Source: Escherichia phage EC6 | Sequence record: JX560968 | Strand: one strand, 5' to 3' | Length of the DNA: 64,000 nt | In this document: positions 1 through 64,000 of the stretch, in pieces | How positions within the stretch are numbered: the stretch's first letter is position 1 | Layout of the letters: each line of letters opens with the position of its first letter | The notes under the pieces: model-generated | Database searches by the model: none | Seen by the model: the letters and a program-made list of their open reading frames with translations, nothing else | Told to the model about the DNA's origin: nothing | Translations under genes and position numbers: made by a program

Positions 1-14
1 TAGGAGATTCTAAA

Positions 15-512
15 ATGAACAAATTTCAAGCTATCAACTATATTCGTTCCGTCAATGTCATGTCTAAACCTGTTAAAGATACCTACGAATTTCGCTGCAA
101 TGGTGTACACTTTGCAACCATCACCAAATCAGAAAACGGGGTTTATTACGTTCACCGTCGTAATGTTGCAACCGTTGTAGTCCGTCACTTTATGCAAGCT
201 GTCGCGGAACTTCTCCCGATGTTTTTGGGTCTTTACTTGGATGAGTGTAAAAACGTTCGTAACCACGTTAAAAGCCTTTTAAACGGTTATAAAATGGCTT
301 ATGAGCGTTCAATCAAGTACTTAAACAAGTTTTATAAAGCCCCTGTAAACACTGTTTCAATGGCTTATGATGCAACTGGTGATTGGGTTAACCTATCCGA
401 TGTGGAAAAGATTAAACTACATGACCAGCGTCCTGAAGGTTACTGTAAGGCTCTCGGTGAAGGTTTGACTTTCAATATCAAGAACCTAGAAAAAACCTTT
501 AAAAGATATTGA
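15..512 (+). CDS. hypothetical protein (165 aa)
   Basis: Intact ORF preceded by AGGAGA RBS; leader TAGGAGATTCTAAAATG is identical to the one at 601-617. No recognisable motif. Confidence 0.5.
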   Translation: MNKFQAINYIRSVNVMSKPVKDTYEFRCNGVHFATITKSENGVYYVHRRNVATVVVRHFMQAVAELLPMFLGLYLDECKNVRNHVKSLLNGYKMAYERSIKYLNKFYKAPVNTVSMAYDATGDWVNLSDVEKIKLHDQRPEGYCKALGEGLTFNIKNLEKTFKRY

Positions 513-520
513 AAAAGATA

Positions 521-549
521 TTGACGAGACAATCAAAAATCTGTAAATT
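521..549 (+). promoter_or_regulatory. sigma70-like promoter (TTGACG-N17-TAAATT)
   Basis: -35 TTGACG at 521-526, 17-nt spacer, -10 TAAATT at 544-549, upstream of the 615 ORF. Confidence 0.4.
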
Positions 550-614
550 GTCAATCAACGGGGAGGTAATGACCTTCCCCACTAAGTAAAGCCCTTAAAC
601 TAGGAGATTCTAAA

Positions 615-863
615 ATGGCAACTATCCGCGCTACTGTAAATGCTTATGGCTGTTATACTCTGGACGTTAAATTTGATATCGGTGGGACTGATGAATGTTT
701 TTCCTTAGTGAAGACAGTTATCAAGCAAGTTATCCCAGATTATAACCCTACTGATGACTTCTGGAAAGATGCCGTAAAAGAGGCGTTAAACGATGAGTAT
801 CACTATCATTACTGGGGTGATTTGATTGTCTCCCTGTACTACAATAAACAAGGTTACAACTAA
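615..863 (+). CDS. hypothetical protein (82 aa)
   Basis: ORF with the same RBS/start context as the ORF at 15; followed by a terminator hairpin. Confidence 0.45.
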   Translation: MATIRATVNAYGCYTLDVKFDIGGTDECFSLVKTVIKQVIPDYNPTDDFWKDAVKEALNDEYHYHYWGDLIVSLYYNKQGYN

Positions 864-901
864 TCGACGCAACGGGGCTAAATAGCCCCAGATACCTTCA
901 C

Positions 902-925
902 AGCCCCATTTAAGGGGCTTTTTTA
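902..925 (+). terminator. rho-independent terminator
   Basis: Hairpin AGCCCC/GGGGCT followed by T6; a second GGGGCT..AGCCCC palindrome lies just upstream at 874-889. Confidence 0.5.
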
Positions 926-1387
926 CGTCTATGTAATAGCCTCTATACAATCCCTTCCCTTTCCTTTCCTTTCCAGAATCTTACTAGACCTTAAAAGCAA
1001 TAACTCTATAGCTTACTCTATAACCTCTTATCAAATCAACTTAAATAAAAGCCAATAACCCCAGAAAGGGGATGGCCCATTTAAACGCTCTATAAAGCCC
1101 TATAACAGCCTTATCAACCTAACTTAAGGGATTGCATTAACTCACCTTAAAAAGCTCTTTACAGGGCTTTATAGAGGCTTAAAAGAATCTTATAAGGGTG
1201 TAAGCTTTATCATCTCGTTAGCTATCTTGTGAACTACTAAACAAGCCCCTTGTTAGTGTCTTAAAAGTATGTTATAGGGGCTATAAAGTTGCTTAAAAGT
1301 TACGTAAAAGTGGCTATAAAGTTACGTAAATGCTAGCCCCCTTAACATTTTCTTAACAATTTCTTAACAATCCCTACATAGTTATGC

Positions 1388-1431
1388 TTGTTAGTAGCTT
1401 GTTAGTAGCTTGTTAGTAGCTTGTTAGCCCC
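1388..1431. repeat. tandem direct repeat (CTTGTTAGTAG x3 plus partial)
   Basis: Read directly: cttgttagtag cttgttagtag cttgttagtag cttgttagccc. Confidence 0.8.
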
Positions 1432-2526
1432 TTGTTAAATCTCTGTTAATACCACGTAAAAACCTTGTAAGAGTCTTTGGCATAGCCTTAAAAGCCCCTG
1501 TAAAGCCCTATAAAGAGCTATCCATACAGTTGAGGGGTAAATACTAGGAAGATGCTTAAAAGAGCCTATAAAGAGTTATAGAGAGCTTTTAAGAGGTATG
1601 TTTAAGGAATCACTAAGAAAGGAAAGGGAATGATAAGACCAGAGATAGTGACCATGTTAATAGCTTGTTAAAAAGATTAAGCACTTGTTAGGAACTTGTT
1701 AATTATCTTAACAAAATAACTCTTTAAAATTAACTTGTTAGCTCTTGTTAGCCATCTGTTAAGCATCTGTAAAGACTATTCAGCACTTGTTAAGAAACTG
1801 TTACAGCCTTGTTAGTTCTGTTAAGAATCTGTTAAGACCTCTGAAGAGATGTTAAGAAGATGTAGTAACTGTTAAGAGATTGTTAATGATATTTTAAAAT
1901 TCTGCAAAGGGGGTGTTAAGGAGCTGTTAAGGGCTACCAAGCAGATATACATCTTCTACAGATATTTTTCAGTTCCTTCAAAGACCCTAAAAAACGACTT
2001 GATAGTCCTATTTTATAAAAATTTTAAAATTCTGAATAATTACCTAGACAGTCTTTTAAAAATACAGGCATAAACAGGCTTATAAGATACCTTGTTAGTA
2101 CCGTGTTAGACCTTGTGAGATAAGGTCTGTAAAGATATTCCTGTTAAGTTTGTTAAAACAGTCTATATAGAGGCTTAGTAATACCTAGTGAACACCTATA
2201 GAGGGTAACATAGCTAACCTAGAGATTAAGAGGTGTATAGGAGCTTCTAAGAGGGTGTAGAGGTATGGTTAAGGTGATTGTATAGGTTGTTAAGAAGGCT
2301 TGTTAGAAGAGTGTTTAGAAGGGCTATACAGAGGGGCTATTAAGACCACTAGATAGATACTAAGATACTATATAGTACTATATAACTATATAGAGAGTAA
2401 GATTAAGGAGGTTGTTAAGAAGGATAGATATTTTATTCACATATGATGGTGACCCAGAGGTTGGGACAACCGATAAAATTTTATAAAAATTAAAAAGCCC
2501 CCAATTAAGGAGGCTCTTAAGATATT

Positions 2527-3120
2527 TTAAATCAGTGTTTCCAGAACTGTTTTTAGTGATGACTTGGTTGTCTGATAAAAATGAGTAAATCCATTGTTAT
2601 TATCGAATACCTGCATCATGATATCATCACCCTTGATTGGGTAAACTCGAATATCGTAGTGAAAACCATTAAAGACACAAGAACCACTACAGAATGCTCT
2701 AAAGTCATCCACTGAGATATACTCTTCATGGCCTGTGATTTTTATACAAACACCTTTACTCGGTCTCTTAGGGTTGATATCTTCCATCACAGACATACTC
2801 TGCCCACCAAGAGAGACCATAGTGACCACTTTACGGTTCTTCTGTCTAAAGTACATCTTAACTTTCTGTAAAGTGTCTTCATAGAACGGATAAGACCTTT
2901 CTACAAAGATTCCTTCAAGTGGCTCTTTACCATTTTCAACTTCTCGGTTATGCCGTACTGCAAAGATAATTTGTTGGAACCAGTCAAGATTTTCTTCGGA
3001 GAGTCCTTCCCGAATATCATTCCAGTCAAGGACTAGATAGTTACCTTCAACTTCTTTTAAGTTGTCTTCTTTCATAACTATCACACCATTATCGTAAAAC
3101 TTGGTAAGCTGGAACTGCAA
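2527..3120 (-). CDS. hypothetical protein (197 aa)
   Basis: Long ORF in the minus-strand gene block; no recognised motif. Confidence 0.5.
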   Translation of the reverse strand: MQFQLTKFYDNGVIVMKEDNLKEVEGNYLVLDWNDIREGLSEENLDWFQQIIFAVRHNREVENGKEPLEGIFVERSYPFYEDTLQKVKMYFRQKNRKVVTMVSLGGQSMSVMEDINPKRPSKGVCIKITGHEEYISVDDFRAFCSGSCVFNGFHYDIRVYPIKGDDIMMQVFDNNNGFTHFYQTTKSSLKTVLETLI

Positions 3121-3553
3121 ACTTGTTGCTGTTGTTCTTAATGAGGTCTTCTTCTGTTACTAAGAATGTAATCCCACATAAGTGTGTGTAGTGGCTATCA
3201 TACTCAAATATTTTAAATAAGTATTTACCATCGTGATAAACAGATTCTACTACACCTTTTGCAACAATCTTTCCAGTCTTGAAGTCTTTAAGGTGGTATA
3301 CATTACCAACTTTAGGAACTGTTTTCATCTCAGGTTCTTTTAGCTCCTCACCAGCTTCTACATCGCCTAGTAAGTAAGAACTCTCAAACGCTACATATTG
3401 CATATAAGCTTCTGAACATTCCCAGATAAAACAATGTACAAGAACCTTAGCAGCATGTCTTGAGCAATTCAACTCATCACAGATTTCTTTGTACATTTCA
3501 TCTTTAGTTGAATTGGTAAGCATTGCTTTTCGAACTGTTTCTTTAATTTTCAT
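3089..3553 (-). CDS. hypothetical protein (154 aa; start may be internal)
   Basis: ORF overlapping neighbours on both sides; Cys/His-containing N-terminus. Confidence 0.4.
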   Translation of the reverse strand: MKIKETVRKAMLTNSTKDEMYKEICDELNCSRHAAKVLVHCFIWECSEAYMQYVAFESSYLLGDVEAGEELKEPEMKTVPKVGNVYHLKDFKTGKIVAKGVVESVYHDGKYLFKIFEYDSHYTHLCGITFLVTEEDLIKNNSNKFAVPAYQVLR

Positions 3554-3971
3554 AAGCTCTCCGAATAACCCTATTAAGCATCTCTAAAGTCAGCTTTCCA
3601 GATTCTAAATGTGGCATAATGAGCTTTAAAGCTTCTTCAACATCATGCACAACATCTATTATACCTTCTTCATAGGCTTCTACAAGGATATCTTTTACAT
3701 TTTGTGATTTACCTTTTTGTGGTATCACTAGACGCATATCAAACTCATTTGCTTGAGGATGGTTCTTACCTTGCCAATAACCGTCTTTGTTAAAGCTGAT
3801 GTAGTCACCATGATAAAAGTGTACACCATTAGCTTTAAACTTTTCCAGCACAAGGCATTGAATGGGGTATTCAGTATTCCAATCCCTAACTCCTATAGCC
3901 TTCACTGTTGCGATATACTTCTGTGTTTTTGCATCTACGATGTCAAGTTCTTGACCAGCAATGATTTGCAT
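3543..3971 (-). CDS. hypothetical protein (142 aa)
   Basis: ORF in minus-strand block. Confidence 0.5.
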   Translation of the reverse strand: MQIIAGQELDIVDAKTQKYIATVKAIGVRDWNTEYPIQCLVLEKFKANGVHFYHGDYISFNKDGYWQGKNHPQANEFDMRLVIPQKGKSQNVKDILVEAYEEGIIDVVHDVEEALKLIMPHLESGKLTLEMLNRVIRRAYEN

Positions 3972-4025
3972 ATTCGCTACCTTCTAAGTTTCTATAAAGG
4001 GGCTATCAAGTAACCCCTCAAGTTA

Positions 4026-4250
4026 CTACTCAGACTTTTCAGCCTTCTTATCGGATTTCTTACTAGTCTTCTTCTCAGCTTTCTGCTCAGGTTCCTTTTC
4101 AGAAGTTGCCTTGATAACCATATCAAGAAGCTCTGATAAGTCACTCTTCAGCAAAGTAACAGGCTGCTCATTGTAGAAGTTTTTGTCAAGATAAACTTTG
4201 AACTCTTCTATAGAAGGAAATCCAAAAATTGGTACAGGTGTCTTAATCAT
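4026..4250 (-). CDS. hypothetical protein (74 aa, Lys/Glu-rich C-terminus)
   Basis: Small ORF in operon context. Confidence 0.4.
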   Translation of the reverse strand: MIKTPVPIFGFPSIEEFKVYLDKNFYNEQPVTLLKSDLSELLDMVIKATSEKEPEQKAEKKTSKKSDKKAEKSE

Positions 4251-4326
4251 TACTTAGTCTCTCCATAGGCATCTTTCAAGATTGCCTTGTTAATCATTTC
4301 AGCGATTGCAAAACGAACACATACAG

Positions 4327-4830
4327 CTATAATTGTAGGTTGCATTCTTTACTTACCTCTTCAAGTTTAACCTCAGAATCCTTAAGTCGTTTCTTATGAA
4401 CTCTGAATCTTATTAGTGAGATGATGATACCAACTAAAGGGACAACATACAAGTACCAAACATCATATACCTTTGCAGTAATCTGTGTAATGGTCAAGTC
4501 TTGAGCTATGTAGCTGATTGCTGAGACGGCTAGTAATGTTGCTAAGAAGAAAACCAGTATCATAACAATATTCAGACAACCTCTGGCATGGTATTCATGC
4601 TTAATGCACTTATTCTTCTCTTCAACAACCCTGTTGTAGTCATTTGTAAAGTCTCTGTAGAAAGCTTTCAAGTATTCTTGACTGTAGCCTTCAAAGCAAC
4701 CTGTACCGTACCAATAATCACCACCGAAATGTGCTATGATACCAGTATCTCCATTTGGTTTGGTTACTTTCAAAGAAGTATGATGGCGAGTGTCCTGATA
4801 ATCTATCTTATATCTTTCTTCGTAAATCAT
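4327..4830 (-). CDS. predicted membrane protein (167 aa)
   Basis: Two hydrophobic helix-like segments (VMILVFFLATLLAVSAISYI, YLYVVPLVGIIISLI) after a soluble N-terminal domain. Confidence 0.45.
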   Translation of the reverse strand: MIYEERYKIDYQDTRHHTSLKVTKPNGDTGIIAHFGGDYWYGTGCFEGYSQEYLKAFYRDFTNDYNRVVEEKNKCIKHEYHARGCLNIVMILVFFLATLLAVSAISYIAQDLTITQITAKVYDVWYLYVVPLVGIIISLIRFRVHKKRLKDSEVKLEEVSKECNLQL

Positions 4831-5045
4831 TTTTCAATCCCTCTCAATCGTTTGTTCCACTCAAGGTCAACAAGTCTTTGCAGGACTTTCCCTCTAGGTG
4901 TTACACCTTTTAAATCTGCATCGTAACAATGGTAAAAATCACCTTCAGCATGTCTACCATAGCATTTTCTGATGTTCTGACTTCTACGATACTGCTCTAA
5001 TAGGGACAGTTTGTAGTAATCTTCAACTGTAGTTAGTTTTTTCAT
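4827..5045 (-). CDS. hypothetical protein (72 aa)
   Basis: Small ORF; stop overlaps the downstream start. Confidence 0.4.
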   Translation of the reverse strand: MKKLTTVEDYYKLSLLEQYRRSQNIRKCYGRHAEGDFYHCYDADLKGVTPRGKVLQRLVDLEWNKRLRGIEK

Positions 5046-5384
5046 TCTTTCACCACATATCTTCTCAAGAAACTAAAAAGGGAACTACCTCTCGATAGCT
5101 CCCATCATAGTTAATGTTGTATATTCGGTCAAGAGTATTTTTTAGGCAGTAATGCACTGCGCTTGTTGCTCTCTTCACTCAATAGTGCGATAAACTCATC
5201 ACCTTTCCCTTTCCACGGGCTGAATGTAGGGATGTGCTCCCTGATAGCATCAATCACTGTTTTCAGGGCGTTGTTCTTTAACCACCAATCAGACACTGCC
5301 GAAGCTACAATGTAGTAAGCACCGTCATCTGTGAAGATTGGCTCAGAGATACATGGTGAAATCATAGTGGTAATGATAGAACCA

Positions 5385-5711
5385 TTATTCATGTAGTATG
5401 TTCTTTTTTTCAACCTTATCAAGAAGCTTATGAAGGTCTGCAAAGAGACTTACCACCTCTTTATGGTCAATATCTTTTTCAAGATTTGCCCTGTATTTCA
5501 ATAGTGCAGCATCAACCTCTTTATCATTGAATTTGAAGTATTGGACTTCTTCATTCACACATACACTGATATTGTTGGTGTTTATCGTCAATTTGCACAG
5601 TTTGACTGGAGAATTGATGTTGGTCTGAAAAAGTGCTACACAGCCTTCTACATTCCCGAAATGTTTGACTAATGTAACTTCTGGTTGGATATGTTCATGC
5701 TCTTCTGACAT
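5385..5711 (-). CDS. hypothetical protein (108 aa)
   Basis: ORF in minus block; the overlapping ORF 5129-5443 may be a separate short gene with an internal start. Confidence 0.45.
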   Translation of the reverse strand: MSEEHEHIQPEVTLVKHFGNVEGCVALFQTNINSPVKLCKLTINTNNISVCVNEEVQYFKFNDKEVDAALLKYRANLEKDIDHKEVVSLFADLHKLLDKVEKKNILHE

Positions 5712-5989
5712 TATAGTTTCCTCATTAAATACTTTTTAAGTTGTGTGTTAGGTTTCTCAAAAACTTCTATAGAAGATATCTTGACAGACTCACCACGCAT
5801 ACCTGTATGTTTAAATATGTAATACTCTAACATCCCTATGTACTTTGCTGGTAAGTCATGTTTGACATAGACTGTTACAGAATCTTCAAATTCAACAACC
5901 TTTGTACCATCCTTGTAGTTAAACTCTCTAGGGTGGTTGTAGTTATCAATGTCATACATTAAAAACGAGTCTTTTCCGTTGCATGTCAA
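5711..5989 (-). CDS. hypothetical protein (92 aa)
   Basis: ORF in minus block. Confidence 0.45.
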   Translation of the reverse strand: MTCNGKDSFLMYDIDNYNHPREFNYKDGTKVVEFEDSVTVYVKHDLPAKYIGMLEYYIFKHTGMRGESVKISSIEVFEKPNTQLKKYLMRKL

Positions 5990-6048
5990 GCTTATTGGTT
6001 AAAGACTCTTTGATGTCTGAGAAGTTTTTGTACACTGTGACATGGAGC

Positions 6049-6342
6049 TTATTCATCGTTAAACTCTCTGACGAAGAAATAGTTGACTTTATTATTACCT
6101 ACCATAAGGTCAAAGCAGGTATTCTCAAAAGGTTTGTTGTAGGCATCGTATGAAGTGTACGTATCAGCTACTTGTTTAGTATTGAGCTTTTTACTTGATG
6201 GGTTTAAGAGGCCACCATACAGTTTCTTGATAGCCTCTTCTACAACAGACCAGATAATTTCGTCAGTAATTTCTTCGTACAGGTCAAGTTCACGCTCTAG
6301 TGAGAAGTCACAAATAGGGAAGATAACCTGTACTTTGCTCAT
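6049..6342 (-). CDS. hypothetical protein (97 aa)
   Basis: ORF in minus block. Confidence 0.45.
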   Translation of the reverse strand: MSKVQVIFPICDFSLERELDLYEEITDEIIWSVVEEAIKKLYGGLLNPSSKKLNTKQVADTYTSYDAYNKPFENTCFDLMVGNNKVNYFFVREFNDE

Positions 6343-6737
6343 TAACGAATAACCTGTGAAACTTGAATTGCTTCAGTTACAGACAAATCACCAACTTTCT
6401 CTTCTTTGATGAAAGTAAAGGTGAGTTCAACAGGTTCTTGCTCTTCTTGCTCAACTGGAATACCGTTAAGCTCATCAAAGATTGATTGGGTAGTCCAGTC
6501 TTCTCCACCATCTGGATAGTGGATGGCATAAAGAGGAAACTCTAAATTATACCAAGCAAAAACAGGACAACCGTCTGCATCATCTCGGCATCTGTGGAGG
6601 TACGTATTTGTACCTTCAAAATGCAAATGAAGATTGCCATTCTTCTCAAATAGAAGAGCATCTCGCAGGTCTAGTTCCTTATTTTCGCTGTAACGACTGA
6701 CATCAACTTTAACGTGGATATGACTGTTATTATTCAT
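6342..6737 (-). CDS. hypothetical protein (131 aa)
   Basis: ORF in minus block. Confidence 0.45.
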   Translation of the reverse strand: MNNNSHIHVKVDVSRYSENKELDLRDALLFEKNGNLHLHFEGTNTYLHRCRDDADGCPVFAWYNLEFPLYAIHYPDGGEDWTTQSIFDELNGIPVEQEEQEPVELTFTFIKEEKVGDLSVTEAIQVSQVIR

Positions 6738-7128
6738 AAAAACCTCTCTCTGCTTGTTCGATTTTTGCTCTTAAAGTTTCGCAATGCTGTAAATGGTAGT
6801 TAGCTTCTTGTTCATGTGTTGCTAACTGCCTTTCAAGAACAGTTTTATAGTAACCTGCAAGTTGCTCTTTTGTCAATGGGTGCTCTGAAATAATATCAAG
6901 TCCACTTTCACCAAGAGGATTGAATTGTCCATGCTCATTGACATTGTAAGTCTCAAACTTGAACATACCATTGTTCACAGACTCAATAGGTGACAGTTCA
7001 ACAAGCTCTACAGTAAACCGTGTATACACCTTGTCACCTCTTGAAACTACATTGTTTCCAATGATGCGTACAAGTGAACCGTTACGAGTGTACTTAAAAG
7101 CCCCAAAGTCACTAGCCCAAAGTTTCAT
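6730..7128 (-). CDS. hypothetical protein (132 aa)
   Basis: ORF in minus block. Confidence 0.45.
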   Translation of the reverse strand: MKLWASDFGAFKYTRNGSLVRIIGNNVVSRGDKVYTRFTVELVELSPIESVNNGMFKFETYNVNEHGQFNPLGESGLDIISEHPLTKEQLAGYYKTVLERQLATHEQEANYHLQHCETLRAKIEQAERGFYE

Positions 7129-7145
7129 AGTTTTCTCCTTAGAAA

Positions 7146-7170
7146 ATAAAAAAGGCTCCCGAAGGAGCCT
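7146..7170 (-). terminator. rho-independent terminator (minus strand)
   Basis: Hairpin GGCTCC-cgaa-GGAGCC; the plus-strand A-run just upstream gives a U-run after the hairpin on the minus transcript, directly downstream of the lysozyme gene. Confidence 0.5.
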
Positions 7171-7179
7171 ATGAAGATA

Positions 7180-7644
7180 TTACTTTGGATATACACTGTC
7201 AAGATAAATGTCAGCTTCCATTCTACGTCTGTTTTTCAAGCCGTTTGAAGTGACCTTCTTACCTTTGACTGTAATCTTGTTCCACCACTGCATAGCTTCT
7301 GCACAACCTACCTTATTACCAGCATTGTGGCGCTTGATAAATGTAGAATCCTGCATAGCTGTGATACCGATGTTGTATGTTTCACTTACAAGTGCATCGA
7401 ACTCATTCTGAGAAGTTGGAACCTTGATAGCTTTGTTCACTGCTGCAACAAACTTTTCAACATCTGCGAGAAGATACTGTTCAGCTTGTTCAGCCGTGAT
7501 TTTCATACCCATCTTAACAGGTTTTCCGTCAATACGGATTGTACCATACCCAATTGTTGGGATTCCGGCAGAGTCTTTGTAAGCCTCTAACTTCAGACCT
7601 TCAAAGAACTTAATAGCTTCTAAACCTTTTCTTGAGAGTTGCAT
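7180..7644 (-). CDS. lysozyme / endolysin, GH24 (T4 E-like) family
   Basis: N-terminal motif EGLKLEAYKDSAGIPTIGYG matches the catalytic Glu/Asp/Thr region of T4-type lysozymes; 154 aa. Confidence 0.7.
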   Translation of the reverse strand: MQLSRKGLEAIKFFEGLKLEAYKDSAGIPTIGYGTIRIDGKPVKMGMKITAEQAEQYLLADVEKFVAAVNKAIKVPTSQNEFDALVSETYNIGITAMQDSTFIKRHNAGNKVGCAEAMQWWNKITVKGKKVTSNGLKNRRRMEADIYLDSVYPK

Positions 7645-8276
7645 TATGCCCCTCCTGCTGGGTTAACTGTAACTGTTGCTGCATTAGATGTTACAGAGCC
7701 ACCTGCACCAGTTACTACGCAAGTGTAGCTTCCTGCATCAGCAGTAGTTGCACCTTCTTTGGTGTAAGTTGCAGTCGTTGCGTCTGGGATGTCTTCCTCA
7801 CCCTTCTTCCACTGATATCCAGTGGCGTTAGTTGCGATAACGCTTAAGGTGAGCGTGCCACCCTCATTGACCGTTTGGTTTGTTGGTTGTTGAGTAATTG
7901 CTGGTGGCTTAATAGCATCCTTCAGCTTAGCATTCAACATTGAGAAAGGTTTAACTCTTGCCAGCCATTCACAGTAAATTGTGTCAACATCTTTACCGTT
8001 GATGATTGCATACTGTAAATCCATGAAGAAATCAGCAGTCCTCATCTGTGCACCAACACTGTAAAGGAGCTCATCACTAAAAGGGACTTTGTAGTCTGGT
8101 TTGTAGTCAAACTTCTCAACCTCTGCAATATCAGCTTCAGGCCAATATGAGCTATAGGTGAGTGGTAAAATAGCTTCTTGATATGTTCTAAAATCATATC
8201 TCTTACCAGCCTTTACATTTGCAATGAAGCCCTTTACAAATTCTTTGAAGTCTGGATAAGTCTTTGCTTTAATCAT
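7644..8276 (-). CDS. hypothetical protein with C-terminal Ig-like domain (210 aa)
   Basis: C-terminal GGTLTLSV...YQWKK...DAGSYTCVV pattern typical of Ig/I-set-like domains; N-terminal 130 aa is paralogous to the next gene. Confidence 0.5.
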   Translation of the reverse strand: MIKAKTYPDFKEFVKGFIANVKAGKRYDFRTYQEAILPLTYSSYWPEADIAEVEKFDYKPDYKVPFSDELLYSVGAQMRTADFFMDLQYAIINGKDVDTIYCEWLARVKPFSMLNAKLKDAIKPPAITQQPTNQTVNEGGTLTLSVIATNATGYQWKKGEEDIPDATTATYTKEGATTADAGSYTCVVTGAGGSVTSNAATVTVNPAGGA

Positions 8277-8644
8277 TTCTTTTTAGCCTCTAAACGTGCG
8301 TTTAATCTGAAATAGCCTTTATGTTGTGGAGATACATCACCAACAACAATACCTTCAACTTTATAACCCTTACCAATTACATACTGGATATCCATAAGAA
8401 ACGTACCAAGCCCAACAATGTGGAACATTGGGTATAGTAACTTATCTGAATCTGGGAGTTTAATGTCTGGGTTATAGGTAGGTTGCTCGGCAGTTGGTGT
8501 AATATCCTCTTCAGGCCATCTACTCATTCTCCATGTTAAAGGTGATGAAATAACATCGTTAAGATTGTATTTTTCACCATTCTCCACGGAGCGGATATAG
8601 GATTGTAGGAAGCAATAAAAGTCTTTTGCACTCTTAGCCTTCAT
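8273..8644 (-). CDS. hypothetical protein, paralog of N-domain of the 7644-8276 product
   Basis: Shared blocks: RWPEEDI vs YWPEADI, DxxLLYxxxxxxxxxFxMDxQYxI. Confidence 0.5.
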   Translation of the reverse strand: MKAKSAKDFYCFLQSYIRSVENGEKYNLNDVISSPLTWRMSRWPEEDITPTAEQPTYNPDIKLPDSDKLLYPMFHIVGLGTFLMDIQYVIGKGYKVEGIVVGDVSPQHKGYFRLNARLEAKKK

Positions 8645-8691
8645 TAAATATCCTTATAAATAGATAAAGGGGCGTTAGCCCCTGTTTACAC

Positions 8692-9282
8692 TTAAGCTTT
8701 GGTCTTAAGTAGGTTCTTAAGCTTTTTGAGATTCATGCTCTCATCAAACTTAAAACCAAATCCATTGACATAATCAATGAACTCGGATTTCTTACTAAGT
8801 GATAGTGCGTAACTCATATCGAAGTTATTACTTGTTTCTGCGTCTGGACTAGAGTTCACATCAAATGAAATTTCTGTAGGTTCTTGTTTGCTGCTTCTCA
8901 TATTATCAATCAATAGACAGGTATAGTTTGCCGGATAGAAGTTAACACTCCCATCAACATACCCATACTTATTATTGTGAATGAGGCTGGAAAATACCTT
9001 AAGAAATGTTTCTGCGTCGTGGCATACAAGTTTGAATTGACTGCATTCACCAAGAGCCACTAAAGAGTAAGGGCTTTCACTATCAATGTCATAATTCGGA
9101 TTTGATGTTGTAACCGTCACACGCATCAGGTTATTGGCGATAGTCTTCTGCTTAAAAGAATTTGGAACATAGTGAAGACCTCTGTCACACTGATTAACTA
9201 ACTCTTTCAATAGGTCGTTTGCATATGGTGAATTAATTGATACAGAGCCATCACTATTGTAATTAAAACTTACTGTTAACAT
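8692..9282 (-). CDS. hypothetical protein (196 aa)
   Basis: ORF in minus block. Confidence 0.45.
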   Translation of the reverse strand: MLTVSFNYNSDGSVSINSPYANDLLKELVNQCDRGLHYVPNSFKQKTIANNLMRVTVTTSNPNYDIDSESPYSLVALGECSQFKLVCHDAETFLKVFSSLIHNNKYGYVDGSVNFYPANYTCLLIDNMRSSKQEPTEISFDVNSSPDAETSNNFDMSYALSLSKKSEFIDYVNGFGFKFDESMNLKKLKNLLKTKA

Positions 9283-9509
9283 TTTTCAGTTCTCCTGCGA
9301 TTTATAATTTTGCTGCAATAGAGAAACGAAGTAAACTCACTGGAAGAAACCATTAAGTGTTGTTCACTAGATTGAGCCATTGCCCTGAAATACATTCCAG
9401 TCAAAGCATCATAGTGACTATTCTTTCCAATTGAGGTTATATAGCCATGACTCTTTGCAGTTTGATATAAATCTATAATATCTGCGATTTCTAATTGGGA
9501 ACTACACAT
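9276..9509 (-). CDS. hypothetical protein (77 aa)
   Basis: Small ORF. Confidence 0.35.
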   Translation of the reverse strand: MCSSQLEIADIIDLYQTAKSHGYITSIGKNSHYDALTGMYFRAMAQSSEQHLMVSSSEFTSFLYCSKIINRRRTEKC

Positions 9510-15916: not shown

Positions 15917-15995
15917 GCTCCATTACTCCAATTGGCAGAGAGGCCAGACTTAAAATCTGTGTTATGTATCGGTTCGAATCCGATATGGAGTACCA
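15917..15995 (+). tRNA. tRNA with anticodon TAA (Leu-type anticodon) on a class-I-length scaffold
   Basis: Acceptor GCTCCAT/ATGGAGT, anticodon loop CTTAAAA, 6-nt variable loop, perfect T-arm ATCGG-TTCGAAT-CCGAT, CCA encoded. Confidence 0.45.
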
Positions 15996-16000
15996 AATTT

Positions 16001-16076
16001 AGCGGTATAGCATAACTGGCAATGCAGCAGTCTCTGAAGCTGTCTTATTAAGGTTCAAATCCTTATGCCGCTGCCA
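16001..16076 (+). tRNA. tRNA-Gln (anticodon CTG)
   Basis: Acceptor AGCGGTA/TGCCGCT, D-stem GCAT/ATGC, anticodon loop CTCTGAA, T-arm TAAGG-TTCAAAT-CCTTA, CCA encoded. Confidence 0.55.
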
Positions 16077-16107
16077 CTTCTAAGGATTCTTACGAGAGTC
16101 CTTAAAT

Positions 16108-16183
16108 GTGGCCTTATCATAAATGGTAATGACCCATGCTGTGAACATGGTCTATACGGGTTCAAATCCCGTAGGTCACCCCA
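16108..16183 (+). tRNA. tRNA-His (anticodon GTG)
   Basis: Acceptor GTGGCCT/AGGTCAC, anticodon stem CCATG/CATGG with loop CTGTGAA, T-arm ACGGG-TTCAAAT-CCCGT, CCA encoded. Confidence 0.6.
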
Positions 16184-16188
16184 ATTTA

Positions 16189-16265
16189 TAGTCCAAGTAG
16201 CTTATATGGTTAAAGCGCGTGTCTGAAAAACATGAGAAGAGGGTTCAAATCCCACTGGACTACCA
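16189..16265 (+). tRNA. tRNA-Phe (anticodon GAA); ends approximate
   Basis: D-stem GCTT/AAGC, anticodon stem CGTGT/ACATG with loop CTGAAAA, T-loop TTCAAAT; the acceptor register is ambiguous by 1-2 nt. Confidence 0.5.
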
Positions 16266-16281
16266 ATTTCAAAGGTGCTTA

Positions 16282-17016
16282 ATGAAAGAGATGACAGAAC
16301 AAGGTAAGGAGATTTTTAATCTCTTAAAAACTGGTAAAGGGTTTTCTAACCCCCTTATTACTGGTGCAGCAGTTCTCGGTGGAACCGTAGCTGCCTCTAC
16401 ATCACTTGTAAGCTCTATTAGCTCTGTATCAGACCCTACAGTAAAGGATAAGCTTGTTGCTGCTGGACTTACAACAGTTCTGCTTAACAGCTTTACCACG
16501 AGTCTGACAAGCACTACATCAACTACCAAAACACTGACAGATTACGGTCAAAAGTCCATTGATGAGTTTTCATCACGTATGCAGGTAGCAAAAGGTTATT
16601 CTAATGTTATGGGTGCAGCAGGTGAACAAGTTGGCTGTACACCGTTTAGTGGTATTATGGGTGTTGCTACAGAATATGGTCAAAAAGCTATTGACACAAT
16701 TAACAGTGCACTAGACGGTGTTAATGATGTATTAAGTGACTTACAAGACGCTATTGACAAAGGTCTTGATACTATTTCTGATTTAGCTAACCAAGCTGTT
16801 AGTAAGATTAATGAAGGTATCTCGAAGATTACAGCTTATGCAGATGAAGTTGTGCAGATGATTGAAGAAGAAGCTGCCCTTATTGCAGAGTACCTTAAAA
16901 CGAATATCAATGGGTTCTTAGCAGGTATCTTACCAGACTGGTTTGATGATGCTTGTAAAACTGGTGTAATTGACACTATTGCAACACCAGAAATGAAGAG
17001 CGCATTACAGAAATAA
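16282..17016 (+). CDS. hypothetical protein (244 aa)
   Basis: ORF in the tRNA cluster; the ATG at 16282 with an AAAGG RBS is preferred over the upstream in-frame start, which overlaps tRNA-Phe. Ser/Thr-rich N-terminal region. Confidence 0.45.
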   Translation: MKEMTEQGKEIFNLLKTGKGFSNPLITGAAVLGGTVAASTSLVSSISSVSDPTVKDKLVAAGLTTVLLNSFTTSLTSTTSTTKTLTDYGQKSIDEFSSRMQVAKGYSNVMGAAGEQVGCTPFSGIMGVATEYGQKAIDTINSALDGVNDVLSDLQDAIDKGLDTISDLANQAVSKINEGISKITAYADEVVQMIEEEAALIAEYLKTNINGFLAGILPDWFDDACKTGVIDTIATPEMKSALQK

Positions 17017-17037
17017 TGGAAGATTAACCCTAAAAGG

Positions 17038-17130
17038 TAAGGGAGCAGTTTGCTAAACTGCCAGTAGCTGAGAAATCGGTGTACCAGTTCAAGTCTGGTA
17101 TCTTCCTCCAATTTGAATCCGTGACAGAAA
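17038..17130 (+). tRNA. tRNA-Ser (anticodon GCT), long variable arm
   Basis: Perfect acceptor GGAAGAT/ATCTTCC, 3-bp D-stem CCC/GGG, anticodon stem GCAGT/ACTGC with loop TTGCTAA, ~21-nt variable arm, T-arm ACCAG-TTCAAGT-CTGGT, CCA encoded. Confidence 0.65.
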
Positions 17131-17134
17131 TGGC

Positions 17135-17210
17135 TATGTACCTGTCTGCAAAACAGGTTTATAAGGGTTCGAGTCCCTTCGGATTCTCCAAGTTATTTTA
17201 CTCTCTCTCA
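17135..17210 (+). tRNA. tRNA-Cys (anticodon GCA)
   Basis: Acceptor GAATCCG/CGGATTC, anticodon stem CCTGT/ACAGG with loop CTGCAAA, T-arm AAGGG-TTCGAGT-CCCTT, CCA encoded. Confidence 0.6.
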
Positions 17211-17227
17211 ATTAAAATAATAATAAT

Positions 17228-17287
17228 GCCCTGCTATAAGTATTCTTCCTTTCGCTACCGAAGAGTATTTTTAGACAGGGCTTTTTT
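17228..17287 (+). terminator. rho-independent terminator after the tRNA cluster
   Basis: Long imperfect hairpin GCCCTG...CAGGGC followed by T6. Confidence 0.5.
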
Positions 17288-17352
17288 ACAGAGTTATACT
17301 TTATAAGAAGACTTATACAGTATGTCTCTGACGTACATTGTGGTTTCTCCTT

Positions 17353-17376
17353 GACGGTCTCTGTACCGTCTTTTTT
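17353..17376 (+). terminator. rho-independent terminator
   Basis: Perfect hairpin GACGGT-ctctgt-ACCGTC followed by T6. Confidence 0.55.
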
Positions 17377-17412
17377 AAGGAGAAACATGGTTAATTATTT
17401 GGAGAAAACATA

Positions 17413-17613
17413 ATGAGCGAGACCGTTTATAAAGAACTTTATGAAGCTAATAAGAAGCTAGAATTTATGCAGAACACTATCATGGCAATTGCAGACAGAT
17501 TATCTGTAGCAACAGGTATTGATATTAAAGAAGCATCTATGGATGCACTTCTTGATGCTGTTGATGCAAAGTTCGAAGTTAAGAGAGAAGAGACTGCTAC
17601 AGACTCTGAATAA
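17413..17613 (+). CDS. hypothetical protein (66 aa), first gene of morphogenesis block
   Basis: Small ORF with RBS immediately upstream of terminase; a small-terminase role is possible but unsupported. Confidence 0.4.
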   Translation: MSETVYKELYEANKKLEFMQNTIMAIADRLSVATGIDIKEASMDALLDAVDAKFEVKREETATDSE

Positions 17614-17634
17614 TTCTATTTGCGGAGGCGCTTA

Positions 17635-19235
17635 ATGGACTTAAATGCTGTTAAGCAGAAGCGAGTGGAAGATGTTAGGAAAGTCCTAGCTGGAGAGTTG
17701 GGGCTTTCTGATGAAGTAAAAGAAATTATCAAATCATTCGGTAAAGACCCCTCTAAATTCCTTCCAACTCAAATTCTGACTTTATTAAGATACACCCCAG
17801 ACCAAGTTAGACTTATCTTCAAATTGATGACTGATAAGAACTATGTAGCCCCTCAGCCGGGTTCTCAAGAGGTCTTTTTAAATACTAATGCTGACTTGGT
17901 TCTCTATGGTGGTGCTGCGGGTGCTGGTAAGACTGCTGCATTGTTGATGGACTCTTTAAGATTTATTGAAGACCCTAACTATAATGCTGTGTATTTCCGT
18001 CGAAACACAACACAGTTACAAGGTGGTTTATGGCCTGCTGCAAAGAAACTATTTGGTAAGTTTGGTGGGGTTCCTCACGAGCAGAAGATGACTATCACAT
18101 TCCCTTCTGGGGCAACTATCAAGTTTACCTACCTAGAACTTGAAAAGCACGCTGAAGGTCATCAGGGTATTGAATACTCAGCTATTTACTTTGACGAAGG
18201 TACTCACTTCTCTGCTTCACAGATTTCATACCTACAGACTCGTCTGCGTTCTGGGGCTGAAGGTGACTCATACATGAAGATTTCCATGAACCCAGACAGA
18301 GACCACTTTATTTACGATTGGGTAGAACCATTCTTAGATGAAGAAGGTTACCCAGACCCTGAAAAGTGTGGTCGTATTCGTTGGTATGTAATGAATGATG
18401 GTGTTATGGTTTCTGATTGGGAGAGAGACAAGATTCTTGAAATGTTTCCTCTTGAGATTCCTCAAACATATACATTCATCTCTGGTACGATTGATGATAA
18501 CCCAATCCTTGACTTCTTGGAACCTAAATATCGTGGTAAGTTGGAAAACAACACCCCTGTAAACGTTGCAAGACTTCGTTTCGGTAACTGGAAGGCTCGT
18601 GCAGAAGGTTCAAACTATTGGCAAAGACAATGGTGTGAGATTGTTGATTCACTCCCAGAAGATGTGTTTGATGTCAGAGCATGGGACTTAGCAGCAACTT
18701 TACCATCTGAAATTAACCCTAACCCAGACTGGACAGCGGGTGTTAAGATGGGTAAATCTAAAAAGACGGTTGCTATTATATCATTGATGTAGTAAGATTT
18801 AGAGATAGACCCTCTGGAGTTGAAACACAAATTAATTTGACTGCTGAAAGTGACGGTAAGCGAACTGGTATTTTTATCCCTCAAGACCCAGGCGCTGCTG
18901 GTAAATCCTATGCAACATCCCTCATCAGGAAACTTGCCGAGAAAGGTTATCGCGCAAGAGCTAAACCAACAAATAAAGATAAAGTTACCCGCTTTGCGGG
19001 ATTTTCTGCTGCTTCTGAAGCTGGACTTGTAAAAGTCTTGAGAGGCAGTTGGAACGAAGCTTACTTTCAAGAACTTGAAGGCTTTTGTGGTGATGGTAAA
19101 ACTAAAGATGACCAAGTGGATGCTACCAGTGATGCTTTCAACAGTCTTAACGAAGTTAAATTATTCAAGCCACCATCAATGGGTGCTCACACAGACTTAG
19201 TGAGAGGAAACCCATATGAGGGGCTTAGACGTTGA
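17635..19235 (+). CDS. terminase large subunit; reading frame interrupted at A5 run 18760-18764
   Basis: Walker A YGGAAGAGKT in the N-terminal ATPase domain; nuclease-domain motifs (WDLA..DWTAG, then YYIIDVVRFR and DDQVDA) continue in the -1 frame from ~18762 to 19235; the ATG at 17635 has a GGAGG RBS. Confidence 0.7.
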
Positions 19236-19251
19236 TAGCTAGGTGAGAAGA

Positions 19252-20717
19252 ATGGCAGAAATTACAGAAACACAAGAAAGCTTACCACCATTTAGAATGG
19301 GTGAAGTAGGTTCTTTGGGTCTGAAGGTTAAGAATGGTAGAATCTATGAAGAACCTCGTCAGGCACTAAGGTTCCCTGAAAGTATTAAAACTTTCCAATT
19401 AATGATGCGTGACCCTGCTGTAGCAGCATCTGTAAATATTATTAAGATGTTTGTTAGAAAAGTCAACTGGAGATTCGTACCTCCAAAGGGAAAAGAGCAA
19501 GACCCTAAAATGCTTGAAAGAGCAGACTTCTTTAATTCTTTAATGGATGACATGGAGCATGATTGGGCAGATTTTATTAACTCTGTAATGTCATTCTGCA
19601 CTTATGGGTTCTGTGTTAACGAAAAGGTTTATAAGAAACGTCAGGGTAAAAAGGAAAGTACCAGTCAAAATTTGATGATGGTCTAATTGGGTGGGCTAAA
19701 TTACCAATCAGAAACCAATCGACACTTGATAAGTGGTATTTTGACGAAGACTTTAGAAAAGTTACTGGTGTTAGGCAGAATCTGAGAAATGTTTCACATA
19801 TTGCTGGAGCAATTAATCTTGGAGAAAGACCACTAACAAGAAAACTCCCACGAGCTAAATTCATGTTGTTTAAGTATGATGACGAATATGGAAACCCAGA
19901 AGGTCGTTCACCATTACTTAATGCCTATGTACCGTGGAAGTATAAAGTACAGATTGAAGAGTATGAAGCTGTTGGTGTTTCAAGAGACTTGGTAGGTATG
20001 CCAAAGATTGGTTTACCACCAGATTATCTGGATGAAAATGCAGAACCTGAAAAGAAAGCTTTCGTACAATACTGCAAAACTGTTGTTAATGATATGATTG
20101 CAAATGACAGAGCAGGTTTAATCTGGCCTAGATATATCGACCCAGATACTAAAGAGGATATTTTCGAGTTCTCATTAGTCTCTAGACAGGGTGCTAAAGC
20201 ATACGACACAGGTTCTATTATTGACAGATATTCCAAGCAGATTATGATGGCATTTATGTCAGATGTTCTTGCTATGGGTCAGTCAAAATATGGTTCATTC
20301 TCTCTTGCAGATTCTAAGACAAGCTTACTAGCAATGTCAGTAGATATTCTGCTGAAGCAAATTAAGAACGTAATTAACCGTGATTTAGTTGCACAGACTT
20401 ATGCTCTTAATATGTGGGACGATGAAGAACATGTACAAATCACATATGATGATATCGAAACTCCAGACCTTGAAGCAATTGGTTCTTATATTCAGAAAAC
20501 TGTTGCAGTAGGTGCTTTGGAAGTTGACAAAGAGCTATCTAACAAGCTTAGAGAGCATATTGGTCTTCCTCCTGCTGATGAGTCTCAGCCAGTATCTGAA
20601 AAGCTTTCTCCAAACAGTCAAAGCCGTTCAGGAGATGGTTATAAGACCGCTGGAGAAGGTACTGCAAAGACACCTTCAGCAAAAGACCCAAGCACAGCAA
20701 ATAAGGCAAATAAATAA
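19252..20717 (+). CDS. portal protein; reading frame interrupted at A5 run 19648-19652
   Basis: Position directly after terminase; the N-terminal 135 codons (frame 1) and the C-terminal ~355 codons (frame 0) are separated only by a -1 shift at GGTAAAAAGG; the combined ~490 aa is typical of portals. Confidence 0.55.
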
Positions 20718-21217
20718 TGGCTGAAGTTATCTCTATTTCAAATGCTACACGAGTGCATTCGTATAGAGGTGTTCTTATTATCACTGACAAATTATCTGTA
20801 GAGGCTGGCTCAAGGGTCAGCCTTTCAGGTTATGTAAGTGATGGTGGAACCTCTGACGTTTTAACTATTTGCAGGTTACTTGATGCTCCAATGAGTGGAA
20901 AACCGTTTATTTCAGGAAATTGTAGTGAAATTGTTAAAATTCCATTTGACAGTTCATGCCTTTTGGGTGTAAAGTTATATAACTGCGAGAATAAACGTAT
21001 CAATGTTAATAGCATTGAAGCCGCTTTCATTACCCTCGACACTGCATTTCAATCCCCAATGACAGTTAATAAAGAAACAAACAGACTTGAATACATTTTT
21101 TCACAAAATGATTACAAAGTAATTGTCAAAGGCAAAGTATATGATATGATTGTAAATGTGGTAGATGAATCTGGTAACCATTCAACAGTCCTTAAACAAA
21201 AAGTAAGGTTTAATTAA
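20717..21217 (+). CDS. hypothetical head-morphogenesis protein (166 aa)
   Basis: ORF between portal and protease; start overlaps the portal stop. Confidence 0.4.
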   Translation: MAEVISISNATRVHSYRGVLIITDKLSVEAGSRVSLSGYVSDGGTSDVLTICRLLDAPMSGKPFISGNCSEIVKIPFDSSCLLGVKLYNCENKRINVNSIEAAFITLDTAFQSPMTVNKETNRLEYIFSQNDYKVIVKGKVYDMIVNVVDESGNHSTVLKQKVRFN

Positions 21218-21549
21218 TGGGAACATTAACTATTGATGGTAAGAATAAAATCCTCGCCACGCTAACCCCAACGACTATTATTTTACACAATGTAGACCCA
21301 ACGGCAGACCCTACAGCAAATAAGGTTACTCAGCCAGTGGCTATTTATTTTTCTGAACCGGATAATGGCTTAATTGCCTCAGAAGACACAGTTAACATTA
21401 CTGTTCCAGCTTCTGCAACGGTCTCACACTATAGCTTGTGGGATGCTAACGATAAATGCGTGGCAACTGGTGCTCTTAGCAAACCTCAATTCTTTGCTGA
21501 AGAAGGTATCTATGTTATCTCTTCAGTTTCTGTAGATTTAAACAAATAG
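21217..21549 (+). CDS. hypothetical protein (110 aa)
   Basis: ORF in the head module. Confidence 0.4.
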   Translation: MGTLTIDGKNKILATLTPTTIILHNVDPTADPTANKVTQPVAIYFSEPDNGLIASEDTVNITVPASATVSHYSLWDANDKCVATGALSKPQFFAEEGIYVISSVSVDLNK

Positions 21550-21560
21550 GGTGAGTAAAA

Positions 21561-22907
21561 ATGAGTTCGAATATCTTCAGACTTGCTGATAGATTGTTCA
21601 ACCAACCTTTACTAGCCACTGAATCATTAGCTCACTCAGCAGCAACCTATGTGAATAACAGATTGCTGGGTGATGTCCAAGCAGCAGTAAACTTTGATAA
21701 ACCCAAAGGTGAAGCAAGAAGTCTTTAAAAAGTAAAAGATGACATTGCTATTATTCCTATTATGGGTGGTTTAACTCATCGTATGACATTCATTGATGCA
21801 ATGTGTACAGGTGGTTTAAGCTCTTATGAAGGTTTACGCAGAGGCTTTGACGAAGCTTTAGCAGATGAGTCAATTAAGACTATTGTTCTGCATATTGATT
21901 CTGGTGGTGGTGAAGCTTCAGGTTGCTTTGAATTAGCACGTCACATTATGGCTTCAAGAGGCCAAAAGAAAATTATCGCTTATGTAGATGAGTTCGCTTG
22001 TTCCGCTGCATATGCTCTTGCATCTTCTGCTGAAGAAATTATTGCATCACCAGATGCAGATGTTGGTTCTATTGGTGTAATTATGGTTCATCAGGAATTA
22101 ACTAAGGCATTTGAAAAGAATGGCGTAACAATTAACGTCATCAAAGCTGGTGAGTTTAAAGGTATGGGTTCACCATTCCAAGCACTTTCAGAAGAAAGCA
22201 AAGAAAGACTTCAAAAGAGAATTAATGATACCTACGCAACCTTCACAGGTTTTGTAGCTGAATCTCGTAATCTCTCTGAAGAAGCTGTAAAGAATACTGA
22301 GGCGAATGTTTATTCTGCTCAGGAAGCTCTTGAACTTGGTTTAATTAACTCAATCATGTCTCAAGATGATTTCTTAAATTACTTACAAGGTTCTGAAGAG
22401 GCTCCTGTAAGTTTAAACGTTAACAATTCAGGTGAAGAAATGACTGAACAAGAAAAGCAAGAACTAGAAGCTTTGCGTCTTCAGGTTGCTCAAATGAAAG
22501 CTAAAGAACAGGAAGCTGCTTTGTCAGATTTGACTAATAAGATTTCTGCTTCTGCTGAAGCTTTTGGATTTGATGCAAAAGAAGCTGCAACGACTATTTT
22601 AGGTGCTGGTCTTGATAACCCTCTGAGTGTTCTGTTTATGAATGCTATGGAAGGTGCTAACCAGAAACTTAATGAAACTATCGCATCCCATGCTTCTGCA
22701 ATGGAAGAAAAAGAATCAGAAATTACCAAGCTGAAAGAAACTGCTGGTGCTGTTCTTGAACATTCCAATGCTATGGAAGAAGTGGGTAATGACGGCGAAG
22801 CTGATTTGGTTGAAGAAGAAAAAGAACCAGCTAAGAATGCTTCCGAAGACACCGCTGAACAACGCAAACTGGCTCTCCAGAACGCTCTAAAATCTCTTAT
22901 CAAATAA
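21561..22907 (+). CDS. prohead protease (S49 / lambda gpC-like) with C-terminal scaffold-like region; in-frame TAA at 21726-21728
   Basis: N-terminal FNQPLLATESLA resembles lambda C FNEPLMLEPAYA; the S49-like core (IVLHIDSGGGEASG...) follows; the conserved ARS-x-KV...IAIIP block spans the in-frame TAA; C-terminal E/K/A-rich helical tail. Confidence 0.6.
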
Positions 22908-22918
22908 GGAACACAATA

Positions 22919-23296
22919 ATGGCATATCAAGGTTTTACTAAGTTAGGTAAAAGAGAACCTCTGAATGATATCATTCTTTGGGAACAGATTACCCCAACAG
23001 GCCACTCTCGTAAAGAGTACACACCGGTTGCTTCAACAGAATACCGTGTAGGTGAAGTTCTGAAAGCAGATGGTACTAAGGTTACAGCAGGGCAAGAAGC
23101 TCAGGCTGACTCTGTATGTATCGTTAACTTTTATGCAGACTCACAACTGTCTTATCACGGTCAGTTGAAAGTTGTAGGTATCTACCGCGATGCAGAACTG
23201 AAAGACATGCTGACTCTTGAGTCTGGTGTTGATGCTGCCGCAGTCAAGACAGCTCTGGCTGCTAAAGGTATTGATTTCGTACCAACTGGCCTGTAA
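22919..23296 (+). CDS. head decoration protein (lambda gpD-like position and size)
   Basis: 125-aa ORF between protease and major capsid gene, matching the lambda C-D-E order. Confidence 0.45.
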   Translation: MAYQGFTKLGKREPLNDIILWEQITPTGHSRKEYTPVASTEYRVGEVLKADGTKVTAGQEAQADSVCIVNFYADSQLSYHGQLKVVGIYRDAELKDMLTLESGVDAAAVKTALAAKGIDFVPTGL

Positions 23297-23329
23297 TAAC
23301 AATAATAAGACATTCTGGAGAATTTTACA

Positions 23330-24433
23330 ATGTTGACTAATTCTGAAAAAAGCAGATTTTTCCTTGCTGACCTGACTGGTGAAGTCCAGTCTATCCCAAA
23401 TACTTATGGGTATATTTCCAACTTAGGTCTGTTCCGTTCAGCACCAATCACCCAAACTACTTTCCTTATGGACTTGACTGATTGGGATGTTAGCTTGCTT
23501 GATGCGGTAGACCGTGATAGCCGTAAAGCAGAGACTAGCGCACCTGAGCGTGTTCGTCAAATCAGCTTCCCAATGATGTACTTCAAAGAAGTTGAAAGCA
23601 TCACTCCTGATGAAATTCAGGGTGTACGTCAGCCAGGCACTGCAAACGAGCTTACTACTGAAGCTGTAGTACGTGCTAAGAAGCTGATGAAGATTCGTAC
23701 CAAGTTCGATATTACTCGTGAGTTCCTGTTTATGCAAGCTCTGAAGGGTAAAGTTGTTGATGCTCGTGGTACTCTGTACGCTGACCTGTACAAGCAGTTC
23801 GATGTTGAGAAGAAGACTGTTTACTTCGACCTTGACAACCCTAATGCTGATATCGACGCTTCTATTGAAGAACTGCGTATGCACATGGAAGATGAAGCTA
23901 AGACTGGCACTGTAATCAACGGTGAAGAAATTCACGTAGTTGTTGACCGTGTGTTCTTCAGCAAGCTGACTAAACATCCTAAGATTCGTGACGCTTATCT
24001 TGCACAGCAGACTCCGCTGGCTTGGCAACAGATTACTGGTTCTCTGAGAACTGGTGGTACTGACGGCGTTCAGGCTCACATGAACACTTTCTACTACGGT
24101 GGTGTTAAGTTTGTCCAGTACAACGGTAAGTTCAAGGACAAGCGTGGTAAGGTTCACACTCTGGTGAGTATTGATAGTGTAGCAGCAACTGTTGGTGTAG
24201 GTCACGCTTTCCCTAACGTTTCTATGCTGGGTGAAGCAAACAACATCTTCGAAGTGGCTTATGGTCCATGTCCTAAGATGGGTTATGCAAATACACTTGG
24301 TCAGGAACTGTATGTATTCGAATACGAAAAAGACCGTGACGAAGGTATTGACTTTGAAGCTCACTCTTACATGCTGCCATACTGTACTCGTCCTCAGTTG
24401 CTGGTAGATGTTCGTGCTGACGCTAAAGGCTAA
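23330..24433 (+). CDS. major capsid protein (lambda gpE-like)
   Basis: 367 aa; QALKGKVVDARGTLY block resembles lambda E AVLKGKYTMTGEAF; synteny after protease and decoration genes. Confidence 0.65.
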   Translation: MLTNSEKSRFFLADLTGEVQSIPNTYGYISNLGLFRSAPITQTTFLMDLTDWDVSLLDAVDRDSRKAETSAPERVRQISFPMMYFKEVESITPDEIQGVRQPGTANELTTEAVVRAKKLMKIRTKFDITREFLFMQALKGKVVDARGTLYADLYKQFDVEKKTVYFDLDNPNADIDASIEELRMHMEDEAKTGTVINGEEIHVVVDRVFFSKLTKHPKIRDAYLAQQTPLAWQQITGSLRTGGTDGVQAHMNTFYYGGVKFVQYNGKFKDKRGKVHTLVSIDSVAATVGVGHAFPNVSMLGEANNIFEVAYGPCPKMGYANTLGQELYVFEYEKDRDEGIDFEAHSYMLPYCTRPQLLVDVRADAKG

Positions 24434-24454
24434 TATTCTTAAGGAGGGTTATGA

Positions 24455-24904
24455 ATGTGTTATACAGGCGACCCAGCCAATAACCCTCTTGATAGAGTAA
24501 GAATCCTCTGCACAGACACCAATAATGATGAAATTCTTATTGAACAGTCTGTGCTAGAGTGGTTCTATCTAGAATCTGGAAAGGATGAAAAGAAAGCAGC
24601 CATCAAAGCTCTTAAATATTTACTCTTTCAAGTAGCCAAGATGGGAGATGAGAAAGTTGGTGGTGTTTATTTACGTAACTCTTCCAGATTCAAATCTCTG
24701 AAAGCTGTTTATGACGACCTTGTTAAAAGCTCTGTTTCAGGACTACCCTATGCAGGTGGTATTAATCAGTGTGATATTGACATGCGTCGTCATAATCCTT
24801 GCTCTGTCAAGAAATACACAGAATATGGTGATGCTGCCAGATACGAAGGCAGAGATTACTGCAACCGTGTTAATGGCGTATTTATTATCGAGCGAGATGA
24901 ATAA
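24455..24904 (+). CDS. hypothetical head-tail joining protein (149 aa)
   Basis: Position between capsid and tail genes. Confidence 0.4.
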   Translation: MCYTGDPANNPLDRVRILCTDTNNDEILIEQSVLEWFYLESGKDEKKAAIKALKYLLFQVAKMGDEKVGGVYLRNSSRFKSLKAVYDDLVKSSVSGLPYAGGINQCDIDMRRHNPCSVKKYTEYGDAARYEGRDYCNRVNGVFIIERDE

Positions 24905-25386
24905 TGGTTAAAAGGGTTATTCACCCCGCTAGAGCAAAATTAGTCGGGGCTATGAAGAACTTGCAAACGGCTAATGCTCAAGTTGGGTATTTTCAAGAAC
25001 AAGGTCAACATAGCTCTGGTTTTTCTTATCCTGCTTTAATGTATTTACAAGAAGTTATTGGGGTTCCTTCAGCTTCTGGTAAAGTATATCGTAGGTTGTT
25101 TGAAATCACTATGATGCTAAACAAACAGACCTTGTTAGAGCAGACTAAGAAGAATCTATATAAGCAACTTAGCAGTCTCAACACAGACCCTTCAAATACC
25201 TTAGAAGCATTTGCAAAGAATACTCAAAAGGCAATTAAAAGGGGTTTTGGTAATTCTGCTATCCTCCCTCCTAACGCACCTTCCACAGTCAAGAAAAAAG
25301 GCTTTAACGCACCTCTTGTTGAGACAGGTGACTTAAGAGATAACCTTGCTTATAAAATTTCTACTAAGAAGGGTATTAAGAAATGA
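24904..25386 (+). CDS. hypothetical head-tail joining protein (160 aa)
   Basis: Position; overlapping start/stop coupling. Confidence 0.4.
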   Translation: MVKRVIHPARAKLVGAMKNLQTANAQVGYFQEQGQHSSGFSYPALMYLQEVIGVPSASGKVYRRLFEITMMLNKQTLLEQTKKNLYKQLSSLNTDPSNTLEAFAKNTQKAIKRGFGNSAILPPNAPSTVKKKGFNAPLVETGDLRDNLAYKISTKKGIKK

Positions 25387-25784
25387 GACTCTTAAACAGA
25401 CACAGCTTTGTAGTAAAGCGTAAAGTCTCTGAAGACGGTTATTATAATGATGATGGTGATTGGGTAGCTTCACAAGATATTGTAGAGGTTAACTGTAAAG
25501 GTAATATCCAGCCGTATATCAAAGGTTCTGTAAAGAATGGTACACAGATTGCTTTACCGGAAGGTATTAGACTTACTGATACAAGAATCCTGTATACCAC
25601 ATATAAACTTAGAACTTCAGATGATGTAGAGTGGAATGAGTCTGATATTGTTATGATTGATGGTCATGAGTATGAAGTATTTATGACTATGGATTGGTCA
25701 CAGCAATTAGCCCATACATCCCATTATGAGTATATCATTATTAGAAGGGATAAAATGAATGCAGTTAGAAACAGCAGAACTTGA
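25383..25784 (+). CDS. hypothetical head-tail joining protein (133 aa)
   Basis: Position; translational coupling. Confidence 0.4.
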   Translation: MRLLNRHSFVVKRKVSEDGYYNDDGDWVASQDIVEVNCKGNIQPYIKGSVKNGTQIALPEGIRLTDTRILYTTYKLRTSDDVEWNESDIVMIDGHEYEVFMTMDWSQQLAHTSHYEYIIIRRDKMNAVRNSRT

Positions 25785-26358
25785 AAAAGGTCTAGTTAGA
25801 ACCTTAGTGGATGTTATTGGTCACAGACTAGCTCGTGATAAAAATAATAGACCAAATGTAATTAGAGCTTACCCTTCTGATAACTCAAATGACAAAGGTT
25901 TAAAACCTGACCAGCCATTTATTACCGTATATTGTCAAGACGCTGCAACACCTTATGGTTGGGTTCTTGATAAGTTTGTTGAGGATGATGTAGTTTGCTA
26001 CAGAATTGCTTTTCAGATTCCAGTATTAATTACGGTAAATGGTAAAGGTGCTCACAGTATTATGCTTGAGCTTAAACAACGATTAGAGATGAGTTCAGTC
26101 AGAGATTTAATTCTTGAAGAGACAGGAGCTACAGTTTTAGACACTGGAGCTATCCCAAATGACTACACTTATCTTAATACAGATTTCGAAAATTCTGCAC
26201 CTCTTGTTGTAACTCTTGTAAAAAATTCAGTCCTGAAAGATGAACGTGGAAGTATTATTGAGCGTGTCATTGTTGATGGTGAATTAGTTTACGAAGAAGG
26301 ACAAGAGCCACCAGAATATACTATCCATCTAGATGTAGACTCCAAAGGGGTAAAATAA
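25759..26358 (+). CDS. hypothetical tail-completion protein (199 aa)
   Basis: Position directly upstream of the sheath gene. Confidence 0.4.
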   Translation: MQLETAELEKGLVRTLVDVIGHRLARDKNNRPNVIRAYPSDNSNDKGLKPDQPFITVYCQDAATPYGWVLDKFVEDDVVCYRIAFQIPVLITVNGKGAHSIMLELKQRLEMSSVRDLILEETGATVLDTGAIPNDYTYLNTDFENSAPLVVTLVKNSVLKDERGSIIERVIVDGELVYEEGQEPPEYTIHLDVDSKGVK

Positions 26359-27711
26359 ATGTGGAATCCAATTGTTAATGTAGATATTACATTGAACACC
26401 GCAGGAACTACAAGAGAAGGTTTTGGGCTGCCACTATTTTTAGCTTCAACAGATAACTTTGAAGAAAGAGTCCGTGGTTACACTTCCTTAACTGAAGTTG
26501 CTGAAGATTTCGATGAAAATTCTGCTGCATATAAGGCTGCTAAACAACTTTGGAGTCAGACTCCTAAAGTAACTCAGCTTTATATTGGTAGACGTGCTAT
26601 GCAGTACACTGTATCAATTCCTGATGAGGTTACTGAGAGCACCGACTATTCTTTAACTGTAGCTGTGAGCGGTGGAGTTTCTCAGCCATTCCAGTACACT
26701 TCACAGTCAGAAGATACTGCTGAGAAGGTGCTACAGCAGCTTAAAACTCAGATTGAAGCAGAACCTTCTGTAAAAGACCTTGTTACTGTCAATGTAACTG
26801 GTGCTGGCGGTTCAGCAACAATGGTAATCACCAAAGCTGGTGTCAACGACTTCGTGAAGGTTACTACTACAGCACAAACAGTGTCAATTGCAAGCACAAC
26901 TGCTGACACAGCATCGACTGCTCTGGCAGCTATTGAAGCGTATTCAACTGACTGGTATTTCATTGCAGCAGAAGACAGAACTCAACAGTTTGTCTTAGCA
27001 ATGGCTTCTGAGATTCAAGCTCGTAAGAAGATTTTCTTTACAGCTAACTCCGATGTAGCAGCACTGCAAGGTACAGAATTAGCGAGTGCAAATGATGTTC
27101 CAGCACAGCTTGCTAAGAATCAGTACACTCGTACAGTTTGCTTGTGGCATCACACAGCAGCAGAAGACTATCCAGAAATGGCTTATATTGCTTATGGTGC
27201 TCCGTATGATGCAGGTTCAATTGCTTGGGGTAACGCACAGCTAACTGGCGTAGCTGCTTCTCTACAGCCATCTAATCAGAGACCTCTGACAAGTATTCAG
27301 AAGTCAGCTTTAGATGCACGTCACTGTAACTTTATTGACCTTGATGGTGGTGTTCCAGTGGTTCGTAGAGGGATTACTTCTGGTGGGGAATGGATTGATA
27401 TCATCCGTGGTGTTGACTGGTTAGAATCAGACCTGAAAACTTCTCTGAGAGACTTGCTAATTAACCAGAAGGGTGGTAAGATTACTTATGATGATACTGG
27501 TATTACCCGTATTCGTCAAGTCATTGAAACCTCTCTGCAAAGAGCAGTCAACAGAAACTTCCTGTCATCTTACACAGTTAATGTTCCTAAAGCCTCTCAA
27601 GTTGCTTTGGCAGACAAGAAAGCTCGTATCCTGAAAGATGTTACCTTCGCAGGTATCTTGGCAGGGGCTATCTTGGATGTTGACTTGAAAGGTACAGTGG
27701 CTTACGAATAA
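26359..27711 (+). CDS. tail sheath protein (putative)
   Basis: 450-aa ORF followed by a ~150-aa tube gene, two small chaperone-like ORFs and a tape measure gene: the canonical contractile-tail order. Confidence 0.5.
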   Translation: MWNPIVNVDITLNTAGTTREGFGLPLFLASTDNFEERVRGYTSLTEVAEDFDENSAAYKAAKQLWSQTPKVTQLYIGRRAMQYTVSIPDEVTESTDYSLTVAVSGGVSQPFQYTSQSEDTAEKVLQQLKTQIEAEPSVKDLVTVNVTGAGGSATMVITKAGVNDFVKVTTTAQTVSIASTTADTASTALAAIEAYSTDWYFIAAEDRTQQFVLAMASEIQARKKIFFTANSDVAALQGTELASANDVPAQLAKNQYTRTVCLWHHTAAEDYPEMAYIAYGAPYDAGSIAWGNAQLTGVAASLQPSNQRPLTSIQKSALDARHCNFIDLDGGVPVVRRGITSGGEWIDIIRGVDWLESDLKTSLRDLLINQKGGKITYDDTGITRIRQVIETSLQRAVNRNFLSSYTVNVPKASQVALADKKARILKDVTFAGILAGAILDVDLKGTVAYE

Positions 27712-27726
27712 TAGAGGTAAATTGGA

Positions 27727-28173
27727 ATGGCTATGTATCAGCAATATTCCCCTAAAGACGTTGTGTGTAGCTGGAATGGTATTGCCATTGAAGGCTTTGC
27801 CCCAGACTCATTCTTACGTCTACAGAGAACATCACCACTTGTGACACCAGTTGTAGGTGCAGGTGGTCAGGTTGCTCTGACAAGAAGTGCAGACAAGACA
27901 GGTACTATTGAGATTGAGCTAATGCAGACTTCTCTCTCTAATCAGATGCTTTCTGCAATTCAAGCTAAACAAGACAATATGGAACTTGAAGAAGATATCT
28001 CTTCTAACTTCGTAATCTACGACCCATCAGGCTCTGTTCTGGCAACTGGTATTAATGCTTGGTTGCAGGAATTACCACAGATTGAACTTGGTCGTGACCA
28101 GAACTCTAAAACTTGGATTTTTGGTTGTGAGAAGCTAGACTACACTTCTACAATTCCAGCGTCAAGTGTTTAA
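27727..28173 (+). CDS. tail tube protein (putative)
   Basis: 148-aa ORF immediately after the sheath gene, followed by a terminator. Confidence 0.5.
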   Translation: MAMYQQYSPKDVVCSWNGIAIEGFAPDSFLRLQRTSPLVTPVVGAGGQVALTRSADKTGTIEIELMQTSLSNQMLSAIQAKQDNMELEEDISSNFVIYDPSGSVLATGINAWLQELPQIELGRDQNSKTWIFGCEKLDYTSTIPASSV

Positions 28174-28185
28174 TAAATCCTATAA

Positions 28186-28217
28186 GGGGGAGACTTTAAA
28201 AGGTCTTCCCCTTTTTG
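28186..28217 (+). terminator. rho-independent terminator
   Basis: Hairpin GGGGGAGAC...GTCTTCCCC followed by T5 after the tube gene. Confidence 0.5.
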
Positions 28218-28245
28218 TTTCTTTTAAAAGTATTAAGGAATCACA

Positions 28246-28644
28246 ATGAAAACAGAATCTAGAGTAATTAACGGTAAGAAAGTAAATATCGTTCTGCTTG
28301 GGGCAAGAGATGGTATTAAGATGTCTATGAAGTTGGGTAAAATTGTTGTTCCAACATTTGCACAGATGCTGTCAAGCCTGACTGATAAAGATAAGAAAGA
28401 AGCTCCAATGGTTCCATTTAAAGAACTTGTTGAAGCTTGTTTTGACAGAATTGAAGAAATTAACCTTGAAGAAATGGCTACCCTGTTATTTCAAGGTGCA
28501 ACTGTTGATGACTTCCCACTTAATATTGATACATACTTCCAAGCAAACTACGGTGAATTTATTGATTACTTAGCATTTGCGCTGGAGGCAAACTTCGGAA
28601 GTTTTTTCGAAGCAAGCATTTTCAAAAGCCTAACTTCTCAGTAA
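28246..28644 (+). CDS. tail assembly chaperone (putative)
   Basis: 132-aa ORF directly upstream of the tape measure gene. Confidence 0.45.
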   Translation: MKTESRVINGKKVNIVLLGARDGIKMSMKLGKIVVPTFAQMLSSLTDKDKKEAPMVPFKELVEACFDRIEEINLEEMATLLFQGATVDDFPLNIDTYFQANYGEFIDYLAFALEANFGSFFEASIFKSLTSQ

Positions 28645-28646
28645 AC

Positions 28647-28885
28647 ATGGGTAACACTCTACAGACACCACTGACTGATGCTGCTGTAGAGGCAACCTAT
28701 GAAGAAGCAGACGAGATGAAATTTGTGCTTGCTATTTATGGTATGGAAGGGTGTAAAGAAACACTTGACCAACTCTTTGCTATGACATTCTCTGATTTAT
28801 TATCATTGAGACAATTTCTTGAGATTCAGAGGTCGTATAAAGAGGAAATTGCTTACAACGAACTTAGAAGAGCAGGAAAAATGTA

Positions 28886-28886
<1 letters not shown>
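28647..28886 (+). CDS. hypothetical protein (79 aa), possible second tail chaperone
   Basis: Small ORF between chaperone and tape measure; stop overlaps the tape measure start. Confidence 0.35.
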
Positions 28887-34285
<5,399 letters not shown>

Positions 34286-34286
<1 letters not shown>

Positions 34287-35755
34287 TGGCAGGACTAACT
34301 ACAACAGGATTACAAACTCTAAGATATCAGGAGATTTTTGATAATATCAAATCAAGACTTCTTAGAGATATTTCACCAAACCTTGACGTTTCTGAAGATA
34401 GTCAATTAGGACTCTTCCTAGCTTCAATTGCAAGGTCTTTAGCAGATACCCATGAGATTCTATCAGAAGTCTATGACGGTGGAACAATTGACAAGGCCGA
34501 AGGCTTTAACCTTGATGATATTACAGCTTTAAATGCTGTATATAGATATGTTGCTCAGGCAACAAGAGGTCAGGTAGAGTTTACTGGAACGACTGGTGCT
34601 ACCATTCCTTCAACAACAAGACTAAGAAGTACTGCCGGAAATATCTTTTATCCAGTTAACAACATTACCCTAACCCCATCATATTGTGTTGAAGCTGTCC
34701 TTGAAGTTAACTCTTTACGAACTGATGCAGATTATGTTATTATTATTGATAACGTCATTTTCTCATATAAACCAACCTCATCAGACACAATCACCACACT
34801 TCTAACAAAATTAGCAGAAGCTATTAATGGTGGTATTGTAGCAAAGGCAGAAGTCATTAATGATGGAGCATCATTAAGAGTCTATAAAGATGAGGGTGAT
34901 ATCATTGCCAGAACAAACCCTATGGTTGTCACTGCGACAACGTTTCTGACCTTTACAAAAATTACAACTATTTCAGATGTAGTAGCTGAAGAGGTGGGTG
35001 CTACTCCTGCTTTGGCTGGTACACTTATTGAGATTGAGACAACTGTTGATGGTCTTGACAGTATTTATAACAGGTATGACTTAACAACTGGTAGAAACGA
35101 AGAAACTGACACAGAACTTAGACAGAGATATTTAGAATCCTTAGCAGTTACTGGTGTAGGGACTTTAGATGCAATTGTAGCTGCTGTTAAAAGAGTTCAA
35201 GGTGTCTCAGATGCTTCAGGTGTTGAAAATGATACTGAAGAGACAAACTCAGAAGGTCTTCCACCAAAATCTTTTAAGATTGTCGTAGTTGGTGGTCAAA
35301 ATGATAATGTAGCTCAGGCAATCTGGGATACAAAACCTGCTGGTATTAGGGCTTATGGCTCAATTTTTGGTACAGCCTATGATTTAGGTGGTTTGGCACA
35401 TAATATCTATTTTAGCAGACCAACACCAAAATACGCATTTGTTAAGGTGTCTTACTCACTATATGATGAAGAAAGCTTGACAATCCCTGAAGAGGATATC
35501 AGAGACAGTATTGTACAAGGTATTAATGCCTACGGAAGAACTCTTAAGGTTGGTAATGACGTTATCCCTAACAGAATCTATGGATATATCTATGACGTAA
35601 TTAAAGGTATTGAGATTAATGAAGTTAAAGTAGCATTATCAAACAGTCAATCAGTTCCACCTAGTGACGGACAATATACTACAGCAAGAATTACTGTTGA
35701 CGGTGACCAATATACTGTTTGGGAAAGCAGCCAGTATACCATCACTAAGGAGTAA
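34286..35755 (+). CDS. baseplate J-like protein (putative)
   Basis: 489-aa ORF in the canonical W-J-I order. Confidence 0.45.
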
Positions 35756-35757
35756 TA

Positions 35758-36612
35758 ATGTTTGAAAAGATTGATAGTGTTTATTACAAAACACTTGATG
35801 AACGAACTGTAACACAGTTTAAAGATAAGTTTATCTACACAAGCATCTTGAAAGCAATCACTGATGAGTTACAAACACTAGAGGATGTTTGCTGGCAGAT
35901 GCACACAGAGAGAAATATCAGGACATCAGTAGGTCAACAACTTGATAATATTGGCTCACTGATTAAAGTTCCTAGACCTTTAGGTGCTGATGATGAAACA
36001 TATAGAGCTATGCTTTATATCCAAATCTTCCTAAGACGCTCTGACACTACTCCAACATTCTTGCAAAAAGCAATTATGACACTGTATGGTGCAACTTTCT
36101 CTCAGATTTTTGAGCATATTACCCCTAAGACTGGGGGTATCGTTATCCGTATCAACACTAGGAAAAGTGTTCTAGATGCTGCATATACACTGTCAAAGAT
36201 TTCTGCAACAACTACTGGCTCCGCTGTTATCTTAAGAGATGTTACTTTAAAAGGAACTGCTTGGACTCCTGTAGAGGTTGCTGATTCATCACTTGCTATT
36301 GTTGATGATAAAGAGAACTGGTTTGTAACTGACGCTAACAGAGGTCTTGTCACAAATAACACTGGTGGCTCTCTGGAGTCCAACATAGTAGGGAGCCTTG
36401 CAGATGCTGGTGTTATTGATGGTTACTTTAAGGTTGACAGAACAGCAAACTCACAGAGTGATGATTATATGACTGTAGATAGGTCTAATAACAGTGGATA
36501 TTTCATCGTTGGTAAAGAAGCTATCGCAGGTGGTGCATACGGAATCATGGCTGAGGTTGCACAAATTGTCAAAGGCAGAAAAGATAAATCACAACAAGAA
36601 GGAAATTCTTAA
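35758..36612 (+). CDS. baseplate/tail-fibre-associated protein (putative)
   Basis: 284-aa ORF following the J-like gene. Confidence 0.4.
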
Positions 36613-36914
36613 TGGCAGTTTTAAATTGGTCTACAAATGAAGTAGATACTGATGGTAATCAGTTAAAAGTTTTACCACCACCGGAAATTCAAGAGACAGG
36701 TCTTTTAAAGGGTGAGCCTATGGGTAGACAGTGGTTCAACTATATTATCAACTACCTGCTGAATAAAGTAAACGGCACTGTCGGTGAAGTTCGCTCATAT
36801 GCAACTGAGCAACCAGATTTAGTGGCTAATGGCTGGAATCTGATTAAGTCTGAGACAGGGACTGCATCAACAAGTACAAGAAACCTTTACACATATGAAT
36901 ATGTAGGAGCTTAA
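36612..36914 (+). CDS. hypothetical protein (100 aa)
   Basis: Small ORF upstream of the tail fibre gene. Confidence 0.4.
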
Positions 36915-36916
36915 TA

Positions 36917-38092
36917 ATGGCAGTAGGTGAAATTCAAATTAGTGCCTTGCCACAAGCGGCCTTACCAGTTGATTTAAGTGATATCTTCCACCTTAAGCAA
37001 GGTGTTGAAGATAAAAGATGTACGCTTGAACAGTTGTTAGCACCTCACGCATCTCTGAGGAATAACCCTCATGGTGTAACTAAATCACAAGTTGGTCTTG
37101 ATAATGTTATTAACTCTCTTCAATTAGTTGCAGCTAATAACTTATCAGACATTGTGAATGTTGCTGAGGCAAGAGCAAATCTACAAATTATGTCGTCAGA
37201 GGAAGTGAATAACTTAATTCAGCAACATATTGACGACAAAAGTAACCCACACAATACAACGAAAGCACAGGTTGGTTTAAGTAATGTTCAGAACTGGACA
37301 ACATCTAATCTGTACAATGAAGATGCTGATAAGTATGCTACCGCGAGAGCAGTGAATAATTTATACAAAGCTATCCAAACATCATATCCAGTAGGGACTA
37401 TTCATCTATCTGTTAACTCTGCTAACCCGTCCACTTACTTGCTTTGTGGAGGTACTTGGGAGTTAGTTTCTAAAGGTAGGGCGCTTGTTGGTTATGATAC
37501 AGAAGCTAGACCTGTTGGTTCAACGTTCGGTTCTCAGACTGTAGCATTAACAAATAATAATTTACCAGCACACACCCACTCTATCTATTTAACAGGTGGT
37601 GGTCATACACACTCTGCAAGTGTATCTATCTCTAGTTTTGATTATGGTTCAAAGAGTACATCAACTTTTGACTACGGTACGAAGGCAACTAACAGTGCTG
37701 GTGCTCACACCCACACATTTAGTGGAACGACAAGTAATGAGGGTAACCACAACCATAGAGTACCTCTGAGGGGTAATGATAGAAGTGGGTTAAATGCTAT
37801 TACCGCATCTGCTGATGCTGGGGTTGGTAATGCTTCGTATACTGATTTAGCTGGTGCTCACACCCATAGCTTCTCAGGTACAACTGCATCATCTGGTGCT
37901 CATAGTCATACTGTTGCAATTGGTGCTCACAGCCACACTGTTAATATTGGTTCACACAGTCATACGGGCACTGTTACTGTTTCTAGCTCTGAGCATACAC
38001 ACTCAGGGACATCTGGTTCTGTTGGTGGTGGTCAAGCTTTCAGTGTTGAGCAGCCATCTTTTGTAGTATATGTGTGGCAGAGAACAGCTTAA
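36917..38092 (+). CDS. tail fibre protein with His-x-His repeat tip domain
   Basis: Repeated NPHGVTKSQVGLDNV / NPHNTTKAQVGLSNV fibre motifs; C-terminal run of HTHS, HSHT, HNHR motifs resembling the metal-binding tips of T4-type long tail fibres. Confidence 0.65.
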   Translation: MAVGEIQISALPQAALPVDLSDIFHLKQGVEDKRCTLEQLLAPHASLRNNPHGVTKSQVGLDNVINSLQLVAANNLSDIVNVAEARANLQIMSSEEVNNLIQQHIDDKSNPHNTTKAQVGLSNVQNWTTSNLYNEDADKYATARAVNNLYKAIQTSYPVGTIHLSVNSANPSTYLLCGGTWELVSKGRALVGYDTEARPVGSTFGSQTVALTNNNLPAHTHSIYLTGGGHTHSASVSISSFDYGSKSTSTFDYGTKATNSAGAHTHTFSGTTSNEGNHNHRVPLRGNDRSGLNAITASADAGVGNASYTDLAGAHTHSFSGTTASSGAHSHTVAIGAHSHTVNIGSHSHTGTVTVSSSEHTHSGTSGSVGGGQAFSVEQPSFVVYVWQRTA

Positions 38093-38102
38093 TTTCTTTA
38101 CA

Positions 38103-38122
38103 GGGGCTTTATAGCCCCTTTT
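38103..38122 (+). terminator. rho-independent terminator
   Basis: Hairpin GGGGCTTTATAGCCCC followed by TTTT. Confidence 0.55.
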
Positions 38123-38138
38123 AAGAGGAAAATTTATA

Positions 38139-39764
38139 ATGGCAGATTACAAATTGAGTCAATTAAACTCAATCGACACAATTCGTTCAGAAGACCTATT
38201 GCACATCAGAGTTAAGAAAAGACCTGAAATGTTGGGTGACGAAGACCGTAGAATGACCTATCAAGACTTCTTAGCTTCTTTCAAACTAGAAAGGTTTGTT
38301 CAGATTGCTGGGAGCACTATGACGGGGGATTTAGGTATTGTCAAGTTACTTTACGGTGGTAAGGTAGTATTTGACCCTACAGATTCTTCTGAGATTACTC
38401 TTGGGGATATTTTAAAGACTTTTAAAATCAACTCAAATGGGCTTAAACTCACTATTGCAGATGCCACAAGGTCAGCAACTGTTTATCATACTTTGAATAA
38501 ACCAAGTCCTAATGAACTTGGCATGAGAACTAATGAAGAGAATGATGCAAGATATTCAAGGCTTGCTGTTACAAATAACTTCAGTATTAGGCAAGCAATT
38601 GTAACTGATGGTGAGCAGTTAACTCTTAAGAAGGCAACCAATACAGGTGCTTCATATATTCAAGGTAGAGATGCTAATAACCAGCAAACTTGGTATGTTG
38701 GACAGGGAAATGCAAACAGTACTAATGTTTATTTGTACAATCATGCTACTGGTGCAATGTTAACCCTTGATGCAACAGCAGCATTTAACAAGTCACTTAG
38801 AATCGTTGGTCAAGTTCAACCTTCGGATTTCTCTAACTTAGATGCTAGATACTTCACTCAGACAGTCGCTAATCAGAGATTTGCACAGTTAGCTGGCAAT
38901 AATACTTTTACAGGTGCTAATACATTTAATAACTATATCAGTGTGAACTCTAATGCTGCTGCTATCGTGCTAAAAAATAAGTCTGCTAATGAGTCTTTGT
39001 ACATCCTAGCAAAAGATGTTGAAAACAATAATCTGTGGTTTATTGGTAAAGGTAGTGCAAATGACAATATCACATTTTATGATTACAAGGGCAATACTTC
39101 TATTGTATTAAACTCGTCTGGTGCTGCATTCAGCAAGACTGTAAAAATCACTGGTCAAGTCCAACCTTCAGATTGGACTAACATTGACTCTAGATATATT
39201 CCGGCAGCTACTTTGAGCAATCTTGCTAAAATTAATGTAGCTAACACATTTACCTCCCAGCAAATTATCCAAGCAAATGGTGAAGCTATTAGGCTAAAAA
39301 ACTCTTCTGAGAACTCACCATTGTATATCAGAGCACAGGACAACACTGGTGCTTATAGGTGGTATGTAGGTAATGGCTCGGGGGGTGATGATGTCACCAT
39401 CCGCAATCACAAGACAGATTGTGAGGTTATCCTATCTAGTGTCGTTGCTATTAATAAAACATTAAGCATCACTGGTCAAGTTAAACCCTCAGATTTCTCT
39501 AACTTAGATGCTAGATATTACACGCAATCTACCGCAAACTCTAGGTATATGCTTGCTTACTCTTCTGGCAGTGGTACAGAGGTGGGTGAGAGTGATGGTA
39601 TTGTTTGGAATGCTAAAACTGGTCTGTATAATGTGTATGATAAATCTGGTGGCGCAACACAGCTAGTCTACCATATGTATCAGGGTGCAAGTTCTACACC
39701 ATCTGCACAGTTTAAGTTTATCTACAGGAATGGTGGTAGTTTTTTACAGGACAGCACGAGATAG
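38139..39764 (+). CDS. tail fibre protein with three internal repeats
   Basis: 541 aa; three copies of ITGQV(Q/K)PSD(F/W)(S/T)N(L/I)D(A/S)RY plus repeated LYI(R/L)A(Q/K)D motifs. Confidence 0.6.
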   Translation: MADYKLSQLNSIDTIRSEDLLHIRVKKRPEMLGDEDRRMTYQDFLASFKLERFVQIAGSTMTGDLGIVKLLYGGKVVFDPTDSSEITLGDILKTFKINSNGLKLTIADATRSATVYHTLNKPSPNELGMRTNEENDARYSRLAVTNNFSIRQAIVTDGEQLTLKKATNTGASYIQGRDANNQQTWYVGQGNANSTNVYLYNHATGAMLTLDATAAFNKSLRIVGQVQPSDFSNLDARYFTQTVANQRFAQLAGNNTFTGANTFNNYISVNSNAAAIVLKNKSANESLYILAKDVENNNLWFIGKGSANDNITFYDYKGNTSIVLNSSGAAFSKTVKITGQVQPSDWTNIDSRYIPAATLSNLAKINVANTFTSQQIIQANGEAIRLKNSSENSPLYIRAQDNTGAYRWYVGNGSGGDDVTIRNHKTDCEVILSSVVAINKTLSITGQVKPSDFSNLDARYYTQSTANSRYMLAYSSGSGTEVGESDGIVWNAKTGLYNVYDKSGGATQLVYHMYQGASSTPSAQFKFIYRNGGSFLQDSTR

Positions 39765-40509
39765 GTATGGTTTTGAGCAGGCATGGGCTAAAATCTATAC
39801 AGACCAAGATAAACCAACCCCTTCAGAGATTGGTGCATACACTAAAGCTGAAACTGACCAGAAGATTGCAGAAGCAATCAGTGACTCTACAGACTTGAAT
39901 AAAATCTATCCAGTAGGTATTGTAACGTGGTTTAACAGTAATGTTAACCCTAATACAGCACTTCCTGGTCTAACTTGGACGTACCTGAATAATGGTGTTG
40001 GTAGAACTATCAGAATTGCAGCAGCAAATGGTTCAGATGTTGCTACAACTGGTGGTTCAGACTCTGTAACGTTATCTGTTGGTAACTTACCTTCACATAC
40101 GCATAGCTTCTCTGCTACCACTTCATCATTTGATTATGGTACTAAGACTTCTAGTACAACTGGTAACCATAACCATAACAGAGGTACTATGGAAATCTCA
40201 GGTGCATTTGGTTGGTTCAGAAGTGACAATAGTTCATTCTACACTGCGAGTGGAGCATTCGTGATGGGGAGCAGTCAGGCTTCGCATGGCTTCACAGGCT
40301 CTAACTTCACTTATGGTGCTCCTGTTGATTTCCACGCGTCAAGAACTTGGACAGGTGCAACCAACACAACAGGTAACCATAGCCATACTGTAGGTATTGG
40401 TGCTCACAGCCACACAGTTAGTGGTAACACAGGTGGTACTGGTTCTGGTTCAGCATTTAGTGTTACTAACCAGTTCTACAAGTTAATGGCTTGGGTAAGA
40501 ACTGCTTAA
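39685..40509 (+). CDS. tail fibre tip-domain protein (His-x-His repeats); may be fused to the upstream fibre via the T6 run at 39740-39745
   Basis: C-terminal ~230 aa is paralogous to the tip of the 36917 product (LPSHTHSF...GNHSHTVGIGAHSHTV...AFSVTNQ); the frame is open back into the upstream gene with no good RBS or ATG of its own. Confidence 0.45.
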   Translation: MQVLHHLHSLSLSTGMVVVFYRTARDRYGFEQAWAKIYTDQDKPTPSEIGAYTKAETDQKIAEAISDSTDLNKIYPVGIVTWFNSNVNPNTALPGLTWTYLNNGVGRTIRIAAANGSDVATTGGSDSVTLSVGNLPSHTHSFSATTSSFDYGTKTSSTTGNHNHNRGTMEISGAFGWFRSDNSSFYTASGAFVMGSSQASHGFTGSNFTYGAPVDFHASRTWTGATNTTGNHSHTVGIGAHSHTVSGNTGGTGSGSAFSVTNQFYKLMAWVRTA

Positions 40510-40588
40510 TCCCTTGTTGACTGATTGTTAAGATGGTGTTAATATTCTTTATGGGTATTCTCACCATCTTGGCTGATGAGGTGATTAA

Positions 40589-40786
40589 ATGCCTACAATC
40601 CTAGCAATTCTTCTAAAAAATCTAGGTAGCTTCTTCTGGAAACTCATTTTATCCCTTCTAAGTGAATACATGATTGAGAAAGTGTTCTTTAGACTTGCAA
40701 GATACCTTGCGAGTAAAACAGACACACCTATTGATGATGAGTTCGTAGATAACTTAGAAAAAGCTTTTAAGGGGGAGAATAAATGA
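40589..40786 (+). CDS. small membrane protein (65 aa), holin-like candidate
   Basis: One hydrophobic helix (LGSFFWKLILSLL) and a charged C-terminus; location after the tail fibres. Confidence 0.3.
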   Translation: MPTILAILLKNLGSFFWKLILSLLSEYMIEKVFFRLARYLASKTDTPIDDEFVDNLEKAFKGENK

Positions 40787-41154
40787 AGTGGCTAGAGGAA
40801 GCTTTTAAAAATAATATTGGTGCAATTGTAGTTGGTATTTTTAGTGTTATTGGGATGTATACCACCATGCAAGTTTCGGATGGTAAACAAGAAGTGTCTA
40901 TCACAACAAAGTTACAGCAGTTAGATAATTATTCCAAAAGTAATTATTCAGCTATTCGTGATTTACAGTCTGATATGAGGCTGCTTCAGCTAGGGATGGA
41001 GAACCAGAAAGTCCAGTTAGAGAATGTTAAGGGTGAGAACGCAAAACTTACTAAGACTCTTGATAAATTCTCTGATAGTGTAAACAATCTGGCTCAATCA
41101 GTATCAGCCCTCCAAGCTATTACTGAAAAGAACACAAAGAATACTGAAAAGTAA
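40783..41154 (+). CDS. membrane-anchored coiled-coil protein (123 aa)
   Basis: N-terminal TM segment (IGAIVVGIFSVIGMY) then a heptad-like helical region; spanin- or holin-associated role is speculative. Confidence 0.3.
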   Translation: MKWLEEAFKNNIGAIVVGIFSVIGMYTTMQVSDGKQEVSITTKLQQLDNYSKSNYSAIRDLQSDMRLLQLGMENQKVQLENVKGENAKLTKTLDKFSDSVNNLAQSVSALQAITEKNTKNTEK

Positions 41155-41161
41155 AGTTTAA

Positions 41162-41190
41162 GGCTCCTTTTTACGGGAGCCTTTTTGTTT
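41162..41190 (+). terminator. rho-independent terminator at convergent junction
   Basis: Hairpin GGCTCC-tttttac-GGGAGCC followed by a T-run, between the plus-strand late block and the minus-strand block. Confidence 0.55.
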
Positions 41191-42089
41191 TATTTACCTA
41201 CTGACAAAGGTGCTTCAATCTTTCCTGCATGTTGATAGTTGCTAATACCACCAATAAAGTCACTTGCAGTGAGATGTTTTAAGTCACTTAAAGTGTTAAG
41301 TGGGATACCAATCTCAAAAGTTGGTGCATGGAACTCTTCATTGTTCATCAGTTCATAAACCTGCTTCATGTGGTTCTGATAAATCTGAGTATCTCCAAAG
41401 ACACCTATCAAATATCGTGGAGTGTATCCAGTCATCTTACAAAGAACTTCCAGAATAAAACCATAAGATGCAATATTAAACGGAAGTCCTAAAAAGGTGT
41501 CTACAGAACGCTGATACCATTGTAAGTCAACTTCACCCTCGTTAGTGATATAAATCTGAAACAGAACATGACAAGGTGCTAGAGCCATTGAGTTTGCTGC
41601 AATATCTGCTGCATTCCAAGCATTAACAAGCATGTAACGGTCTGTGATATCACCCTTCATCTTCGTTACTAAGGTCTCTAACTGGTCTACAACACAACCA
41701 TTATGACCTTCAAAGTTTCTCCACTGAACTCCATAGATTCTTCCACCTGCATCTTCTAACCAATCTTGTTCAGAAGAATAATTAGAGCTTAACCAACGTT
41801 TAAAATCATCTGACCAGATAGTCCAGCGTTCCCCATCATTTTCACTCCAAGTACGATAACGGAGTTCACCCAGTTTATTCTCACCGTTCAGGAACCATAA
41901 AGCTTCCCCAATAACTTGCCGTGTAAACACCTGCTTAGATGTTAAGAGCGGGAAACCAGTTCGCATATCAAAACGAAACTGAGGTGGAGCAAATGCAGAG
42001 ATAACATCTCCAGTTCGTGTAGTACGTAGTTCACCAACTGATAAAACATGGTTCAGGATATTTTTGTAACTTGAATCTGCTTGTGACAT
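41190..42089 (-). CDS. thyA: thymidylate synthase (ThyA-type)
   Basis: 299 aa; active-site context ALAPCHVLFQ, plus conserved TTKxxxxRxxxxELLWF-like and DLGPVYG-like equivalents. Confidence 0.85.
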   Translation of the reverse strand: MSQADSSYKNILNHVLSVGELRTTRTGDVISAFAPPQFRFDMRTGFPLLTSKQVFTRQVIGEALWFLNGENKLGELRYRTWSENDGERWTIWSDDFKRWLSSNYSSEQDWLEDAGGRIYGVQWRNFEGHNGCVVDQLETLVTKMKGDITDRYMLVNAWNAADIAANSMALAPCHVLFQIYITNEGEVDLQWYQRSVDTFLGLPFNIASYGFILEVLCKMTGYTPRYLIGVFGDTQIYQNHMKQVYELMNNEEFHAPTFEIGIPLNTLSDLKHLTASDFIGGISNYQHAGKIEAPLSVGK

Positions 42090-42090
42090 A

Positions 42091-42636
42091 TCAAAAGTGT
42101 CCTTTTACTTGTGGAACATAAATTTCAAAGGTTGCTTTACCATCCTCTGATGGTTTTGACTGTACCTTTGTAAATACACGACCATCATACAACTTCTCGA
42201 AGAAGTTTTCAAAAGGTAAATGCACAGTGACCTCTTCAGTAACTTTATGAAAGACTGTATGGAACACTACATCAGCATACGGTAAAGCATTGACAAGGAC
42301 ACCTGCACCACCAATTACAAAGACATCTTCATCAATAGAGCTATCAAGATACTTCAAAAATGCTCCAAATGACTCTTTACTGGCTTTAGCATACATTACA
42401 CCATCTTTGCCAAAGTCTATGCCTAAGTATGGTACAGAGTTTGTTAAGATGAGGTTTGCACGTTCTGGTAAAGGTTTACTACCCAGAGTCTTAAAAGTCT
42501 CATTACCCATTACCACTAAGTTGTTTTTAGTGAGTCTCTTAAACTCTTGCATGTCCTGTTTATGTCGAGGCCACGGCATACCAGTTGGAGTACCAAACTC
42601 ACCATTTTCACCACTTGCAAAGATTAATTTAATCAT
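42091..42636 (-). CDS. folA: dihydrofolate reductase
   Basis: 181 aa; GMPWP, VVMGNETFKTLGSKPLPERANLIL and VIGGAGV motifs; directly upstream of thyA. Confidence 0.75.
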   Translation of the reverse strand: MIKLIFASGENGEFGTPTGMPWPRHKQDMQEFKRLTKNNLVVMGNETFKTLGSKPLPERANLILTNSVPYLGIDFGKDGVMYAKASKESFGAFLKYLDSSIDEDVFVIGGAGVLVNALPYADVVFHTVFHKVTEEVTVHLPFENFFEKLYDGRVFTKVQSKPSEDGKATFEIYVPQVKGHF

Positions 42637-42893
42637 TTTGTAAACCCTCTCTTAATGAACCAGTTGATAACAGTCTTCACAGCTTTATTACTATGGTAGA
42701 TTAAGTGTGGTGTAGGTTGGTATGAACCATAAGCCCAGAAAGCAATGATTTCACTACACCCTGTACACCTTGTACTCTCTTCAGCAATATGACCGTTGAC
42801 TATCTCACTCACCTCACCTTGCAAGTCTGTACACCCACAATGTGGACAACGTATAGGTGTTCCATCAGACTCATAGCAGTGTTCAATTTTCAT
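42633..42893 (-). CDS. hypothetical Cys-rich protein (86 aa), zinc-ribbon-like
   Basis: CPHCGC...CTGC cysteine pairs. Confidence 0.4.
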   Translation of the reverse strand: MKIEHCYESDGTPIRCPHCGCTDLQGEVSEIVNGHIAEESTRCTGCSEIIAFWAYGSYQPTPHLIYHSNKAVKTVINWFIKRGFTK

Positions 42894-43409
42894 TTATTTA
42901 ACCTCAAAAACTGGCTCAAGAGCCAATATAAAGTCTACACAGTCATCTTCTTCATCCAGAATACCATCAAAGTTTTTAGGAACGAAGTCGAAGAGGCTCA
43001 TAACAAAACAGTCAGAAGTAACCCTAATAGTTCCTCCCATATTCTCTACAGTCAACACTGTACGACTTTCTTTTACCTCTCGCAGAAGATTGCTCACAAA
43101 GTCATCTAAGAAGTACTTCATCAGTGACTTAAAACCTTTAGGGTAATCTGTACCAGAGTATGTTTCAATCTGAGGTACAAGCTTAACATTTATACTAGTC
43201 TTTGTTAAGAACGTGCTAGAGAACATGCTATCAGGTAATTTACAAACAATCTTTCCAGTGCCTTCATGCTCAATCTCAACAAAACCAGCTTCATCGCCAC
43301 ACGTAACTATTTTAAAAGATGCTTCATTCTCATACTGTGAAGCCATAAACTTTTTAAGCATTTCTTTAAGGAAATCTGCATGAGCATCTTGTAAGTAGAT
43401 ATCAATCAT
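42894..43409 (-). CDS. hypothetical protein (171 aa)
   Basis: ORF in minus block. Confidence 0.45.
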   Translation of the reverse strand: MIDIYLQDAHADFLKEMLKKFMASQYENEASFKIVTCGDEAGFVEIEHEGTGKIVCKLPDSMFSSTFLTKTSINVKLVPQIETYSGTDYPKGFKSLMKYFLDDFVSNLLREVKESRTVLTVENMGGTIRVTSDCFVMSLFDFVPKNFDGILDEEDDCVDFILALEPVFEVK

Positions 43410-43422
43410 AATTCATCACCTA

Positions 43423-43782
43423 TTATGGGAACAGACACTTAATGTCATCGTTTTTGAAAACGAAGCTTGTGTAGTTGTGACCGTCAACATCCAGCCAAAC
43501 AGCCTGAACATCTACACCATCAAGATTGTGGTAAAGCTCTTTGATGAAGAGGTCTTTCACAATCTGGCTGCTAGTTGTTTCCAGCTTAATGTTTGAGATT
43601 GCTGAACCTACAGCCATATAACCCATTACACGTTTCTTCTCAGTATTCTTAATCTTACCATCTTTGTAAGTCATAATGAGATTGGAAAGAATCTTCACAC
43701 CATAATACTTCTCAAGGTGAGTAGGTGCACCATAAAAGCCTAATGCGAAGTTTTCAGAGTGGATAATGTTTTCACGTTTCAT
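43423..43782 (-). CDS. hypothetical protein (119 aa)
   Basis: ORF in minus block. Confidence 0.45.
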   Translation of the reverse strand: MKRENIIHSENFALGFYGAPTHLEKYYGVKILSNLIMTYKDGKIKNTEKKRVMGYMAVGSAISNIKLETTSSQIVKDLFIKELYHNLDGVDVQAVWLDVDGHNYTSFVFKNDDIKCLFP

Positions 43783-43783
43783 A

Positions 43784-44113
43784 TTAATCTGCCAACCTTA
43801 AGTTAAAATTAACACCAAATTTTTCGCATACTTCCAACATAAACTCAAGAGAGACATTACCAGTGAGATTGATTATGTTGGATACACGAGCCTGAGAGAT
43901 ACCACAAATTTTAGCAACTTGCTCTTGAGAAAGACCTCTGGATTTAATCTCTCTCTTAAAACGATGTGCAACGAAATCTCTCATTTCGTCTACATCCATT
44001 GGACAAATATAACTCTCCATTTCAGCTTCTCTGTCAGCCTCCCAATCATCTTGTGGAGCATAAGGGTCAAAAACCTCATTCATCTTTCTTCTTCCGTTTG
44101 CGTGAAGTGTCAA
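43784..44113 (-). CDS. helix-turn-helix DNA-binding protein (109 aa)
   Basis: HTH-like segment GLSQEQVAKICGISQARVSNI. Confidence 0.45.
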   Translation of the reverse strand: MTLHANGRRKMNEVFDPYAPQDDWEADREAEMESYICPMDVDEMRDFVAHRFKREIKSRGLSQEQVAKICGISQARVSNIINLTGNVSLEFMLEVCEKFGVNFNLRLAD

Positions 44114-44289
44114 TCAATGAATCTATGCTTGTAGCCCTAACCTTTTCACGTTCATCGTTAAGATAATCATCAAGAGCCTTTTCAATCTGTGAATCATCTT
44201 GGCAGATAACTGTAAAGACTGTAAAGCCGTCTGTATCATCAATTATCTTACCATAACCGCTTCTGGGATGTAACTTTTTAAGAGCCATA

Positions 44290-44673
44290 TCAAATACCTG
44301 TGCAGCTTCTGTTTTCTAAGAAATACTCAACGCCATACATAGCTTTTTGCATCAAATCTTCTTTAAACTGGATGCGATGATTGAGCATAGCCTGTACATC
44401 AATATCATCATGGTGCTTCTCTTTAATATTTGCAGATTGCAGGAAATACTCTGCAAGAACACGATACTGATAGTCAGTCACCTTATCAGTCATCTCTGTC
44501 AAAGACTCTTCAGAGATTGGTTTAAGTAACTCACCATTAGCTAAAGCAACACCTTTAACAATCTGGCAAGTGTCTTCTGGAACACCTGATAAGTCCACAT
44601 TTGGGAGTTCTGTTGCATTGACTGGTAAATTCATTGCCATAACCATTGCAGCAGCTAATAAAATCTTTTTCAT
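44290..44673 (-). CDS. secreted protein with signal peptide (127 aa)
   Basis: N-terminal MKKILLAAAMVMAMNLPVNA resembles a Sec signal peptide. Confidence 0.45.
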   Translation of the reverse strand: MKKILLAAAMVMAMNLPVNATELPNVDLSGVPEDTCQIVKGVALANGELLKPISEESLTEMTDKVTDYQYRVLAEYFLQSANIKEKHHDDIDVQAMLNHRIQFKEDLMQKAMYGVEYFLENRSCTGI

Positions 44674-44946
44674 AATGACCTCAAAGCTATATTAAATTTT
44701 GTATTACGTTGAGTATAAAAATAAGCTATAACACCTGACTTGTCAACAGATTTTATAGCTTATTTGGCAGATTTTTTATAAGGCTACTGCCATCCTTCCA
44801 TACCTTACACTACAAGACCCAACAGCACCGAGCCACACACTACCTCACTTAAAAACCCTCTTAGAAGACTCTTAAGTGATGCTGGTGAGTACCCGTTGGT
44901 TTATGCTGCTCAGTATACTCACCAAATTATCTATGTCAACAACTTT

Positions 44947-46050
44947 TTATTCATAATCCCTAATAACTAGCCCAACAGGGAACTGTAAAGAACCCTTACG
45001 AGTCATCTTCTGGAACTGAACCGTTAGAGGTTTCCCGATAAACTCTTCAGGATGCTCAGCAAGATACTGTTTCTTCTCATGAGTAGTCTTCCATGAGACA
45101 TCTACAAAGACGTTAGGAAGAGTCTCTACAACGAACTTGCCATGACCACGCTTATCAGTCTTTACACCAGTCACTTTAAACTCTTCAGTGTGCATCTTCT
45201 TGTGCTTAATCAAGAAGTATGAACGGTGACAACACTCATAGAAGGAGTCTTCAGAGATTGAACGGTACATTGCACCTTCAAACTTAGCTTCAACCCACTT
45301 ATCATGAGCTTCATCAAACTCTTCCCAAGAATTTACACGACGAGACTTAACAGGAACAACTTTACAGCCGTCTCTGAAGTCATTCAATGGTGAAGTCTCA
45401 ATGATATCTCTACGCTCAGGCCACGTCTTAGTACTATCACAGATATCGTACCAGTAAAACTTGAGTAGGTGTCGGTCAGGATTGTCTTCATTTTTAATCA
45501 TAGAGACAATATCTTCTAAGTCCCACCCATGAGCATAAATCTCACCATCAAACTCATCAACATCTTTGTGGAGCCTTAACATTGCCATAATGTCAGGTAT
45601 TAGTTCAGTAGGGATTTTGTAAACAGTATTCTCACGAGAGTATGCTGTAAATACACTGCCAATGCTCAAGTTCCTTGAAATCCTACAACGTACACCATCA
45701 AGTTTCGGTTGAGCATCAGCAGGGAACTTCAGATACTTTGTATGGCTAACCTTTGCAGCATCATGAGCAAGCTGTACACCTACCTTCTCAGTATTCTGTG
45801 CAGACTCTTTTGTGTAAGCATAACCTTTGCGGTCAACCTGCTTTTTATACTTTGCAGCAACTTCAAAGAGAGCTTGCTGTTCAGCGTTACGCTCATTCTT
45901 TTTACCAATGTTTTTAGGTTCTGCTGTATACTCTTCAAACATCATCTTGCCATTTTCTTTACCGTAGGTTGTAATAACTTTGTCACCTACAGCAACGCAT
46001 GACCAGACGTTGAAAGAGCCATCTTTATTTTGTTTGTACAGTATTGTCAT
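44947..46050 (-). CDS. ATP-dependent DNA ligase
   Basis: Adenylation motif I KLDGVRC and downstream nucleotidyltransferase motifs (EGAMYRS, FLIKHKK); start placed at the internal Met with the upstream ORF abutting. Confidence 0.6.
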   Translation of the reverse strand: MTILYKQNKDGSFNVWSCVAVGDKVITTYGKENGKMMFEEYTAEPKNIGKKNERNAEQQALFEVAAKYKKQVDRKGYAYTKESAQNTEKVGVQLAHDAAKVSHTKYLKFPADAQPKLDGVRCRISRNLSIGSVFTAYSRENTVYKIPTELIPDIMAMLRLHKDVDEFDGEIYAHGWDLEDIVSMIKNEDNPDRHLLKFYWYDICDSTKTWPERRDIIETSPLNDFRDGCKVVPVKSRRVNSWEEFDEAHDKWVEAKFEGAMYRSISEDSFYECCHRSYFLIKHKKMHTEEFKVTGVKTDKRGHGKFVVETLPNVFVDVSWKTTHEKKQYLAEHPEEFIGKPLTVQFQKMTRKGSLQFPVGLVIRDYE

Positions 46051-46051
46051 T

Positions 46052-46243
46052 TTATTCCTCTGAGTGATACCAAGTATTGCAAGCATTACATGCGTAAAGC
46101 TCTAAGTCATTTTTATCTGGTTTATGGAAACAGTTTGCTCCGCAGTGGCAACGAAACGGCTTTCCACCAACTGTCAGGATGAAGGATTGAACCTTTCCAT
46201 CAGGAGTTCGTACAGCATTTTTATGCTTATCTTCTTTGTTCAT
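46052..46243 (-). CDS. small Cys-rich protein (63 aa), paralog A
   Basis: FRCHCGANCFHKPD...YACNAC; paralogous to the 46568-46771 product. Confidence 0.4.
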   Translation of the reverse strand: MNKEDKHKNAVRTPDGKVQSFILTVGGKPFRCHCGANCFHKPDKNDLELYACNACNTWYHSEE

Positions 46244-46322
46244 TTATCTCTTGCCTCACAAGCTATGCAGCCTTTTGAGTAGAAGGAGTGCCAAGCGTGT
46301 ACACCAAAGTCTTCTTTGATAA

Positions 46323-46571
46323 TTAAATTGAATTTATAGCTTCCATGTGTTTTTCGTAGAAATCTAAACATTTTTCATCTTGCTCCTTTATGTAACTATC
46401 ATAAAATTCAGGTGATTCTGGTCTTTCGCCAAAAGAAATAACCTTCAGGTAGTACTTCCCATATGTGGAGTTATCTAACCAAGAGTCAAATAGTAATTTC
46501 TTAGTATTAGTCTTTGGAGGGATTACCAAGCTTTTCTCATACAATTCCTTCATCTCTTGAGTTATCTTCAT
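46323..46571 (-). CDS. hypothetical protein (82 aa)
   Basis: ORF between the two Cys-rich paralogs. Confidence 0.4.
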   Translation of the reverse strand: MKITQEMKELYEKSLVIPPKTNTKKLLFDSWLDNSTYGKYYLKVISFGERPESPEFYDSYIKEQDEKCLDFYEKHMEAINSI

Positions 46572-46771
46572 TGCATATCCTTAATCTTACCTAAGAACCT
46601 TACACCACAACTATTACACTCGTATATGTCTAAATTTGTGTTATCAGGTTTATGGAAACAGTTTGACCCACAACGACACCGGAATAGTTTACCATCAACA
46701 CGGAGAATGAATGTTTCAAGCTCACCATCTTCTGTAAGAACTGCATTCTTAAATTTATCTTCTACAGTCAT
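46568..46771 (-). CDS. small Cys-rich protein (67 aa), paralog B
   Basis: FRCRCGSNCFHKPD...YECNSC; shares the N-terminal M-x-EDK-KNAV-T-DG block with paralog A. Confidence 0.4.
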   Translation of the reverse strand: MTVEDKFKNAVLTEDGELETFILRVDGKLFRCRCGSNCFHKPDNTNLDIYECNSCGVRFLGKIKDMQ

Positions 46772-46974
46772 TTTCTCTTACCACCAATCTCTACGTCGAT
46801 AACTTGAACATCACCAGCAACATCAAACTTATGAATGATGCTTCCCACAGTGTAAGTCCAACCCTCTATGCGAACCAACTCACCTTCTCGTGGGACGATT
46901 GGATTACGTTGAGCTACGGTTGTAGTGGAGTGAACAACATCATAACAATAGATATAGTTTACTAGGACTTCCAT
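46768..46974 (-). CDS. hypothetical protein (68 aa)
   Basis: Small ORF, translationally coupled. Confidence 0.4.
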   Translation of the reverse strand: MEVLVNYIYCYDVVHSTTTVAQRNPIVPREGELVRIEGWTYTVGSIIHKFDVAGDVQVIDVEIGGKRK

Positions 46975-46983
46975 ATCTTCACC

Positions 46984-47238
46984 TTAAAAGAATAAGTCAG
47001 ATGCTTTTGGGTTGATTAAACTCATGCAGTTTTGAAGCATGGCTTCATTGTATCCATCTTGGCAAACTGCGTAGAGTTTATCGAAAGTTTCTTTTGATAC
47101 GGGGGAGACTGATAACTCTTGGCATACACTAAGATACCATTCGTAATCTAAGCCTCTGCTCCAAGCGTCAGCGATTATGGCTGTAGCTTTGTCTTTGCTT
47201 CTGATAACTTCATCAGACTTTCCAATTTTACTGTTCAC
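46984..47238 (-). CDS. hypothetical protein (84 aa)
   Basis: Small ORF. Confidence 0.4.
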   Translation of the reverse strand: MNSKIGKSDEVIRSKDKATAIIADAWSRGLDYEWYLSVCQELSVSPVSKETFDKLYAVCQDGYNEAMLQNCMSLINPKASDLFF

Positions 47239-47400
47239 GATGTTCTACCTCTCTGTACGTTCGTCGATAGTTTATAATAAGCTGTGCTAACTCGTTACTT
47301 TTAACATCTGAACGTAGCAGTTGCCAATCAAAACCTTTACCGACTCTCCCATATAAACTAAATAATTTTACTTTGCGTTTCATTTTGATGTTTCCAATAC

Positions 47401-47613
47401 TCAGAGGTCAATACTAATACGTTCACCCTTAAGAACACCTGTGCGGTCTCTTGCAATCTTTCCGTCAATGATAATGATATGCGCAGACATTAAGGAATCA
47501 CGATTAAAACCTTTTACGAACTTACTAGGCATCACCACAATAAGCATCTCTTGAATCAACTCTGGAGTGTAGCAGTTGTTGTGAAGTTGCTGAATAACGT
47601 CTGAAAGTGTCAT
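47401..47613 (-). CDS. hypothetical protein (70 aa)
   Basis: Small ORF downstream of the DNA polymerase. Confidence 0.35.
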   Translation of the reverse strand: MTLSDVIQQLHNNCYTPELIQEMLIVVMPSKFVKGFNRDSLMSAHIIIIDGKIARDRTGVLKGERISIDL

Positions 47614-47674
47614 ATAACCTCCTATATAAGATATTGTATAAGGTACTCTTCCATGAGCACCTTGTCAATACTAA

Positions 47675-48231
47675 TTAGTGTACTTCAAGCCAGCTTTTAC
47701 CAACCTTACCAGTACCTGTAACAAGCGTTTCTTTCTTAAGACCTAAGTTTTTAGAAGCTTGCCCATAATACCAGTCAGTAACTGCTTTCACTTCTGCCGT
47801 CATACTTTCTGGACATTCCCAACTCGTCTCGTCGTGATAGGAGCACAATAAACGAGCACCTATAGCTGGTTTGCGACCGTTCAACTTCATCAAACCTTCG
47901 TCAATCATACGACGGCAAGCAAGGTTAATTGCTTCATTCTGAACCTGCGCCTCACTACCCATTAGGGTATAGTTTAATAGTTTATGCGGTGATTTACACC
48001 ATAACCACGCCCCAGCGACCTGAATGTACCCACCCTTAGCGATTGCAGCACTCTTGCCGAAAACCTCTTCTAATGCCTTCTTAGTGGCCTTAAAATCGGC
48101 TTCTAAGTTATCAAGTAGTTTCTTAATCTTTGGTAGACGCATATAGTAGGTCTGCTTAGTTAATGCACCTTCCTCTGTAGAAGCTGCCTTAATGGTCTTG
48201 GCAAACTTCTCATCACCTGCACCGAACAATA
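47675..48231 (-). CDS. DNA polymerase (family A), 3-prime exon / C-terminal part
   Basis: Begins LFGAGDEKFAK, the second half of Pol A motif B (compare T7 YGFLYGAGDEK), and contains motif C LLCSYHDE; no independent ATG (the frame enters via TTG). Confidence 0.65.
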
Positions 48232-49036
48232 CATCTGGTCAATACACTCGCAAGGTGTACCAGTTCTCTTATGAACTTCTCCGCATTTCTACGGAGTGTC
48301 GGACTATATCACGCAGTAGTAATACTACCGTTGCACTTGGGAATGGTCATTAGCTTACCACCCTACTCTACTCAGTTCATACATTAAGTATGCTTTTCGA
48401 TAGTCTCTGAACGTTTCTCTGTTAGGAACTCTAAAATACTATTATTTACTAAGGTATGCAATTGCTCTCTTCATGTTCTCTATACTATCTGAGAACAGCC
48501 CAAGACCTCTGTTACAGTTGTGACACAGCATACCTCTTACCTGTCCTGTTTTGTGGTCATGGTCAACAACCAGCTTGGCTTTATGTCTTGAACCATCCAT
48601 GATAAAACCTTCACCACCGCAGATTTGACACTTGTGACCACACTTACTTAGTAACTCTTCGACCTCTTCTCTTTCTAAGCCGTAAGTCCTTAAGTAATAG
48701 TTCTTTACCCTTCCCTTTTCTCCACAAGCAGAACTGCAATACGTCTGTCTTGCTGTTCTAGGTGTAAACTGGTTATTGCAGCTTGGACATATTTTCTCTA
48801 TGACACGACTTGCTGCTCTTCTGTCTACTTCAAGAACGCAGTTTCTACAACGTTTTTGATTGTACTGATATGGCTTAAACTCTTCGCCACATCTGGAACA
48901 AACTCTTTCTTTATAACCTGCCATTGTCTCTCTCCCATTTCTACTATAGGAGTCCTAACAGAGACTTCGCTGCTGATTACCATATCTTTACAGACTTAGG
49001 CTTCCAGCAATTCACAACGTTTTACATGCGCCACTG
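48232..49036 (-). mobile_element. intervening sequence in DNA polymerase gene (group I intron-like) carrying an endonuclease ORF; boundaries approximate
   Basis: Splits Pol A motif B between RKKAKNGIYA and LFGAGDEK; an in-frame stop follows 17 codons into the insert; contains a free-standing Endo VII/HNH ORF; the proposed junction obeys the exon-U / intron-terminal-G rule. Confidence 0.5.
48442..48924 (-). CDS. HNH-superfamily endonuclease (Endonuclease VII-like), intron-encoded homing endonuclease candidate
   Basis: Signature VVDHDHKTGQVRGMLCHNCNRGLG plus two N-terminal Cys4 zinc-ribbon-like motifs; lies wholly inside the polymerase insertion on the same strand. Confidence 0.65.
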   Translation of the reverse strand: MAGYKERVCSRCGEEFKPYQYNQKRCRNCVLEVDRRAASRVIEKICPSCNNQFTPRTARQTYCSSACGEKGRVKNYYLRTYGLEREEVEELLSKCGHKCQICGGEGFIMDGSRHKAKLVVDHDHKTGQVRGMLCHNCNRGLGLFSDSIENMKRAIAYLSK

Positions 49037-51179
49037 ACGCATAGATACCATTCTTAGCCTTCTTACGGCCTTTAGTTATCTCGTGAAGAAGTTCTTCATC
49101 CTGAGTTTCTCTACAACGAATAATGTCATCCTCTTTGTTCAATGCAAAGTAGATGCTGTTAAGCGTATGTGCATCAGTACCTGTATACACCTCATATAAG
49201 TCATTATCCATATCGTAACGACAATACTTGTCAGTCTCTGGATTGAGGTACTTGTCAAGATGTTTGCAGTAGTACCGTCCATCATCCTGTTTAGTGAACT
49301 CGACAAACTCTTTACCTTCAGTTACTGCTTTAGTGAACTCTTTATCACCCATAAAGTTACACAGTAAAACAAGCTGTGCAGAGTTCTGGTCAACTGAAAC
49401 GATGTTAGTCCCTTCCTCACAAATCCACACCTCCCTCATAGGTGCTCCATAGACAGCAGCACCAGATGGTACGTTTACAATACCATACTGCGTCATACGT
49501 CCAGTTGAAGTACCAAACACCATTGCACCAGCACTAAGGCGACCATCTGGACGAATCTGGTTCAACCAACCTTTTTCATCATCCTTTGAGTTCTCAATAG
49601 TTCTGCGTCGGTGCATCAAAGTATAGTACTTAGCAATCTTCTGTCCAAGTTCACCTTCAATCGTATCATAAGATGATTCAGTAAGTTTTGGTGAAGTACG
49701 GATTAAGCAAGGCTCAAGCAAATCTGTGTACTTCTTCACAGACCAGTTATGCTCAATGTACTGTACACCTTCATGTTCAACATAACTCAAACCACACCGC
49801 TCAACCATTTCCTGCCACTTAGGATGCTTTGTAATCATCTTTTTATTGTCTTTGAAACGACAAACTTTGACAGGGTGACCATCTGAGTCTTTCTTGTAGT
49901 TCCAGTCATCTGGAATCCAACCAACTGATTTCAAGTAGTCTTTAACAACTGCTACCTGAGTCATACGAGAAACTTCAAACTCAATTGGTGTATATGGTGC
50001 ATCAATCAAACCTGTGTAGCGACTTGACTCAAGTTCAAAGTGGTTAACAACGTGGCTGTTATAGTACTTCACAGTTTTGACTGTTTTTACTGGCTTCCAG
50101 TCTTTGCATTTCTTACCAATCTTTGCATTCAACTCATTGCAAATTGCACGAGCATCCTTCATTGCTACAAAGCCTTCCTTGTACTCTTCACCAGTTACAG
50201 AGTTGGTTGGTGTATAGCAATTTCTCTTTTCAATGTTAAAAATCTTTGTAGTTGGCTTACCAAATGGCTTGATTTCGTATGTCTGCATCTCACCGTTACG
50301 TACCTGCTGACGATACTTTGTCTTAGGATACTTGGTAATCCTCTTCAGTCCATCTGCATGACCAAATGTTTCAACATACTCATTCCAAGCTTTTGCAAAC
50401 TCTTCTCCAGTGACTTTACCTTTGGTCTTAATAGTTGGAGGAAGATGTGGTTCAACCTCTGAAGCAAGCTCATTAGTCAACTTGTCAAGTTCCTTTACAT
50501 GGAACTCCATAAGCTCTTTATCAGCTTTCCAACCATTGATAGCTTGTTGACTCATCCAGAAAGATGTTTCTTTAGCTCGCATGTAAGTTTCATAAGTGTC
50601 TATACCACACTTCTTAAGCTTGAGATACTCGTTATCAAGTGCCCGTTTAGTTTTGGCGTTAATACGGATATCTTCTACAACACGAGTGAAGATTTCTGCA
50701 TTCCACACACCCCAATGTTCAATCTCTGGTTTACGAACACCAACACGAGCACCCCATGCAGCCAAACCATGAGCACCTTTATAACCCTTTGGAGTTGGTC
50801 TATCCATCCACTGAACACGAGACTGGATAAGAGAATCCTGAAAGAAATTACTCCACGGTTTACACTTTGGATTATCAAAGTTCCATAAATCAGGTGCAAT
50901 GTGATTGAAAACCCACCAGTCATAACCGAGACCGTTGTGGATGCAAAGACGTTTTGCCTTTAACGCAAACTCAATACCTTCACGTAAGCCACCCTTGATG
51001 TACTTGGTATACTTGTGACCGAGGATAGGCTCATCTGTAAAGACCCATACAGGTGGCTCTTCATCATCAGATTTATAGTCTGCGAAAGCCATTACGTGCA
51101 CTTTAGTGAACTCAAGGAGTAAACCATCAGTTTCTGTATCACCAACTAAATGTAAGTTTTTAAAATCTACGTTTTCCAT
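49037..51179 (-). CDS. DNA polymerase (family A), 5-prime exon with 3-prime-5-prime exonuclease domain
   Basis: Exo I motif VGDTETDG; palm motif A-like SVDQNSAQL; ends in the first half of motif B (GRKKAKNGIY); the internal ATG at 51179 has a GAGGGAG RBS and is preferred over the annotated 51209 start. Confidence 0.7.
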
Positions 51180-51236
51180 TTTTACTCCCTCTAAAATCAT
51201 TAACCTCATACATTACTGCAAAAAATTATAAAAAGC

Positions 51237-51262
51237 AAGTTGACAATGCACTTGACAAGGTG
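51237..51262. promoter_or_regulatory. conserved tandem TTGACA element (GTTGACAAnGnACTTGACAAGGTGT), copy 2
   Basis: Near-identical to the element at 9749-9774; lies in the divergent region between the polymerase and the plus-strand block. Confidence 0.5.
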
Positions 51263-51436
51263 TTAATCTTTGCGAAGTGGGTTTTTACTTAAAAGGTTAC
51301 TTAACAGTTTAACTATACAGATACTTTAAAACTCTTAAAAGATTATTTAATAGCTTTTAAAAAGCTTTAAAGTATAACGTATAGAATACGTTAAGATAAA
51401 AGATTAAAACTTAATAGTTACTTAAAAGAGGCTTAC

Positions 51437-51859
51437 ATGCAGAAAATGTTTGCTCACCCAGACATAGCTGACTTTGTTAGAGCTTTGCAGAAGTTGGAAG
51501 AACTTGACATTGCTGCTCAACGGGAATATGCTCACCATCACAGGAGAATGGTTGATATACAACATGAAATAGAGTTGTCTGAAAACTATGAAGATGACTT
51601 AAAATGCTCTGTATTTGAGCATATGAAAGATGTTGCTACAGCGAGACGCAAAGCTAAAGACACAGTTGCTTTACTAGATTCTCTTAAAAAGAGGTTGCAA
51701 AGTGGTACAGACCTGTGTAATCTAGCGTCACTGATTAACGATGTTGAAACTTCTTGGGATAGGCACTATTATCCACGTTCTGAAAAGACACTTGACTTTT
51801 CTTCATCCGAAAACTTAAAATGTTCTAGAAAGAAACTTAACCAACTGAGAGAGAAATAA
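51437..51859 (+). CDS. hypothetical protein (140 aa)
   Basis: First plus-strand ORF after the divergent region. Confidence 0.45.
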   Translation: MQKMFAHPDIADFVRALQKLEELDIAAQREYAHHHRRMVDIQHEIELSENYEDDLKCSVFEHMKDVATARRKAKDTVALLDSLKKRLQSGTDLCNLASLINDVETSWDRHYYPRSEKTLDFSSSENLKCSRKKLNQLREK

Positions 51860-51860
51860 T

Positions 51861-52124
51861 ATGAATATCGATGTAGAAAAGATGCTTGAAGAGAAAGGTG
51901 TTGATGAAGCATTCTTAATCAATGCCGTAGAAAGCATGGCTATGATTCTTCGTGGTAATAACTACACAGAACAGTTTATGCCTGCAAGCTATAACTTGCC
52001 TGAAGACAAGTCTGATAACGGTGCTTTTGCAGAACAGGTTAATATGATGTTGACAGACACTACACTTGCTCTGGCATCTATTGCGGTTGGTGTTGATGCA
52101 CTTGCTGAGTTCAGTTTTTTATGA
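51861..52124 (+). CDS. hypothetical protein (87 aa)
   Basis: ORF; may continue into the next ORF across the T6 run at 52115-52120. Confidence 0.4.
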   Translation: MNIDVEKMLEEKGVDEAFLINAVESMAMILRGNNYTEQFMPASYNLPEDKSDNGAFAEQVNMMLTDTTLALASIAVGVDALAEFSFL

Positions 52125-52671
52125 AATGCAAAAGAATGACTATATCAGGATGTCAGACGAAGATAAGGAACTGTTGCTGACTAAGGACACTGATTTCATT
52201 ATTGATACACTTATCTCATCAACAAGTGCTGTTATGGCTGTTCTTGAGAAGCGTATGGAAGAGAAACTTTCACGATATGAAAAACTTGATTGGGGCGTAG
52301 AAGAATTAAACCCACGAATCAAAGAGATTATCCAGCAAACTAAAGAGTCTTTGGAAGAAGCTGTTGAAAATGACTCTGTAGCTGACATTGAACCACTTCA
52401 GGTGAAAGTTGCACTGATGATTCCAGCTATCTCTACGATGATGAATATCGTTGCACTAATCCAACTGTCACAGATGATGGGTGTGAGTATTGAGTTCATT
52501 GAGGAAATGACTGGTGGCGTTAGTATGCAAGCAATCAATGATGTTTTGGTGAACATTGGTGCTTCAATCATTGAAGAGAAACTACGCATTAACTTCGGTG
52601 ATGATTTTGTGAAGCAAATCTCAGCTATGGCTGAAAAGAGTCTGCTGAGCAACTGCACTAAGTCTTTATAA
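52066..52671 (+). CDS. hypothetical protein (201 aa; start uncertain)
   Basis: Frame overlaps the upstream ORF by ~60 nt; the first in-frame ATG downstream lacks an obvious RBS. Confidence 0.4.
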   Translation: MLWHLLRLVLMHLLSSVFYEMQKNDYIRMSDEDKELLLTKDTDFIIDTLISSTSAVMAVLEKRMEEKLSRYEKLDWGVEELNPRIKEIIQQTKESLEEAVENDSVADIEPLQVKVALMIPAISTMMNIVALIQLSQMMGVSIEFIEEMTGGVSMQAINDVLVNIGASIIEEKLRINFGDDFVKQISAMAEKSLLSNCTKSL

Positions 52672-52681
52672 ATCTTACAAG

Positions 52682-52705
52682 CCTCCTTAGTTGGGGGCTT
52701 TTTAG
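52682..52705 (+). terminator. rho-independent terminator-like hairpin
   Basis: AGCCTCC...GGGGGCT followed by T5. Confidence 0.4.
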
Positions 52706-52722
52706 TAATTAAGGGAGATAAA

Positions 52723-53466
52723 ATGAGTAATATTATCGCATTTACTGGAAAGGCACGTTCTGGAAAAGACACCTCATGTTCTATTGTGAAGAACATCTTA
52801 GAGGATGAGTATGGCTACAATGTTGCTGTAATGGCCTTTGCAGACAACCTTAAACTATCTGCATCAAAGATATTTGACTTGACTTGGAATGACCTGTACG
52901 GTGAAACTAAAGAGACTCCACAGGTATTTGACTTATCATATTATGAACTGATGTTTAAAGTTACGGAAGCTATGGAGTTCACCTTCAGAGATGAACGTTA
53001 TCATATGGACTTCAAGCTTATGTCAGAGTTAACCGGACGATTAATCATGGAGCTTAAGAAGGTTGCTAAACCTACCATACTAACACGTCTGGGATTTAGT
53101 AAAAAGTATAAATTCTCATCAAGACAAATTCAACAAATTTGGGGTACTGAAGTTGTCCGTAAGGTAATGGGCGACAAGTTCTGGTCTAAAGACCTTGAAA
53201 AAAGAATGGTTAGATTCCATGAAATGTGCTCACTTAGAAATCAGTATGGTTTTGTCTTAATCAGTGATTTAAGATTTGACTCTGAAGCTGAATGGCTGAG
53301 TAGATTTGCACACCAAACTATTGAAGTAAAAAGAGACAATGTGGACAAAGTTTCATCACATGTTTCAGAAAATGGGATTTCTACAAAATATGAGCGTGAC
53401 ATTATTCATAATAATGGTACTCTTGCAGACCTTGAGAACAAGCTAAGAGCCATCATTAAAGTTTAA
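52723..53466 (+). CDS. deoxynucleoside monophosphate kinase (T4 gp1-like)
   Basis: P-loop FTGKARSGKDT at the N-terminus and C-terminal NNGTLADLENKLRAII resembling T4 dNMP kinase. Confidence 0.65.
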   Translation: MSNIIAFTGKARSGKDTSCSIVKNILEDEYGYNVAVMAFADNLKLSASKIFDLTWNDLYGETKETPQVFDLSYYELMFKVTEAMEFTFRDERYHMDFKLMSELTGRLIMELKKVAKPTILTRLGFSKKYKFSSRQIQQIWGTEVVRKVMGDKFWSKDLEKRMVRFHEMCSLRNQYGFVLISDLRFDSEAEWLSRFAHQTIEVKRDNVDKVSSHVSENGISTKYERDIIHNNGTLADLENKLRAIIKV

Positions 53467-53474
53467 AAGAGAGA

Positions 53475-53675
53475 ATGAAGATGAGAGTAAAAGACAATTT
53501 TAAAGTTATTGACCACCGTTTAGTGGAACTCTCATCTCTTTCCAATGAGGTAATGATTGAACGTCTTAAGAGAGTTGAATCACGAAGGAAAGAGATTGCA
53601 GATGAAATTCATGAACTGGACAAGATTGAAAATGGATTGAAGGCAGAACTACAACGAAGAGGTGCTAATGTCTAA
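53475..53675 (+). CDS. hypothetical protein (66 aa)
   Basis: Small helical ORF upstream of primase-helicase. Confidence 0.35.
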   Translation: MKMRVKDNFKVIDHRLVELSSLSNEVMIERLKRVESRRKEIADEIHELDKIENGLKAELQRRGANV

Positions 53676-55653
53676 AGGTCGTAAATTGAAAGAGGCTGGT
53701 CAGTTTGTTGGTCATTGCGCATGTCCACGTTGTGGTTCATCAGATGCTGGTTCAATCTACCATCATGACGATGATTCTTATTCAATGACTTGCTTTAGCT
53801 GTAACAAAGGTTTCCCAGAGTGGGATTTTGATAAAGGACAAATCGTGAGCACTTATTCTACTGGTTCAGATAATAAAAACCGTACTTTTCGTGGAATGGA
53901 TTTAGACGATGTAAAAGAAAACCTAGAAGCGATGGACTTGAAAGACAGGAAGATTCCTGCAAAAGTTCTTGAGCGTTTGGGTATTAAGGTTGACATTGAC
54001 AGTGATGGTGAAATTGACGCGCATTTCTACCCAACTTACAAACGCAATGAAGATGGCAAGCTAGAGCATGTTGGCTACCGTGTTCGTCACCGTTACCCAG
54101 AAGACCATCCAAAAGAGCACCTACGAGGTAAGTTAAAAGACTTTTCTGGTGGTGTTGGAGACATTAAAGGTGAACTGGCAATGTTCGGTTCATGGATTGC
54201 TCCAGAAGGTGGTAACCGTCTATTCATCTGGGAAGGTGAGATGGAATGTGCGACAGCAATCTATATGACTTCTCTTGCGATTAAGGACAAATCTCGTCGT
54301 AAGAATTACTGTCATGTATCTGTTCCGTCAGGTGCAAACATCAAGTCTATCAAAGATAACTATCAGTACATCACATCATTTGATGAAATTTACTTGTGCT
54401 TTGATAACGATGAAGCAGGTGCTAAAGCTACCAAAGAGGCTGCTGGTATCTTACCTATTGAGAAAGTTCGTTTATTCCAGTATCCAGAGGGTGTAAAAGA
54501 CCTTAACGAATGGTGGACAAAGTTCTATAAAGAGAAAGACACAGTTCTGGAAGGATTTAAGCAGCGTATCTACAACGCACCTCGTTATTGCCCTGCTGGT
54601 ATCAAGAACTTTGCAGATGGTTTTGAGGCAATGAAGAACCGTGGTCAGATTCCATTGATTCCTTTCCCAGAATCTTTCGGGGATTTGAACAGACTGACTT
54701 ATGGTGGTTACGGTTTAGGCGAGATTACGACTATCGCAGCACCATCTTCAGTAGGTAAGTCAGCTTACACTCGTGAGATGATTTATTCAGCTTGGAAAGA
54801 AACTGATTATAATATCGGTGTAATTCCTGTAGAAGATACCTATGAAGAGTTGATGGAGATGCTCTGTGCAATCCACCTAAGCAAGCAGATTTCTGAGATT
54901 CCTTATGACGAACGTGATTGGGATGAATTGAAGGAAGCACACGCAGAGCTATCTAAAGGTCGTCGTATCCATATCGTTGACCATCAAGGGGCAATTGACC
55001 AAGATAACCTGCTGGAGTTTGTTGACTATCTTGTTAATAGCTTAGACTGTAAGATTATTATTCTTGACCCTATTACGTTGGCTCTGTCACGTTCTGATAC
55101 GGATGAAGAGGAAGTTTTGTCTGAGCTATTGCGTCGTTGCAAACGCTACCAGTATGCGCAGGTAAACGTATGTCACGTTCGTAAGAGTGCAGGTGGTCAG
55201 AAAGCCAACTCTGAAGGTGGAGATATCTCTGAAGAGGATATTAAGGGTTCTGGTGCATACTTCCAGATTTCTATGAACAACATTCTGTTAATGCGTAACA
55301 AGGTTGACCCAGACCCTGTTAAGAAAAACTTGACAAAAATCAAGTTAACTAAGTGTCGTCGTCATGGTAAGTCAACAGGTATTGCTGGCCATACTTGGTA
55401 CAATCCAGATACAGGACGTCTCATCAAAGCTTCTGGATGTGGTGTTGACATTGATGGTGCAGCAGAAAATATTCGGCAACAGTTTGGTATTGGTGAAGCT
55501 GAAGACCATTACGATGACTCTTTACCTCATTATGAGGATGAAGTGTTTGACCGTGAGACTGGTGAAGTCTATACTGAAGAACAGCGTCAAAGCTCAACGA
55601 TTCCACCTGTATTAATTGAGGATGCAGATGACTGCCCGTTTGAAACTGAGTGA
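53668..55653 (+). CDS. bifunctional DNA primase / DnaB-like helicase (T7 gp4-like)
   Basis: N-terminal zinc-binding motif CxxC...CxxC (GHCACPRCGS...CFSC), central TOPRIM-like region, helicase Walker A APSSVGKSAY and downstream helicase motifs. Confidence 0.75.
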   Translation: MSKGRKLKEAGQFVGHCACPRCGSSDAGSIYHHDDDSYSMTCFSCNKGFPEWDFDKGQIVSTYSTGSDNKNRTFRGMDLDDVKENLEAMDLKDRKIPAKVLERLGIKVDIDSDGEIDAHFYPTYKRNEDGKLEHVGYRVRHRYPEDHPKEHLRGKLKDFSGGVGDIKGELAMFGSWIAPEGGNRLFIWEGEMECATAIYMTSLAIKDKSRRKNYCHVSVPSGANIKSIKDNYQYITSFDEIYLCFDNDEAGAKATKEAAGILPIEKVRLFQYPEGVKDLNEWWTKFYKEKDTVLEGFKQRIYNAPRYCPAGIKNFADGFEAMKNRGQIPLIPFPESFGDLNRLTYGGYGLGEITTIAAPSSVGKSAYTREMIYSAWKETDYNIGVIPVEDTYEELMEMLCAIHLSKQISEIPYDERDWDELKEAHAELSKGRRIHIVDHQGAIDQDNLLEFVDYLVNSLDCKIIILDPITLALSRSDTDEEEVLSELLRRCKRYQYAQVNVCHVRKSAGGQKANSEGGDISEEDIKGSGAYFQISMNNILLMRNKVDPDPVKKNLTKIKLTKCRRHGKSTGIAGHTWYNPDTGRLIKASGCGVDIDGAAENIRQQFGIGEAEDHYDDSLPHYEDEVFDRETGEVYTEEQRQSSTIPPVLIEDADDCPFETE

Positions 55654-55722
55654 TAGTTATAAAAGAGAGGGGTTCATACCCTTCTTTGAAGAAAAAGTTT
55701 AAATGAATTTCAGGAAGAGTGT

Positions 55723-55751
55723 TTGACAAAGGTTGATAGGTTCTATAGAAT
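55723..55751 (+). promoter_or_regulatory. sigma70-like promoter (TTGACA-N17-TAGAAT)
   Basis: Consensus -35 with 17-nt spacer to TAGAAT. Confidence 0.5.
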
Positions 55752-55904
55752 GCTCTACATGAAATGTGATGGAGGCGTTGAGGTAGAAGAAAAGTTCCAT
55801 CACAGTATAATAACAGTCACTATTACTATACCTCGACATAATATTGGTTGGCTGTTTATAATTAAAGAAAATGTGTTTGAATATCAAGTATATCGGAGAA
55901 TATC

Positions 55905-56054
55905 ATGAAACACTCTAAAGCATTTGAAAAAGTTTTTGGGGATTCCTTAAAAGCCACTGCTGGTAAACCAGCAAAATACTATGAAGAGAAGCGTGTAAGA
56001 ACTGGAAAAACTGCACGTAAAGCAGCTTCTAAAGATAAGCACAACTTCCAGTAA
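55905..56054 (+). CDS. small basic protein (49 aa)
   Basis: GGAGA RBS 7 nt upstream of ATG; Lys/Arg-rich; sits between two consensus promoters. Confidence 0.35.
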   Translation: MKHSKAFEKVFGDSLKATAGKPAKYYEEKRVRTGKTARKAASKDKHNFQ

Positions 56055-56061
56055 TTAATGT

Positions 56062-56090
56062 TTGACAATAGAGTATCAACAAATTAGAAT
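56062..56090 (+). promoter_or_regulatory. sigma70-like promoter (TTGACA-N17-TAGAAT)
   Basis: Consensus -35 and -10 with 17-nt spacer upstream of the SSB-like gene. Confidence 0.5.
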
Positions 56091-56126
56091 TGGTACTCTT
56101 CATAAATTGAGATAGAGGTTTAAATA

Positions 56127-56984
56127 ATGTCTAAAGTTGTTAAAATGAAAGCTCCGGTAGAGAAGTACAATGGTACTGAGCGTCAAACTCTGCGTTACCT
56201 GTTGAAAGATGTTTGGTTTTATTACCTGAACACTTCACCACGTCCGGCAAAAGGTAAATCCATTGATAAGAAATTCCCAGGAAAAGATTGTAACTACAGT
56301 GTTTCAATTCTGGCAGAAGATGGTAACAAACTATTTAAAGAGTTTACTAAGTCTAAGAAAAACCCAGAAGGTTGGGATAAAGTTACTACTGAAGCAGTTG
56401 ATGCAGATGACTTCGAAGAGAAGTTTGGTTGCAAACCACCATTTGAAGCAGACACTTACCACATCTTGAAAGTAAGTCGTGCAGCAGCTTATAAAGATGG
56501 TGCTGTGTGGACAGCTAAACAGTCATTCCCTGTGATGCTGATTGAAGAAGTAAATGGTAAGCGTGTAGCTGTTAAACAGCCGATGAAGAAAATCAAAGCT
56601 CAAGCATCTGACAAACATGAAGATGACAAGAACTATGATGTAATTCATCCAGATATTGCAGTTGGTAACGGTTCTTTTGGTAGTGTGATTCTTTCTACTC
56701 ACTTCTACACTTTTGAGAACAATGTTCTGACAAAACCTATTCAGGAACAGTTTATCATTGATACTCTTGTACCTTACACTGGTGGTAACGGTGCTAATGG
56801 CGAACCTGAACTGGATGAAGACGAACTGGCTATGCTTGGTCTTGATGGTGTTGAAGATAACGGTGAAATCACTGAAGAAGACGCAAAAGACCACAAACCT
56901 TCGAATGATTCTGATGATGGTGACGATGAAGACTTGCCAGACCCAGATGACGAAGAAGATGAAGACTTCGATACAGAAGACTAA
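56127..56984 (+). CDS. ssDNA-binding protein-like (acidic C-terminal tail)
   Basis: 285 aa ending in DDGDDEDLPDPDDEEDEDFDTED, resembling the acidic tails of phage SSBs; in the replication cluster. Confidence 0.45.
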   Translation: MSKVVKMKAPVEKYNGTERQTLRYLLKDVWFYYLNTSPRPAKGKSIDKKFPGKDCNYSVSILAEDGNKLFKEFTKSKKNPEGWDKVTTEAVDADDFEEKFGCKPPFEADTYHILKVSRAAAYKDGAVWTAKQSFPVMLIEEVNGKRVAVKQPMKKIKAQASDKHEDDKNYDVIHPDIAVGNGSFGSVILSTHFYTFENNVLTKPIQEQFIIDTLVPYTGGNGANGEPELDEDELAMLGLDGVEDNGEITEEDAKDHKPSNDSDDGDDEDLPDPDDEEDEDFDTED

Positions 56985-57003
56985 TCTCTAAAAGTTACTT
57001 TAA

Positions 57004-57030
57004 AGCCCTGTACTTAGTATGGGGCTTTTT
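57004..57030 (+). terminator. rho-independent terminator
   Basis: Hairpin AGCCC...GGGGCT followed by T5. Confidence 0.5.
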
Positions 57031-57046
57031 CATATGGAGAGTCACA

Positions 57047-58094
57047 ATGGAGAAGTACACATTAAAAAAACCTTCCCGATTCAGTTACACATGTTTTTAT
57101 CGACTCTGACAGTATTGCCTATAAAGGGGCTTGTGTAGTTGAGAAAGCAAAATATAAATACGTCAATAAACTCACAGCAGAAGAGTCTGAACCATTTGAT
57201 AATGCAAAAGATGCTGCAAGATGGTTAGCAGACCAGAGAATCCTTGTGGAAGAGCTTGGCCTAGCATTTGATGAAGATGAATGGGAAAGACAGACTTGGA
57301 AAGAAGCTAAGAGTGAAAAAGAAGCTATCATGGCTACTCAACAGGTGCTTCAGGAATGGCTTAAGGTTGTTGGTAAAGAAAGAACTTGGGTAGGTTATTT
57401 AACAGAGAAAGGTGTGCATAAACATAAAGACATTAAAGGTCTTGAGCACCAATATCAAGGTAACCGCAAAGATGCTGTCACACCAACACACTTAGTTGCT
57501 TGTCGTGAATATCTTCTGTCAAGACCAGAGTTCAAACTAATTCTTGATGGATTTGAAGCTGACTCTATCGTGATTGCTAAAGCTGAAAAGATGGGTAAAA
57601 AGGCTGCCTTAATGAGTATTGATAAAGACCTTCGACAAGCTGAAGGTACTTACTGTATTGATATGACTTATGAAAAGTCGCCTTTGATTTTCATTGCTGA
57701 TAACAACGTTGGTGAAATTTGGGATTGTCCAATAAAATCGACACCAAAAGCTAAGAAGACAGTTGGGGTAGGTTTTAAATTTCTTTGCTATCAAGCCGTG
57801 GCTGGTGATAATGCGGATAATTATTTCGGTTTAAAGGGTGTTGGTAAGGTTACTATAATGAAAGCCCTTGAAGGTAAAACCACTTACAAAGAGTGTCTTG
57901 ATGCAATTTATGAGCTTTATGCTAAGAAAGAGTCATACACTTATGTCTCGTGGGATGGTCAAACAATTACCAGAACACCTTTAGAGTTAATGCAGCAACA
58001 CTTTTTCTTAGCTTATCAGGAAAGAAACAAGAAAGATGATTTCACTTTTGATAAGTATGGGTGGACACCAAATGTTAACTCAACAAACTCTTAA
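57047..58094 (+). CDS. flap endonuclease / 5-prime-3-prime exonuclease (RNase H-like); reading frame interrupted at A7 run 57064-57070
   Basis: ATG at 57047 (MEKYTLKK) then a +1 frame change into HVFIDSDSIAYKGA (compare T4 RNase H ICLIDFSQIAL) and the later helix-hairpin-helix motif AGDNADNYFGLKGVGKVT. Confidence 0.6.
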
Positions 58095-58563
58095 AGAATA
58101 CCTACACTATGACCCCGAAACAGGGGTCTTTACTTGGATTAAGAAGTCTGCTAAGCACACAAAAATTGGTTCTGTTGCAGGTACAAACTTAAAAGGTTAC
58201 ATCCGAATTTACTTGTTTGGTAAAGGGTACTATGCGCATTCATTAGCTGTCCTATATATGGATGGTTATCTTCCTGAGTGTGTTGACCACAAGAACCATG
58301 TAACTCTAGACAATCGTTGGTTAAATCTGAGGGCATGTACACTATCAGAGAACCAATGCAATAGGTTGCTTAACAAAAACAATAAATCCGGTGTCAAAGG
58401 TGTGTACTACAACAAGAGGTATGGTAAGTGGTCTACACAGATAACTTTTCAGAAGAGAGTTTACTTCTTCGGCAACTATGACACGATTGAGGAAGCAGCA
58501 GAAGTTGTGAATAGAGAACGTCAACGTTTACACAAAGAGTTTGCTAATAAAGGTGATGAATGA
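58072..58563 (+). CDS. HNH homing endonuclease with AP2 DNA-binding domain
   Basis: HNH_3-type motif GYIRIY...HSLAVLYMDGYLPECVDHKNHVTLDNRWLNL and AP2-like GVKGVYYNKRYGKWSTQITFQKRVYFFGNYDTIEEA. Confidence 0.6.
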   Translation: MLTQQTLKEYLHYDPETGVFTWIKKSAKHTKIGSVAGTNLKGYIRIYLFGKGYYAHSLAVLYMDGYLPECVDHKNHVTLDNRWLNLRACTLSENQCNRLLNKNNKSGVKGVYYNKRYGKWSTQITFQKRVYFFGNYDTIEEAAEVVNRERQRLHKEFANKGDE

Positions 58564-59061
58564 GAAAAATTAAAGGTTTTGGTAATTGCCCTGAGTATGG
58601 ACATTGGATTTCACTTTGTGGGGAAATTGACCCAGCAAAGCATTTTGGTTTTGTCTACCTAGTGTACTGCAAAAAGACTGGGCAGTACTATTTGGGTAAG
58701 AAACAGTTTAACAGTGTGACCAAAAGAAAAGTTGCTGGGAAGACTCGGAAGAAGGTAGTCACTAAGGAGAGTGATTGGATGACTTATGAGACTTCTTCTG
58801 AGTATATTAAAAAACGATATTGAGAGCTTTGGAAAAGAATTTTTTGACTTTTACATTATTCAAACCTACTACACAAAAGGTGGCCTAGTCTATGGTGAAG
58901 CAAACCTTCAACATAAATTCGATGTAATGACAAAAAGGATTGACTCTAAGCTCAGACTCTTCTACAATGCCAACATTGCAGCAATTAAGTTTATCACTAA
59001 AGAAACTTATGAAGATGCTGAAAAAAGAATCCATAAGGTAATGAAAGCAAATTGTGCTTGA
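58560..59061 (+). CDS. GIY-YIG endonuclease-like gene, frame broken at A6 run 58809-58814 (possible pseudogene)
   Basis: GIY-YIG-like GFVYLVYCKKTGQYYLGKK at the N-terminus; the downstream frame (+1) carries the rest of the domain. Confidence 0.4.
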
Positions 59062-59067
59062 TAACTA

Positions 59068-59331
59068 TTGAGAGAGAATAAAATGTTTAACAAAAGTAAA
59101 GCTGTGAGTCATGTAGCAAAGGTTGACAGCAAGATTGAAGAACTTGAGCGCATCCTTGCAAATGCCAGAGAGTCAATAATTAAAGAAGTTGAAGCTGTTG
59201 AATCTCAAATGCAGCACCTAATGCTTAAACGCCAAGAGCTACGTGAGCATCTAGAATATATTGAAACACGAGAGCTAAAAGTTAACAGATATTTTAAGGA
59301 GTCCGAATGTTTAACTCAAGAGAATCAGTAA
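59068..59331 (+). CDS. hypothetical coiled-coil protein (87 aa)
   Basis: Heptad-like helical sequence. Confidence 0.4.
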   Translation: MRENKMFNKSKAVSHVAKVDSKIEELERILANARESIIKEVEAVESQMQHLMLKRQELREHLEYIETRELKVNRYFKESECLTQENQ

Positions 59332-60062
59332 AAAACTGGAACCTTCGTTGTGGAAACACTCAAAAGCAACCTTACAGTAATGAGTATTGGGAATCTTTAA
59401 AATCTCAATCTCTGTGTATGCTTGAAGAAGCAAAAGAGCTTGTAAAAGCAATTGAAGAGAAAGACCCCATTGAGACACTGGATGCTCAGGCAGATTTGCA
59501 ATATGTTCTTGACGGTCTGATTTATCTGTCACAGCATGACCATAATGGTGCTATGAAAGCTGTTTGCCATAATAATGACCTGAAGTACACAGATGACTAT
59601 GAAGAAGCTTTAAAACGTCTTGCAGATATTGAGAAGCGTACTGGTCAAGAGTGTATTATCAGAATGTCAGTGGTTGATGGTAAAGAGTGGTATGCGATTG
59701 TCCGTGCAGCCGATGGGAAGATTATGAAGCAATCAAATCTCCCTAAAGTACAGCTTGGTGAATACATTGTAGAGCTTGAAAGCCAAGAACTTTTTGTGGT
59801 AGTATCTGATACATGCGTTATCTGCAAAGGTATTGTAGGTAGCTTAAAGGATTTGGGTGTAGATGGTTTTGTAGAAGTTAATCCAATTACCTCTAAAGCA
59901 GATAAAGATTTCTGTAAAGAGAATGGACTATGGATTGCAGATATTGTCTACTACGATGGTGAGCAGTTCCATGTAACCTCATACCCGAAACTGAATTATG
60001 ATGCTAATAACCTGAAGTGCTGGTTAAAAGGGGTTGGTTATAATGGATTCACAGAACATTAA
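59307..60062 (+). CDS. MazG-like nucleotide pyrophosphohydrolase domain protein
   Basis: N-terminal EEAKELVKAIEEKDPIETLDAQADLQYVLDGL resembles the all-alpha NTP-PPase EExxE/D core; unrelated C-terminal domain. Confidence 0.45.
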   Translation: MFNSRESVKNWNLRCGNTQKQPYSNEYWESLKSQSLCMLEEAKELVKAIEEKDPIETLDAQADLQYVLDGLIYLSQHDHNGAMKAVCHNNDLKYTDDYEEALKRLADIEKRTGQECIIRMSVVDGKEWYAIVRAADGKIMKQSNLPKVQLGEYIVELESQELFVVVSDTCVICKGIVGSLKDLGVDGFVEVNPITSKADKDFCKENGLWIADIVYYDGEQFHVTSYPKLNYDANNLKCWLKGVGYNGFTEH

Positions 60063-60366
60063 TAAAGAAGGTGTGGCTCAGAAGAGCCACTTCTCAAACT
60101 ATAATATTTCTATGACGGTGTTTATGTATGACCCGTTACTTGAGAAGTATGGTGAGACTCCAGATACACTTCTGGATAATGAACAAGTTTTAAAAGCAGT
60201 CCTGTACAAATATGGGATTGATATTGAGAAAGAGTATTCCTTTGAAATCTGCCAACACAGAAATACTTTTGGTAAGGTTGTGATGGCTCCACTCTTTATG
60301 GGTGTAGAAAGGACTGACTACGGTTGGTTATATCTAAAAAGAAACTTGGAGAAATACCGTGTCTAA
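60034..60366 (+). CDS. hypothetical protein (110 aa)
   Basis: ORF. Confidence 0.4.
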   Translation: MVIMDSQNINKEGVAQKSHFSNYNISMTVFMYDPLLEKYGETPDTLLDNEQVLKAVLYKYGIDIEKEYSFEICQHRNTFGKVVMAPLFMGVERTDYGWLYLKRNLEKYRV

Positions 60367-60694
60367 AGTAAAAAAGCTATCTTATGATGACATTATCTCA
60401 GGTGCTAAGTTAGGTGTTGATAGTATAGGACAAGATATCAAGCACGGAGACACAGTTATGTACTGTGATGACCGAAGAGGAAGAAGTGCAATCTTGTTTG
60501 GAAGAATTGTTTGCAAGATACGAGGCAATTACGTTGTTGCAGACATGTGTGAGAACACTACACAAGAGCTTGAAGCAATTATGAATGGCAACACATCATC
60601 GTGGTTCCTGGATTGTATGCACACTTCTTCAGTCACAAAAGTAAGTGATAAGTTTTACGATATGTGGCAGAATGAGCAAATTTTCAAGATTTAA
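60359..60694 (+). CDS. hypothetical protein (111 aa)
   Basis: ORF followed by a terminator. Confidence 0.4.
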   Translation: MSKVKKLSYDDIISGAKLGVDSIGQDIKHGDTVMYCDDRRGRSAILFGRIVCKIRGNYVVADMCENTTQELEAIMNGNTSSWFLDCMHTSSVTKVSDKFYDMWQNEQIFKI

Positions 60695-60700
60695 ACTAGG

Positions 60701-60722
60701 GAGCCTCTTCGGAGGCTCTTTT
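60701..60722 (+). terminator. rho-independent terminator
   Basis: Perfect hairpin GAGCCTC-ttcg-GAGGCTC followed by TTTT. Confidence 0.6.
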
Positions 60723-60740
60723 CACCTGTAGGATTTAAAA

Positions 60741-62975
60741 ATGATTAAGACAATTAAAAAATCAAACGGTACAGTAGTAAGCTTTGACCCAGAAAGACTG
60801 AATAAGTGGGCATCATGGGCAGATAAGCGTGGTATTATTTGGTCAGAAGTCACTATGGAAGCCATGAAACGTGTCTATGAAGGTTGCACTACAAAAGAGA
60901 TGCACCAAGCTATGATTGATGTTTGTGTTGATAAACAAACTCAAGAGTACTCAGACATGGCTGGACGGCTACTTCTAGGGATTATCTACAAAGAAGCCTT
61001 TGGAGGCTTTACTAAGGTTCCTACGCTGGTTACCTTCGTTAAAAATATGGAGAGAGCAGGACTTTGGGAGAAGATGGACTATTCTCAGGAAGAGCTTGAA
61101 TACCTGCAAGGATACATTGTGCACTCAAAAGATATCTCTTATGGTTATGCAGTCCTGAAACAGTTCAGAGATAAATATGGAATCCGTGATATTAAAACGG
61201 GAAGACTTTTTGAGTCACCACAATTTATGTTTATGGGTATGGCTATGAAAGCCTTTGAGAAGCAACCAAAGCACCGTAGACTACAAGATGTTATTAAGCT
61301 GTACACTTACCTATCTGACCTGAAGATTAATGCTCCTACGCCTTATCTGAATGGTTTAAGAGCTACTAAATCAGGTTATGCGTCATGCTGTTTGATTAAA
61401 GCGAATGATACTGCTGAATCTCTAGGTATTGCCGCAAAGGTTGCCTATGACATGACCACAAAGCAAGCTGGTATTGGTATGCTGATGGAGACTCGCACTA
61501 TTGGTGATGGTATCCGTCAAAATACTATTGAGCATATGGGTAAACTGCCTTATTACAAGCTTGTACGTTCATCTGTAGAGGCAAACAAACAGAAGAGCCG
61601 TGGTGGTTCAGCTAACAACTTCTACACTGCTCTAGACCCGCAGATTGAAGATTTACTGCGTTTGAAGCACCCTACAACGGTTCCTTCTAAACGTATTAAT
61701 GAGATGGACTACTCATTCGGTACAAATGATTATTTCTGGCAGTGTGTTCAATATGATACAGACTGGTTGCTATTCTCTTACAAGGATGCACCAAAGCTCT
61801 ATGACATGTTCTACACAGCATCTGCTGATGAGTTTGCTATGGCAGTTGGTCACGCAGTACATTCAGGTGTTAAGCACAGACGGGTGAAGGCTCGTGAAAT
61901 TGCTAAACTGTTTATCCAGCAGCGTTATGCAACAGGCCGTGTGTACCCATTCTTTACGAATAATGCAAACACACATACACCATTTAAAGAACCTTTGAAG
62001 ATGTCAAATCTTTGTATGGAAATTGTGTTGCCAGTGTACGGCTTTGAGAAAGAGACAGACCTTTACAGAGACGCTGCTGTGAAAGAGGATGGTGAGGTAG
62101 CTCTTTGCTTCCTAGCTAGTTTGGTTGCAGGGAGAATTTCAGAAGATGAATACGCTGACGTTGCTTATTATGCTCTTGCAATGGTTGACTCCGTTATTGA
62201 CCTTATGGATTATCCGTATCCGTCGATGCGCAACCATGTTCAGAAGCGTCGTTCTGTTGGTATTGGCCTTACAAATGTGGCTCATTACCTTGCAAAAAAC
62301 TACGTGAACTACTCTTCAAGAGCAGGTAAGACGAAGCTTCATGAGCTTGCTGAAATGCACTCTTACTACTTACACGAAGCTTCTTTAAGGCTTGCTAAAG
62401 AACGTGGTGTGCCTGAGTATATGCAGTTCACTAAGTATCCTGAAGGTTGGGTTCCTCCGAAGACAGCTAACAGGAAGATTGATGAGAAGCATGATGCAAA
62501 ACTAAGATATGATTGGGATGACTTAGCACAACGTATTAAAGAAAATGGTGGAATCCGCAACTCTGTATTAGAAGCTTACATGCCTAATGAGAGTTCTTCA
62601 CTGGCAACTAATACGACAAACGGCTTGTACCCAATTCGTGACTTTATTTTAACTAAAAAGTCTGCAACTGGTAACGTGCTGTTTATTGTTCCAGATTATG
62701 AAGAGTTGAAGTATGTCTATGAAATTGCTTGGGGTATTGACACCTTTGACCTGATTGATTGTTATGCAATTGTTCAAAAGTTCACTGGTCAAGCTATCTC
62801 TTCAGATTTCTATGTTGACTACGCAAAAGCTAAGAAGGTATCATTGGCTCAAGCTTTGAAGTACATGATTTATGCCAACTCAGTAGGTATGAAAACCATG
62901 TACTACCTTAACAGTCGCATCGGTGTAGGTAAATCTGCACTGCAAGATGCTTATTGCGAGGGTTGTGGTGTTTAG
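60741..62975 (+). CDS. nrdA: ribonucleotide reductase class I large subunit
   Basis: 744 aa; N-terminal ATP-cone-like IKTIKKSNGTVVSFDPERLNKW, active-site region NLCMEI, C-terminal Cys pair CEGCG. Confidence 0.8.
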   Translation: MIKTIKKSNGTVVSFDPERLNKWASWADKRGIIWSEVTMEAMKRVYEGCTTKEMHQAMIDVCVDKQTQEYSDMAGRLLLGIIYKEAFGGFTKVPTLVTFVKNMERAGLWEKMDYSQEELEYLQGYIVHSKDISYGYAVLKQFRDKYGIRDIKTGRLFESPQFMFMGMAMKAFEKQPKHRRLQDVIKLYTYLSDLKINAPTPYLNGLRATKSGYASCCLIKANDTAESLGIAAKVAYDMTTKQAGIGMLMETRTIGDGIRQNTIEHMGKLPYYKLVRSSVEANKQKSRGGSANNFYTALDPQIEDLLRLKHPTTVPSKRINEMDYSFGTNDYFWQCVQYDTDWLLFSYKDAPKLYDMFYTASADEFAMAVGHAVHSGVKHRRVKAREIAKLFIQQRYATGRVYPFFTNNANTHTPFKEPLKMSNLCMEIVLPVYGFEKETDLYRDAAVKEDGEVALCFLASLVAGRISEDEYADVAYYALAMVDSVIDLMDYPYPSMRNHVQKRRSVGIGLTNVAHYLAKNYVNYSSRAGKTKLHELAEMHSYYLHEASLRLAKERGVPEYMQFTKYPEGWVPPKTANRKIDEKHDAKLRYDWDDLAQRIKENGGIRNSVLEAYMPNESSSLATNTTNGLYPIRDFILTKKSATGNVLFIVPDYEELKYVYEIAWGIDTFDLIDCYAIVQKFTGQAISSDFYVDYAKAKKVSLAQALKYMIYANSVGMKTMYYLNSRIGVGKSALQDAYCEGCGV

Positions 62976-63030
62976 TTTTAACAACTATGAGGGTCGTAAA
63001 AGACCCTCTAAAAATAACTTTGGAGAGACC

Positions 63031-63288
63031 ATGAAAGATTTAATAGAAAAACATGAGCGACCTATATACTTGCTCCATAAGCCTCGGAAAACGATGTACT
63101 ATGTGAGTAGCACAGACATGATGATAAAACAAAATGATGACTCATGGGTTGCTGGTATCTCTTACATCTCTACAGCAGATGGTAAAATCTACGCAAGACC
63201 TTATGAGATGTTTAACAAAGAAAACTGGGAAGTTTTAGACAGAAAACAAGCCTTAGAAATGATAAAGAAAGGAGAAATCACGCTATGA
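63031..63288 (+). CDS. hypothetical protein (85 aa) between nrdA and nrdB
   Basis: GGAGAG RBS before ATG 63031; stop overlaps the nrdB start. Confidence 0.35.
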   Translation: MKDLIEKHERPIYLLHKPRKTMYYVSSTDMMIKQNDDSWVAGISYISTADGKIYARPYEMFNKENWEVLDRKQALEMIKKGEITL

Positions 63289-64000
63289 TTAACCAGCACC
63301 CAATCTTTTTAGGTGGTGAGAGAAAAACTTTTGACTCACTTAATAAACACTACCCAAAAATCTTTGAGCTTTATAAGCAACAAAAAGCACAAGACTGGTC
63401 AGAAGATGAGTTCCCTTTTGAACAATCACGTCTTGATTTTGAGAGTGTCCCAGCATCAATGTCAGGTGTAATGCTTGAGATTCTTAAGTGGCAATGGGAA
63501 GCAGATACCCAAGTTGCTAAGAGCTTGGCATTCGCCTTTGCACCATTCATCTCTGATGACATCTATGCAACTGCAATTATGAAGCAGTCTGAGATTGAAA
63601 ACCTACATGCTCTTACTTACTCAGAGATTGTAAGGCAATGTATTAAAAATCCTGAAACAATCTTAGATGAGATTAACCAGAATGTTGCTGTGCAAGACCG
63701 ATTAAAAACTGTGAATCGTGTTCTTGAAGAATTACTGGATGAAGGTATAAACTATCGTCTGAGTTATGTGCGTGATTCACTTCTGGACAAAGACCCTTTA
63801 CACTTCCATAAAGTGATTCTGAAAGGGCTGTTTGCAGTGACTGCGCTTGAAGGTATATCTTTTATGGCATCCTTTGCATGTACTTTTGCACTTGATGCTC
63901 AAGATAAATTTCAGGGTATTGCTCAAGCTGTCCAGAAAATTATGCTTGACGAAATCCTTCACACTAAAATTGATATTGAAGTTTTAAAAGAAACTTTAAG
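63285..64000 (+). CDS. nrdB: ribonucleotide reductase class I small subunit (partial, runs off window end)
   Basis: AGGAGA RBS; iron-ligand-like motifs IENLHALTYSEI and DEILHTKI, and LEGISFMASFA; no stop before 64000. Confidence 0.7.
   Translation, partial: MINQHPIFLGGERKTFDSLNKHYPKIFELYKQQKAQDWSEDEFPFEQSRLDFESVPASMSGVMLEILKWQWEADTQVAKSLAFAFAPFISDDIYATAIMKQSEIENLHALTYSEIVRQCIKNPETILDEINQNVAVQDRLKTVNRVLEELLDEGINYRLSYVRDSLLDKDPLHFHKVILKGLFAVTALEGISFMASFACTFALDAQDKFQGIAQAVQKIMLDEILHTKIDIEVLKETL

What the first reader, a model, noticed from the sequence alone, without database searches (positions are those of the whole stretch)
864..2526. 1.66-kb coding-free region carrying ~33 copies of a TGTTA(A/G) core plus tandem and inverted repeats
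This is the largest non-coding stretch in an otherwise compact genome. It holds dense, irregularly spaced copies of CTTGTTAG / CTGTTAAG / TTGTTAAG on both strands, a perfect tandem triplication (1388-1431), repeated GCTATAAAGTT units (1277-1330), a CCTTTC microsatellite and ACTATATA repeats. The density looks like an array of protein-binding sites: replication origin or iterons, a packaging or partition-like site, a binding-site sink for a regulator, or a cluster of phage-specific promoters. The motif GCTTGTTAG loosely resembles MotA-box-like middle-promoter elements, but that is speculative.
Basis: seen in the sequence. Interest (0 to 1): 0.7.

Follow-up and report, generated by a model that had tools for sequence, protein, structure and literature searches.

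The report
Phage genome ends with repeat arrays
This gene-free stretch is the place where a Felix O1-like phage genome begins and ends: a ~600-bp terminal repeat and its flanks, packed with evenly phased TGTTA protein-binding sites that look like sites for the host regulator ArcA.

Summary
In detail: 34 TGTTA(A/G) copies lie in 864-2526, against 3.3 expected, and no similar cluster occurs elsewhere in the 64 kb. However, 30 of the 34 are on one strand.

The window is a Felixounavirus. End-resolved relatives place the physical left end at 1336 and the right end at 1938. So 1336-1938 is the direct terminal repeat (DTR), and the 1.66 kb is the concatemer junction, closed off by convergent terminators. 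The existence of this DTR is already published, with ends mapped experimentally in UAB_Phi87. The repeat arrays were not described in the papers I could find and read.

New here:
- The sites are helically phased (11-bp steps, 10.3-bp overall period).
- They abut both cut sites as a ~20-bp inverted repeat.
- They are conserved across four genera.
- An outer, oppositely oriented CTCTATA/TATAGAG set flanks them.

Core, orientation and spacing match host ArcA-P boxes. Two boxes 6 bp from the left end outscore all 115 E. coli training boxes. Flanking bases fit ArcA poorly, and unrelated phages carry similar arrays, so the binder is unresolved.

Most likely function: a nucleoprotein scaffold for end recognition, cutting and DTR duplication. 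The MotA-promoter idea is not supported, and an origin is not supported but not excluded.

The parts
902..925 (+). Intrinsic terminator that closes the rightward gene block ending at 863.
   Evidence: Stem 902-919 followed by a T run. The same position is annotated as a terminator in ASO1A and Moogle.
864..1335 (.). Non-coding flank that precedes the right-hand copy of the terminal repeat in the virion (unique DNA at the right end). It is rich in CT(A/T/G)TAAAG and CTTAAAAG words and holds a 33-bp repeat at 1260-1330.
   Evidence: ORF-free. Fourteen CTNTAAAG-type words lie on the + strand of the region against 3 on the - strand. Repeats. The last ~22 bp before the cut (AAAGTTACGTAAAnGCTA) are nearly invariant in three genera.
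941..1094 (+). Outer array: CTCTATA x4. It is mirrored by TATAGAG on the far side of the repeat.
   Evidence: CTCTATA occurs 4 times in the region and once in the other 62 kb. The left/right opposite orientation is conserved in all 11 genomes compared.
1336..1938 (.). Direct terminal repeat (603 bp by homology). The left physical end is at 1336 and the right physical end at 1938.
   Evidence: Exact terminal repeats of 581, 591 and 570 bp in D4, ZX4221 and HP1 align to 1336..1938. The 'DTR' feature annotated in UAB_69 maps to 1334-1940. The UAB_Phi87 DTR of 608 bp was measured by Bal31 digestion plus run-off sequencing. Pr103Blw has a 581-bp DTR.
1341..1371 (-). Three TGTTAA repeats at 11-bp spacing, in inverted orientation, starting 6 bp from the left end. 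Left arm of the terminal inverted repeat.
   Evidence: They score 22.8 and 22.6 bits on the ArcA-box matrix, above all 115 training boxes (maximum 21.6). Retained in all 10 relatives with scores of 17.2-23.6 bits. Inverted repeat I8: 1339-1358 / 1914-1933.
1386..1449 (+). Six TGTTA(G/A) repeats at exact 11-bp spacing. The first part is the perfect tandem GCTTGTTAGTA x3.8.
   Evidence: Copy number varies: the window has two units that none of the 10 relatives has. These boxes score only 9.6-10.5 bits on the ArcA matrix, except 1432 at 17.9 bits.
1487..1590 (+). Central cluster of CTTAAAAG, CTGTAAAG and CTATAAAG words inside the repeat. It is inverted relative to 1150-1191.
   Evidence: (I2, I3, D4-D6).
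1655..1930 (+). Sixteen co-oriented TGTTA(A/G) repeats, mostly as 11-bp pairs, ending 8 bp from the right end. The last two form the right arm of the terminal inverted repeat. One - strand copy (1708) lies among them.
   Evidence: Positions and spacings. Phase 10.3 bp, 1 of 5000 random placements. Eleven of these 16 sites are retained in at least 4 of 5 genomes of other genera. ArcA-matrix scores are 10-17.9 bits.
1939..2526 (.). Non-coding flank that follows the left-hand copy of the repeat in the virion (unique DNA at the left end). It starts with the invariant AAGCAGATATACA and includes an AT-rich palindromic stretch at 2009-2042.
   Evidence: AAGCAGATATACA is also conserved in phiEa21-4.
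2093..2156 (+). Four further TGTTA(G/A) repeats outside the terminal repeat.
   Evidence: Sites 2093 and 2104 are conserved in other genera.
2166..2395 (-). Outer array in the opposite orientation: TATAGAG x3 (the reverse complement of CTCTATA) plus the ACTATATAG repeats.
   Evidence: The arrangement is conserved in three genera.
2493..2518 (-). Intrinsic terminator that closes the leftward gene block ending at 2527.
   Evidence: Ten-pair stem followed by a T run. Annotated as a terminator in ASO1A and Moogle.

Best explanation
The region is the concatemer junction of a Felix O1-like myovirus (Ounavirinae).

Shown by homology to end-resolved relatives, confidence about 0.95:
- 1336-1938 is the short exact direct terminal repeat.
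- 864-1335 is the unique DNA next to the right end, and 1939-2526 is the unique DNA next to the left end.
- Terminators on both sides keep the two convergent gene blocks from transcribing into it.

Inferred, confidence about 0.5: the TGTTA(A/G) copies are binding sites for a protein that binds head-to-tail on one face of the helix. The 11-bp pairs and the 10.3-bp overall phase point to this. Bound protein would turn the terminal repeat into a nucleoprotein scaffold.

The two cut sites sit next to oppositely oriented copies of the motif. Both virion ends therefore read inward as (G)CCC(CC)TTAACA-N4-CTTAACA. This suggests one recognition-and-cleavage machine acts in mirror orientation at 1335|1336 and 1938|1939. 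From general knowledge of T7-type packaging, the single junction copy of the repeat would then be duplicated by fill-in or strand-displacement synthesis.

The long co-oriented array just upstream of the right cut may act as an orientation-dependent stop-and-cut signal for a terminase arriving from the left.

The binder is unknown. It could be an unidentified phage protein such as a small terminase, or host ArcA-P (see the rivals).
For: Identity of the region:
- The window is 88-92% identical to Felixounavirus genomes across the region.
- Three independently deposited genomes with exact terminal repeats have ends that align to 1336 and 1938, with identical terminal nucleotides.
- At least seven more records appear to start at the same point, judged from the position of the flanking gene.
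- The UAB_69 'DTR' feature maps to 1334-1940.
- The ends of UAB_Phi87 were mapped experimentally (PMC4837284). PhageTerm reports a 581-bp DTR in Pr103Blw.
- Transferring the boundaries to phiEa21-4 by homology predicts a 439-bp repeat. That equals the 439 bp reported for another Kolesnikvirus.

The arrays are functional rather than chance:
- 34 copies against 3.3 expected, and unique in the 64 kb.
- Phasing is reached by 1 of 5000 random placements.
- Number, orientation and spacing are kept in Felixouna-, Susp-, Moogle- and Kolesnikvirus.
- Inside the repeat, motif columns are 0.83 conserved against 0.71 for spacers.
- The non-coding region is 76% identical in nucleotides to Moogle, while the product of the adjacent gene is only about 50% identical in amino acids.

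Link to cutting:
- The inverted repeat 1339-1358 / 1914-1933 lies at both boundaries.
- The cut-site flanks are nearly invariant.
- TerL is present in the window.

Precedent: the T7 160-bp repeat also carries, and is flanked by, one-orientation arrays of CCTAAAG/CATAAAG.
Against: - No reads or virion DNA of this particular phage were available. The ends are transferred by homology.
- One paper calls a Felixounavirus (SEP1) a headful packager with heterogeneous ends, against the other reports.
- No small terminase or other binder was identified.
- The role of the T7 arrays themselves has, to my knowledge, never been settled, so the analogy carries little mechanistic weight.
- The cut positions differ relative to the motif: 6 nt before TTAACA at the left end and 8 nt at the right end. 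Simple two-fold symmetry is therefore imperfect.
- The array could serve another function located in the repeat, such as replication, end protection or regulation.
Confidence: 0.6

Rival explanations
1. The TGTTA array is a landing pad for the host response regulator ArcA-P. The phage would recruit this redox-sensing, OmpR/PhoB-type winged-helix protein to its genome ends. Possible roles are an architectural cofactor (as IHF serves lambda cos, or ArcA serves Xer recombination at psi; both from general knowledge), end protection, an anaerobiosis-dependent switch, or a sponge that titrates ArcA-P.
For: Published ArcA-P sites are direct repeats of a 10-bp element with core 5'-TGTTA-3'. They have 11-bp centre-to-centre spacing, 2-5 repeats per site, and further repeats at 22 bp (PMC3798270 and PMC4173790).

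I built a matrix from 115 published ArcA boxes and scanned the window:
- Six to seven boxes of 15 bits or more lie in the region, against 0.12 expected from the region's own composition and 3-4 in the other 62 kb; one box sits exactly at 15.0 bits, so the count depends on rounding.
- The three-repeat site 6 bp from the left end scores 22.8 and 22.6 bits, above every training box.

Across 10 relatives, substitutions in aligned boxes cost 1.25 bits, against 7.9 bits expected for random substitutions. Some boxes improve, for example 14.7 to 22.6 bits in Moogle.

The Erwinia phage phiEa21-4 has six boxes of 18-20.5 bits in its predicted repeat, including typical ArcA variants such as TGTTGC and TGTAAC.

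All hosts recorded for these phages are Enterobacterales, an order in which ArcA is, from general knowledge, well conserved. No ArcA homologue is detectable in the window.
Against: Flanking bases fit ArcA poorly:
- G follows TGTTA in 12 of 34 phage sites but in only about 3% of ArcA boxes, and several of these G's are conserved across genera.
- C precedes the core in 7 of 34 sites, against 3% in ArcA boxes.
- G follows TGTTAA in 15 of 22 sites, against 8%.
- Spacers are not AT-rich.
- The tandem array scores only 9.6 bits.

Unrelated uncultured phage contigs, one weakly similar to a Bacteroides phage, carry TGTTAA arrays at 11 bp. Non-ArcA binders with this geometry therefore probably exist.

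From general knowledge, these phages plaque aerobically, when little ArcA-P is present. No paper in the searched library links ArcA with Felix O1-like phages. The ArcA match was noticed after seeing the motif, so it is a post hoc comparison.
Confidence: 0.27
2. The arrays are iterons of a replication origin located in the terminal repeat. A phage initiator would bind the phased repeats and open the adjacent AT-rich DNA.
For: - The repeats are directly repeated and helically phased.
- AT-rich palindromic stretches lie at 2009-2042 and 2474-2490.
- The region is 35% GC against 39% for the window.
- In the unrelated contigs L032 and L075, similar palindromic TGTTAA arrays lie in non-coding DNA; a weak blastn match elsewhere in L032 falls on a phage gene annotated as DNA helicase.
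Against: - The three flanking ORFs scanned have no Pfam match to an initiator, or to anything else.
- There is no DnaA-box cluster: one perfect box in the region, and the window-wide count is below the shuffle mean.
- GC skew follows gene orientation only.
- The polymerase and primase-helicase genes lie 47-53 kb away.
- The arrays hug the two cleavage sites with mirror symmetry. Packaging explains that; an origin does not.
Confidence: 0.1
3. The motifs are phage-specific promoter elements (MotA-box-like) or a cluster of promoters or small RNA genes.
For: - GCTTGTTAG loosely resembles the T4 MotA box.
- A few weak sigma-70-like matches occur in the region, 11 against 7.1 +/- 2.5 in shuffles.
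- One three-repeat TGTT site overlaps a promoter-like TTGACT-17-TAATAT at 40513-40545.
Against: - The motif is confined to one locus. No other 500-bp stretch has more than 4 copies.
- The locus has no downstream genes and is bracketed by inward-facing terminators.
- There is no Rfam match with E below 0.1.
Confidence: 0.03

Closest known systems
Concatemer junction of phage T7: a 160-bp terminal repeat with arrays of CCTAAAG-type short repeats
   Same: - A short exact terminal repeat in a non-coding stretch.
- The repeat and its flanks carry many one-orientation copies of a 6-8-bp word.
- The window's second word family (CTATAAAG, CTGTAAAG, CTTAAAAG) even resembles the T7 words CCTAAAG, CATAAAG and CTTAAAG.
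- Words such as CCTATAGAG and CTTAGAGAGGG on the T7 right flank resemble window 2160-2260.
   Different: - The main motif is different (TGTTAR).
- The repeat is nearly four times longer.
- Strict 11-bp phasing and an inverted-repeat arrangement at the two cut sites are seen here.
- In T7, maturation is coupled to the phage's own RNA polymerase pausing at the junction. No such polymerase is reported for Felix O1.
- Both terminal gene blocks here are transcribed toward the ends.
ArcA-P binding sites of E. coli (ArcA box; Park et al. 2013, Park and Kiley 2014)
   Same: - Core TGTTA.
- Direct-repeat orientation.
- 11-bp centre-to-centre spacing, with extra repeats at about 22 bp.
- Matrix scores within, and in two cases above, the range of ChIP-defined boxes.
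   Different: - Natural sites have 2-5 repeats and mostly overlap promoters. Here there are 26 repeats in 603 bp, at genome ends and with no promoter.
- The flanking-base preferences differ, with G after the core and C before it.
Phage P1 pac site and lambda cosB (from general knowledge, not tested here)
   Same: Clusters of a short repeated element flank a terminase cleavage site and assemble the recognition subunit, with or without a host bending protein. In P1 the element is the TGATCA/G hexamer; in lambda it is the R sites plus IHF.
   Different: - Those are headful (pac) and cohesive-end (cos) systems with about 100-200-bp sites.
- Here there are two cut sites 603 bp apart bounding a repeat that must be duplicated.
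- The binder here is unknown.
Already described terminal repeats of Felix O1-like phages (UAB_Phi87 608 bp; Pr103Blw 581 bp; GenBank 'DTR' and 'repeat_region' features)
   Same: It is the same element at the same genomic position.
   Different: Those reports give only length and position. The Felix O1 genome paper and the UAB_Phi87 paper do not describe the motif arrays, the phasing or the inverted termini.

Membership tests
Short exact direct terminal repeat of a T7-type (fixed-end) packaging phage | The same sequence is present once at each end of the virion DNA. | tested here: met
   Exact end duplications of 581, 591 and 570 bp in D4, ZX4221 and HP1 align to window 1336-1938. For the window's own phage this is inferred by homology. 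Experimental mapping exists for UAB_Phi87.
Short exact direct terminal repeat of a T7-type (fixed-end) packaging phage | The ends are unique and not permuted. | tested here: met
   Identical terminal nucleotides in three independent records. At least seven further records appear to start at the same point. The UAB_69 DTR maps within 2 bp. One dissenting headful call exists for SEP1.
Short exact direct terminal repeat of a T7-type (fixed-end) packaging phage | The large terminase groups with terminases of DTR phages. | not tested
   TerL is present at 17620-19235. Its clustering with a Felix O1 DTR group is reported in PMC4837284. I built no tree.
T7-like short-repeat arrays beside the terminal repeat | Many copies of a 6-8-bp word, in one orientation, in and next to the repeat, in non-coding DNA. 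| tested here: met
   for the window; for T7.
T7-like short-repeat arrays beside the terminal repeat | The same word as T7 (CCTAAAG), or demonstrable common descent. | tested here: not met
   The main word is TGTTAR. Only the secondary CTNTAAAG family resembles the T7 word.
ArcA-P binding site (ArcA box) | Direct repeats with core TGTTA at 11-bp centre-to-centre spacing. | tested here: met
   Twelve of 29 successive gaps are 11 bp, with runs of 3 and 6 repeats.
ArcA-P binding site (ArcA box) | Matrix score within the range of ChIP-defined boxes (9.6-21.6 bits with my matrix). | tested here: met
   Twenty-nine boxes of 9 bits or more, seven of 15 bits or more, and two at 22.6-22.8 bits lie in the region. 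Expected number at 15 bits or more is 0.12.
ArcA-P binding site (ArcA box) | Flanking preferences: A/T before the core, A>C>T with almost no G after it, and an A/T-rich spacer. | tested here: not met
   G follows the core in 12 of 34 sites, C precedes it in 7 of 34, and G follows TGTTAA in 15 of 22. The preferences are met only by the left-end triple site and by the left-half sites of phiEa21-4.
ArcA-P binding site (ArcA box) | Phosphorylation-dependent binding by ArcA in vitro or in vivo. | not testable with these tools
   This needs EMSA, footprinting or ChIP.
Iteron-type replication origin | Iterons, plus an AT-rich unwinding element, plus a cognate initiator gene and/or DnaA boxes nearby. 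| tested here: inconclusive
   Phased repeats and AT-rich stretches are present. There is no Pfam-recognisable initiator in the three flanking ORFs scanned and no DnaA-box cluster. Skew is uninformative.
T4 MotA-dependent middle promoters | A MotA box about 30 bp upstream of many middle-gene starts, together with a -10 element; requires MotA and AsiA. | tested here: not met
   The motif is confined to one gene-free locus between terminators. [quoted passage not shown]

The most novel reading that the evidence does not exclude
The terminal repeat of Felix O1-like phages is a conserved, very dense array of binding sites for the host redox regulator ArcA-P, including a three-repeat site stronger than any chromosomal one just 6 bp from the DNA end. 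These gut phages would couple something that happens at their genome ends to the oxygen and respiratory state of the host cell. Candidates are end protection after injection, concatemer cutting and packaging, replication, or titration of ArcA-P away from host promoters.
Probability: 0.25. Interest if true: 0.8.

Novelty: new member of a known kind. Interest (0 to 1): 0.5.

Why it matters
For genome annotation this is mostly housekeeping. The 'mystery' gap in Felix O1-like genomes is the concatemer junction, and the conserved flanks TGCTA|GCCCCCTTAACA and GGGCTACC|AAGCAGATATACA let the true ends be placed by eye in the 250-odd deposited genomes. Many of those are opened arbitrarily.

Beyond that, how fixed-end phages recognise both borders of a terminal repeat and duplicate it is, to my knowledge, still poorly understood even for T7. 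Here the cis-elements are unusually legible. They are phased, mirror-symmetric at the cuts, layered (an inner TGTTA set and an outer CTCTATA set) and conserved over four genera. That makes the system directly testable.

If the binder is ArcA, it would be a new type of host-factor dependence, tying a therapeutic and diagnostic phage group to anaerobiosis in the gut.

Tried and rejected
- Rfam at permissive thresholds: only two chance-level matches.
- Sigma-70 promoter scan: not clearly above shuffles.
- DnaA boxes: no cluster.
- GC skew: mirrors gene orientation only.
- Search for a phage-encoded ArcA-like protein in the window by tblastn and phmmer: nothing.
- Search for a small terminase or other DNA binder upstream of TerL with PHROGs, Pfam and PDB sequence search: only DUFs and coiled-coil noise.
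- Shared proteins between the window and the unrelated contigs that carry TGTTAA arrays: none.
- Identity of those contigs: L075 has no match, and L032 has only a weak Bacteroides-phage match.
- Supplementary essentiality data for intergenic insertions in the Felixounavirus Bas63 (PhageMaP): not held.
- Literature searches for ArcA together with Felix O1-like phages: nothing relevant.
- BPS15Q2 was dropped as an end reference. Its record starts 14 nt left of the consensus end and carries no end duplication.
- Other response-regulator motifs were considered from memory only: PhoP TGTTTA, PmrA CTTAAT, TorR CTGTTCATAT, CpxR GTAAA. All fit worse than ArcA.
- The T7 RNA polymerase pause signal ATCTGTT occurs at about 1754 and 1827 (read). 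I treat this as coincidence, because no T7-like polymerase is known for these phages.
- I did not compute DNA curvature, because I could not verify the wedge parameters.
Full report
**1. What is there**

The stretch 864-2526 has no ORF of 30 aa or more between 951 and 2526 in any frame. It lies between a + strand gene ending at 863 and a - strand gene ending at 2527. The flanking transcription is therefore convergent. Each side has an intrinsic-terminator hairpin, at 902-919 on the + strand and 2518-2493 on the - strand.

TGTTA(A/G) occurs 30 times on the + strand and 4 times on the - strand. Dinucleotide shuffles of the region give 3.3 +/- 1.8 copies, and no other 500-bp stretch of the 64 kb has more than 4. 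CTTGTTAG occurs 11 times inside and once outside on the + strand.

The named sub-repeats are all confirmed. These are the 11-bp tandem at 1386-1427, the 33-bp repeat at 1260-1330, CCTTT x4.4 at 953-974 and ACTATATAG at 2366-2394.

The copies are overwhelmingly co-oriented. Their spacing is also regular: 12 of 29 successive gaps are 11 bp. The 16 sites at 1655-1930 are phased at 10.3 bp, with resultant 0.68, a value reached by 1 of 5000 random placements.

**2. What the region is**

The window is a Felixounavirus, a Felix O1-like myovirus of about 88 kb. The region is 88-92% identical to more than 190 deposited genomes, and most of them annotate nothing there.

Several records begin inside the query, at query position 473. 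I fetched both ends of three such genomes.
- D4, ZX4221 and the Mooglevirus HP1 carry exact terminal duplications of 581, 591 and 570 bp.
- Their left ends align to window 1336 and their right ends to window 1938.
- Their terminal nucleotides are identical: 5'-GCCCCCTTAACA... at the left end and 5'-GGTAGCCCTTAACA... on the bottom strand at the right end.

Other evidence agrees.
- HP1 annotates the duplication as repeat_region.
- UAB_69 annotates a 618-bp 'DTR' that maps to window 1334-1940.
- At least seven further records place the flanking gene about 1.2 kb from their start, so they appear to begin at the same point.
- UAB_Phi87 was shown by Bal31 digestion and run-off sequencing to have 608-bp direct terminal repeats (PMC4837284).
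- Pr103Blw has 581 bp by PhageTerm.
- The original Felix O1 paper only inferred short terminal repeats from genome size and does not describe these arrays.
- One paper calls SEP1 a headful packager. It is the outlier.

I conclude that 1336-1938 is the direct terminal repeat (DTR). The 1.66-kb gap is then the concatemer junction. In the virion, 864-1335 adjoins the right copy of the repeat and 1939-2526 adjoins the left copy.

**3. Anatomy of the junction**

Twenty-two + strand and four - strand TGTTAR copies lie inside the repeat.
- Three - strand copies at 11-bp spacing (1341-1371) begin 6 bp from the left end.
- The last two + strand copies (1914, 1925) end 8 bp from the right end.
- Together these form a 20-nt, 85% complementary inverted repeat, 1339-1358 / 1914-1933. 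Both virion termini therefore read inward as CCCTTAACA-N4-CTTAACA.

The sequence around both cuts is nearly invariant in three genera. The flanks are AAAGTTACGTAAAnGCTA|GCCCCC on the left and GGGCTACC|AAGCAGATATACA on the right.

A second word family, CT(A/T/G)TAAAG and CTTAAAAG, fills 990-1330 and 1487-1590, with 14 copies on the + strand and 3 on the - strand.

A third family forms an outer mirror pair. CTCTATA x4 lies at 941-1094 and its complement TATAGAG at 2166-2395. That is 9 copies in the region against 4 in the other 62 kb, and the arrangement is the same in all 11 genomes compared.

The junction is thus a layered, quasi-palindromic structure centred on the repeat.

**4. Conservation**

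Felixounavirus, Suspvirus and Mooglevirus genomes keep 19-30 + strand copies and 4-6 - strand copies, with the same 11- and 20-bp gaps. Inside the repeat, motif columns are 0.83 conserved in the other genera against 0.71 for spacer columns.

The whole non-coding region is about 76% identical to Moogle in nucleotides. The product of the adjacent gene is only about 50% identical in amino acids.

The 11-bp tandem array varies in copy number. The window has two units that none of the 10 relatives has.

The distant Erwinia phage phiEa21-4 (Kolesnikvirus) has a syntenic 1.19-kb gap between convergent genes. It also carries the array: 15 + strand and 9 - strand copies, with TGTTAAGA seven times. It has recognisable homologues of both cut-site flanks. 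Transferring the boundaries gives a predicted 439-bp repeat. That is exactly the length PhageTerm gave for another Kolesnikvirus (PMC8928762).

Its outer-flank word is different, however. It is CTTCTAA(G/A), about 12 copies, all in one orientation. The TGTTA family is therefore constant across the subfamily, while the flank family changes with lineage.

**5. Who reads TGTTA?**

The geometry is direct repeats in 11-bp pairs on one helical face. From general knowledge, that is the hallmark of winged-helix regulators of the OmpR/PhoB family binding head-to-tail.

The specific match is host ArcA-P. Its published site is a direct repeat of ATGTTAAAAA with core TGTTA at 11-bp spacing, 2-5 repeats per site, with further repeats at 22 bp.

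I built a matrix from 115 of the 128 boxes in Table S3 of Park et al. and scanned the window.
- The region holds 29 boxes of 9 bits or more and 7 of 15 bits or more. The rest of the window has 4 of 15 bits or more.
- A composition-matched Markov model expects 0.12 boxes of 15 bits or more in the region.
- The left-end triple site scores 22.8 and 22.6 bits, above the best training box at 21.6.
- In relatives, substituted boxes lose only 1.25 bits against 7.9 bits for random substitutions, and some gain.
- phiEa21-4 has six boxes of 18-20.5 bits.

Evidence against ArcA:
- G follows the core in 12 of 34 sites, against 3% of ArcA boxes, and is often conserved.
- C often precedes the core, G follows TGTTAA in 15 of 22 sites, and spacers are not AT-rich.
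- The perfect tandem array scores only 9.6 bits.
- A scan of viral contigs for three TGTTAA at 11-bp spacing found Ounavirinae, but also unrelated contigs with palindromic TGTGTTAA arrays (L032, L075, L030, L123). L032 is weakly similar to a Bacteroides phage. Other binders with this geometry therefore probably exist.
- No ArcA-like protein is detectable in the window.
- No small terminase or winged-helix protein was recognisable near TerL.
- I found no paper connecting ArcA and these phages.

I therefore leave the binder open, at roughly 0.25-0.3 for ArcA and somewhat more for an unidentified phage protein.

**6. How it most likely works**

Shown: the position of the ends, the mirror arrangement of motifs at the two cuts, the phasing, the conservation and the insulation by terminators.

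Inferred: replication yields concatemers with one copy of the repeat per junction, as established for T7-type phages (general knowledge). Protein bound to the phased sites bends or wraps the repeat and marks its two borders. The terminase complex, or an associated nuclease, cuts at 1335|1336 and 1938|1939 in mirror orientation. The repeat is then duplicated by fill-in or displacement synthesis, so each packaged genome receives a copy.

The 16 co-oriented sites just upstream of the right cut could serve as an orientation-dependent braking and termination signal.

T7 offers the nearest precedent. Its 160-bp repeat contains, and is flanked by, one-orientation CCTAAAG/CATAAAG arrays, and its right flank has words resembling window 2160-2260. 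To my knowledge, the function of the T7 arrays was never firmly established.

**7. Rivals**

- A replication origin is not excluded. The repeats are iteron-like and AT-rich stretches are present. But it lacks an initiator gene, DnaA boxes and skew support, and it does not explain the symmetry at the cuts.
- Promoter or MotA-type readings fail, because the motif occurs nowhere else and nothing lies downstream.
- There is no Rfam family match.

**8. Novelty and score**

The existence and rough size of the terminal repeat in this phage group are published, and some GenBank records annotate it. In that respect the finding is ordinary.

The papers I could find and read do not describe the dense, phased, mirror-symmetric TGTTA array, the outer CTCTATA/TATAGAG pair, their conservation over four genera, or the quantitative match to ArcA boxes.

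I rate it a new member of a known kind, namely short-repeat arrays at the concatemer junction of a fixed-end phage. Interest is 0.5, driven by the testable ArcA reading.

Noticed in passing
window 18759 and 19647: The large terminase (17620-18792 plus 18837-19235) and the portal gene (19243-19686 plus 19863-20717) are each split by a frameshift. Against phage SeKF_63, both are single-A deletions in A6 runs. These are probably homopolymer sequencing errors, which suggests the assembly is not error-free.
   Followed up: yes
window 40513-40545: Three TGTT(G/A)A repeats at 11-bp spacing (ArcA-matrix scores 16.7 and 15.0 bits) overlap a promoter-like TTGACT-17-TAATAT. The site lies just after the tail-fibre gene and upstream of the small genes annotated as holin in relatives. 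It could be an ArcA-type operator on a lysis-gene promoter.
   Followed up: partly
L020 (phiEa21-4) 16590-16920: The flank before the predicted terminal repeat carries about 12 one-orientation copies of CTTCTAA(G/A), in place of the CT(A/T/G)TAAAG words of the window. This flank word family changes with phage lineage, while TGTTA stays constant.
   Followed up: partly
L032 6710-6960; L075 12657-12880; also L030 13930-14200 and L123 480-740: Unrelated uncultured viral contigs carry palindromic arrays of (TG)TGTTAA at 11-bp spacing in non-coding DNA. L032 and L075 share several proteins with each other but none with the window. L032 is weakly similar to a Bacteroides phage.
   Followed up: partly
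L141 (T7 39600-39760) versus window 2160-2260: The unique DNA beside the T7 right terminal repeat contains words such as CCTATAGAG, CTTAGAGAGGG and CCTATGGAG. They resemble CCTATAGAGGG, TTCTAAGAGGG and CTATATAGAGG in the window's left-end flank. Whether this is shared mechanism, a shared host factor or coincidence is unexplained.
   Followed up: no
window 955-968 and 1617-1630: The CCTTT microsatellite outside the repeat has a perfect 14-nt inverted partner (GAAAGGAAAGGGAA) inside the repeat. The microsatellite itself is poorly conserved in other genera (0.31).
   Followed up: no
window 10354-11769 and 11934-15995: A 471-aa protein matching PHROG 850 ('RNA-binding protein') lies directly upstream of a cluster of 20 tRNA genes. 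This fits the Ro60-like gp130 next to the tRNA genes described for the Felixounavirus Bas63 in the PhageMaP preprint.
   Followed up: partly
L009/L010 (BPS15Q2, KX405003): This record starts 14 nt to the left of the consensus left end and has no terminal duplication, so its deposited ends are probably not the physical ones.
   Followed up: partly

What the first reader, a model, noticed from the sequence alone, without database searches (positions are those of the whole stretch)
7644..8644. Tandem paralogs in the early block, one with a C-terminal Ig-like domain
The two adjacent genes share an N-terminal domain (RWPEEDI / YWPEADI and a DxxLLY...F.MD.QY.I block); only the larger has an Ig/I-set-like C-terminus (GGTLTLSV...YQWKK...DAGSYTCVV). 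Ig-like domains in phages are usually on virion surface proteins, but this pair sits next to the lysozyme, so a host-envelope or cell-surface interaction is possible.
Basis: inference. Interest (0 to 1): 0.4.

Follow-up and report, generated by a model that had tools for sequence, protein, structure and literature searches.

The report
Known capsid decoration gene plus paralog
The larger gene is the already solved Hoc-like protein that plugs capsid hexamers of Felix O1-type phages and displays an Ig domain, and the smaller gene is an unstudied copy of its capsid anchor without the Ig domain, so the finding is real but mostly already explained.

Summary
The window is a Felixounavirus genome. 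ORF A (7644-8276, minus strand, 210 aa) and ORF B (8273-8644, minus strand, 123 aa) are paralogs: 36% identity over 121 aa, E=3e-18. A ends in one I-set Ig domain, shown by Pfam and by a confident AlphaFold2 model.

A is not a new kind of protein. It is the ortholog of Bas63 Hex-Dec (PDB 9ncf_S) and Sf14 gp20 (9c2d_S), a Hoc-like capsid decoration protein. In those phages the N-terminal 118-122 aa plug the centres of the 60 facet-edge hexamers of the T=9 capsid. The contact residues R79 and R107 of A, and D221 of the capsid protein, are all present here.

The single Ig unit is a chimera of Bas63 repeats 1 and 4. Alleles with 1-4 repeats exist in the genus.

The "early block / envelope" reading is not supported. 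In Felix O1 both genes peak late, and A's ortholog is found in virions.

B has not been studied. It has the anchor fold but lacks both contact arginines. It is under purifying selection, was not found in two virion proteomes, and is a pseudogene in about 20 related phages. Its role is inferred only.

The parts
7644..8276 (-). ORF A, 210 aa. Hex-Dec / gp20-type Hoc-like capsid decoration protein, the allele with one Ig domain.
   Evidence: ORF. PDB sequence hits 9ncf_S (E=8e-226) and 9c2d_S (E=1e-156). PHROG 3995. Cryo-EM and mass-spectrometry literature.
7911..8276 (-). Capsid-binding domain (CapBD) of A, aa 1-122. It carries R79 and R107, the residues that contact the capsid protein in Sf14 gp20.
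   Evidence: Four differences from the Bas63 Hex-Dec CapBD in 123 aa. R79 and R107 are invariant in 15 A-type sequences. Their role is described for Sf14 in PMC11821841. dN/dS about 0.03.
7647..7910 (-). Single I-set Ig-like domain of A (aa 123-210), plus the short PAGGA tail whose codons hold the AGGAGG ribosome-binding site of the endolysin gene.
   Evidence: Pfam Ig_3, I-set and Ig_2 above their cut-offs. AlphaFold2 pLDDT 93-96. Foldseek matches to Ig domains. Homology to the Ig domain of T5 pb10: 8zvi_a E=5e-11, 5lxk_A E=1e-10. Sequence.
7800..7815 (-). Inferred crossover interval inside the Ig unit (codons for QWKKG). Upstream of it the DNA follows Bas63 repeat 1; downstream it follows repeat 4.
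   Evidence: Mismatch counts per 30 nt: against Ig1 2,3,2,5,10,12,10,10,19; against Ig4 10,12,13,3,1,2,1,4,3.
8273..8644 (-). ORF B, 123 aa. A paralog of the CapBD without an Ig domain (PHROG 4463; orthologs are Felix O1 ORF37, Sf14 gp21, Bas63 bas63_0125). Function not established.
   Evidence: AlphaFold2 model with pLDDT 74. The only Foldseek PDB hits are 9ncf_S (TM 0.65) and 9c2d_S (TM 0.67-0.69). dN/dS about 0.11. R79 is replaced by G, and R107 by Q, H or R.
7180..7644 (-). GH24 endolysin, third gene of the cassette. Its ATG overlaps the stop codon of A (TAATG).
   Evidence: Pfam Phage_lysozyme E=5e-41. Sequence. The same order is kept in distant relatives.
8668..8683 (-). Terminator-like G+C-rich hairpin in the 47-nt spacer just upstream of B.
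   Evidence: It is annotated as a rho-independent terminator in AYO145A and listed for Felix O1. It is retained in phages that lost B.
7153..7170 (-). Terminator-like hairpin just downstream of the endolysin gene, closing the B-A-endolysin cassette.
23330..24433 (+). Major capsid protein, the binding partner of A. D221 is present.
   Evidence: One difference in 366 aa from Bas63 MCP 9ncf_A, E=2e-248. Residue 221 is D within KHPKIRDAY.
22919..23296 (+). Beta-tulip trimeric decoration protein (Dec), the second capsid decoration of this phage group.
   Evidence: 9ncf_J E=5e-74 and 9c2d_J E=1e-73.

Best explanation
The window is a Felixounavirus genome. ORF A is its Hoc-like hexamer decoration protein, called Hex-Dec in Bas63 and gp20 in Sf14. 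By orthology, one monomer plugs the centre of each of the 60 pentamer-proximal (facet-edge) hexamers of the T=9 capsid through its N-terminal domain of about 120 aa. R79 and R107 of that domain form salt bridges with D221 of the capsid protein. A single I-set Ig domain projects outward from the capsid. Its likely job is to help virions stick to surfaces or to tune aggregation, as proposed for T4 Hoc; this is inferred, not shown. The number of Ig repeats (1-4 in the genus) changes by in-frame homologous recombination between repeats, and the allele here is a repeat-1/repeat-4 fusion. ORF B is an old tandem duplicate of the anchor domain alone. It is translationally coupled to A and expressed late with it. 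It keeps the fold but has replaced both contact arginines and 35 other positions that are fixed in A. B is most likely not a stable virion component but a dispensable accessory factor. My preferred guess, at roughly 0.35, is that it acts transiently at hexamer centres or on Hex-Dec during head assembly and decoration. B-A-endolysin form one compact cassette bracketed by terminator-like hairpins. The lysozyme adjacency is genome architecture, not a functional clue.
For: Identity of A:
- Searches show it is a Felixounavirus, with 248 related records.
- One search gives 9ncf_S E=8e-226 and 9c2d_S E=1e-156.
- One search shows the CapBD differs from Bas63 at 4 of 123 residues.
- One search shows R79 and R107 are invariant.
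- One search shows the capsid protein differs from the Bas63 protein at 1 of 366 residues, with D221 present.
- One search shows the beta-tulip Dec is present.

Literature on orthologs:
- The Bas63 and Sf14 cryo-EM papers describe the binding site, the monomeric state and one copy per asymmetric unit.
- Felix O1 gp36 was detected in virions with 44% coverage.

Ig domain.

Repeat recombination:
- One search shows the chimera pattern.
- Searches show alleles with 1, 2, 3 and 4 repeats (8, 16, 17 and 6 of 47 sampled genomes).

B:
- Paralogy is shown.
- The fold is shown.
- dN/dS of 0.11 comes.
- Searches show the lost arginines and 37 diagnostic positions, with the segment equivalent to the R79 region being the most conserved part of B.
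- B is absent from the Felix O1 virion proteome although smaller proteins were detected.
- It is not among the VpaE1 additions to that list.
- Neither cryo-EM study saw density on the remaining hexamers.
- Late RT-PCR class for ORFs 36 and 37.
- B is a pseudogene in mio and Z31, and about 20 of 251 records lack it.

Cassette:
- Overlaps ATGA and TAATG.
- Flanking hairpins.
- The same gene order in a relative whose B is only 47% identical.
Against: Nothing was measured on this phage itself. Capsid binding, copy number and timing are all transferred from orthologs.

The Felix O1 RT-PCR is coarse: maximal signal at four time points. It places the endolysin in the 25-min class although the endolysin is coupled to A.

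The virion proteomes used coverage thresholds, so a low-copy B could have been missed. The Sf14 table lists only proteins already called structural.

Icosahedral averaging would weaken the density of a monomer sitting on a true 3-fold axis.

The adhesive role of the Ig domain is untested in any Ounavirinae.

The AlphaFold2 model of B is only of moderate confidence (pLDDT 74). The model of A's own CapBD failed (pLDDT 30-50).

The role proposed for B has no direct support.
Confidence: 0.85

Rival explanations
1. B is a second, minor capsid decoration protein. As a bare plug it would occupy the 20 hexamers on the true 3-fold axes that Hex-Dec does not bind, or a fraction of the edge hexamers.
For: B has the complete CapBD fold. 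It is late and co-translated with A. Its most conserved segment corresponds to the capsid-contact segment of A but with different residues. That would fit a differently shaped hexamer centre, and the Sf14 paper reports that D221 is shifted in the 3-fold hexamers. Three-fold averaging could blur a monomer at that position.
Against: B was not detected in the Felix O1 virion proteome, although proteins of 9.7-13.7 kDa and the 12-copy candidate portal gp53 were. It was not among the proteins newly detected in VpaE1. Both cryo-EM studies report no density on those hexamers, and the Sf14 study included asymmetric maps. Both salt-bridge arginines are lost.
Confidence: 0.12
2. B has taken on a function unrelated to the capsid, for example binding a host or phage protein in the infected cell. 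Only the fold survives from the duplication.
For: 37 positions are fixed differently from A. B is absent from virion proteomes. It is dispensable in a natural clade that keeps A. The cassette partner is the endolysin.
Against: The tight start/stop overlap with A and the fixed position directly upstream of A hold even at 47% identity. B shares the late RT-PCR class with A. It has no signal peptide, no membrane segment, and no match to any other family or fold.
Confidence: 0.25
3. The pair are tail proteins, as most GenBank records and PHROG 3995 label them.
For: The PHROG 3995 label 'tail protein', hits to 'major tail protein' PHROGs, the Felix O1 annotation 'major tail protein', and many record annotations.
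Against: The hits to tail PHROGs cover essentially the Ig domain alone (residues 96-208 at most). Cryo-EM places the orthologs on capsid hexamers, and the Bas63 authors state explicitly that the tail annotation is wrong.
Confidence: 0.01
4. One reading: an early-expressed pair acting on the host envelope or cell surface alongside the lysozyme.
For: Adjacency to and coupling with the endolysin gene. Ig domains are adhesion modules.
Against: Late RT-PCR class in Felix O1. The A orthologs are capsid-bound. Neither protein has an export signal (sequences).
Confidence: 0.03

Closest known systems
Bas63 Hex-Dec (bas63_0124, PDB 9ncf chain S) and Sf14 gp20 (PDB 9c2d/9c3a chain S), the Ounavirinae Hoc-like hexamer decoration protein
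   Same: A is a direct ortholog. The CapBD differs from Bas63 at 4 of 123 residues. The contact arginines are the same, the partner capsid protein has D221, the Ig repeats are of the same I-set type, and the gene sits in the same position upstream of the endolysin.
   Different: A has one Ig repeat instead of four (Bas63) or three (Sf14). That single repeat is a fusion of the first and last repeats. B shares only the anchor fold, at 36% identity. It lacks the Ig domain and both contact arginines, and neither paper discusses it.
[quoted passage not shown]
   Same: It works the same way: a non-essential monomer at hexamer centres that displays a string of Ig-like domains outward. The number of Ig domains varies among relatives.
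   Different: The domain order is reversed, with the CapBD at the C-terminus in Hoc. No sequence match was found for the CapBD and no Foldseek match. The Bas63 authors describe the CapBD as larger, topologically distinct and pseudo-C2-symmetric. A is an analogue of Hoc, not a family member.
T5 pb10 decoration protein (PDB 8zvi, 5lxk)
   Same: [quoted passage not shown] The Ig domains are homologous (E=5e-11 and 1e-10, query residues 131-207).
   Different: The match is confined to the Ig domain. The N-terminal anchors show no sequence similarity, and the B model does not find pb10 by Foldseek.
CapBD proteins of more distant Ounavirinae-like phages, such as the Erwinia phage phiEa104 BIG2-domain protein and the metagenomic proteins P0099-P0104
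   Same: They have the same anchor domain, in one case directly upstream of a GH24 lysozyme gene.
   Different: The displayed module is swapped: Big_2 (P0099, P0100, P0103), a different I-set unit (P0101), or a low-complexity Lys/Ser tail (P0104). These loci carry one CapBD gene, not a tandem pair.

Membership tests
Ounavirinae Hex-Dec / gp20 decoration protein (for ORF A) | N-terminal capsid-binding domain homologous to the solved chains | tested here: met
   phmmer against PDB: 9ncf_S E=8e-226 and 9c2d_S E=1e-156, aligned from residue 1. Four differences from Bas63 in 123 aa.
Ounavirinae Hex-Dec / gp20 decoration protein (for ORF A) | Capsid-contact arginines R79 and R107, and the partner D221 in the major capsid protein | tested here: met
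   R79 and R107 are invariant in 15 A-type sequences including the window. The window's capsid protein has D221 and differs from the Bas63 protein at 1 of 366 residues. The roles of these residues come from PMC11821841.
Ounavirinae Hex-Dec / gp20 decoration protein (for ORF A) | One or more C-terminal I-set Ig-like repeats | tested here: met
   Pfam Ig_3, I-set and Ig_2 above their cut-offs. AlphaFold2 pLDDT 93-96. Foldseek matches to Ig domains.
Ounavirinae Hex-Dec / gp20 decoration protein (for ORF A) | Physically bound as a monomer at the centres of facet-edge hexamers of the virion | not testable with these tools
   Shown for orthologs by cryo-EM and by virion mass spectrometry. Not measured for this phage.
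Ounavirinae Hex-Dec / gp20 decoration protein (for ORF B) | CapBD fold | tested here: met
   BLASTP E=3e-18 against A. phmmer against 9ncf_S E=1e-12. The AlphaFold2 model matches only 9ncf_S and 9c2d_S (TM 0.65-0.69, probability 1.00).
Ounavirinae Hex-Dec / gp20 decoration protein (for ORF B) | Contact arginines R79 and R107 | tested here: not met
   The position of R79 is Gly in all 49 B-type sequences. The position of R107 is Gln, His or Arg. The motif KPF is replaced by KGY.
Ounavirinae Hex-Dec / gp20 decoration protein (for ORF B) | Displayed Ig-like domain | tested here: not met
   B ends at the end of the CapBD (123 aa). It has no Pfam hit.
Ounavirinae Hex-Dec / gp20 decoration protein (for ORF B) | Presence in purified virions | not testable with these tools
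   The literature is negative. Felix O1 gp37 is not among the 17 virion proteins. The VpaE1 additions are only gp54, gp58 and gp68.
T4 Hoc family | Ig domains at the N-terminus, Hoc-type capsid-binding domain at the C-terminus | tested here: not met
   The order is reversed here. No Pfam or PDB sequence match covers residues 1-122 except the Ounavirinae chains. The topology is reported as distinct.
T5 pb10 family | pb10-type N-terminal capsid-binding domain | tested here: not met
   The match to 8zvi_a covers only query residues 131-207 against chain residues 80-160, which is the Ig domain. pb10 is absent from the Foldseek hits of the CapBD model of B.
Phage tail proteins (PHROG 3995 label; Felix O1 'major tail protein') | Homology to a tail tube, sheath or other tail component outside the Ig domain | tested here: not met
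   Hits to tail-labelled PHROGs 158, 853, 3575 and 9239 lie within residues 96-208, essentially the Ig domain. The label was corrected by the Bas63 study.

The most novel reading that the evidence does not exclude
B is a dedicated Ig-less derivative of the capsid anchor that regulates decoration. It could act as a transient placeholder or competitor at hexamer centres of procapsids or of the 3-fold hexamers, or as a partner of Hex-Dec that controls when and where the Ig-bearing protein binds. That would be a decoration-control factor of a kind not described for Hoc-type systems. The evidence does not exclude it. B has the fold, is late and co-translated with A, and is under purifying selection. 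Its most conserved surface corresponds to the capsid-contact segment but with different chemistry. It is absent from mature virions.
Probability: 0.2. Interest if true: 0.5.

Novelty: already known. Interest (0 to 1): 0.22.

Why it matters
The Ig-bearing gene is still labelled "tail protein" in most Felix O1-type genomes, which misleads annotation. Correctly read, it is a ready-made capsid display anchor, with natural alleles carrying 1-4 Ig units and relatives carrying Big_2 or other modules. That matters for phage display and for understanding how therapeutic Felix O1-type phages adhere to surfaces. The small open point is the conserved anchor-only paralog. If it tunes capsid decoration, it would add a regulatory layer to a system thought to be simple self-assembly.

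Tried and rejected
- Pfam gave no family for B or for residues 1-122 of A.
- AlphaFold2 on A's own CapBD, with a shallow and near-identical alignment, failed (pLDDT 30-50). The fold claim therefore rests on the model of B and on sequence identity to the solved chains.
- The sigma-70 promoter scan found no more sites than shuffled sequence (8 found, 9.0 expected). No promoter is claimed for the cassette.
- Net charge and pI of B compared with A's CapBD do not discriminate. Both families span pI of about 5 to 9.
- A scan of viral contigs for the distant B-type protein P0097 found nothing. Its context came from the look-up of encoding contigs instead.
- Literature searches for a Felixounavirus transcriptome, and for any mention of the paralog, returned nothing useful.
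- The list of VpaE1 virion proteins is in a figure that is not held. Only the text statement about differences from Felix O1 could be used.
- A tail-protein reading and an early, envelope-directed reading were considered and rejected (see the rival explanations).
Full report
**What is there.** The region holds two overlapping minus-strand ORFs: A (7644..8276, 210 aa) and B (8273..8644, 123 aa). A GH24 endolysin gene follows directly (7180..7644).

The paralogy is solid:
- BLASTP gives 36% identity over 121 aa, E=3e-18.
- Each protein hits the other's PHROG family.
- 32 positions are fixed identically in 49 B-type and 43 A-type sequences.

The Ig domain is also solid:
- Pfam Ig_3, I-set and Ig_2 all pass their curated cut-offs over residues 124-204.
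- That part of the AlphaFold2 model has pLDDT 93-96.
- Foldseek matches it to C2/I-set domains, for example 3bfo_A with TM 0.90 and rmsd 1.5 A.

**Where it comes from.** The 2.6 kb around the finding matches 248 phage records at 60-97% identity. All are Felix O1-type myophages of Escherichia, Salmonella, Shigella and Citrobacter (subfamily Ounavirinae). The best match is Escherichia phage SP22 at 97%. The window also carries the tRNA array (25 genes) that Felix O1-type genomes hold at this position (tRNA genes at the matching place in EF202P1; 22 tRNAs in Felix O1), the major capsid protein, and the beta-tulip decoration protein.

**What A is.**
- A search of PDB sequences hits two solved chains at E=8e-226 and E=1e-156. 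They are 9ncf chain S, from the icosahedral capsid of Bas63 (JohannRWettstein), and 9c2d/9c3a chain S, from the Sf14 capsid.
- The Bas63 paper (PMC12609058) names the protein Hex-Dec. [quoted passage not shown] A string of flexible Ig-like domains follows.
- The Sf14 paper (PMC11821841) describes the homolog gp20 in the same way. There is one monomer per asymmetric unit. The CapBD lies within the N-terminal 118 residues. R79 and R107 form salt bridges to D221 of three of the six capsid subunits. The protein was detected in particles by mass spectrometry.
- In Felix O1 the ortholog gp36 was found in virions with 44% coverage, and was called a tail protein at the time (PMC3185647).
- In the window, A's CapBD differs from Bas63's at 4 of 123 residues. 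R79 and R107 are invariant across A-type sequences. The window's capsid protein differs from the Bas63 protein at 1 of 366 residues and has D221.
- Membership in this family is therefore met on every feature that can be tested in silico.
- The "tail protein" label of PHROG 3995 and of most GenBank records comes from Ig-domain similarity to tail proteins. The hits lie within residues 96-208. The Bas63 authors explicitly corrected the label.

**Number of Ig repeats.**
- Orthologs are 210, 294, 377 or 460 aa long, corresponding to 1-4 repeats.
- Among 47 genomes sampled evenly down the ranking, 8 have one repeat, 16 have two, 17 have three and 6 have four.
- At the DNA level the window's single unit is a chimera. 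Its first ~100 nt follow Bas63 repeat 1 (7 mismatches in 90 nt, against 35 for repeat 4). The rest follows repeat 4 (about 14 mismatches, against about 66 for repeat 1).
- The switch falls inside the conserved QWKKG codons, at window 7800-7815.
- This is the signature of an in-frame homologous crossover between repeats. It gives a simple mechanism for the copy-number variation that both papers noted but did not explain.

**Timing and genome context.**
Felix O1 RT-PCR puts ORFs 36 and 37, the orthologs of A and B, in the class that peaks at 60 min. That class also holds the morphogenesis genes 51, 53, 63, 64, 72, 73, 76 and 77. The neighbours 33-35 and 38 peak at 25 min. These data are coarse.
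- B, A and the endolysin gene are tightly coupled. B's stop overlaps A's start (ATGA). A's stop overlaps the endolysin start (TAATG). The endolysin's AGGAGG ribosome-binding site lies inside the codons of A's C-terminal PAGGA tail.
- Terminator-like hairpins flank the three genes at 8683-8668 and 7170-7153. They are annotated as terminators in AYO145A and Felix O1.
- The arrangement is old. An 87-kb metagenomic contig carries a B-type gene (47% identity to B), an A-type gene with two Ig repeats, and the lysozyme gene, in the same overlapping order.
- In a still more distant relative, a single CapBD gene sits directly upstream of the lysozyme gene, with the same DUF2828 and DUF5681 neighbours.
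- Adjacency to the lysozyme is therefore conserved architecture, not a clue to an envelope function.

**How far the anchor domain reaches.** A profile of the CapBD was searched against 1.84 billion representative proteins and found only 13 hits. Besides the A and B types, these include CapBD fused to Big_2 domains (P0099, P0100, P0103; compare the Erwinia phage phiEa104 BIG2 protein in BFVD). They also include CapBD fused to a different I-set unit (P0101) and to a low-complexity Lys/Ser tail (P0104). The anchor is thus a modular display platform restricted to Ounavirinae-like phages. Those distant loci have a single CapBD gene. The tandem duplication is therefore specific to the Felixounavirus, Mooglevirus and Suspvirus lineage plus one metagenomic relative.

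**What B is.** Neither structural paper mentions it. No occurrence of Sf14 gp21, Bas63 0125 or the word "paralog" was found in the texts or in the held supplements.

What is shown:
1. B is a full-length copy of the CapBD fold. Its AlphaFold2 model (pLDDT 74, pTM 0.74) matches only 9ncf_S and 9c2d_S in the PDB (TM 0.65-0.69, probability 1.00). Nothing else scores below E=1.
2. It is a working gene. The median dN/dS is 0.11, against 0.03 for A's CapBD and 0.06 for the endolysin.
3. It has diverged in a directed way. 37 positions are fixed differently from A. R79 is Gly in all B sequences, R107 is Gln, His or Arg, and KPF has become KGY. Yet the segment equivalent to the R79 region (PMFHIVGLGTFLMDIQYVIG) is the most conserved part of B.
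4. It is dispensable. About 20 of 251 records have only A. In mio and Z31 the B locus is a pseudogene remnant, with the start codon lost and about 225 nt deleted, while the upstream hairpin and A are retained.

What comes from the literature:
- Felix O1 gp37 is not among the 17 virion proteins, although proteins of 9.7-13.7 kDa are.
- The VpaE1 proteome added only gp54, gp58 and gp68 to that list, not gp40.
- No density was seen on the hexamers that Hex-Dec leaves empty.

My inference is that B is not a stable virion component. I regard it as a late accessory factor derived from the anchor. A transient action at hexamer centres or on Hex-Dec is the most economical guess, at about 0.35. A minor decoration role on the 3-fold hexamers is at about 0.12, and a function unrelated to capsids at about 0.25. 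The remainder is undetermined. None of these has been tested.

**Comparison with known systems.**
- A works like T4 Hoc: a non-essential monomer at hexamer centres that displays Ig domains. It is not a Hoc family member. The domain order is reversed and the anchors show no similarity in sequence or by Foldseek. The Bas63 authors describe the topology as distinct.
- The one-Ig allele has the same architecture as T5 pb10, and its Ig domain is homologous to pb10's (8zvi_a E=5e-11). The anchors are unrelated.
- The function of the Ig part, whether adhesion to mucus or cells or control of aggregation, is proposed by analogy in both papers. It is untested in this group.

**Verdict.** The finding is real, but its main component is already known and structurally solved. 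The window adds a single-Ig allele that is already common in databases. Two modest additions come from this work. First, the single Ig unit carries the signature of recombination between the first and last repeats. Second, a conserved but dispensable anchor-only paralog has apparently not been discussed, and it lacks the capsid-contact arginines. Interest is low to moderate.

Noticed in passing
window 8273-8644 versus 7911-8276; L002 (Bas63): B in the window is identical at the DNA level to Bas63's B (dN=dS=0). The adjacent CapBD of A differs from Bas63 with dS about 0.35. This suggests a mosaic recombination boundary at or near the B/A junction.
   Followed up: partly
window 7644-7665: The AGGAGG ribosome-binding site of the endolysin gene lies inside the codons of A's C-terminal tail (NPAGGA), and the stop and start overlap as TAATG. 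The tail sequence of the decoration protein is therefore constrained by translation of the lysis gene.
   Followed up: no
window 10354-11769 (+) and 11934-17190 (+): A 471-aa DUF2828 + DUF7788 protein sits just upstream of an array of 25 tRNA genes. Related records annotate it as an RNA-binding or vWFA protein. The pairing is conserved in distant relatives (L015).
   Followed up: no
L005 (Shigella phage Z31, MN655999) 2498-3070: In Z31 the A gene is split into a 134-aa CapBD-only ORF and a 55-aa remnant, and B is also a pseudogene. This isolate appears to have lost the Ig display altogether.
   Followed up: partly
phage records KEP3, vB_EcoM_Shy, SME50, ZX4221, MET-P1-301, AN17P8, PK6: Spans consistent with four Ig repeats occur in several phages besides Bas63. 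The Bas63 paper, working from 18 ICTV species, reported four repeats only in Bas63.
   Followed up: partly
KM657822 (VpaE1, L007) versus LR597663 (VpaE1_ev78): VpaE1 has a two-repeat allele (885 nt). The record named VpaE1_ev78 spans a length consistent with three repeats. The repeat number may have changed, or the gene may have been exchanged, in a derived or evolved stock.
   Followed up: no
window 6342-6737 (-): The 131-aa ORF is annotated as D-alanyl-D-alanine carboxypeptidase in some related records (mio_119, HMD-P10), but it has no Pfam match here. The label looks unsupported.
   Followed up: partly
and organism tallies: One record named as a Staphylococcus phage (SA1, cited in the VpaE1 annotation) falls among these enterobacterial Felix O1-type genomes. 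The host attribution is probably wrong.
   Followed up: no
window 8645-8691 (-): The spacer upstream of B holds a terminator-like hairpin but no room for a recognisable sigma-70 promoter. It is unclear how the late-peaking B and A are transcribed past it (read-through, processing, or an unknown late promoter type).
   Followed up: no

What the first reader, a model, noticed from the sequence alone, without database searches (positions are those of the whole stretch)
18750..18800. Terminase large subunit needs a -1 frame change at TCTAAAAAGACGG
The ATPase domain (Walker A GGAAGAGKT) reads in one frame to a stop at 18790-18792. The conserved nuclease continuation YYIIDVVRFR ... DDQVDA is in the -1 frame, which opens immediately after a TAA overlapping the A5 run at 18760-18764. 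One extra A would give an uninterrupted ~530-aa terminase. Either a homopolymer under-call in the record or -1 frameshifting at AAA-AAG.
Basis: partly seen in the sequence, partly recalled or inferred. Interest (0 to 1): 0.5.

Follow-up and report, generated by a model that had tools for sequence, protein, structure and literature searches.

The report
Terminase frame break: missing base artefact
The broken terminase gene in this Felix O1-like phage is almost certainly one of many single-base errors at A/T runs in the sequence record, not a programmed ribosomal frameshift, so it is ordinary.

Summary
The terminase large-subunit (TerL) frame stops at TAG 18790-18792. The nuclease continuation lies in the -1 frame, which opens after TAA 18759-18761. 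One extra A in the A5 run (18760-18764) restores a 533-aa TerL.

The window is a Felixounavirus, about 98% identical to more than 200 GenBank phages at this locus. Every relative checked has A6 here and one intact 1602-nt terL: 60/60 sampled GenBank records, 20 IMG/VR contigs, 10 metagenome contigs and a Logan contig. A5 was found nowhere else.

The window carries many other private lesions at A/T homopolymers:
- frame breaks in eight conserved genes, counting TerL, portal and a tail fibre (0-1 such breaks in control comparisons of three relatives with each other);
- an in-frame TAA in the prohead protease, from T4A4 becoming T3A5.

These lesions include deletions, insertions and a stray C after A-runs, so no single recoding mechanism could rescue them.

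The 157 codons after the TerL break differ from relatives only synonymously. The break falls 28 residues inside the nuclease domain. There is no full slippery heptamer, no downstream structure beyond chance, and the phage encodes a tRNA-Lys(CUU).

Verdict: a sequencing or assembly artefact (about 0.88). One loose end: the portal A5 also occurs in one independent assembly.

The parts
17635..18792 (+). terL, upstream frame: ATPase domain plus the first ~28 residues of the nuclease domain, ending at TAG 18790-18792 only because of the missing base
   Evidence: ORF list and translation. Pfam Terminase_6N, residues 91-335, E 4e-43. 99.2-99.5% identical to residues 1-382 of relatives' TerL.
18760..18764 (+). 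A5 run where every relative has A6; the site of the missing base
   Evidence: Alignments with Ro111lw, Meda, VpaE1_ev035, JN01, SP22 and the ERR975226 contig. A6 in 37/37 occurrences over all fetched loci. A5 pattern: 0 hits in IMG/VR against 20 for A6. 10/10 metagenome contigs carry the extra base. 60/60 sampled GenBank records span one extra base.
18762..19235 (+). terL, downstream (-1) frame: the rest of the RNaseH-like nuclease domain (KDGCYYIIDVV...DDQVDA), stop at 19233-19235
   Evidence: Pfam Terminase_6C E 2e-27, starting at profile position 23. It becomes contiguous over profile positions 2-154 when one A is added. The 7-9 nucleotide differences from each of 6 relatives are all synonymous in this frame.
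19648..19652 (+). Second A6-to-A5 lesion of the same type (GGT AAA AAG GAA). It splits the portal gene into 19243-19686 and 19863-20717.
   Evidence: A6 in 26 of 28 fetched occurrences. None of 179 GenBank records matches the window's A5 version of this stretch at 99% identity or more. All 15 IMG/VR matches have the one-base-longer form. The exception is one Logan contig, ERR975226_3, fetched twice, which also has A5.
21726..21728 (+). In-frame TAA in the prohead protease gene, from CTTTTAAAAG in relatives to CTTTAAAAAG in the window (T4A4 to T3A5)
   Evidence: All six relatives, including ERR975226, have TTA (Leu). The protein is otherwise 99.6% identical to that of VpaE1_ev035.
5404..5410 (-). 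T7 where relatives have T6; breaks a conserved 193-aa gene on the minus strand
5961..5966 (-). Extra C directly after an A5 run (TTAAAAA[C]GAG); breaks a conserved 114-aa gene
39739..39745 (+). Extra G directly before a T6 run (an extra C after A6 on the other strand); splits the long tail-fibre gene into 38139-39764 and 39685-40509
   Evidence: The region is divergent from relatives, so the exact lesion is less certain here.
52114..52120 (+). Extra G before a T6 run; breaks a 266-270-aa gene annotated 'minor tail protein'. A further A5-to-A4 lesion lies at 52634-52637.
55692..55696 (+). A5 where relatives have A6; breaks a conserved 97-aa gene
58809..58815 (+). Extra C directly after an A6 run (TTAAAAAA[C]GAT); breaks a conserved 165-aa gene
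14255..14330 (+). Phage-encoded tRNA-Lys(CUU), cognate for AAG; bears on how slippery A_AAG would be in infected cells
   Evidence: ARAGORN. The role of the single weakly pairing tRNA-Lys in E. coli A_AAG slippage is described in PMC5009743.

Best explanation
The window comes from a Felix O1-like myovirus (Felixounavirus). Its true terL gene is an ordinary uninterrupted 533-codon gene, with a T4-type ATPase domain followed by an RNaseH-like nuclease domain. The sequence there should read TCT AAA AAA GAC GGT. The record is missing one A of that A6 run, which is a homopolymer-length miscall made during sequencing or assembly. The missing base throws the nuclease domain into the -1 frame. The same record-level fault produced a series of other lesions at A/T runs of 4-7 bases: under-calls, one over-call, a T4A4 to T3A5 boundary swap, and a stray C called directly after A-runs. 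These lesions break the portal, prohead protease, a tail fibre and several other conserved genes. Shown here: the single-base difference, its absence from every relative examined, the record-wide lesion pattern, and purifying selection on the downstream frame. Inferred: that the cause is technical. A stray C after A-runs, together with run-length errors, is what flow-based chemistry with a T-A-C-G flow order tends to give. That attribution rests on my own knowledge and was not tested.
For: 1. The window is 95-99% identical to 212 GenBank Felixounavirus records over 17400-19300. The 30 listed records all span 1902 bases for the 1901-base query. Relatives annotate one 1602-nt terL.
2. The only indel within terL against the five GenBank relatives and the ERR975226 contig compared is A6 versus A5 at 18760-18764.
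3. The A5 version is found nowhere else: 0 in IMG/VR against 20 for A6; 60/60 sampled GenBank records have the extra base; 10/10 metagenome contigs have it; 37/37 occurrences over all fetched loci are A6. Neither the 385-aa nor the 390-aa truncated product is on record among the 153 billion gene positions of the assembly index.
4. Record-wide pattern: 21 one-base indels are private to the window against all three full genomes. 13 of them lie in or next to A/T runs of 5 or more, which occupy 2.5% of positions (p about 4e-14).
5. 10-11 of the relatives' ORFs are frame-broken in the window, against 1-2 when the relatives are compared with each other. After removing an antisense ORF and the cases that also appear in the controls, 8 conserved genes are broken.
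6. The prohead protease carries an in-frame TAA made by T4A4 becoming T3A5.
7. The lesions are of mixed sign (deletions needing -1, insertions needing +1) and several are an extra C after an A-run. No single recoding mechanism could repair them.
8. An independent contig 96-97.6% identical to the window (Logan ERR975226_3) has the relatives' state at TerL and at 7 other window-private one-base deletions.
9. The 157 codons downstream of the break show 7-9 differences from each of 6 relatives, all synonymous. That frame is therefore translated as part of a working protein.
Against: No raw reads are available, so the A5 cannot be shown directly to be a miscall. The source record could not be identified, so the sequencing platform is unknown. 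Real replication slippage also targets homopolymers. The portal A5 lesion, which is of the same type and in the same codon phase (X AAA AAG), also appears in an independent Logan assembly of run ERR975226. At least that one could therefore be a real variant or a recurrent context-specific miscall. A -1 slip at A_AAG would give exactly the wild-type protein, so a real A5 would not necessarily be lethal.
Confidence: 0.88

Rival explanations
1. The A5 is a real mutation in this phage. Enough full-length TerL is made by unprogrammed, low-level -1 ribosomal slippage of tRNA-Lys at U_AAA_AAG ('corrective' or leaky frameshifting). The protein produced would be identical to the wild type.
For: A_AAG is the minimal Z_ZZN -1 shift motif and is notably shifty in E. 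coli (PMC5009743). The slip product would read ...GKSKKDGCYY..., exactly as in relatives. The downstream frame is under purifying selection. The portal break has the same X_AAA_AAG phase and is seen in an independent assembly. Terminase acts catalytically, so small amounts might suffice (inference).
Against: The P-site codon AAA would have to re-pair with UAA, so this is not a full X_XXY_YYZ heptamer. No downstream structure exceeds chance: z -0.86, and 37 of 200 shuffles fold at least as well. The phage encodes tRNA-Lys(CUU), and a tightly pairing cognate tRNA is expected to reduce slippage from AAG (PMC5009743). A5 occurs in no other Felixounavirus sequence examined. The same genome would also have to survive +1-type breaks, a protease nonsense codon and a portal break (12 portal copies are needed per virion, from general knowledge), which slippage at A_AAG cannot fix.
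Confidence: 0.06
2. The A5 is a real inactivating mutation. The sequence would then represent a defective genome: a non-viable variant in a mixed population, or a decaying copy.
For: Several essential genes are disrupted at once, as expected for a dead genome.
Against: All substitutions in the 157 codons downstream of the break are synonymous, and broken genes remain 96-99% identical to relatives at the protein level, so there is no sign of decay. The lesions are restricted to homopolymer contexts with a technical-looking signature, the extra C after A-runs. Felixounaviruses are virulent phages and the site is absent from 185,579 species genomes, so a decaying prophage copy is unlikely.
Confidence: 0.04
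3. An evolved programmed -1 frameshift that sets a ratio between a truncated ATPase-only product and full-length TerL, in the manner of dnaX tau/gamma.
For: Only the formal presence of A_AAG at the frame junction and a zero-frame stop 9 codons downstream.
Against: A programmed site should be conserved, and every relative has an in-frame A6 instead. There is no stimulatory structure. The flanking sequence is the same in relatives that need no shift. The break splits the nuclease domain rather than falling at a domain boundary.
Confidence: 0.01
4. A naturally split terminase, with the ATPase and nuclease made as two separate polypeptides that associate.
For: Two ORFs that each hit one terminase domain.
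Against: The -1 frame has no start codon until TTG 18837. A product starting there would lack KDGCYYIIDVVRFRDRPSGVETQIN. The first 22 profile positions of Terminase_6C, which hold the WDLA segment, lie in the upstream ORF. The RNaseH-like fold would therefore be cut in two.
Confidence: 0.01

Closest known systems
Intact terL of Felixounavirus phages (e.g. vB_EcoM-Ro111lw AXH65086.1, Meda AXY86338.1, VpaE1_ev035 VVC17390.1, wV8, Bas63/JohannRWettstein)
   Same: Same gene, same position (after the tRNA array and a 66-aa ORF, before portal), about 98% nucleotide identity. With one A added, the protein differs from each of six relatives at no more than one residue.
   Different: The window has A5 instead of A6 at codons 376-377, so the reading frame is broken.
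E. coli dnaX -1 programmed frameshift (A_AAA_AAG, upstream SD-like element, downstream stem-loop)
   Same: The frame junction contains AAA_AAG read by tRNA-Lys, and the direction of the shift needed is -1 (PMC5009743).
   Different: The base before the hexamer is U, not A, so the P-site tRNA cannot fully re-pair. No downstream structure exceeds chance. The configuration is not conserved in any relative. dnaX shifting makes a shorter second product, whereas here shifting would be needed to make the only functional product.
'Corrective' or 'savior-indel' frameshifting (e.g. herpesvirus thymidine kinase G-run indels; leaky frameshift mutants at A_AAG)
   Same: A one-base indel in a homopolymer of an essential gene, which low-level slippage could compensate (PMC5009743).
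   Different: In those cases the indel is verified in the DNA and selected. Here it is unverified and sits among many other homopolymer lesions of both signs.
[quoted passage not shown]
   Same: A terminase gene whose expression has been proposed to need recoding (PMC5009743).
   Different: A different mechanism (bypassing at UUA) and an unrelated phage. No such signal is present here.
Homopolymer-length errors of flow-based or long-read sequencing in phage genome records
   Same: Single-base run-length errors at A/T runs, boundary swaps such as T4A4 to T3A5, spurious frameshifts spread over many genes, and intact genes in all relatives.
   Different: Nothing measurable. The platform of this record is unknown, so the attribution is by signature only.

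Membership tests
Terminase large subunit, T4-type (Pfam Terminase_6N + Terminase_6C) | N-terminal ATPase domain with a Walker A motif | tested here: met
   Terminase_6N at residues 91-335, 147.9 bits against a cut-off of 22. GGAAGAGKT is present.
Terminase large subunit, T4-type (Pfam Terminase_6N + Terminase_6C) | C-terminal RNaseH-like nuclease domain on the same polypeptide | tested here: inconclusive
   As the record stands the domain is split across two frames: the second piece starts at profile position 23, 96.6 bits. With one A restored it is contiguous over 349-504, 114.9 bits.
Programmed -1 ribosomal frameshift site (dnaX / IS / phage G-T type) | Slippery heptamer X_XXY_YYZ in the zero frame, allowing both P- and A-site tRNAs to re-pair | tested here: not met
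   The sequence is U_AAA_AAG (18759-18765). Only the A-site tetranucleotide A_AAG re-pairs fully; P-site AAA would face UAA.
Programmed -1 ribosomal frameshift site (dnaX / IS / phage G-T type) | Stimulatory RNA structure a few nucleotides downstream | tested here: not met
   Minimum free energy of 18766-18845 is -13.5 kcal/mol, z -0.86; 37 of 200 shuffles fold at least as well.
Programmed -1 ribosomal frameshift site (dnaX / IS / phage G-T type) | The two-frame arrangement is conserved in related genomes | tested here: not met
   All relatives have an in-frame A6: 60/60 sampled GenBank records, 20 IMG/VR contigs, 10 metagenome contigs, and 37/37 occurrences in fetched loci. A5 gives 0 hits.
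Programmed -1 ribosomal frameshift site (dnaX / IS / phage G-T type) | Measured frameshift product | not testable with these tools
   Needs a reporter assay or mass spectrometry.
Sequencing or assembly homopolymer error | A single-base length change inside a homopolymer, relative to all close relatives | tested here: met
   A5 versus A6.
Sequencing or assembly homopolymer error | The same class of lesion recurs across the record, far above a between-relatives baseline, and hits essential genes | tested here: met
   13 of 21 private one-base indels lie at A/T runs of 5 or more (p about 4e-14). 8 conserved genes are broken against 0-1 in controls after the same exclusions. Protease TAA from T4A4 to T3A5.
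Sequencing or assembly homopolymer error | The disrupted downstream frame shows no decay | tested here: met
   0 nonsynonymous against 7-9 synonymous codon changes over 157 codons, for each of 6 relatives.
Sequencing or assembly homopolymer error | Raw reads or re-sequencing show the longer run | not testable with these tools
   No reads are available, and the source record is not in the searchable assembly index.

The most novel reading that the evidence does not exclude
The A5 runs in terL and portal are real in this phage lineage. Both essential proteins would then be made by unprogrammed -1 slippage of tRNA-Lys at U_AAA_AAG, that is, corrective frameshifting tolerated in two packaging genes at once. 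The portal variant would be independently attested by the ERR975226 assembly.
Probability: 0.05. Interest if true: 0.5.

Novelty: not a real feature. Interest (0 to 1): 0.06.

Why it matters
As read here, its value is practical. The record should not be used as evidence for recoding in terminase genes. Its gene calls for terL, portal, prohead protease, tail fibre and several small genes need correction, and automated screens for programmed frameshifts should filter it out. If the A5 were real it would be a modest curiosity: two essential virion and packaging genes depending on leaky A_AAG slippage, in a phage that carries its own AAG-cognate tRNA-Lys. Nothing found here favours that reading over a miscall.

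Tried and rejected
- I tried to identify the source record by exact-protein look-ups: the truncated TerL with ATG and TTG starts, and the two tail-fibre ORFs. None is on record, so the platform and reads remain unknown.
- A look-up of the 284-aa portal C-terminal piece found six contigs. Three ENA metagenome scaffolds turned out to have A6 and are split only by runs of N. The Logan contig ERR975226_3 has A5. The other two are short Logan contigs that start after the A-run and say nothing about it.
- I tested whether ERR975226 is a sister of the window around the portal site, which would mean shared descent of A5. It is no closer than other relatives: 2/299 mismatches, against 2-3/299 for SP22 and Ro111lw.
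- ERR975226 matches no GenBank phage above about 97.5% and is not mentioned in the paper library.
- A sequence search of the Protein Data Bank (PDB) with the repaired TerL gave no hit at E of 0.01 or below. Catalytic residues were therefore not mapped onto a solved structure.
- A search for the Sharma et al. paper on tetra- and heptanucleotide motifs failed. I used the review PMC5009743 instead.
- Considered and rejected: transcriptional slippage (a run of 5 is shorter than the runs known to support it, from my own knowledge); a split two-polypeptide terminase; and an evolved programmed frameshift. See the rival explanations.

Full report
**1. What is in the sequence**

The stated coordinates are all correct. 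An ORF from 17620 (TTG) or 17635 (ATG, the start that relatives annotate) carries the Walker A motif GGAAGAGKT and ends at TAG 18790-18792. The frame one base back opens directly after TAA 18759-18761. It reads KDGCYYIIDVVRFR...DDQVDA through to a stop at 19233-19235. The A5 run occupies 18760-18764 inside TCTAAAAAGACGG.

Pfam assigns the upstream product to Terminase_6N (E 4e-43). It assigns the downstream frame to Terminase_6C (E 2e-27), but only from profile position 23 of 155. Adding one A gives a 533-aa protein in which Terminase_6C is contiguous (residues 349-504, profile positions 2-154) and scores higher, 114.9 against 96.6 bits. The break therefore lies about 28 residues inside the nuclease domain, not in a linker.

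**2. What the window is**

The 17400-19300 stretch matches 268 phage records, 212 of them at 95-99% identity. All are Felix O1-like myoviruses (Felixounavirus) of Escherichia, Salmonella and Shigella. Over 25 kb the nearest records are about 94-95% identical, so this is a distinct member of a very well-sampled genus. Relatives annotate a single 1602-nt terL followed by a 1467-nt portal gene.

**3. The TerL site in relatives**

The only indel within terL, in alignments with the relatives compared, is at the A-run: relatives have TCTAAAAAAGACGG (A6). Counts by collection:

| Collection | A6 (or extra base present) | A5 |
|---|---|---|
| IMG/VR, exact 23/24-mer | 20 | 0 |
| GenBank phages, 60 records sampled evenly from 211 matches | 60 | 0 |
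| GenBank phages, repaired 77-mer | 76 records identical | no record reaches 99% identity to the window's own 76-mer |
| Metagenome contigs | 10 | 0 |
| All fetched loci | 37 | 0 |

Neither version of the truncated product is on record among the 153 billion gene positions of the assembly index.

**4. The record as a whole**

I compared the window with three complete relatives (VpaE1_ev035, JN01, SP22). Twenty-one 1-nt indels are private to the window, meaning all three relatives agree against it. Thirteen of these lie in or directly next to A/T runs of 5 or more, which cover 2.5% of positions (binomial p about 4e-14).

The lesions fall into these types:
- A6 to A5 at 9932, 11891, 18760, 19648 and 55692.
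- T6 to T5 at 28212 and 41182.
- A5 to A4 at 52634.
- T6 to T7 at 5404.
- A stray C immediately after an A5-7 run at 496, 57071 and 58815. The same lesion appears as a G before a T6 run at 52114. Two more such sites, 5966 and 39739, are supported by only two of the three relatives.
- An in-frame TAA at 21726-21728 in the prohead protease, created by CTTTTAAAAG becoming CTTTAAAAAG (T4A4 to T3A5). All six relatives have Leu there.

I then searched the relatives' ORFs (90 aa or longer) against the window with tblastn. This gives 10-11 ORFs whose matches abut in different frames. The same test between the relatives gives 1-2. After removing an antisense ORF and the cases that also appear in the controls, eight conserved genes are broken only in the window:
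- terL
- portal
- the long tail fibre
- a 270-aa gene annotated 'minor tail protein'
- conserved ORFs of 193, 165, 114 and 97 aa

A virion cannot be built or filled without portal, protease and terminase (general knowledge of tailed-phage assembly). The lesions also need shifts of both signs, so no single recoding mechanism could rescue them. The parsimonious reading is that the record has systematic homopolymer-associated errors. The stray C after long A-runs and the T4A4 to T3A5 swap are what flow-based chemistry with a T-A-C-G flow order tends to produce. That attribution comes from my own knowledge and is not tested here.

**5. Independent check from a near relative**

A Logan contig (ERR975226_3, 24.3 kb, 96-97.6% identical to the window) has A6 and an intact 533-aa TerL. 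It also has the relatives' state at seven other window-private 1-nt deletions: 11890, 12423, 12710, 12931, 12935, 12954 and 14867.

**6. Is the downstream frame alive?**

In the repaired gene, the 157 codons after the junction differ from each of six relatives at 7-9 nucleotides, and all changes are synonymous. The 376 upstream codons show 22-41 synonymous and 0-1 nonsynonymous codon changes. The nuclease frame is therefore under purifying selection as part of TerL. That excludes a decayed pseudogene. It fits an artefact, or alternatively a very recent mutation.

**7. Could ribosomes shift here?**

Formally, yes. With AAA in the P site and AAG in the A site, a -1 slip puts tRNA-Lys on AAA (18762-18764). 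The next codon is then GAC, which gives ...SKKDGCYY..., exactly the relatives' sequence. A_AAG is the minimal Z_ZZN -1 motif and is notably shifty in E. coli, because its sole tRNA-Lys pairs weakly with AAG (PMC5009743).

Four points argue against a real shift site:
- The P-site tRNA would face UAA, so this is not the full heptamer.
- The 80 nt downstream fold no better than shuffles (z -0.86). The same holds downstream of the portal site (z -0.89).
- The flanking sequence is the same in relatives that need no shift.
- The phage encodes both tRNA-Lys(UUU) and tRNA-Lys(CUU). A cognate AAG reader is expected to pair tightly and dissociate poorly (PMC5009743).

A programmed site should also be conserved, and this one is unique to the window.

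**8. Comparison with known systems**

- Mechanistically, the nearest known system is dnaX-type A_AAA_AAG shifting, or 'corrective' slippage at verified indels.
- The one published proposal of terminase recoding I found concerns Streptomyces phage Hau3. It involves bypassing, not -1 shifting (PMC5009743).
- Three defining features of a programmed -1 site were tested and not met: the heptamer, the stimulator and conservation.
- All three testable features of a homopolymer miscall were met.

**9. Loose end**

The portal lesion (GGT AAA AAG GAA at 19648-19652) has the same type and codon phase as the TerL lesion. It is shared with the ERR975226 contig. No GenBank record among 179 matches the window's A5 version at 99% identity or more, and all 15 IMG/VR matches have the extra base. 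The two sequences are not specially close around that site. The shared A5 is therefore either a recurrent context-specific miscall or a recurrent real mutation. I could not determine the platform of that run. This keeps a small probability, about 5%, on the reading that A5 runs are real and leaky in this lineage.

**10. Verdict**

The feature is best classed as not real, an artefact of the record. Interest is low.

Noticed in passing
window 19648-19652 (portal gene 19243-20717); L029/L035 = Logan ERR975226_3: The portal gene is split by an A6-to-A5 lesion in the same X_AAA_AAG codon phase as terL. Unlike the terL lesion, it is shared with an independent 24-kb Logan contig that is otherwise clean in this region. 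No GenBank (179 records) or IMG/VR (15 contigs) relative has it.
   Followed up: partly
window 21726-21728 (prohead protease gene 21561-22907): An in-frame TAA replaces a Leu codon because CTTTTAAAAG reads CTTTAAAAAG (T4A4 to T3A5). All six relatives have TTA. This looks like a homopolymer-boundary miscall.
   Followed up: yes
window 5404-5410, 5966, 39739, 52114, 52634, 55692-55696, 58815; also 496 and 57071: More window-private lesions at A/T runs break six further conserved genes. Several are an extra C called immediately after an A5-7 run (or a G before a T6 run on the other strand), which is a strikingly uniform signature.
   Followed up: yes
window 12931-12955: Three single-base deletions (GGG to GG, AAA to AA, AAA to AA) lie within 25 nt in the intergenic part of the tRNA region. 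This suggests a locally low-quality stretch.
   Followed up: no
window 47675-51209, minus strand; insert about 48232-49038: The DNA polymerase gene (909 aa in relatives) is interrupted by an insert of about 800 nt that is absent from VpaE1_ev035 and SP22. The insert carries a 160-aa ORF (48442-48924) with an HNH/endonuclease VII-like motif. There is also a sub-threshold Rfam group I intron match at 48896-49009 (22.9 bits against a gathering score of 50, E 0.003). This is probably a mobile intron with a homing endonuclease.
   Followed up: partly
window 11934-17190: An array of 25 tRNA genes lies just upstream of terL. It includes both tRNA-Lys(UUU) at 13024-13099 and tRNA-Lys(CUU) at 14255-14330.
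   Followed up: partly
window 17014: A one-base A deletion directly after the stop codon of the DUF7217 gene (CAG AAA TAA|A in relatives) and 3 nt before tRNA-Ser. It is shared with the ERR975226 contig, so it may be a real lineage variant rather than an error.
   Followed up: partly
GenBank GU169904.1 (hits H74, H149): A record named 'Staphylococcus phage SA1' (147 kb) contains a Felixounavirus terL-portal region 96.5-98.7% identical to the window. This looks like a chimeric or contaminated record.
   Followed up: no

What the first reader, a model, noticed from the sequence alone, without database searches (positions are those of the whole stretch)
19640..19660. Portal gene broken at the same TAAAAAG context
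The portal N-terminal 135 codons end 12 codons after GGTAAAAAGG; the remaining ~355 codons are open in the -1 frame starting exactly at that A5 run (19648-19652). Same geometry as the terminase (upstream frame reads AAA-AAG, downstream frame is -1, TAA in the -1 frame overlaps the run).
Basis: seen in the sequence. Interest (0 to 1): 0.5.

Follow-up and report, generated by a model that had tools for sequence, protein, structure and literature searches.

The report
Portal split by homopolymer sequencing error
The phage's portal gene looks broken only because the deposited sequence (Escherichia phage EC6, sequenced partly with 454) almost certainly lacks one A in a run of six; it is an ordinary record error, not a programmed frameshift.

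Summary
The portal gene is read as a 144-codon ORF (19252-19686), and the other 355 codons are open in the -1 frame from 19650, just after GGT-AAA-AAG. The terminase is broken with the same geometry at 18759-18765.

The recoding reading does not hold. The window is Escherichia phage EC6 (JX560968), a Felixounavirus sequenced with 454 plus Illumina and merged by hand. Nearly all relatives carry A6 at this site and a single 488-codon portal ORF: 237 of 238 GenBank records and 15 of 15 IMG/VR contigs. Adding one A gives a portal that differs from phage SeKF_63 at 1 of 488 residues. The same repair gives a terminase that differs at 1 of 533.

Against three relatives, the window has 11 unique gene-breaking lesions in 10 genes, all at or next to A/T runs of 4-7. 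Five need a -1 shift, five need a +1 shift, and one is an in-frame TAA in the prohead protease. Runs of 6 or more differ in length at 12 of 39 sites in the window, against 0-2 of 44-52 among relatives.

There is no canonical slippery heptamer and no stable downstream structure, and the few other A5 carriers are not each other's closest relatives. Verdict: homopolymer undercall in the record. Interest is low.

The parts
19252..19686 (+). Portal gene, N-terminal part as it reads in the record (144 codons plus TAA). This is exactly AFU62361.1 of Escherichia phage EC6.
19648..19652 (+). A5 run inside GGTAAAAAGG. It is A6 in 237 of 238 GenBank felixounavirus records and in 15 of 15 IMG/VR contigs. 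This is the inferred missing base.
19650..20717 (+). Remainder of the portal gene in the -1 frame (355 codons plus TAA). The annotated piece from ATG 19863 is exactly AFU62362.1 of phage EC6.
17635..18792 (+). Large terminase, N-terminal part as it reads in the record (385 codons plus stop).
18760..18764 (+). A5 run inside TCTAAAAAGAC of the terminase. Relatives have A6. Same geometry as the portal site.
18762..19235 (+). Remainder of the terminase in the -1 frame. The break lies inside the Terminase_6C nuclease domain.
21726..21728 (+). In-frame TAA in the prohead protease gene (21561-22907). The window has CTTTAAAAAG where all relatives have CTTTTAAAAG (TTA Leu). No GenBank phage record shares this change.
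9932..9936 (+). A5 against A6 in a 123-codon gene that starts at 9902 (TTT AAA AAG GCC). This is a third gene with the same geometry (0 frame AAA-AAG, rest in the -1 frame, TAA in the -1 frame).
55692..55696 (+). A5 against A6 (GAAGAAAAAGTT) in a small + strand gene. The run sits in a different codon phase (GAA AAA GTT), and the rest of the gene is in the -1 frame.
5404..5410 (-). T7 (A7 on the coding strand) against A6 in relatives. It breaks a 193-codon gene and would need a +1 shift.
5961..5966 (-). An extra base next to a 5-base run (TTAAAAACGAG against TTAAAAAGAG). It breaks a 114-codon gene.
52114..52120 (+). An extra G in front of a T6 run breaks the gene annotated 'minor tail protein' in relatives. 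A second lesion near its 3' end, at 52634-52637, is A4 against A5.
57064..57072 (+). TTAAAAAAACCTT against TTAACAAAACTT in relatives. It shifts the exonuclease gene out of frame at codon 8.
58809..58815 (+). An extra C after an A6 run (AAAAAACGAT against AAAAAAGAT). It breaks a 165-codon gene and would need a +1 shift.

Best explanation
The break is an error in the deposited sequence. A run of six A's in the real phage genome was recorded as five. The real phage most likely has GGT AAA AAA GGA AAG TAC and one uninterrupted 488-codon portal gene that is translated normally. The same undercall happened in the terminase (TCT AAA AAA GAC). The record is Escherichia phage EC6 (JX560968), assembled from 454 and Illumina data with hand-merged contigs. 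By established knowledge, 454 pyrosequencing miscounts homopolymers, and more often as runs get longer. Shown here: the missing base relative to all close relatives, the near-identical repaired proteins, the excess of homopolymer lesions across this record, and the sequencing platform. Inferred: that the virus itself carries A6.
For: (1) Relatives. The portal region matches 238 GenBank phage records, and the records span 1467 bases against the window's 1466. The only single-base indels against SeKF_63 in 9.4 kb are A5 against A6 in the terminase and in the portal. A 41-base probe that can seed a match only if the A5 is present hits 1 of about 238 records. IMG/VR holds 0 contigs with A5 and 15 with A6. 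GTDB genomes hold 0, and the JGI metagenomes give only 2 unrelated chance matches.
(2) Repair. Adding one A gives a 488-residue portal with 1 difference from SeKF_63 and a 533-residue terminase with 1 difference. Portal_Mu and Terminase_6C both span the breaks.
(3) Whole record. There are 11 gene-breaking lesions in 10 genes where three relatives agree against the window, and all lie at or beside A/T runs of 4-7. Runs of 6 or more differ in length at 12 of 39 sites for the window against SP22, but at 0-2 of 44-52 sites among relatives of similar divergence. About 30% of 6-base runs are affected, against about 3% of 5-base runs.
(4) Mixed directions. Five lesions need a -1 shift, five need a +1 shift, and one needs readthrough of TAA. 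No suppressor tRNA is among the 25 tRNA genes.
(5) Source. The two portal ORF products are exactly AFU62361.1 and AFU62362.1 of phage EC6. That genome was made with 454 plus Illumina and manual contig merging, and the phage forms lytic plaques (PMC3569278), so its terminase, portal and protease must work.
(6) Other A5 carriers. MET-P1-301 has 10 further homopolymer deletions in 9.4 kb. GE_vB_B3 is an UNVERIFIED record with 47 gap positions in 8 kb.
(7) Homopolymer indels that split phage genes are a documented assembly artefact (PMC10438801).
Against: No reads were available, so the error is inferred and not seen. Illumina data were also used for EC6 and should have corrected such errors, although the paper describes manual merging and not systematic polishing. 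An independent Logan assembly (run ERR975226, 97.6% identical to the window over 6.9 kb) carries the same portal A5. Its terminase and protease are intact, and it has only one other unique A6-to-A5 difference in 13.9 kb. That recurrence at one site is not fully explained, and the platform of that run is unknown. Three of the -1 lesions share the codon phase AAA-AAG, which has a chance of about 1 in 9.
Confidence: 0.93

Rival explanations
1. Genuine programmed -1 ribosomal frameshifting. The phage really has A5, and tRNA-Lys slips from AAG back onto AAA (the A_AAG tetranucleotide within U_AAA_AAG), producing full-length portal and terminase plus short N-terminal products.
For: A_AAG is a shift-prone sequence for E. 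coli tRNA-Lys (own knowledge of dnaX and IS911-type sites, and of tetranucleotide surveys). The same phase and geometry occur in three genes (9932, 18760, 19648). The downstream frame is perfectly conserved. The A5 recurs in an independent assembly.
Against: The heptamer U_AAA_AAG is not canonical, because the P-site tRNA would re-pair with UAA. There is no stable downstream structure (z-scores 0.23, -0.55 and 0.29 at the three sites). The only Shine-Dalgarno-like stretch (CAGGGT) abuts the site instead of lying 10-14 bases upstream (spacing rule from own knowledge). The split arrangement is absent from 237 of 238 relatives and from 15 of 15 IMG/VR contigs. A5 carriers are not each other's nearest relatives. 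This mechanism cannot rescue the +1-type lesions or the TAA in the protease in the same record. Unstimulated A_AAG shifting runs at a few percent, which is a poor fit for two essential genes at once.
Confidence: 0.03
2. Real mutations in the sequenced DNA. The lysate held a large share of defective genomes with A5 alleles that arose by replication slippage and were kept by complementation, and the consensus picked them.
For: Homopolymers are true hot spots for replication slippage. The same portal run is shortened in an independent assembly.
Against: Ten genes, including the terminase, portal, prohead protease and exonuclease, would all need to be defective in the majority genome of a plaque-forming phage. 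The lesion spectrum also includes miscalls at run boundaries, such as T4A4 to T3A5 and extra bases beside runs, which are typical of base-calling and not of replication.
Confidence: 0.03
3. Transcriptional slippage. RNA polymerase adds an extra A at the run and restores the frame in part of the mRNAs.
For: The break lies in an A run, and the predicted product would be identical to the relatives' protein.
Against: Known bacterial cases use runs of about 7-9 or more A/T (own knowledge, for example Thermus dnaX, Shigella mxiE and IS elements). This run has five. The same arguments from relatives and from the +1 lesions apply.
Confidence: 0.01

Closest known systems
Homopolymer indel errors from pyrosequencing or long-read assemblies that split phage genes (for example the DNA polymerase of przondovirus Toyotomi, split into three ORFs; PMC10438801)
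   Same: A single-base length error in an A/T run. A conserved gene appears as two adjacent ORFs. Repairing one base restores a protein nearly identical to relatives. Several such lesions occur in one record.
   Different: Nothing material. Here the platform was 454 plus Illumina, not nanopore.
dnaX / IS911-type programmed -1 frameshifting at A_AAA_AAG in E. coli
   Same: tRNA-Lys on AAG, preceded by A's, with the downstream frame at -1.
   Different: There is no full X_XXY_YYZ heptamer (U_AAA_AAG), no Shine-Dalgarno-like stretch at the stimulatory distance, no stable downstream hairpin, and no conservation of the split arrangement in homologues.
Conserved -1 frameshift in tail assembly chaperone genes (G/GT type) of tailed phages
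   Same: A phage structural-module gene pair joined by a -1 shift.
   Different: That frameshift is conserved across relatives and yields two functional products. The portal and terminase split is confined to a few low-quality records and interrupts single domains.

Membership tests
Programmed -1 ribosomal frameshift site | Slippery heptamer X_XXY_YYZ in the 0 frame | tested here: not met
   The 0 frame reads GGT AAA AAG, so the heptamer is U_AAA_AAG and the P-site re-pairing codon would be UAA. Only the A_AAG tetranucleotide is slippery.
Programmed -1 ribosomal frameshift site | Stimulatory element: a stable downstream hairpin or pseudoknot, and/or a Shine-Dalgarno-like stretch about 10-14 bases upstream | tested here: not met
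   The 70 bases downstream fold no better than shuffled sequence: z = 0.23 for the portal, -0.55 for the terminase, 0.29 at 9938 and -1.08 at 55698. The only G-rich stretch, CAGGGT, directly abuts the run.
Programmed -1 ribosomal frameshift site | The two-frame arrangement is conserved among homologous genes | tested here: not met
   237 of 238 GenBank records and 15 of 15 IMG/VR contigs have A6 and one ORF. A5 carriers are polyphyletic.
Programmed -1 ribosomal frameshift site | Measured frameshift product from A5 DNA | not testable with these tools
   This needs a reporter assay or a virion proteome together with confirmed DNA sequence.
Transcriptional slippage site | A long A or T run (about 7-9 or more) | tested here: not met
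   The run is 5 bases long. The length threshold is from own knowledge.
Homopolymer sequencing or assembly error | The lesion lies in a homopolymer, and changing its length by one base restores a full-length conserved ORF | tested here: met
   A5 to A6 gives a 488-residue portal (1 difference from SeKF_63) and a 533-residue terminase (1 difference).
Homopolymer sequencing or assembly error | The record shows a length-dependent excess of homopolymer discrepancies, including in other conserved genes | tested here: met
   12 of 39 runs of 6 or more differ for the window, against 0-2 of 44-52 among relatives. About 30% of 6-base runs are affected, against about 3% of 5-base runs. There are 11 lesions in 10 genes.
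Homopolymer sequencing or assembly error | A sequencing platform prone to homopolymer miscounts | tested here: met
   The window is phage EC6 by exact protein identity. The genome was made with 454 plus Illumina, GS assembler and manual merging (PMC3569278).
Homopolymer sequencing or assembly error | Reads or resequencing show the longer run | not testable with these tools
   No reads are accessible here.
Portal protein (Pfam Portal_Mu, PHROG 113) | Significant full-length match to the family profile | tested here: met
   PF06074, E = 1.6e-26, residues 47-428. phrog_113, E = 1.8e-114, residues 6-471. Both on the repaired protein.

The most novel reading that the evidence does not exclude
Some felixounaviruses (EC6, the phage in run ERR975226, perhaps MET-P1-301) truly carry A5 in the portal gene, and in some cases also in the terminase. 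They would make the full-length proteins by low-level tRNA-Lys slippage at A_AAG, which would limit the amounts of packaging proteins.
Probability: 0.03. Interest if true: 0.6.

Novelty: not a real feature. Interest (0 to 1): 0.05.

Why it matters
It matters only as a data-quality note. The GenBank/RefSeq record of phage EC6 (JX560968 / NC_027369) annotates the portal, terminase and several other genes as fragments. These fragments spread into protein databases as separate 'portal protein' entries of 144 and 284 residues. A scan for recoding signals should filter out breaks that relatives close with a one-base homopolymer change. If the A5 were real, it would be an unusual case of essential packaging genes that depend on frameshifting, but the evidence is strongly against that.

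Tried and rejected
1. Motif-specific process at TAAAAAG (a signal, or a context-specific systematic error). Rejected: motif density equals that of relatives, seven TA6G runs are intact in the window, and other contexts are also shortened (GA6G, CT6G, TA6T, CA6T).
2. Suppressor tRNA for the protease TAA. None is among the 25 tRNAs.
3. Downstream stimulatory RNA structure. None beyond shuffled controls.
4. Inherited trait of a sub-lineage. Rejected, because the nearest relative of each A5 carrier has A6.
5. The search for homologous proteins with the 144-residue fragment returned one hit, an 88-residue fragment encoded on a 109,375-base contig (the length of the GE_vB_B3 record), and was uninformative.
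6. Exact look-ups of the 144-residue portal and 385-residue terminase fragments in the contig index found nothing. The look-up of the 284-residue C-terminal ORF found six contigs. Three were split by N-gaps in scaffolds, two were cut by contig ends, and only one (ERR975226) has the A5.
7. Literature searches for ERR975226 and MET-P1-301 found nothing. A search for Felixounavirus plus frameshift listed six papers (8 held both terms), none whose title or abstract concerns recoding in the portal or terminase.
8. The JGI metagenome scan for the A5 20-mer gave two unrelated chance matches.

Full report
**What is in the sequence**

The window is a Felixounavirus, a Felix O1-like myovirus of E. coli and Salmonella. 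The portal region matches 238 GenBank phage records, most at 95-99% identity, and the first 50 kb match the best relatives at about 94-95%.

The portal gene starts at ATG 19252. It reads ...CGT CAG GGT AAA AAG GAA AGT ... GTC TAA, with the stop at 19684-19686, giving 144 sense codons. In the -1 frame, a TAA at 19647-19649 overlaps the A5 run (19648-19652). That frame then stays open for 355 codons to 20717.

The terminase behaves the same way. ...TCT AAA AAG ACG... stops at 18790-18792, and the -1 frame has TAA at 18759-18761 and is open to 19235.

**What relatives show**

Against Salmonella phage SeKF_63, the only single-base indels in 9.4 kb are these two. Relatives have TCTAAAAAAGAC and GGTAAAAAAGGA, and they have single ORFs annotated as large terminase (533 residues) and portal (488 residues).

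I used a 41-base probe centred on the portal A5. It can seed a megablast match only if the A5 is present. It hit one of the roughly 238 records, MET-P1-301. The equivalent terminase probe hit two records, MET-P1-301 and GE_vB_B3.

Both of those records are visibly error-rich:
- MET-P1-301 has ten further homopolymer deletions in the same 9.4 kb.
- GE_vB_B3 is flagged UNVERIFIED and has 47 gap positions in 8 kb.

Other collections agree:
- IMG/VR holds no contig with either A5 version and 15 with the A6 portal version. All 15, including metagenome-derived ones, have A6, and the terminase and protease sites are intact wherever the fetched stretch covers them.
- GTDB genomes hold none.
- The JGI metagenome scan gave only two unrelated chance matches.

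**Repair test**

Inserting one A gives a 488-residue portal with one difference from SeKF_63 (E3D). It also gives a 533-residue terminase with one difference (V146I). Pfam Portal_Mu covers residues 47-428, and Terminase_6C covers 349-504, so each break cuts a single domain. Both halves are under full purifying selection, so these are not decaying pseudogenes.

**The rest of the record**

I aligned the window to three complete relatives (VpaE1_ev035, JN01, SP22) and kept only differences where all three agree against the window. I then checked each one in translation. This gave 11 gene-breaking lesions in 10 genes.

| Window position | Lesion | Gene affected | Needed to restore the frame |
|---|---|---|---|
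| 5404-5410 | A7 against A6 on the coding strand | 193-codon gene, minus strand | +1 shift |
| 5966 | extra base beside a 5-base run | 114-codon gene, minus strand | +1 shift |
| 9932-9936 | A5 against A6, same geometry as the portal | 123-codon gene | -1 shift |
| 18760-18764 | A5 against A6 | terminase | -1 shift |
| 19648-19652 | A5 against A6 | portal | -1 shift |
| 21726-21728 | CTTTTAAAAG recorded as CTTTAAAAAG, turning Leu TTA into TAA | prohead protease | stop-codon readthrough |
| 52114 | extra G in front of T6 | gene annotated 'minor tail protein' in relatives | +1 shift |
| 52634-52637 | A4 against A5 | same gene, near its 3' end | -1 shift |
| 55692-55696 | A5 against A6, in another codon phase | small + strand gene | -1 shift |
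| 57064-57072 | TTAAAAAAACCTT against TTAACAAAACTT | exonuclease, at codon 8 | +1 shift |
| 58815 | extra C after A6 | 165-codon gene | +1 shift |

Five lesions need a -1 shift, five need a +1 shift, and one needs stop-codon readthrough. No single recoding mechanism covers them. None of the 25 tRNAs is a suppressor.

As a control, I compared homopolymer lengths between genomes. Runs of 6 or more differ at 12 of 39 sites for the window against SP22. They differ at only 0-2 of 44-52 sites between relatives of similar divergence. About 30% of 6-base runs are affected, against about 3% of 5-base runs. That length dependence is what a base-counting error produces.

**No motif-specific process**

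TAAAAAG is as frequent in relatives as in the window. Seven TA6G runs are intact in the window, and other contexts are also shortened.

**No frameshift signals**

- U_AAA_AAG is not a canonical heptamer.
- The 70 bases downstream of the portal, the terminase and the two other -1 sites fold no better than shuffled sequence (z = 0.23, -0.55, 0.29, -1.08).
- The only G-rich stretch abuts the run instead of lying at the distance known to stimulate -1 shifting (spacing rule from own knowledge).

**Source of the window**

An exact look-up showed that the two portal ORF products are AFU62361.1 and AFU62362.1 of Escherichia phage EC6 (JX560968 / NC_027369, 86,231 bp). The genome announcement states four relevant points (PMC3569278):
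- 454 and Illumina data were assembled separately, with GS assembler and CLC.
- The contigs were merged by manual curation.
- The phage forms lytic plaques.
- The DNA polymerase also appears as two ORFs.

A plaque-forming phage cannot lack its terminase, portal and prohead protease. That 454 pyrosequencing miscounts homopolymers is established knowledge. Homopolymer indels that split phage genes are documented (PMC10438801).

**Residual oddity**

A Logan assembly of run ERR975226 carries the same portal A5. It is a different phage, 97.6% identical to the window over 6.9 kb. Its terminase and protease are intact, and it has only one other unique A6-to-A5 difference in 13.9 kb. Its platform is unknown.

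A5 carriers are not each other's nearest relatives, since each is closest to an A6 genome. The state therefore arose independently each time. That fits a recurrent calling error, or at most a recurrent slippage mutation, at this particular run. It does not fit an inherited recoding device. This oddity is the only reason I leave about 3% for a real A5 allele decoded by A_AAG slippage.

**Verdict**

The recoding interpretation is not supported. The best explanation is a one-base homopolymer undercall in the deposited EC6 sequence (confidence 0.93). This is not a real biological feature, and interest is low.

Noticed in passing
window 21561-22907 (stop at 21726-21728): The prohead protease gene (Peptidase_S49 type in relatives) carries an in-frame TAA. 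It was created by CTTTTAAAAG being recorded as CTTTAAAAAG, a shift of the T/A run boundary. No GenBank phage record shares it. It is probably another base-calling error.
   Followed up: yes
window 47675-51209, minus strand: The family A DNA polymerase is split into a 737-residue part and a 184-residue part. About 770 bases lie between them and carry an Endonuclease_7-domain ORF (48442-48924, E = 6e-20). There is also a sub-threshold Rfam group I intron hit at 48896-49009 (22.9 bits against a gathering score of 50). This is probably a genuine homing-endonuclease or intron insertion and not an error, and it would explain the 'two polymerase ORFs' remark in the EC6 paper.
   Followed up: partly
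window 9902-10272, 5100-6060 (-), 51830-52700, 55600-55900, 57020-58060, 58560-59060: Seven further genes are broken by eight lesions at or beside A/T runs. All eight are unique to the window against three relatives: at 5410, 5966, 9936, 52114, 52638, 55692, 57071 and 58815.
   Followed up: yes
L025/L031 (Logan ERR975226 contig 3), portal site at L031 9780-9795: An independent felixounavirus assembly has the same portal A5 but an intact terminase and protease. The sequencing platform is unknown. The site may be a recurrent error or mutation hot spot.
   Followed up: partly
window 11934-17190: There is a cluster of 25 tRNA genes on the + strand, including two tRNA-Lys (UUU and CUU anticodons). 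This is typical of Felixounavirus, and none is a suppressor.
   Followed up: yes
window 1154, 11891, 14330, 28212, 41186: Intergenic A6/T6 runs are shortened to 5 relative to VpaE1_ev035 (four of the five against all three relatives; 1154 against VpaE1_ev035 only). Two lie in CT6G stretches between genes, and the one at 41186 looks like a terminator tail. They show the same error profile outside genes.
   Followed up: partly
L002 (PV700625.1 MET-P1-301) and L024 (MG969406.1 GE_vB_B3): Two public felixounavirus records are heavily affected by homopolymer deletions, and many structural genes in MET-P1-301 are annotated as fragments. They are unreliable as comparators for indels.
   Followed up: partly

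What the first reader, a model, noticed from the sequence alone, without database searches (positions are those of the whole stretch)
21561..21765. In-frame TAA inside the conserved N-terminal region of the S49 prohead protease
The 55-codon ORF 21561-21728 and the protease ORF are in the same frame, separated only by TAA at 21726-21728. The flanking sequence EARSL-stop-KVKDDIAIIPIMGGL aligns with lambda C RQARSYQVMNGIAVLPVSGTL, so the stop sits at a normally sense position. The downstream ATG at 21762 has no RBS. Options: nonsense mutation or substitution error (for example CAA to TAA), stop-codon read-through, or genuine fission of the protease N-terminus.
Basis: partly seen in the sequence, partly recalled or inferred. 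Interest (0 to 1): 0.5.

Follow-up and report, generated by a model that had tools for sequence, protein, structure and literature searches.

The report
Sequencing-error stop codon in phage protease
The stop codon inside this Felix O1-like phage's head-maturation protease gene is really in the sequence, but it is almost certainly a base-calling error at a T/A homopolymer junction, one of 13 such errors in the window, so the finding is ordinary.

Summary
An in-frame TAA at 21726-21728 splits a 1347-nt S49 (lambda gpC-like) prohead protease gene (21561-22907) into 55-aa and 381-aa ORFs.

The window is a Felixounavirus (Felix O1-like myovirus). The stop comes from one base: 21727 is A here and T in every relative, so TTA (Leu56) becomes TAA and CTTTTAAAAG becomes CTTTAAAAAG (T4A4 to T3A5). 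All 40 distinct alleles of the gene that I collected have TTA and one open ORF. None of 159 deposited phages matches the 65-mer exactly, and the 55-aa product is on record nowhere.

Within the gene the window differs from four relatives at 11-18 synonymous codons. Its only private non-synonymous change is the stop.

The window carries 12 more private one-base lesions, all at A/T homopolymers. They break terminase, portal, tail fibre, exonuclease and other genes (A6 to A5, or a spurious C after an A run). No viable lytic phage could carry all of these.

The window has no ochre-suppressor tRNA, the downstream ATG has no ribosome-binding site, and no homolog is split at this point.

Verdict: a record-wide homopolymer sequencing or assembly artefact. 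It is not read-through, recoding or gene fission. The true codon is almost certainly TTA (Leu).

The parts
21561..22907 (+). Complete S49 (lambda gpC / SppA-like) prohead maturation protease gene. It is 1347 nt, giving 448 codons once codon 56 is read as Leu.
   Evidence: Same length and position as the intact CDS in SP116, SPT-1, VpaE1_ev035 and Felix01p109. Pfam Peptidase_S49 scores 134 bits against a cutoff of 24.9. Lambda C E = 1e-38. B. subtilis SppA 3RST E = 3e-20.
21726..21728 (+). In-frame TAA at codon 56. Every relative has TTA (Leu) here.
21727..21727 (+). The single differing base: A in the window, T in all relatives. It turns CTTTTAAAAG (T4A4) into CTTTAAAAAG (T3A5).
   Evidence: None of 159 phage records is identical over the 65-mer 21690-21754.
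21561..21728 (+). The 55-codon N-terminal fragment ORF. It carries the motif LFNQPLL, which resembles AFNEPLM in lambda C.
   Evidence: This 55-aa product is not on record as a called gene anywhere in the collection.
21762..22907 (+). The 381-codon downstream fragment ORF. It holds the S49 core and the presumed Ser148/Lys200 dyad, and its ATG has no RBS.
21549..21555 (+). Shine-Dalgarno sequence GGGTGAG serving the real start codon at 21561.
18760..18765 (+). Companion lesion: A6 to A5 frameshift in the terminase large-subunit gene (17635-19235).
19648..19652 (+). Companion lesion: A6 to A5 frameshift in the portal gene (19252-20717).
39739..39746 (+). Companion lesion: a spurious G before a T6 run, which frameshifts the tail-fibre gene (38139-40509).
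57065..57073 (+). Companion lesion: AACAAAAC becomes AAAAAAACC, which frameshifts the exonuclease gene.

Best explanation
The TAA is an error in the deposited or assembled sequence, not a property of the phage. The real genome most likely reads CTT TTA AAA (Leu-Leu-Lys) and encodes an ordinary 448-aa S49 prohead protease, translated from the ATG at 21561.

The error is a miscall at the junction of two homopolymers. The T run was called one base short and the adjacent A run one base long (T4A4 to T3A5). The length does not change, so the error looks like a T-to-A substitution. It belongs to a record-wide pattern of homopolymer miscalls, with 12 other private one-base lesions at A/T runs.

Shown: the base difference, that it is private to the window, the homopolymer context, the companion lesions, and the purifying selection on both sides of the stop. 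Inferred: that the cause is technical (flow-based or nanopore-type homopolymer error, or poor consensus polishing) rather than a real mutation.
For: (1) One base (21727 A versus T) separates the window from SP116, SPT-1, VpaE1_ev035 and Felix O1 at this codon.

(2) All 40 distinct nucleotide alleles of the gene, from 57 loci in phage records, IMG/VR, metagenomes and Logan/ENA, have TTA at codon 56. In the 38 alleles held in full, the ORF stays open to codon 445-449.

(3) None of 159 phage records is identical over the 65-mer, and the 55-aa product is not on record anywhere.

(4) In the protease gene the window differs from four relatives at 11-18 synonymous codons, and its only private non-synonymous change is the stop. 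The encoded protein is 100% identical over residues 1-289 to that of many relatives once codon 56 is read as Leu.

(5) Twelve more private lesions all lie at A/T runs: near 496, 5408, 5966, 9936, 18765 (terminase), 19652 (portal), 39740 (tail fibre), 52114, 52634, 55696, 57072 (exonuclease) and 58815. For 11 of them, Felix O1 and VpaE1_ev035 agree against the window wherever they could be aligned (both at 8 sites, one of the two at the other 3). The tail-fibre lesion was checked only against PHB11. Only 7.4% of window positions lie in or next to an A/T run of 4 or more, so 12 of 12 (11 of these lesions plus the protease site; the tail-fibre lesion, also at a T6 run, was found afterwards) has a chance probability of about 3e-14.

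(6) Six of the lesions are a C inserted after an A run (or G before a T run on the other strand). Replication slippage does not produce that change.

(7) The literature says flow-based platforms under-call and over-call homopolymers, and that apparent mismatches are mostly an insertion paired with a deletion (PMC3711422). It also describes single-base insertions associated with homopolymers (PMC3764156).

(8) Terminase, portal and prohead protease are essential in tailed phages (established knowledge), so a propagating lytic phage cannot have all three broken.
Against: I could not identify the source record, its sequencing platform or its reads. Strain-specific protein look-ups found nothing, so the error was never seen directly.

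Real mutations also favour homopolymers.

The protease lesion is a substitution, whereas 11 of its 12 companions are pure indels and the twelfth (57072) combines a substitution with an insertion. Its link to them rests on the shared homopolymer context.

The carry-forward errors described in PMC3764156 insert the same base as the preceding run, near it but not adjacent. The C-after-A insertions seen here do not match that textbook form, so I cannot attribute the errors to a particular platform.
Confidence: 0.86

Rival explanations
1. A real nonsense mutation (TTA to TAA) is present in the sequenced DNA. It could be a defective genome or sub-population, a laboratory ochre mutant, or a decaying copy, and the protease is truly truncated and non-functional.
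For: The base is in the sequence as given. TTA to TAA is a single transversion. Spontaneous mutations do occur at homopolymer junctions. I could not examine reads to exclude it.
Against: No other sequence carries it: 0 of 40 distinct alleles and 0 of 159 records over the 65-mer.

The gene shows no other sign of decay, with 11-18 synonymous differences and no private missense change.

It would have to coexist with 12 frameshifts in other genes, including terminase and portal. That is incompatible with a phage that replicates.

Six of those frameshifts are C-after-A-run insertions, which are not slippage products.
Confidence: 0.1
2. The stop is real and functional. Either it is read through (by a suppressor tRNA or by programmed read-through) to give full-length protease at a regulated low level, or the gene is truly split into a 55-aa N-terminal peptide and a separately initiated 381-aa protease.
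For: The two ORFs are in the same frame. The phage carries 25 tRNAs of its own. The presumed catalytic Ser148 and Lys200 both lie downstream of the stop, so a truncated enzyme is conceivable.
Against: Recoding signals are conserved, and this stop is absent from every relative.

None of the 25 tRNAs has anticodon UUA to read UAA. The phage instead carries tRNA-Leu(UAA), which reads the relatives' TTA codon.

UAA is the most efficiently terminated stop codon in enterobacteria (established knowledge).

The ATG at 21762 has no RBS. A product starting there would lack residues 57-67, which include the conserved IAIIPI strand aligned with IAVLPV of lambda C.

All 27 close IMG/VR homologs, and every distant one whose contig reaches the gene's 5' end, have one continuous ORF across this point.
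Confidence: 0.02

Closest known systems
Bacteriophage lambda gpC (S49 prohead protease, NP_040584)
   Same: 33% identity over 254 aa, E = 1e-38. The aligned block starts at residue 46 and spans the stop. The CSAA serine motif aligns with CSAG in lambda, and Lys200 aligns with Lys218. The N-terminal motifs are similar (LFNQPLL versus AFNEPLM). Both genes lie between the portal and major capsid genes.
   Different: The Felix O1-type protein has a different, acidic, coiled-coil-like C-terminal third. Lambda has an annotated nested nu3 gene. Here a nested start is only suspected (ATG at 22440 preceded by AGGTGA).
Head maturation protease of Felix O1 and other Felixounavirus phages (Felix01p109, NP_944888; SP116 YP_009146301)
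   Same: About 99% nucleotide identity and the same 1347-nt length, position and neighbours. The protein is identical to that of many relatives once codon 56 is read as Leu.
   Different: Only the window has TAA at codon 56. All 40 distinct alleles in relatives have TTA.
Bacterial signal peptide peptidase SppA (B. subtilis, PDB 3RST and 4KWB; E. coli protease IV, 3BEZ)
   Same: Same Peptidase_S49 fold family. E = 3e-20 over residues 89-275, with the serine motif aligned.
   Different: SppA is a membrane-anchored cellular enzyme. The phage protein has no such anchor and carries a scaffold-like C-terminal extension.
Homopolymer miscalls of flow-based (454, Ion Torrent) or nanopore sequencing
   Same: All 13 lesions lie at A/T runs: under-calls (A6 to A5), one over-call (T6 to T7), insertions flanking runs, and one adjacent under-call plus over-call that looks like a mismatch. 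The literature describes exactly these classes (PMC3711422, PMC3764156).
   Different: The platform is unknown. The C-after-A-run insertions are not the textbook carry-forward form, which inserts the same base near the run but not adjacent to it.

Membership tests
Peptidase S49 prohead protease (lambda gpC / SppA type) | Significant match to the Peptidase_S49 profile | tested here: met
   PF01343 scores 134 bits against a gathering cutoff of 24.9, E = 5.5e-39, residues 134-275. PDB SppA 3RST E = 3e-20.
Peptidase S49 prohead protease (lambda gpC / SppA type) | Conserved Ser/Lys catalytic dyad | tested here: met
   Ser148 (FACSAA) aligns with lambda C Ser166 (NCSAG) and with the SppA AASGG serine. 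Lys200 aligns with lambda Lys218, 52 residues after the Ser. That these residues are the catalytic ones rests on the published literature as I recall it, not on a test here.
Peptidase S49 prohead protease (lambda gpC / SppA type) | Location in the head-morphogenesis module, between portal and major capsid genes | tested here: met
   The order is terminase, portal, two small ORFs, protease, a 125-aa ORF, major capsid.
Peptidase S49 prohead protease (lambda gpC / SppA type) | One uninterrupted ORF that includes the N-terminal region of about 55-60 aa | tested here: not met
   The window has TAA at codon 56. All 40 distinct alleles in relatives are uninterrupted there. The failure is attributed to a sequence error, not to the biology.
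Programmed stop-codon read-through or recoding | The stop codon is conserved at the site in related genomes | tested here: not met
   0 of 40 distinct alleles and 0 of 159 records over the 65-mer.
Programmed stop-codon read-through or recoding | A cognate suppressor tRNA or a known read-through-promoting context | tested here: not met
   Of the 25 tRNAs, none has anticodon UUA. The stop is UAA followed by A. Downstream RNA structure was not examined.
Naturally split (fissioned) gene | Homologs split at the same point | tested here: not met
   All 27 close IMG/VR loci have one ORF of about 445-449 aa. Four more relatives have a called 448-aa gene. Ten of 11 distant homologs have a continuous N-terminal extension, and the eleventh is cut by the end of its contig.
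Naturally split (fissioned) gene | The downstream fragment has its own RBS and start codon | tested here: not met
   Upstream of the ATG at 21762 the sequence is GCTATTATTCCTATT, with no purine-rich SD.
Homopolymer-associated sequencing or assembly error | The lesion lies at a homopolymer and is private to the record | tested here: met
   T4A4 to T3A5, private to the window.
Homopolymer-associated sequencing or assembly error | Many similar lesions elsewhere in the same record, breaking essential genes | tested here: met
   12 further private one-base lesions at A/T runs, including terminase, portal, tail fibre and exonuclease. Chance probability of 12 of 12 lesions falling at runs is about 3e-14.
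Homopolymer-associated sequencing or assembly error | Raw reads or re-sequencing show the sense codon | not testable with these tools
   The source record and its reads could not be identified. Exact-protein look-ups for strain-specific proteins found nothing.

The most novel reading that the evidence does not exclude
The TAA is truly present in a replicating phage, and the protease is made either by low-level ochre read-through or as a truncated enzyme re-initiated at Met68. That would be a naturally attenuated or split S49 prohead protease.
Probability: 0.02. Interest if true: 0.45.

Novelty: not a real feature. Interest (0 to 1): 0.05.

Why it matters
It matters mainly for quality control. 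This genome record has a systematic homopolymer error problem, with about one lesion per 5 kb affecting at least 12 genes. Gene calls from it are fragmented: the protease, terminase, portal, tail-fibre and exonuclease genes are all split. Any apparent pseudogene, frameshift or recoding event in this window that sits at an A/T run should be discounted. For annotation, codon 56 should be read as Leu and the protease called as one 448-aa product. There is no new biology here.

Tried and rejected
(1) I tried to find the window's own record or an independent assembly of the same strain. The nearest phage records are only about 94-95% identical over 25-kb stretches. Exact-protein look-ups of the tail-fibre ORF, the gp37-like protein and the tape-measure protein found nothing.

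(2) The exact 381-aa product does occur on a Logan contig from run ERR2737663. That contig starts 33 nt downstream of the stop and differs from the window at 14 synonymous sites, so it is another strain whose contig happens to begin inside the gene. It is not evidence for a truncated gene.

(3) The exact sheath protein led to four relatives of about 97% identity, all with intact genes and T at 21727.

(4) Suppressor-tRNA idea: rejected.

(5) Internal re-initiation: there is no RBS. The nearest ATG after the stop (21739) is out of frame and by my reading opens only about 11 codons (reading).

(6) I considered whether Felix O1 itself splits the gene, because locus-tag numbers p109 and p111 skip p110. 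It does not: Felix01p109 is a single 1347-nt CDS.

(7) Attribution to a specific platform (454 or Ion Torrent flow order T-A-C-G, in which the C flow follows the A flow) remains a plausible inference from memory that I could not test.

Full report
**What is there.** The window is a Felix O1-like myovirus (genus Felixounavirus). A 1.8-kb query around the finding matches 256 phage records, and 254 of them cover at least 80% of it, mostly at 95-99% identity. Over 25-kb stretches the nearest records are about 94-95% identical, so this is a distinct strain that is not itself in the collection.

An ORF starts at ATG 21561, preceded by GGGTGAG, and ends at TAA 21726-21728 after 55 codons. The same frame continues open, and the next in-frame ATG at 21762 opens a 381-codon ORF that ends at 22907. 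Read straight through, 21561-22907 is 1347 nt. That is exactly the length and position of the single head-maturation protease CDS in SP116, SPT-1, VpaE1_ev035 and Felix O1 (Felix01p109).

**What the gene is.** With codon 56 read as a sense codon, the protein hits Pfam Peptidase_S49 at 134 bits against a cutoff of 24.9. It aligns to lambda gpC with E = 1e-38, 33% identity over 254 aa, and to B. subtilis SppA (PDB 3RST) with E = 3e-20.

The lambda alignment starts at residue 46 (DKPKGEARSLLKV against DGPR-QARSY-QV). Ser148 (CSAA) aligns with lambda Ser166, and Lys200 aligns with lambda Lys218. Both are downstream of the stop. That these are the catalytic dyad rests on my knowledge of the S49 literature, not on a test here. 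The N-terminal fragment carries LFNQPLL, which resembles AFNEPLM near the N-terminus of lambda C.

**What relatives have at the site.** A base-by-base comparison shows a single difference at the codon: window 21727 is A and the relatives have T. This is TTA (Leu) to TAA, with CTTTTAAAAG in the relatives and CTTTAAAAAG in the window, that is T4A4 to T3A5.

I collected the gene from several sources:
- phage records;
- IMG/VR, by a DNA pattern with NNN at the codon and by a protein-seeded scan;
- metagenome contigs;
- four contigs that share the window's exact sheath protein.

Together these give 57 loci and 40 distinct nucleotide alleles. All 40 have TTA at codon 56, and in the 38 held in full the first stop is at codon 446-450.

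A 65-base query centred on the site finds 159 phage records, none of them identical. The 55-aa product is not on record as a gene product anywhere in a collection of 153 billion gene positions. Ten of eleven distant homologs (28-32% identity) have one continuous ORF with an N-terminal extension, and the eleventh is cut by the end of its contig. The stop is therefore private to this window.

**No sign of decay in the gene.** Against SP116, SPT-1, VpaE1_ev035 and Felix O1 the window's protease gene differs at 11, 15, 16 and 18 synonymous codons. Its only private non-synonymous difference is the stop itself. The M408V difference seen against VpaE1_ev035 appears only in that comparison, so it belongs to that relative. 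Both sides of the stop have been under strong purifying selection until effectively the present.

**The decisive context.** The ORF list showed terminase and portal also in pieces. I mapped every annotated CDS of VpaE1_ev035 onto the window, re-examined each lesion against Felix O1 as a second reference, and checked the tail fibre against PHB11. Besides the protease stop there are 12 private one-base lesions:

| Window position | Change | Gene affected |
|---|---|---|
| ~496 | C added after A6 | 176-aa gene |
| ~5408 | T6 to T7 | 193-aa gene |
| ~5966 | C added after A5 | 114-aa gene |
| ~9936 | A6 to A5 | 123-aa gene |
| ~18765 | A6 to A5 | terminase large subunit |
| ~19652 | A6 to A5 | portal |
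| ~39740 | G added before T6 | tail fibre |
| ~52114 | G added before T6 | 270-aa gene |
| ~52634 | A5 to A4 | same 270-aa gene |
| ~55696 | A6 to A5 | 93-aa gene |
| ~57072 | AACAAAAC to AAAAAAACC | exonuclease |
| ~58815 | C added after A6 | 165-aa gene |

For the 11 lesions compared with Felix O1 and VpaE1_ev035, the two references differ from each other at nearby sites yet agree against the window wherever they could be aligned (both at 8 sites, one of the two at 3). The tail-fibre lesion was compared only with PHB11. Four more relatives confirm the terminase and portal sites and add an intergenic T6 to T5 change at about 28212.

Only 7.4% of window positions lie in or next to an A/T run of 4 or more. 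The chance that 12 of 12 lesions (11 of those tabulated plus the protease site) fall there is about 3e-14. The tail-fibre lesion, found afterwards, also sits at a T6 run.

**Interpretation.** A lytic myovirus cannot propagate with terminase, portal, prohead protease and tail fibre all broken. That these genes are essential is established knowledge of tailed-phage assembly, and the role of lambda C with the portal protein B and the scaffold Nu3 in initiating head assembly is summarised in PMC3224144. The genes show no other decay.

Six lesions are a C inserted after an A run (or its reverse complement), and replication slippage does not make that change. The pattern of under-calls, over-calls and run-flanking insertions is characteristic of homopolymer-sensitive sequencing. 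PMC3711422 describes over-calls and under-calls, and states that apparent mismatches are predominantly an insertion paired with a deletion. PMC3764156 describes single-base insertions associated with homopolymers.

T4A4 to T3A5 is exactly an under-call of the T run paired with an over-call of the adjacent A run. It is length-neutral, so it looks like a substitution that creates TAA. I conclude, with confidence of about 0.86, that the stop is a sequencing or assembly artefact and the real codon is TTA. I infer a technical origin but could not verify it, because the source record, its platform and its reads could not be traced.

**Rivals.**
- A real nonsense mutation in the sequenced DNA (about 0.10) cannot be excluded without reads. 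It would have to coexist with a dozen frameshifts and would describe a dead genome.
- Functional read-through or genuine fission (about 0.02) is contradicted on several counts. The stop is not conserved. There is no ochre-suppressor tRNA among the 25 tRNAs, and the phage instead carries tRNA-Leu(UAA), which reads TTA. There is no RBS before 21762. A product starting at Met68 would lack the conserved IAIIPI strand.

**Comparison with the known, and novelty.** The gene is an ordinary member of the Felixounavirus head-maturation protease family (S49, lambda gpC-like). The feature reported is not a real biological feature. Its only value is as a warning that this record has about one homopolymer error per 5 kb, so other pseudogenes, frameshifts or recoding candidates at A/T runs in this window should be treated the same way. 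Interest 0.05.

**Contrast case noticed in passing.** The DNA polymerase A gene is in two pieces (48996-51209 and 47675-48229, minus strand), with an Endonuclease_7 ORF between them. Several relatives are annotated with two polymerase CDSs. That looks like a genuine, shared split caused by a mobile endonuclease, unlike the private protease stop.

Noticed in passing
window ~496, 5408, 5966, 9936, 18765, 19652, 39740, 52114, 52634, 55696, 57072, 58815 (plus intergenic ~28212): Twelve further private one-base lesions, all at A/T homopolymers, that frameshift at least 11 genes, including terminase large subunit, portal, tail fibre and exonuclease. Six are a C inserted after an A run (or G before a T run). 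Any recoding or pseudogene call at these sites is probably the same artefact.
   Followed up: yes
window 47675-51209, minus strand: The DNA polymerase A gene is in two ORFs: 737 aa at 48996-51209 and 184 aa at 47675-48229, matching consecutive parts of the DNA_pol_A profile. A 160-aa Endonuclease_7-family ORF (48442-48924, E = 6e-20) lies between them. Several relatives are annotated 'DNA polymerase (x2)', while Felix O1 and VpaE1_ev035 have one ORF. This is probably a genuine split caused by a mobile endonuclease.
   Followed up: partly
window 22440-22907, + strand: An in-frame ATG at codon 294 of the protease is preceded by AGGTGA. The acidic, coiled-coil-like C-terminal 155 aa might also be made separately as a scaffold, as nu3 is nested in lambda C. 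This was not tested.
   Followed up: no
phage record OQ031072.1 (Shigella phage SFPB), 86781-87618: This relative aligns 838 nt to 839 nt of the query and has two 'hypothetical protein' CDSs under the protease match. It is probably another deposited record in which this gene is broken by a one-base indel.
   Followed up: no
window 22919-23296, + strand: The 125-aa gene just after the protease is named 'tail protease' in RefSeq records of relatives, but it has no Pfam match. It sits where lambda has the head-decoration gene D, so the name looks doubtful.
   Followed up: no
locus L067 (Logan ERR2737663_14838, 1279 nt): A short contig encodes exactly the window's 381-aa downstream ORF because the contig begins 2 nt before that ATG. 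It differs from the window at 14 synonymous sites. An exact-product look-up can therefore give a misleading match to a truncated ORF.
   Followed up: yes
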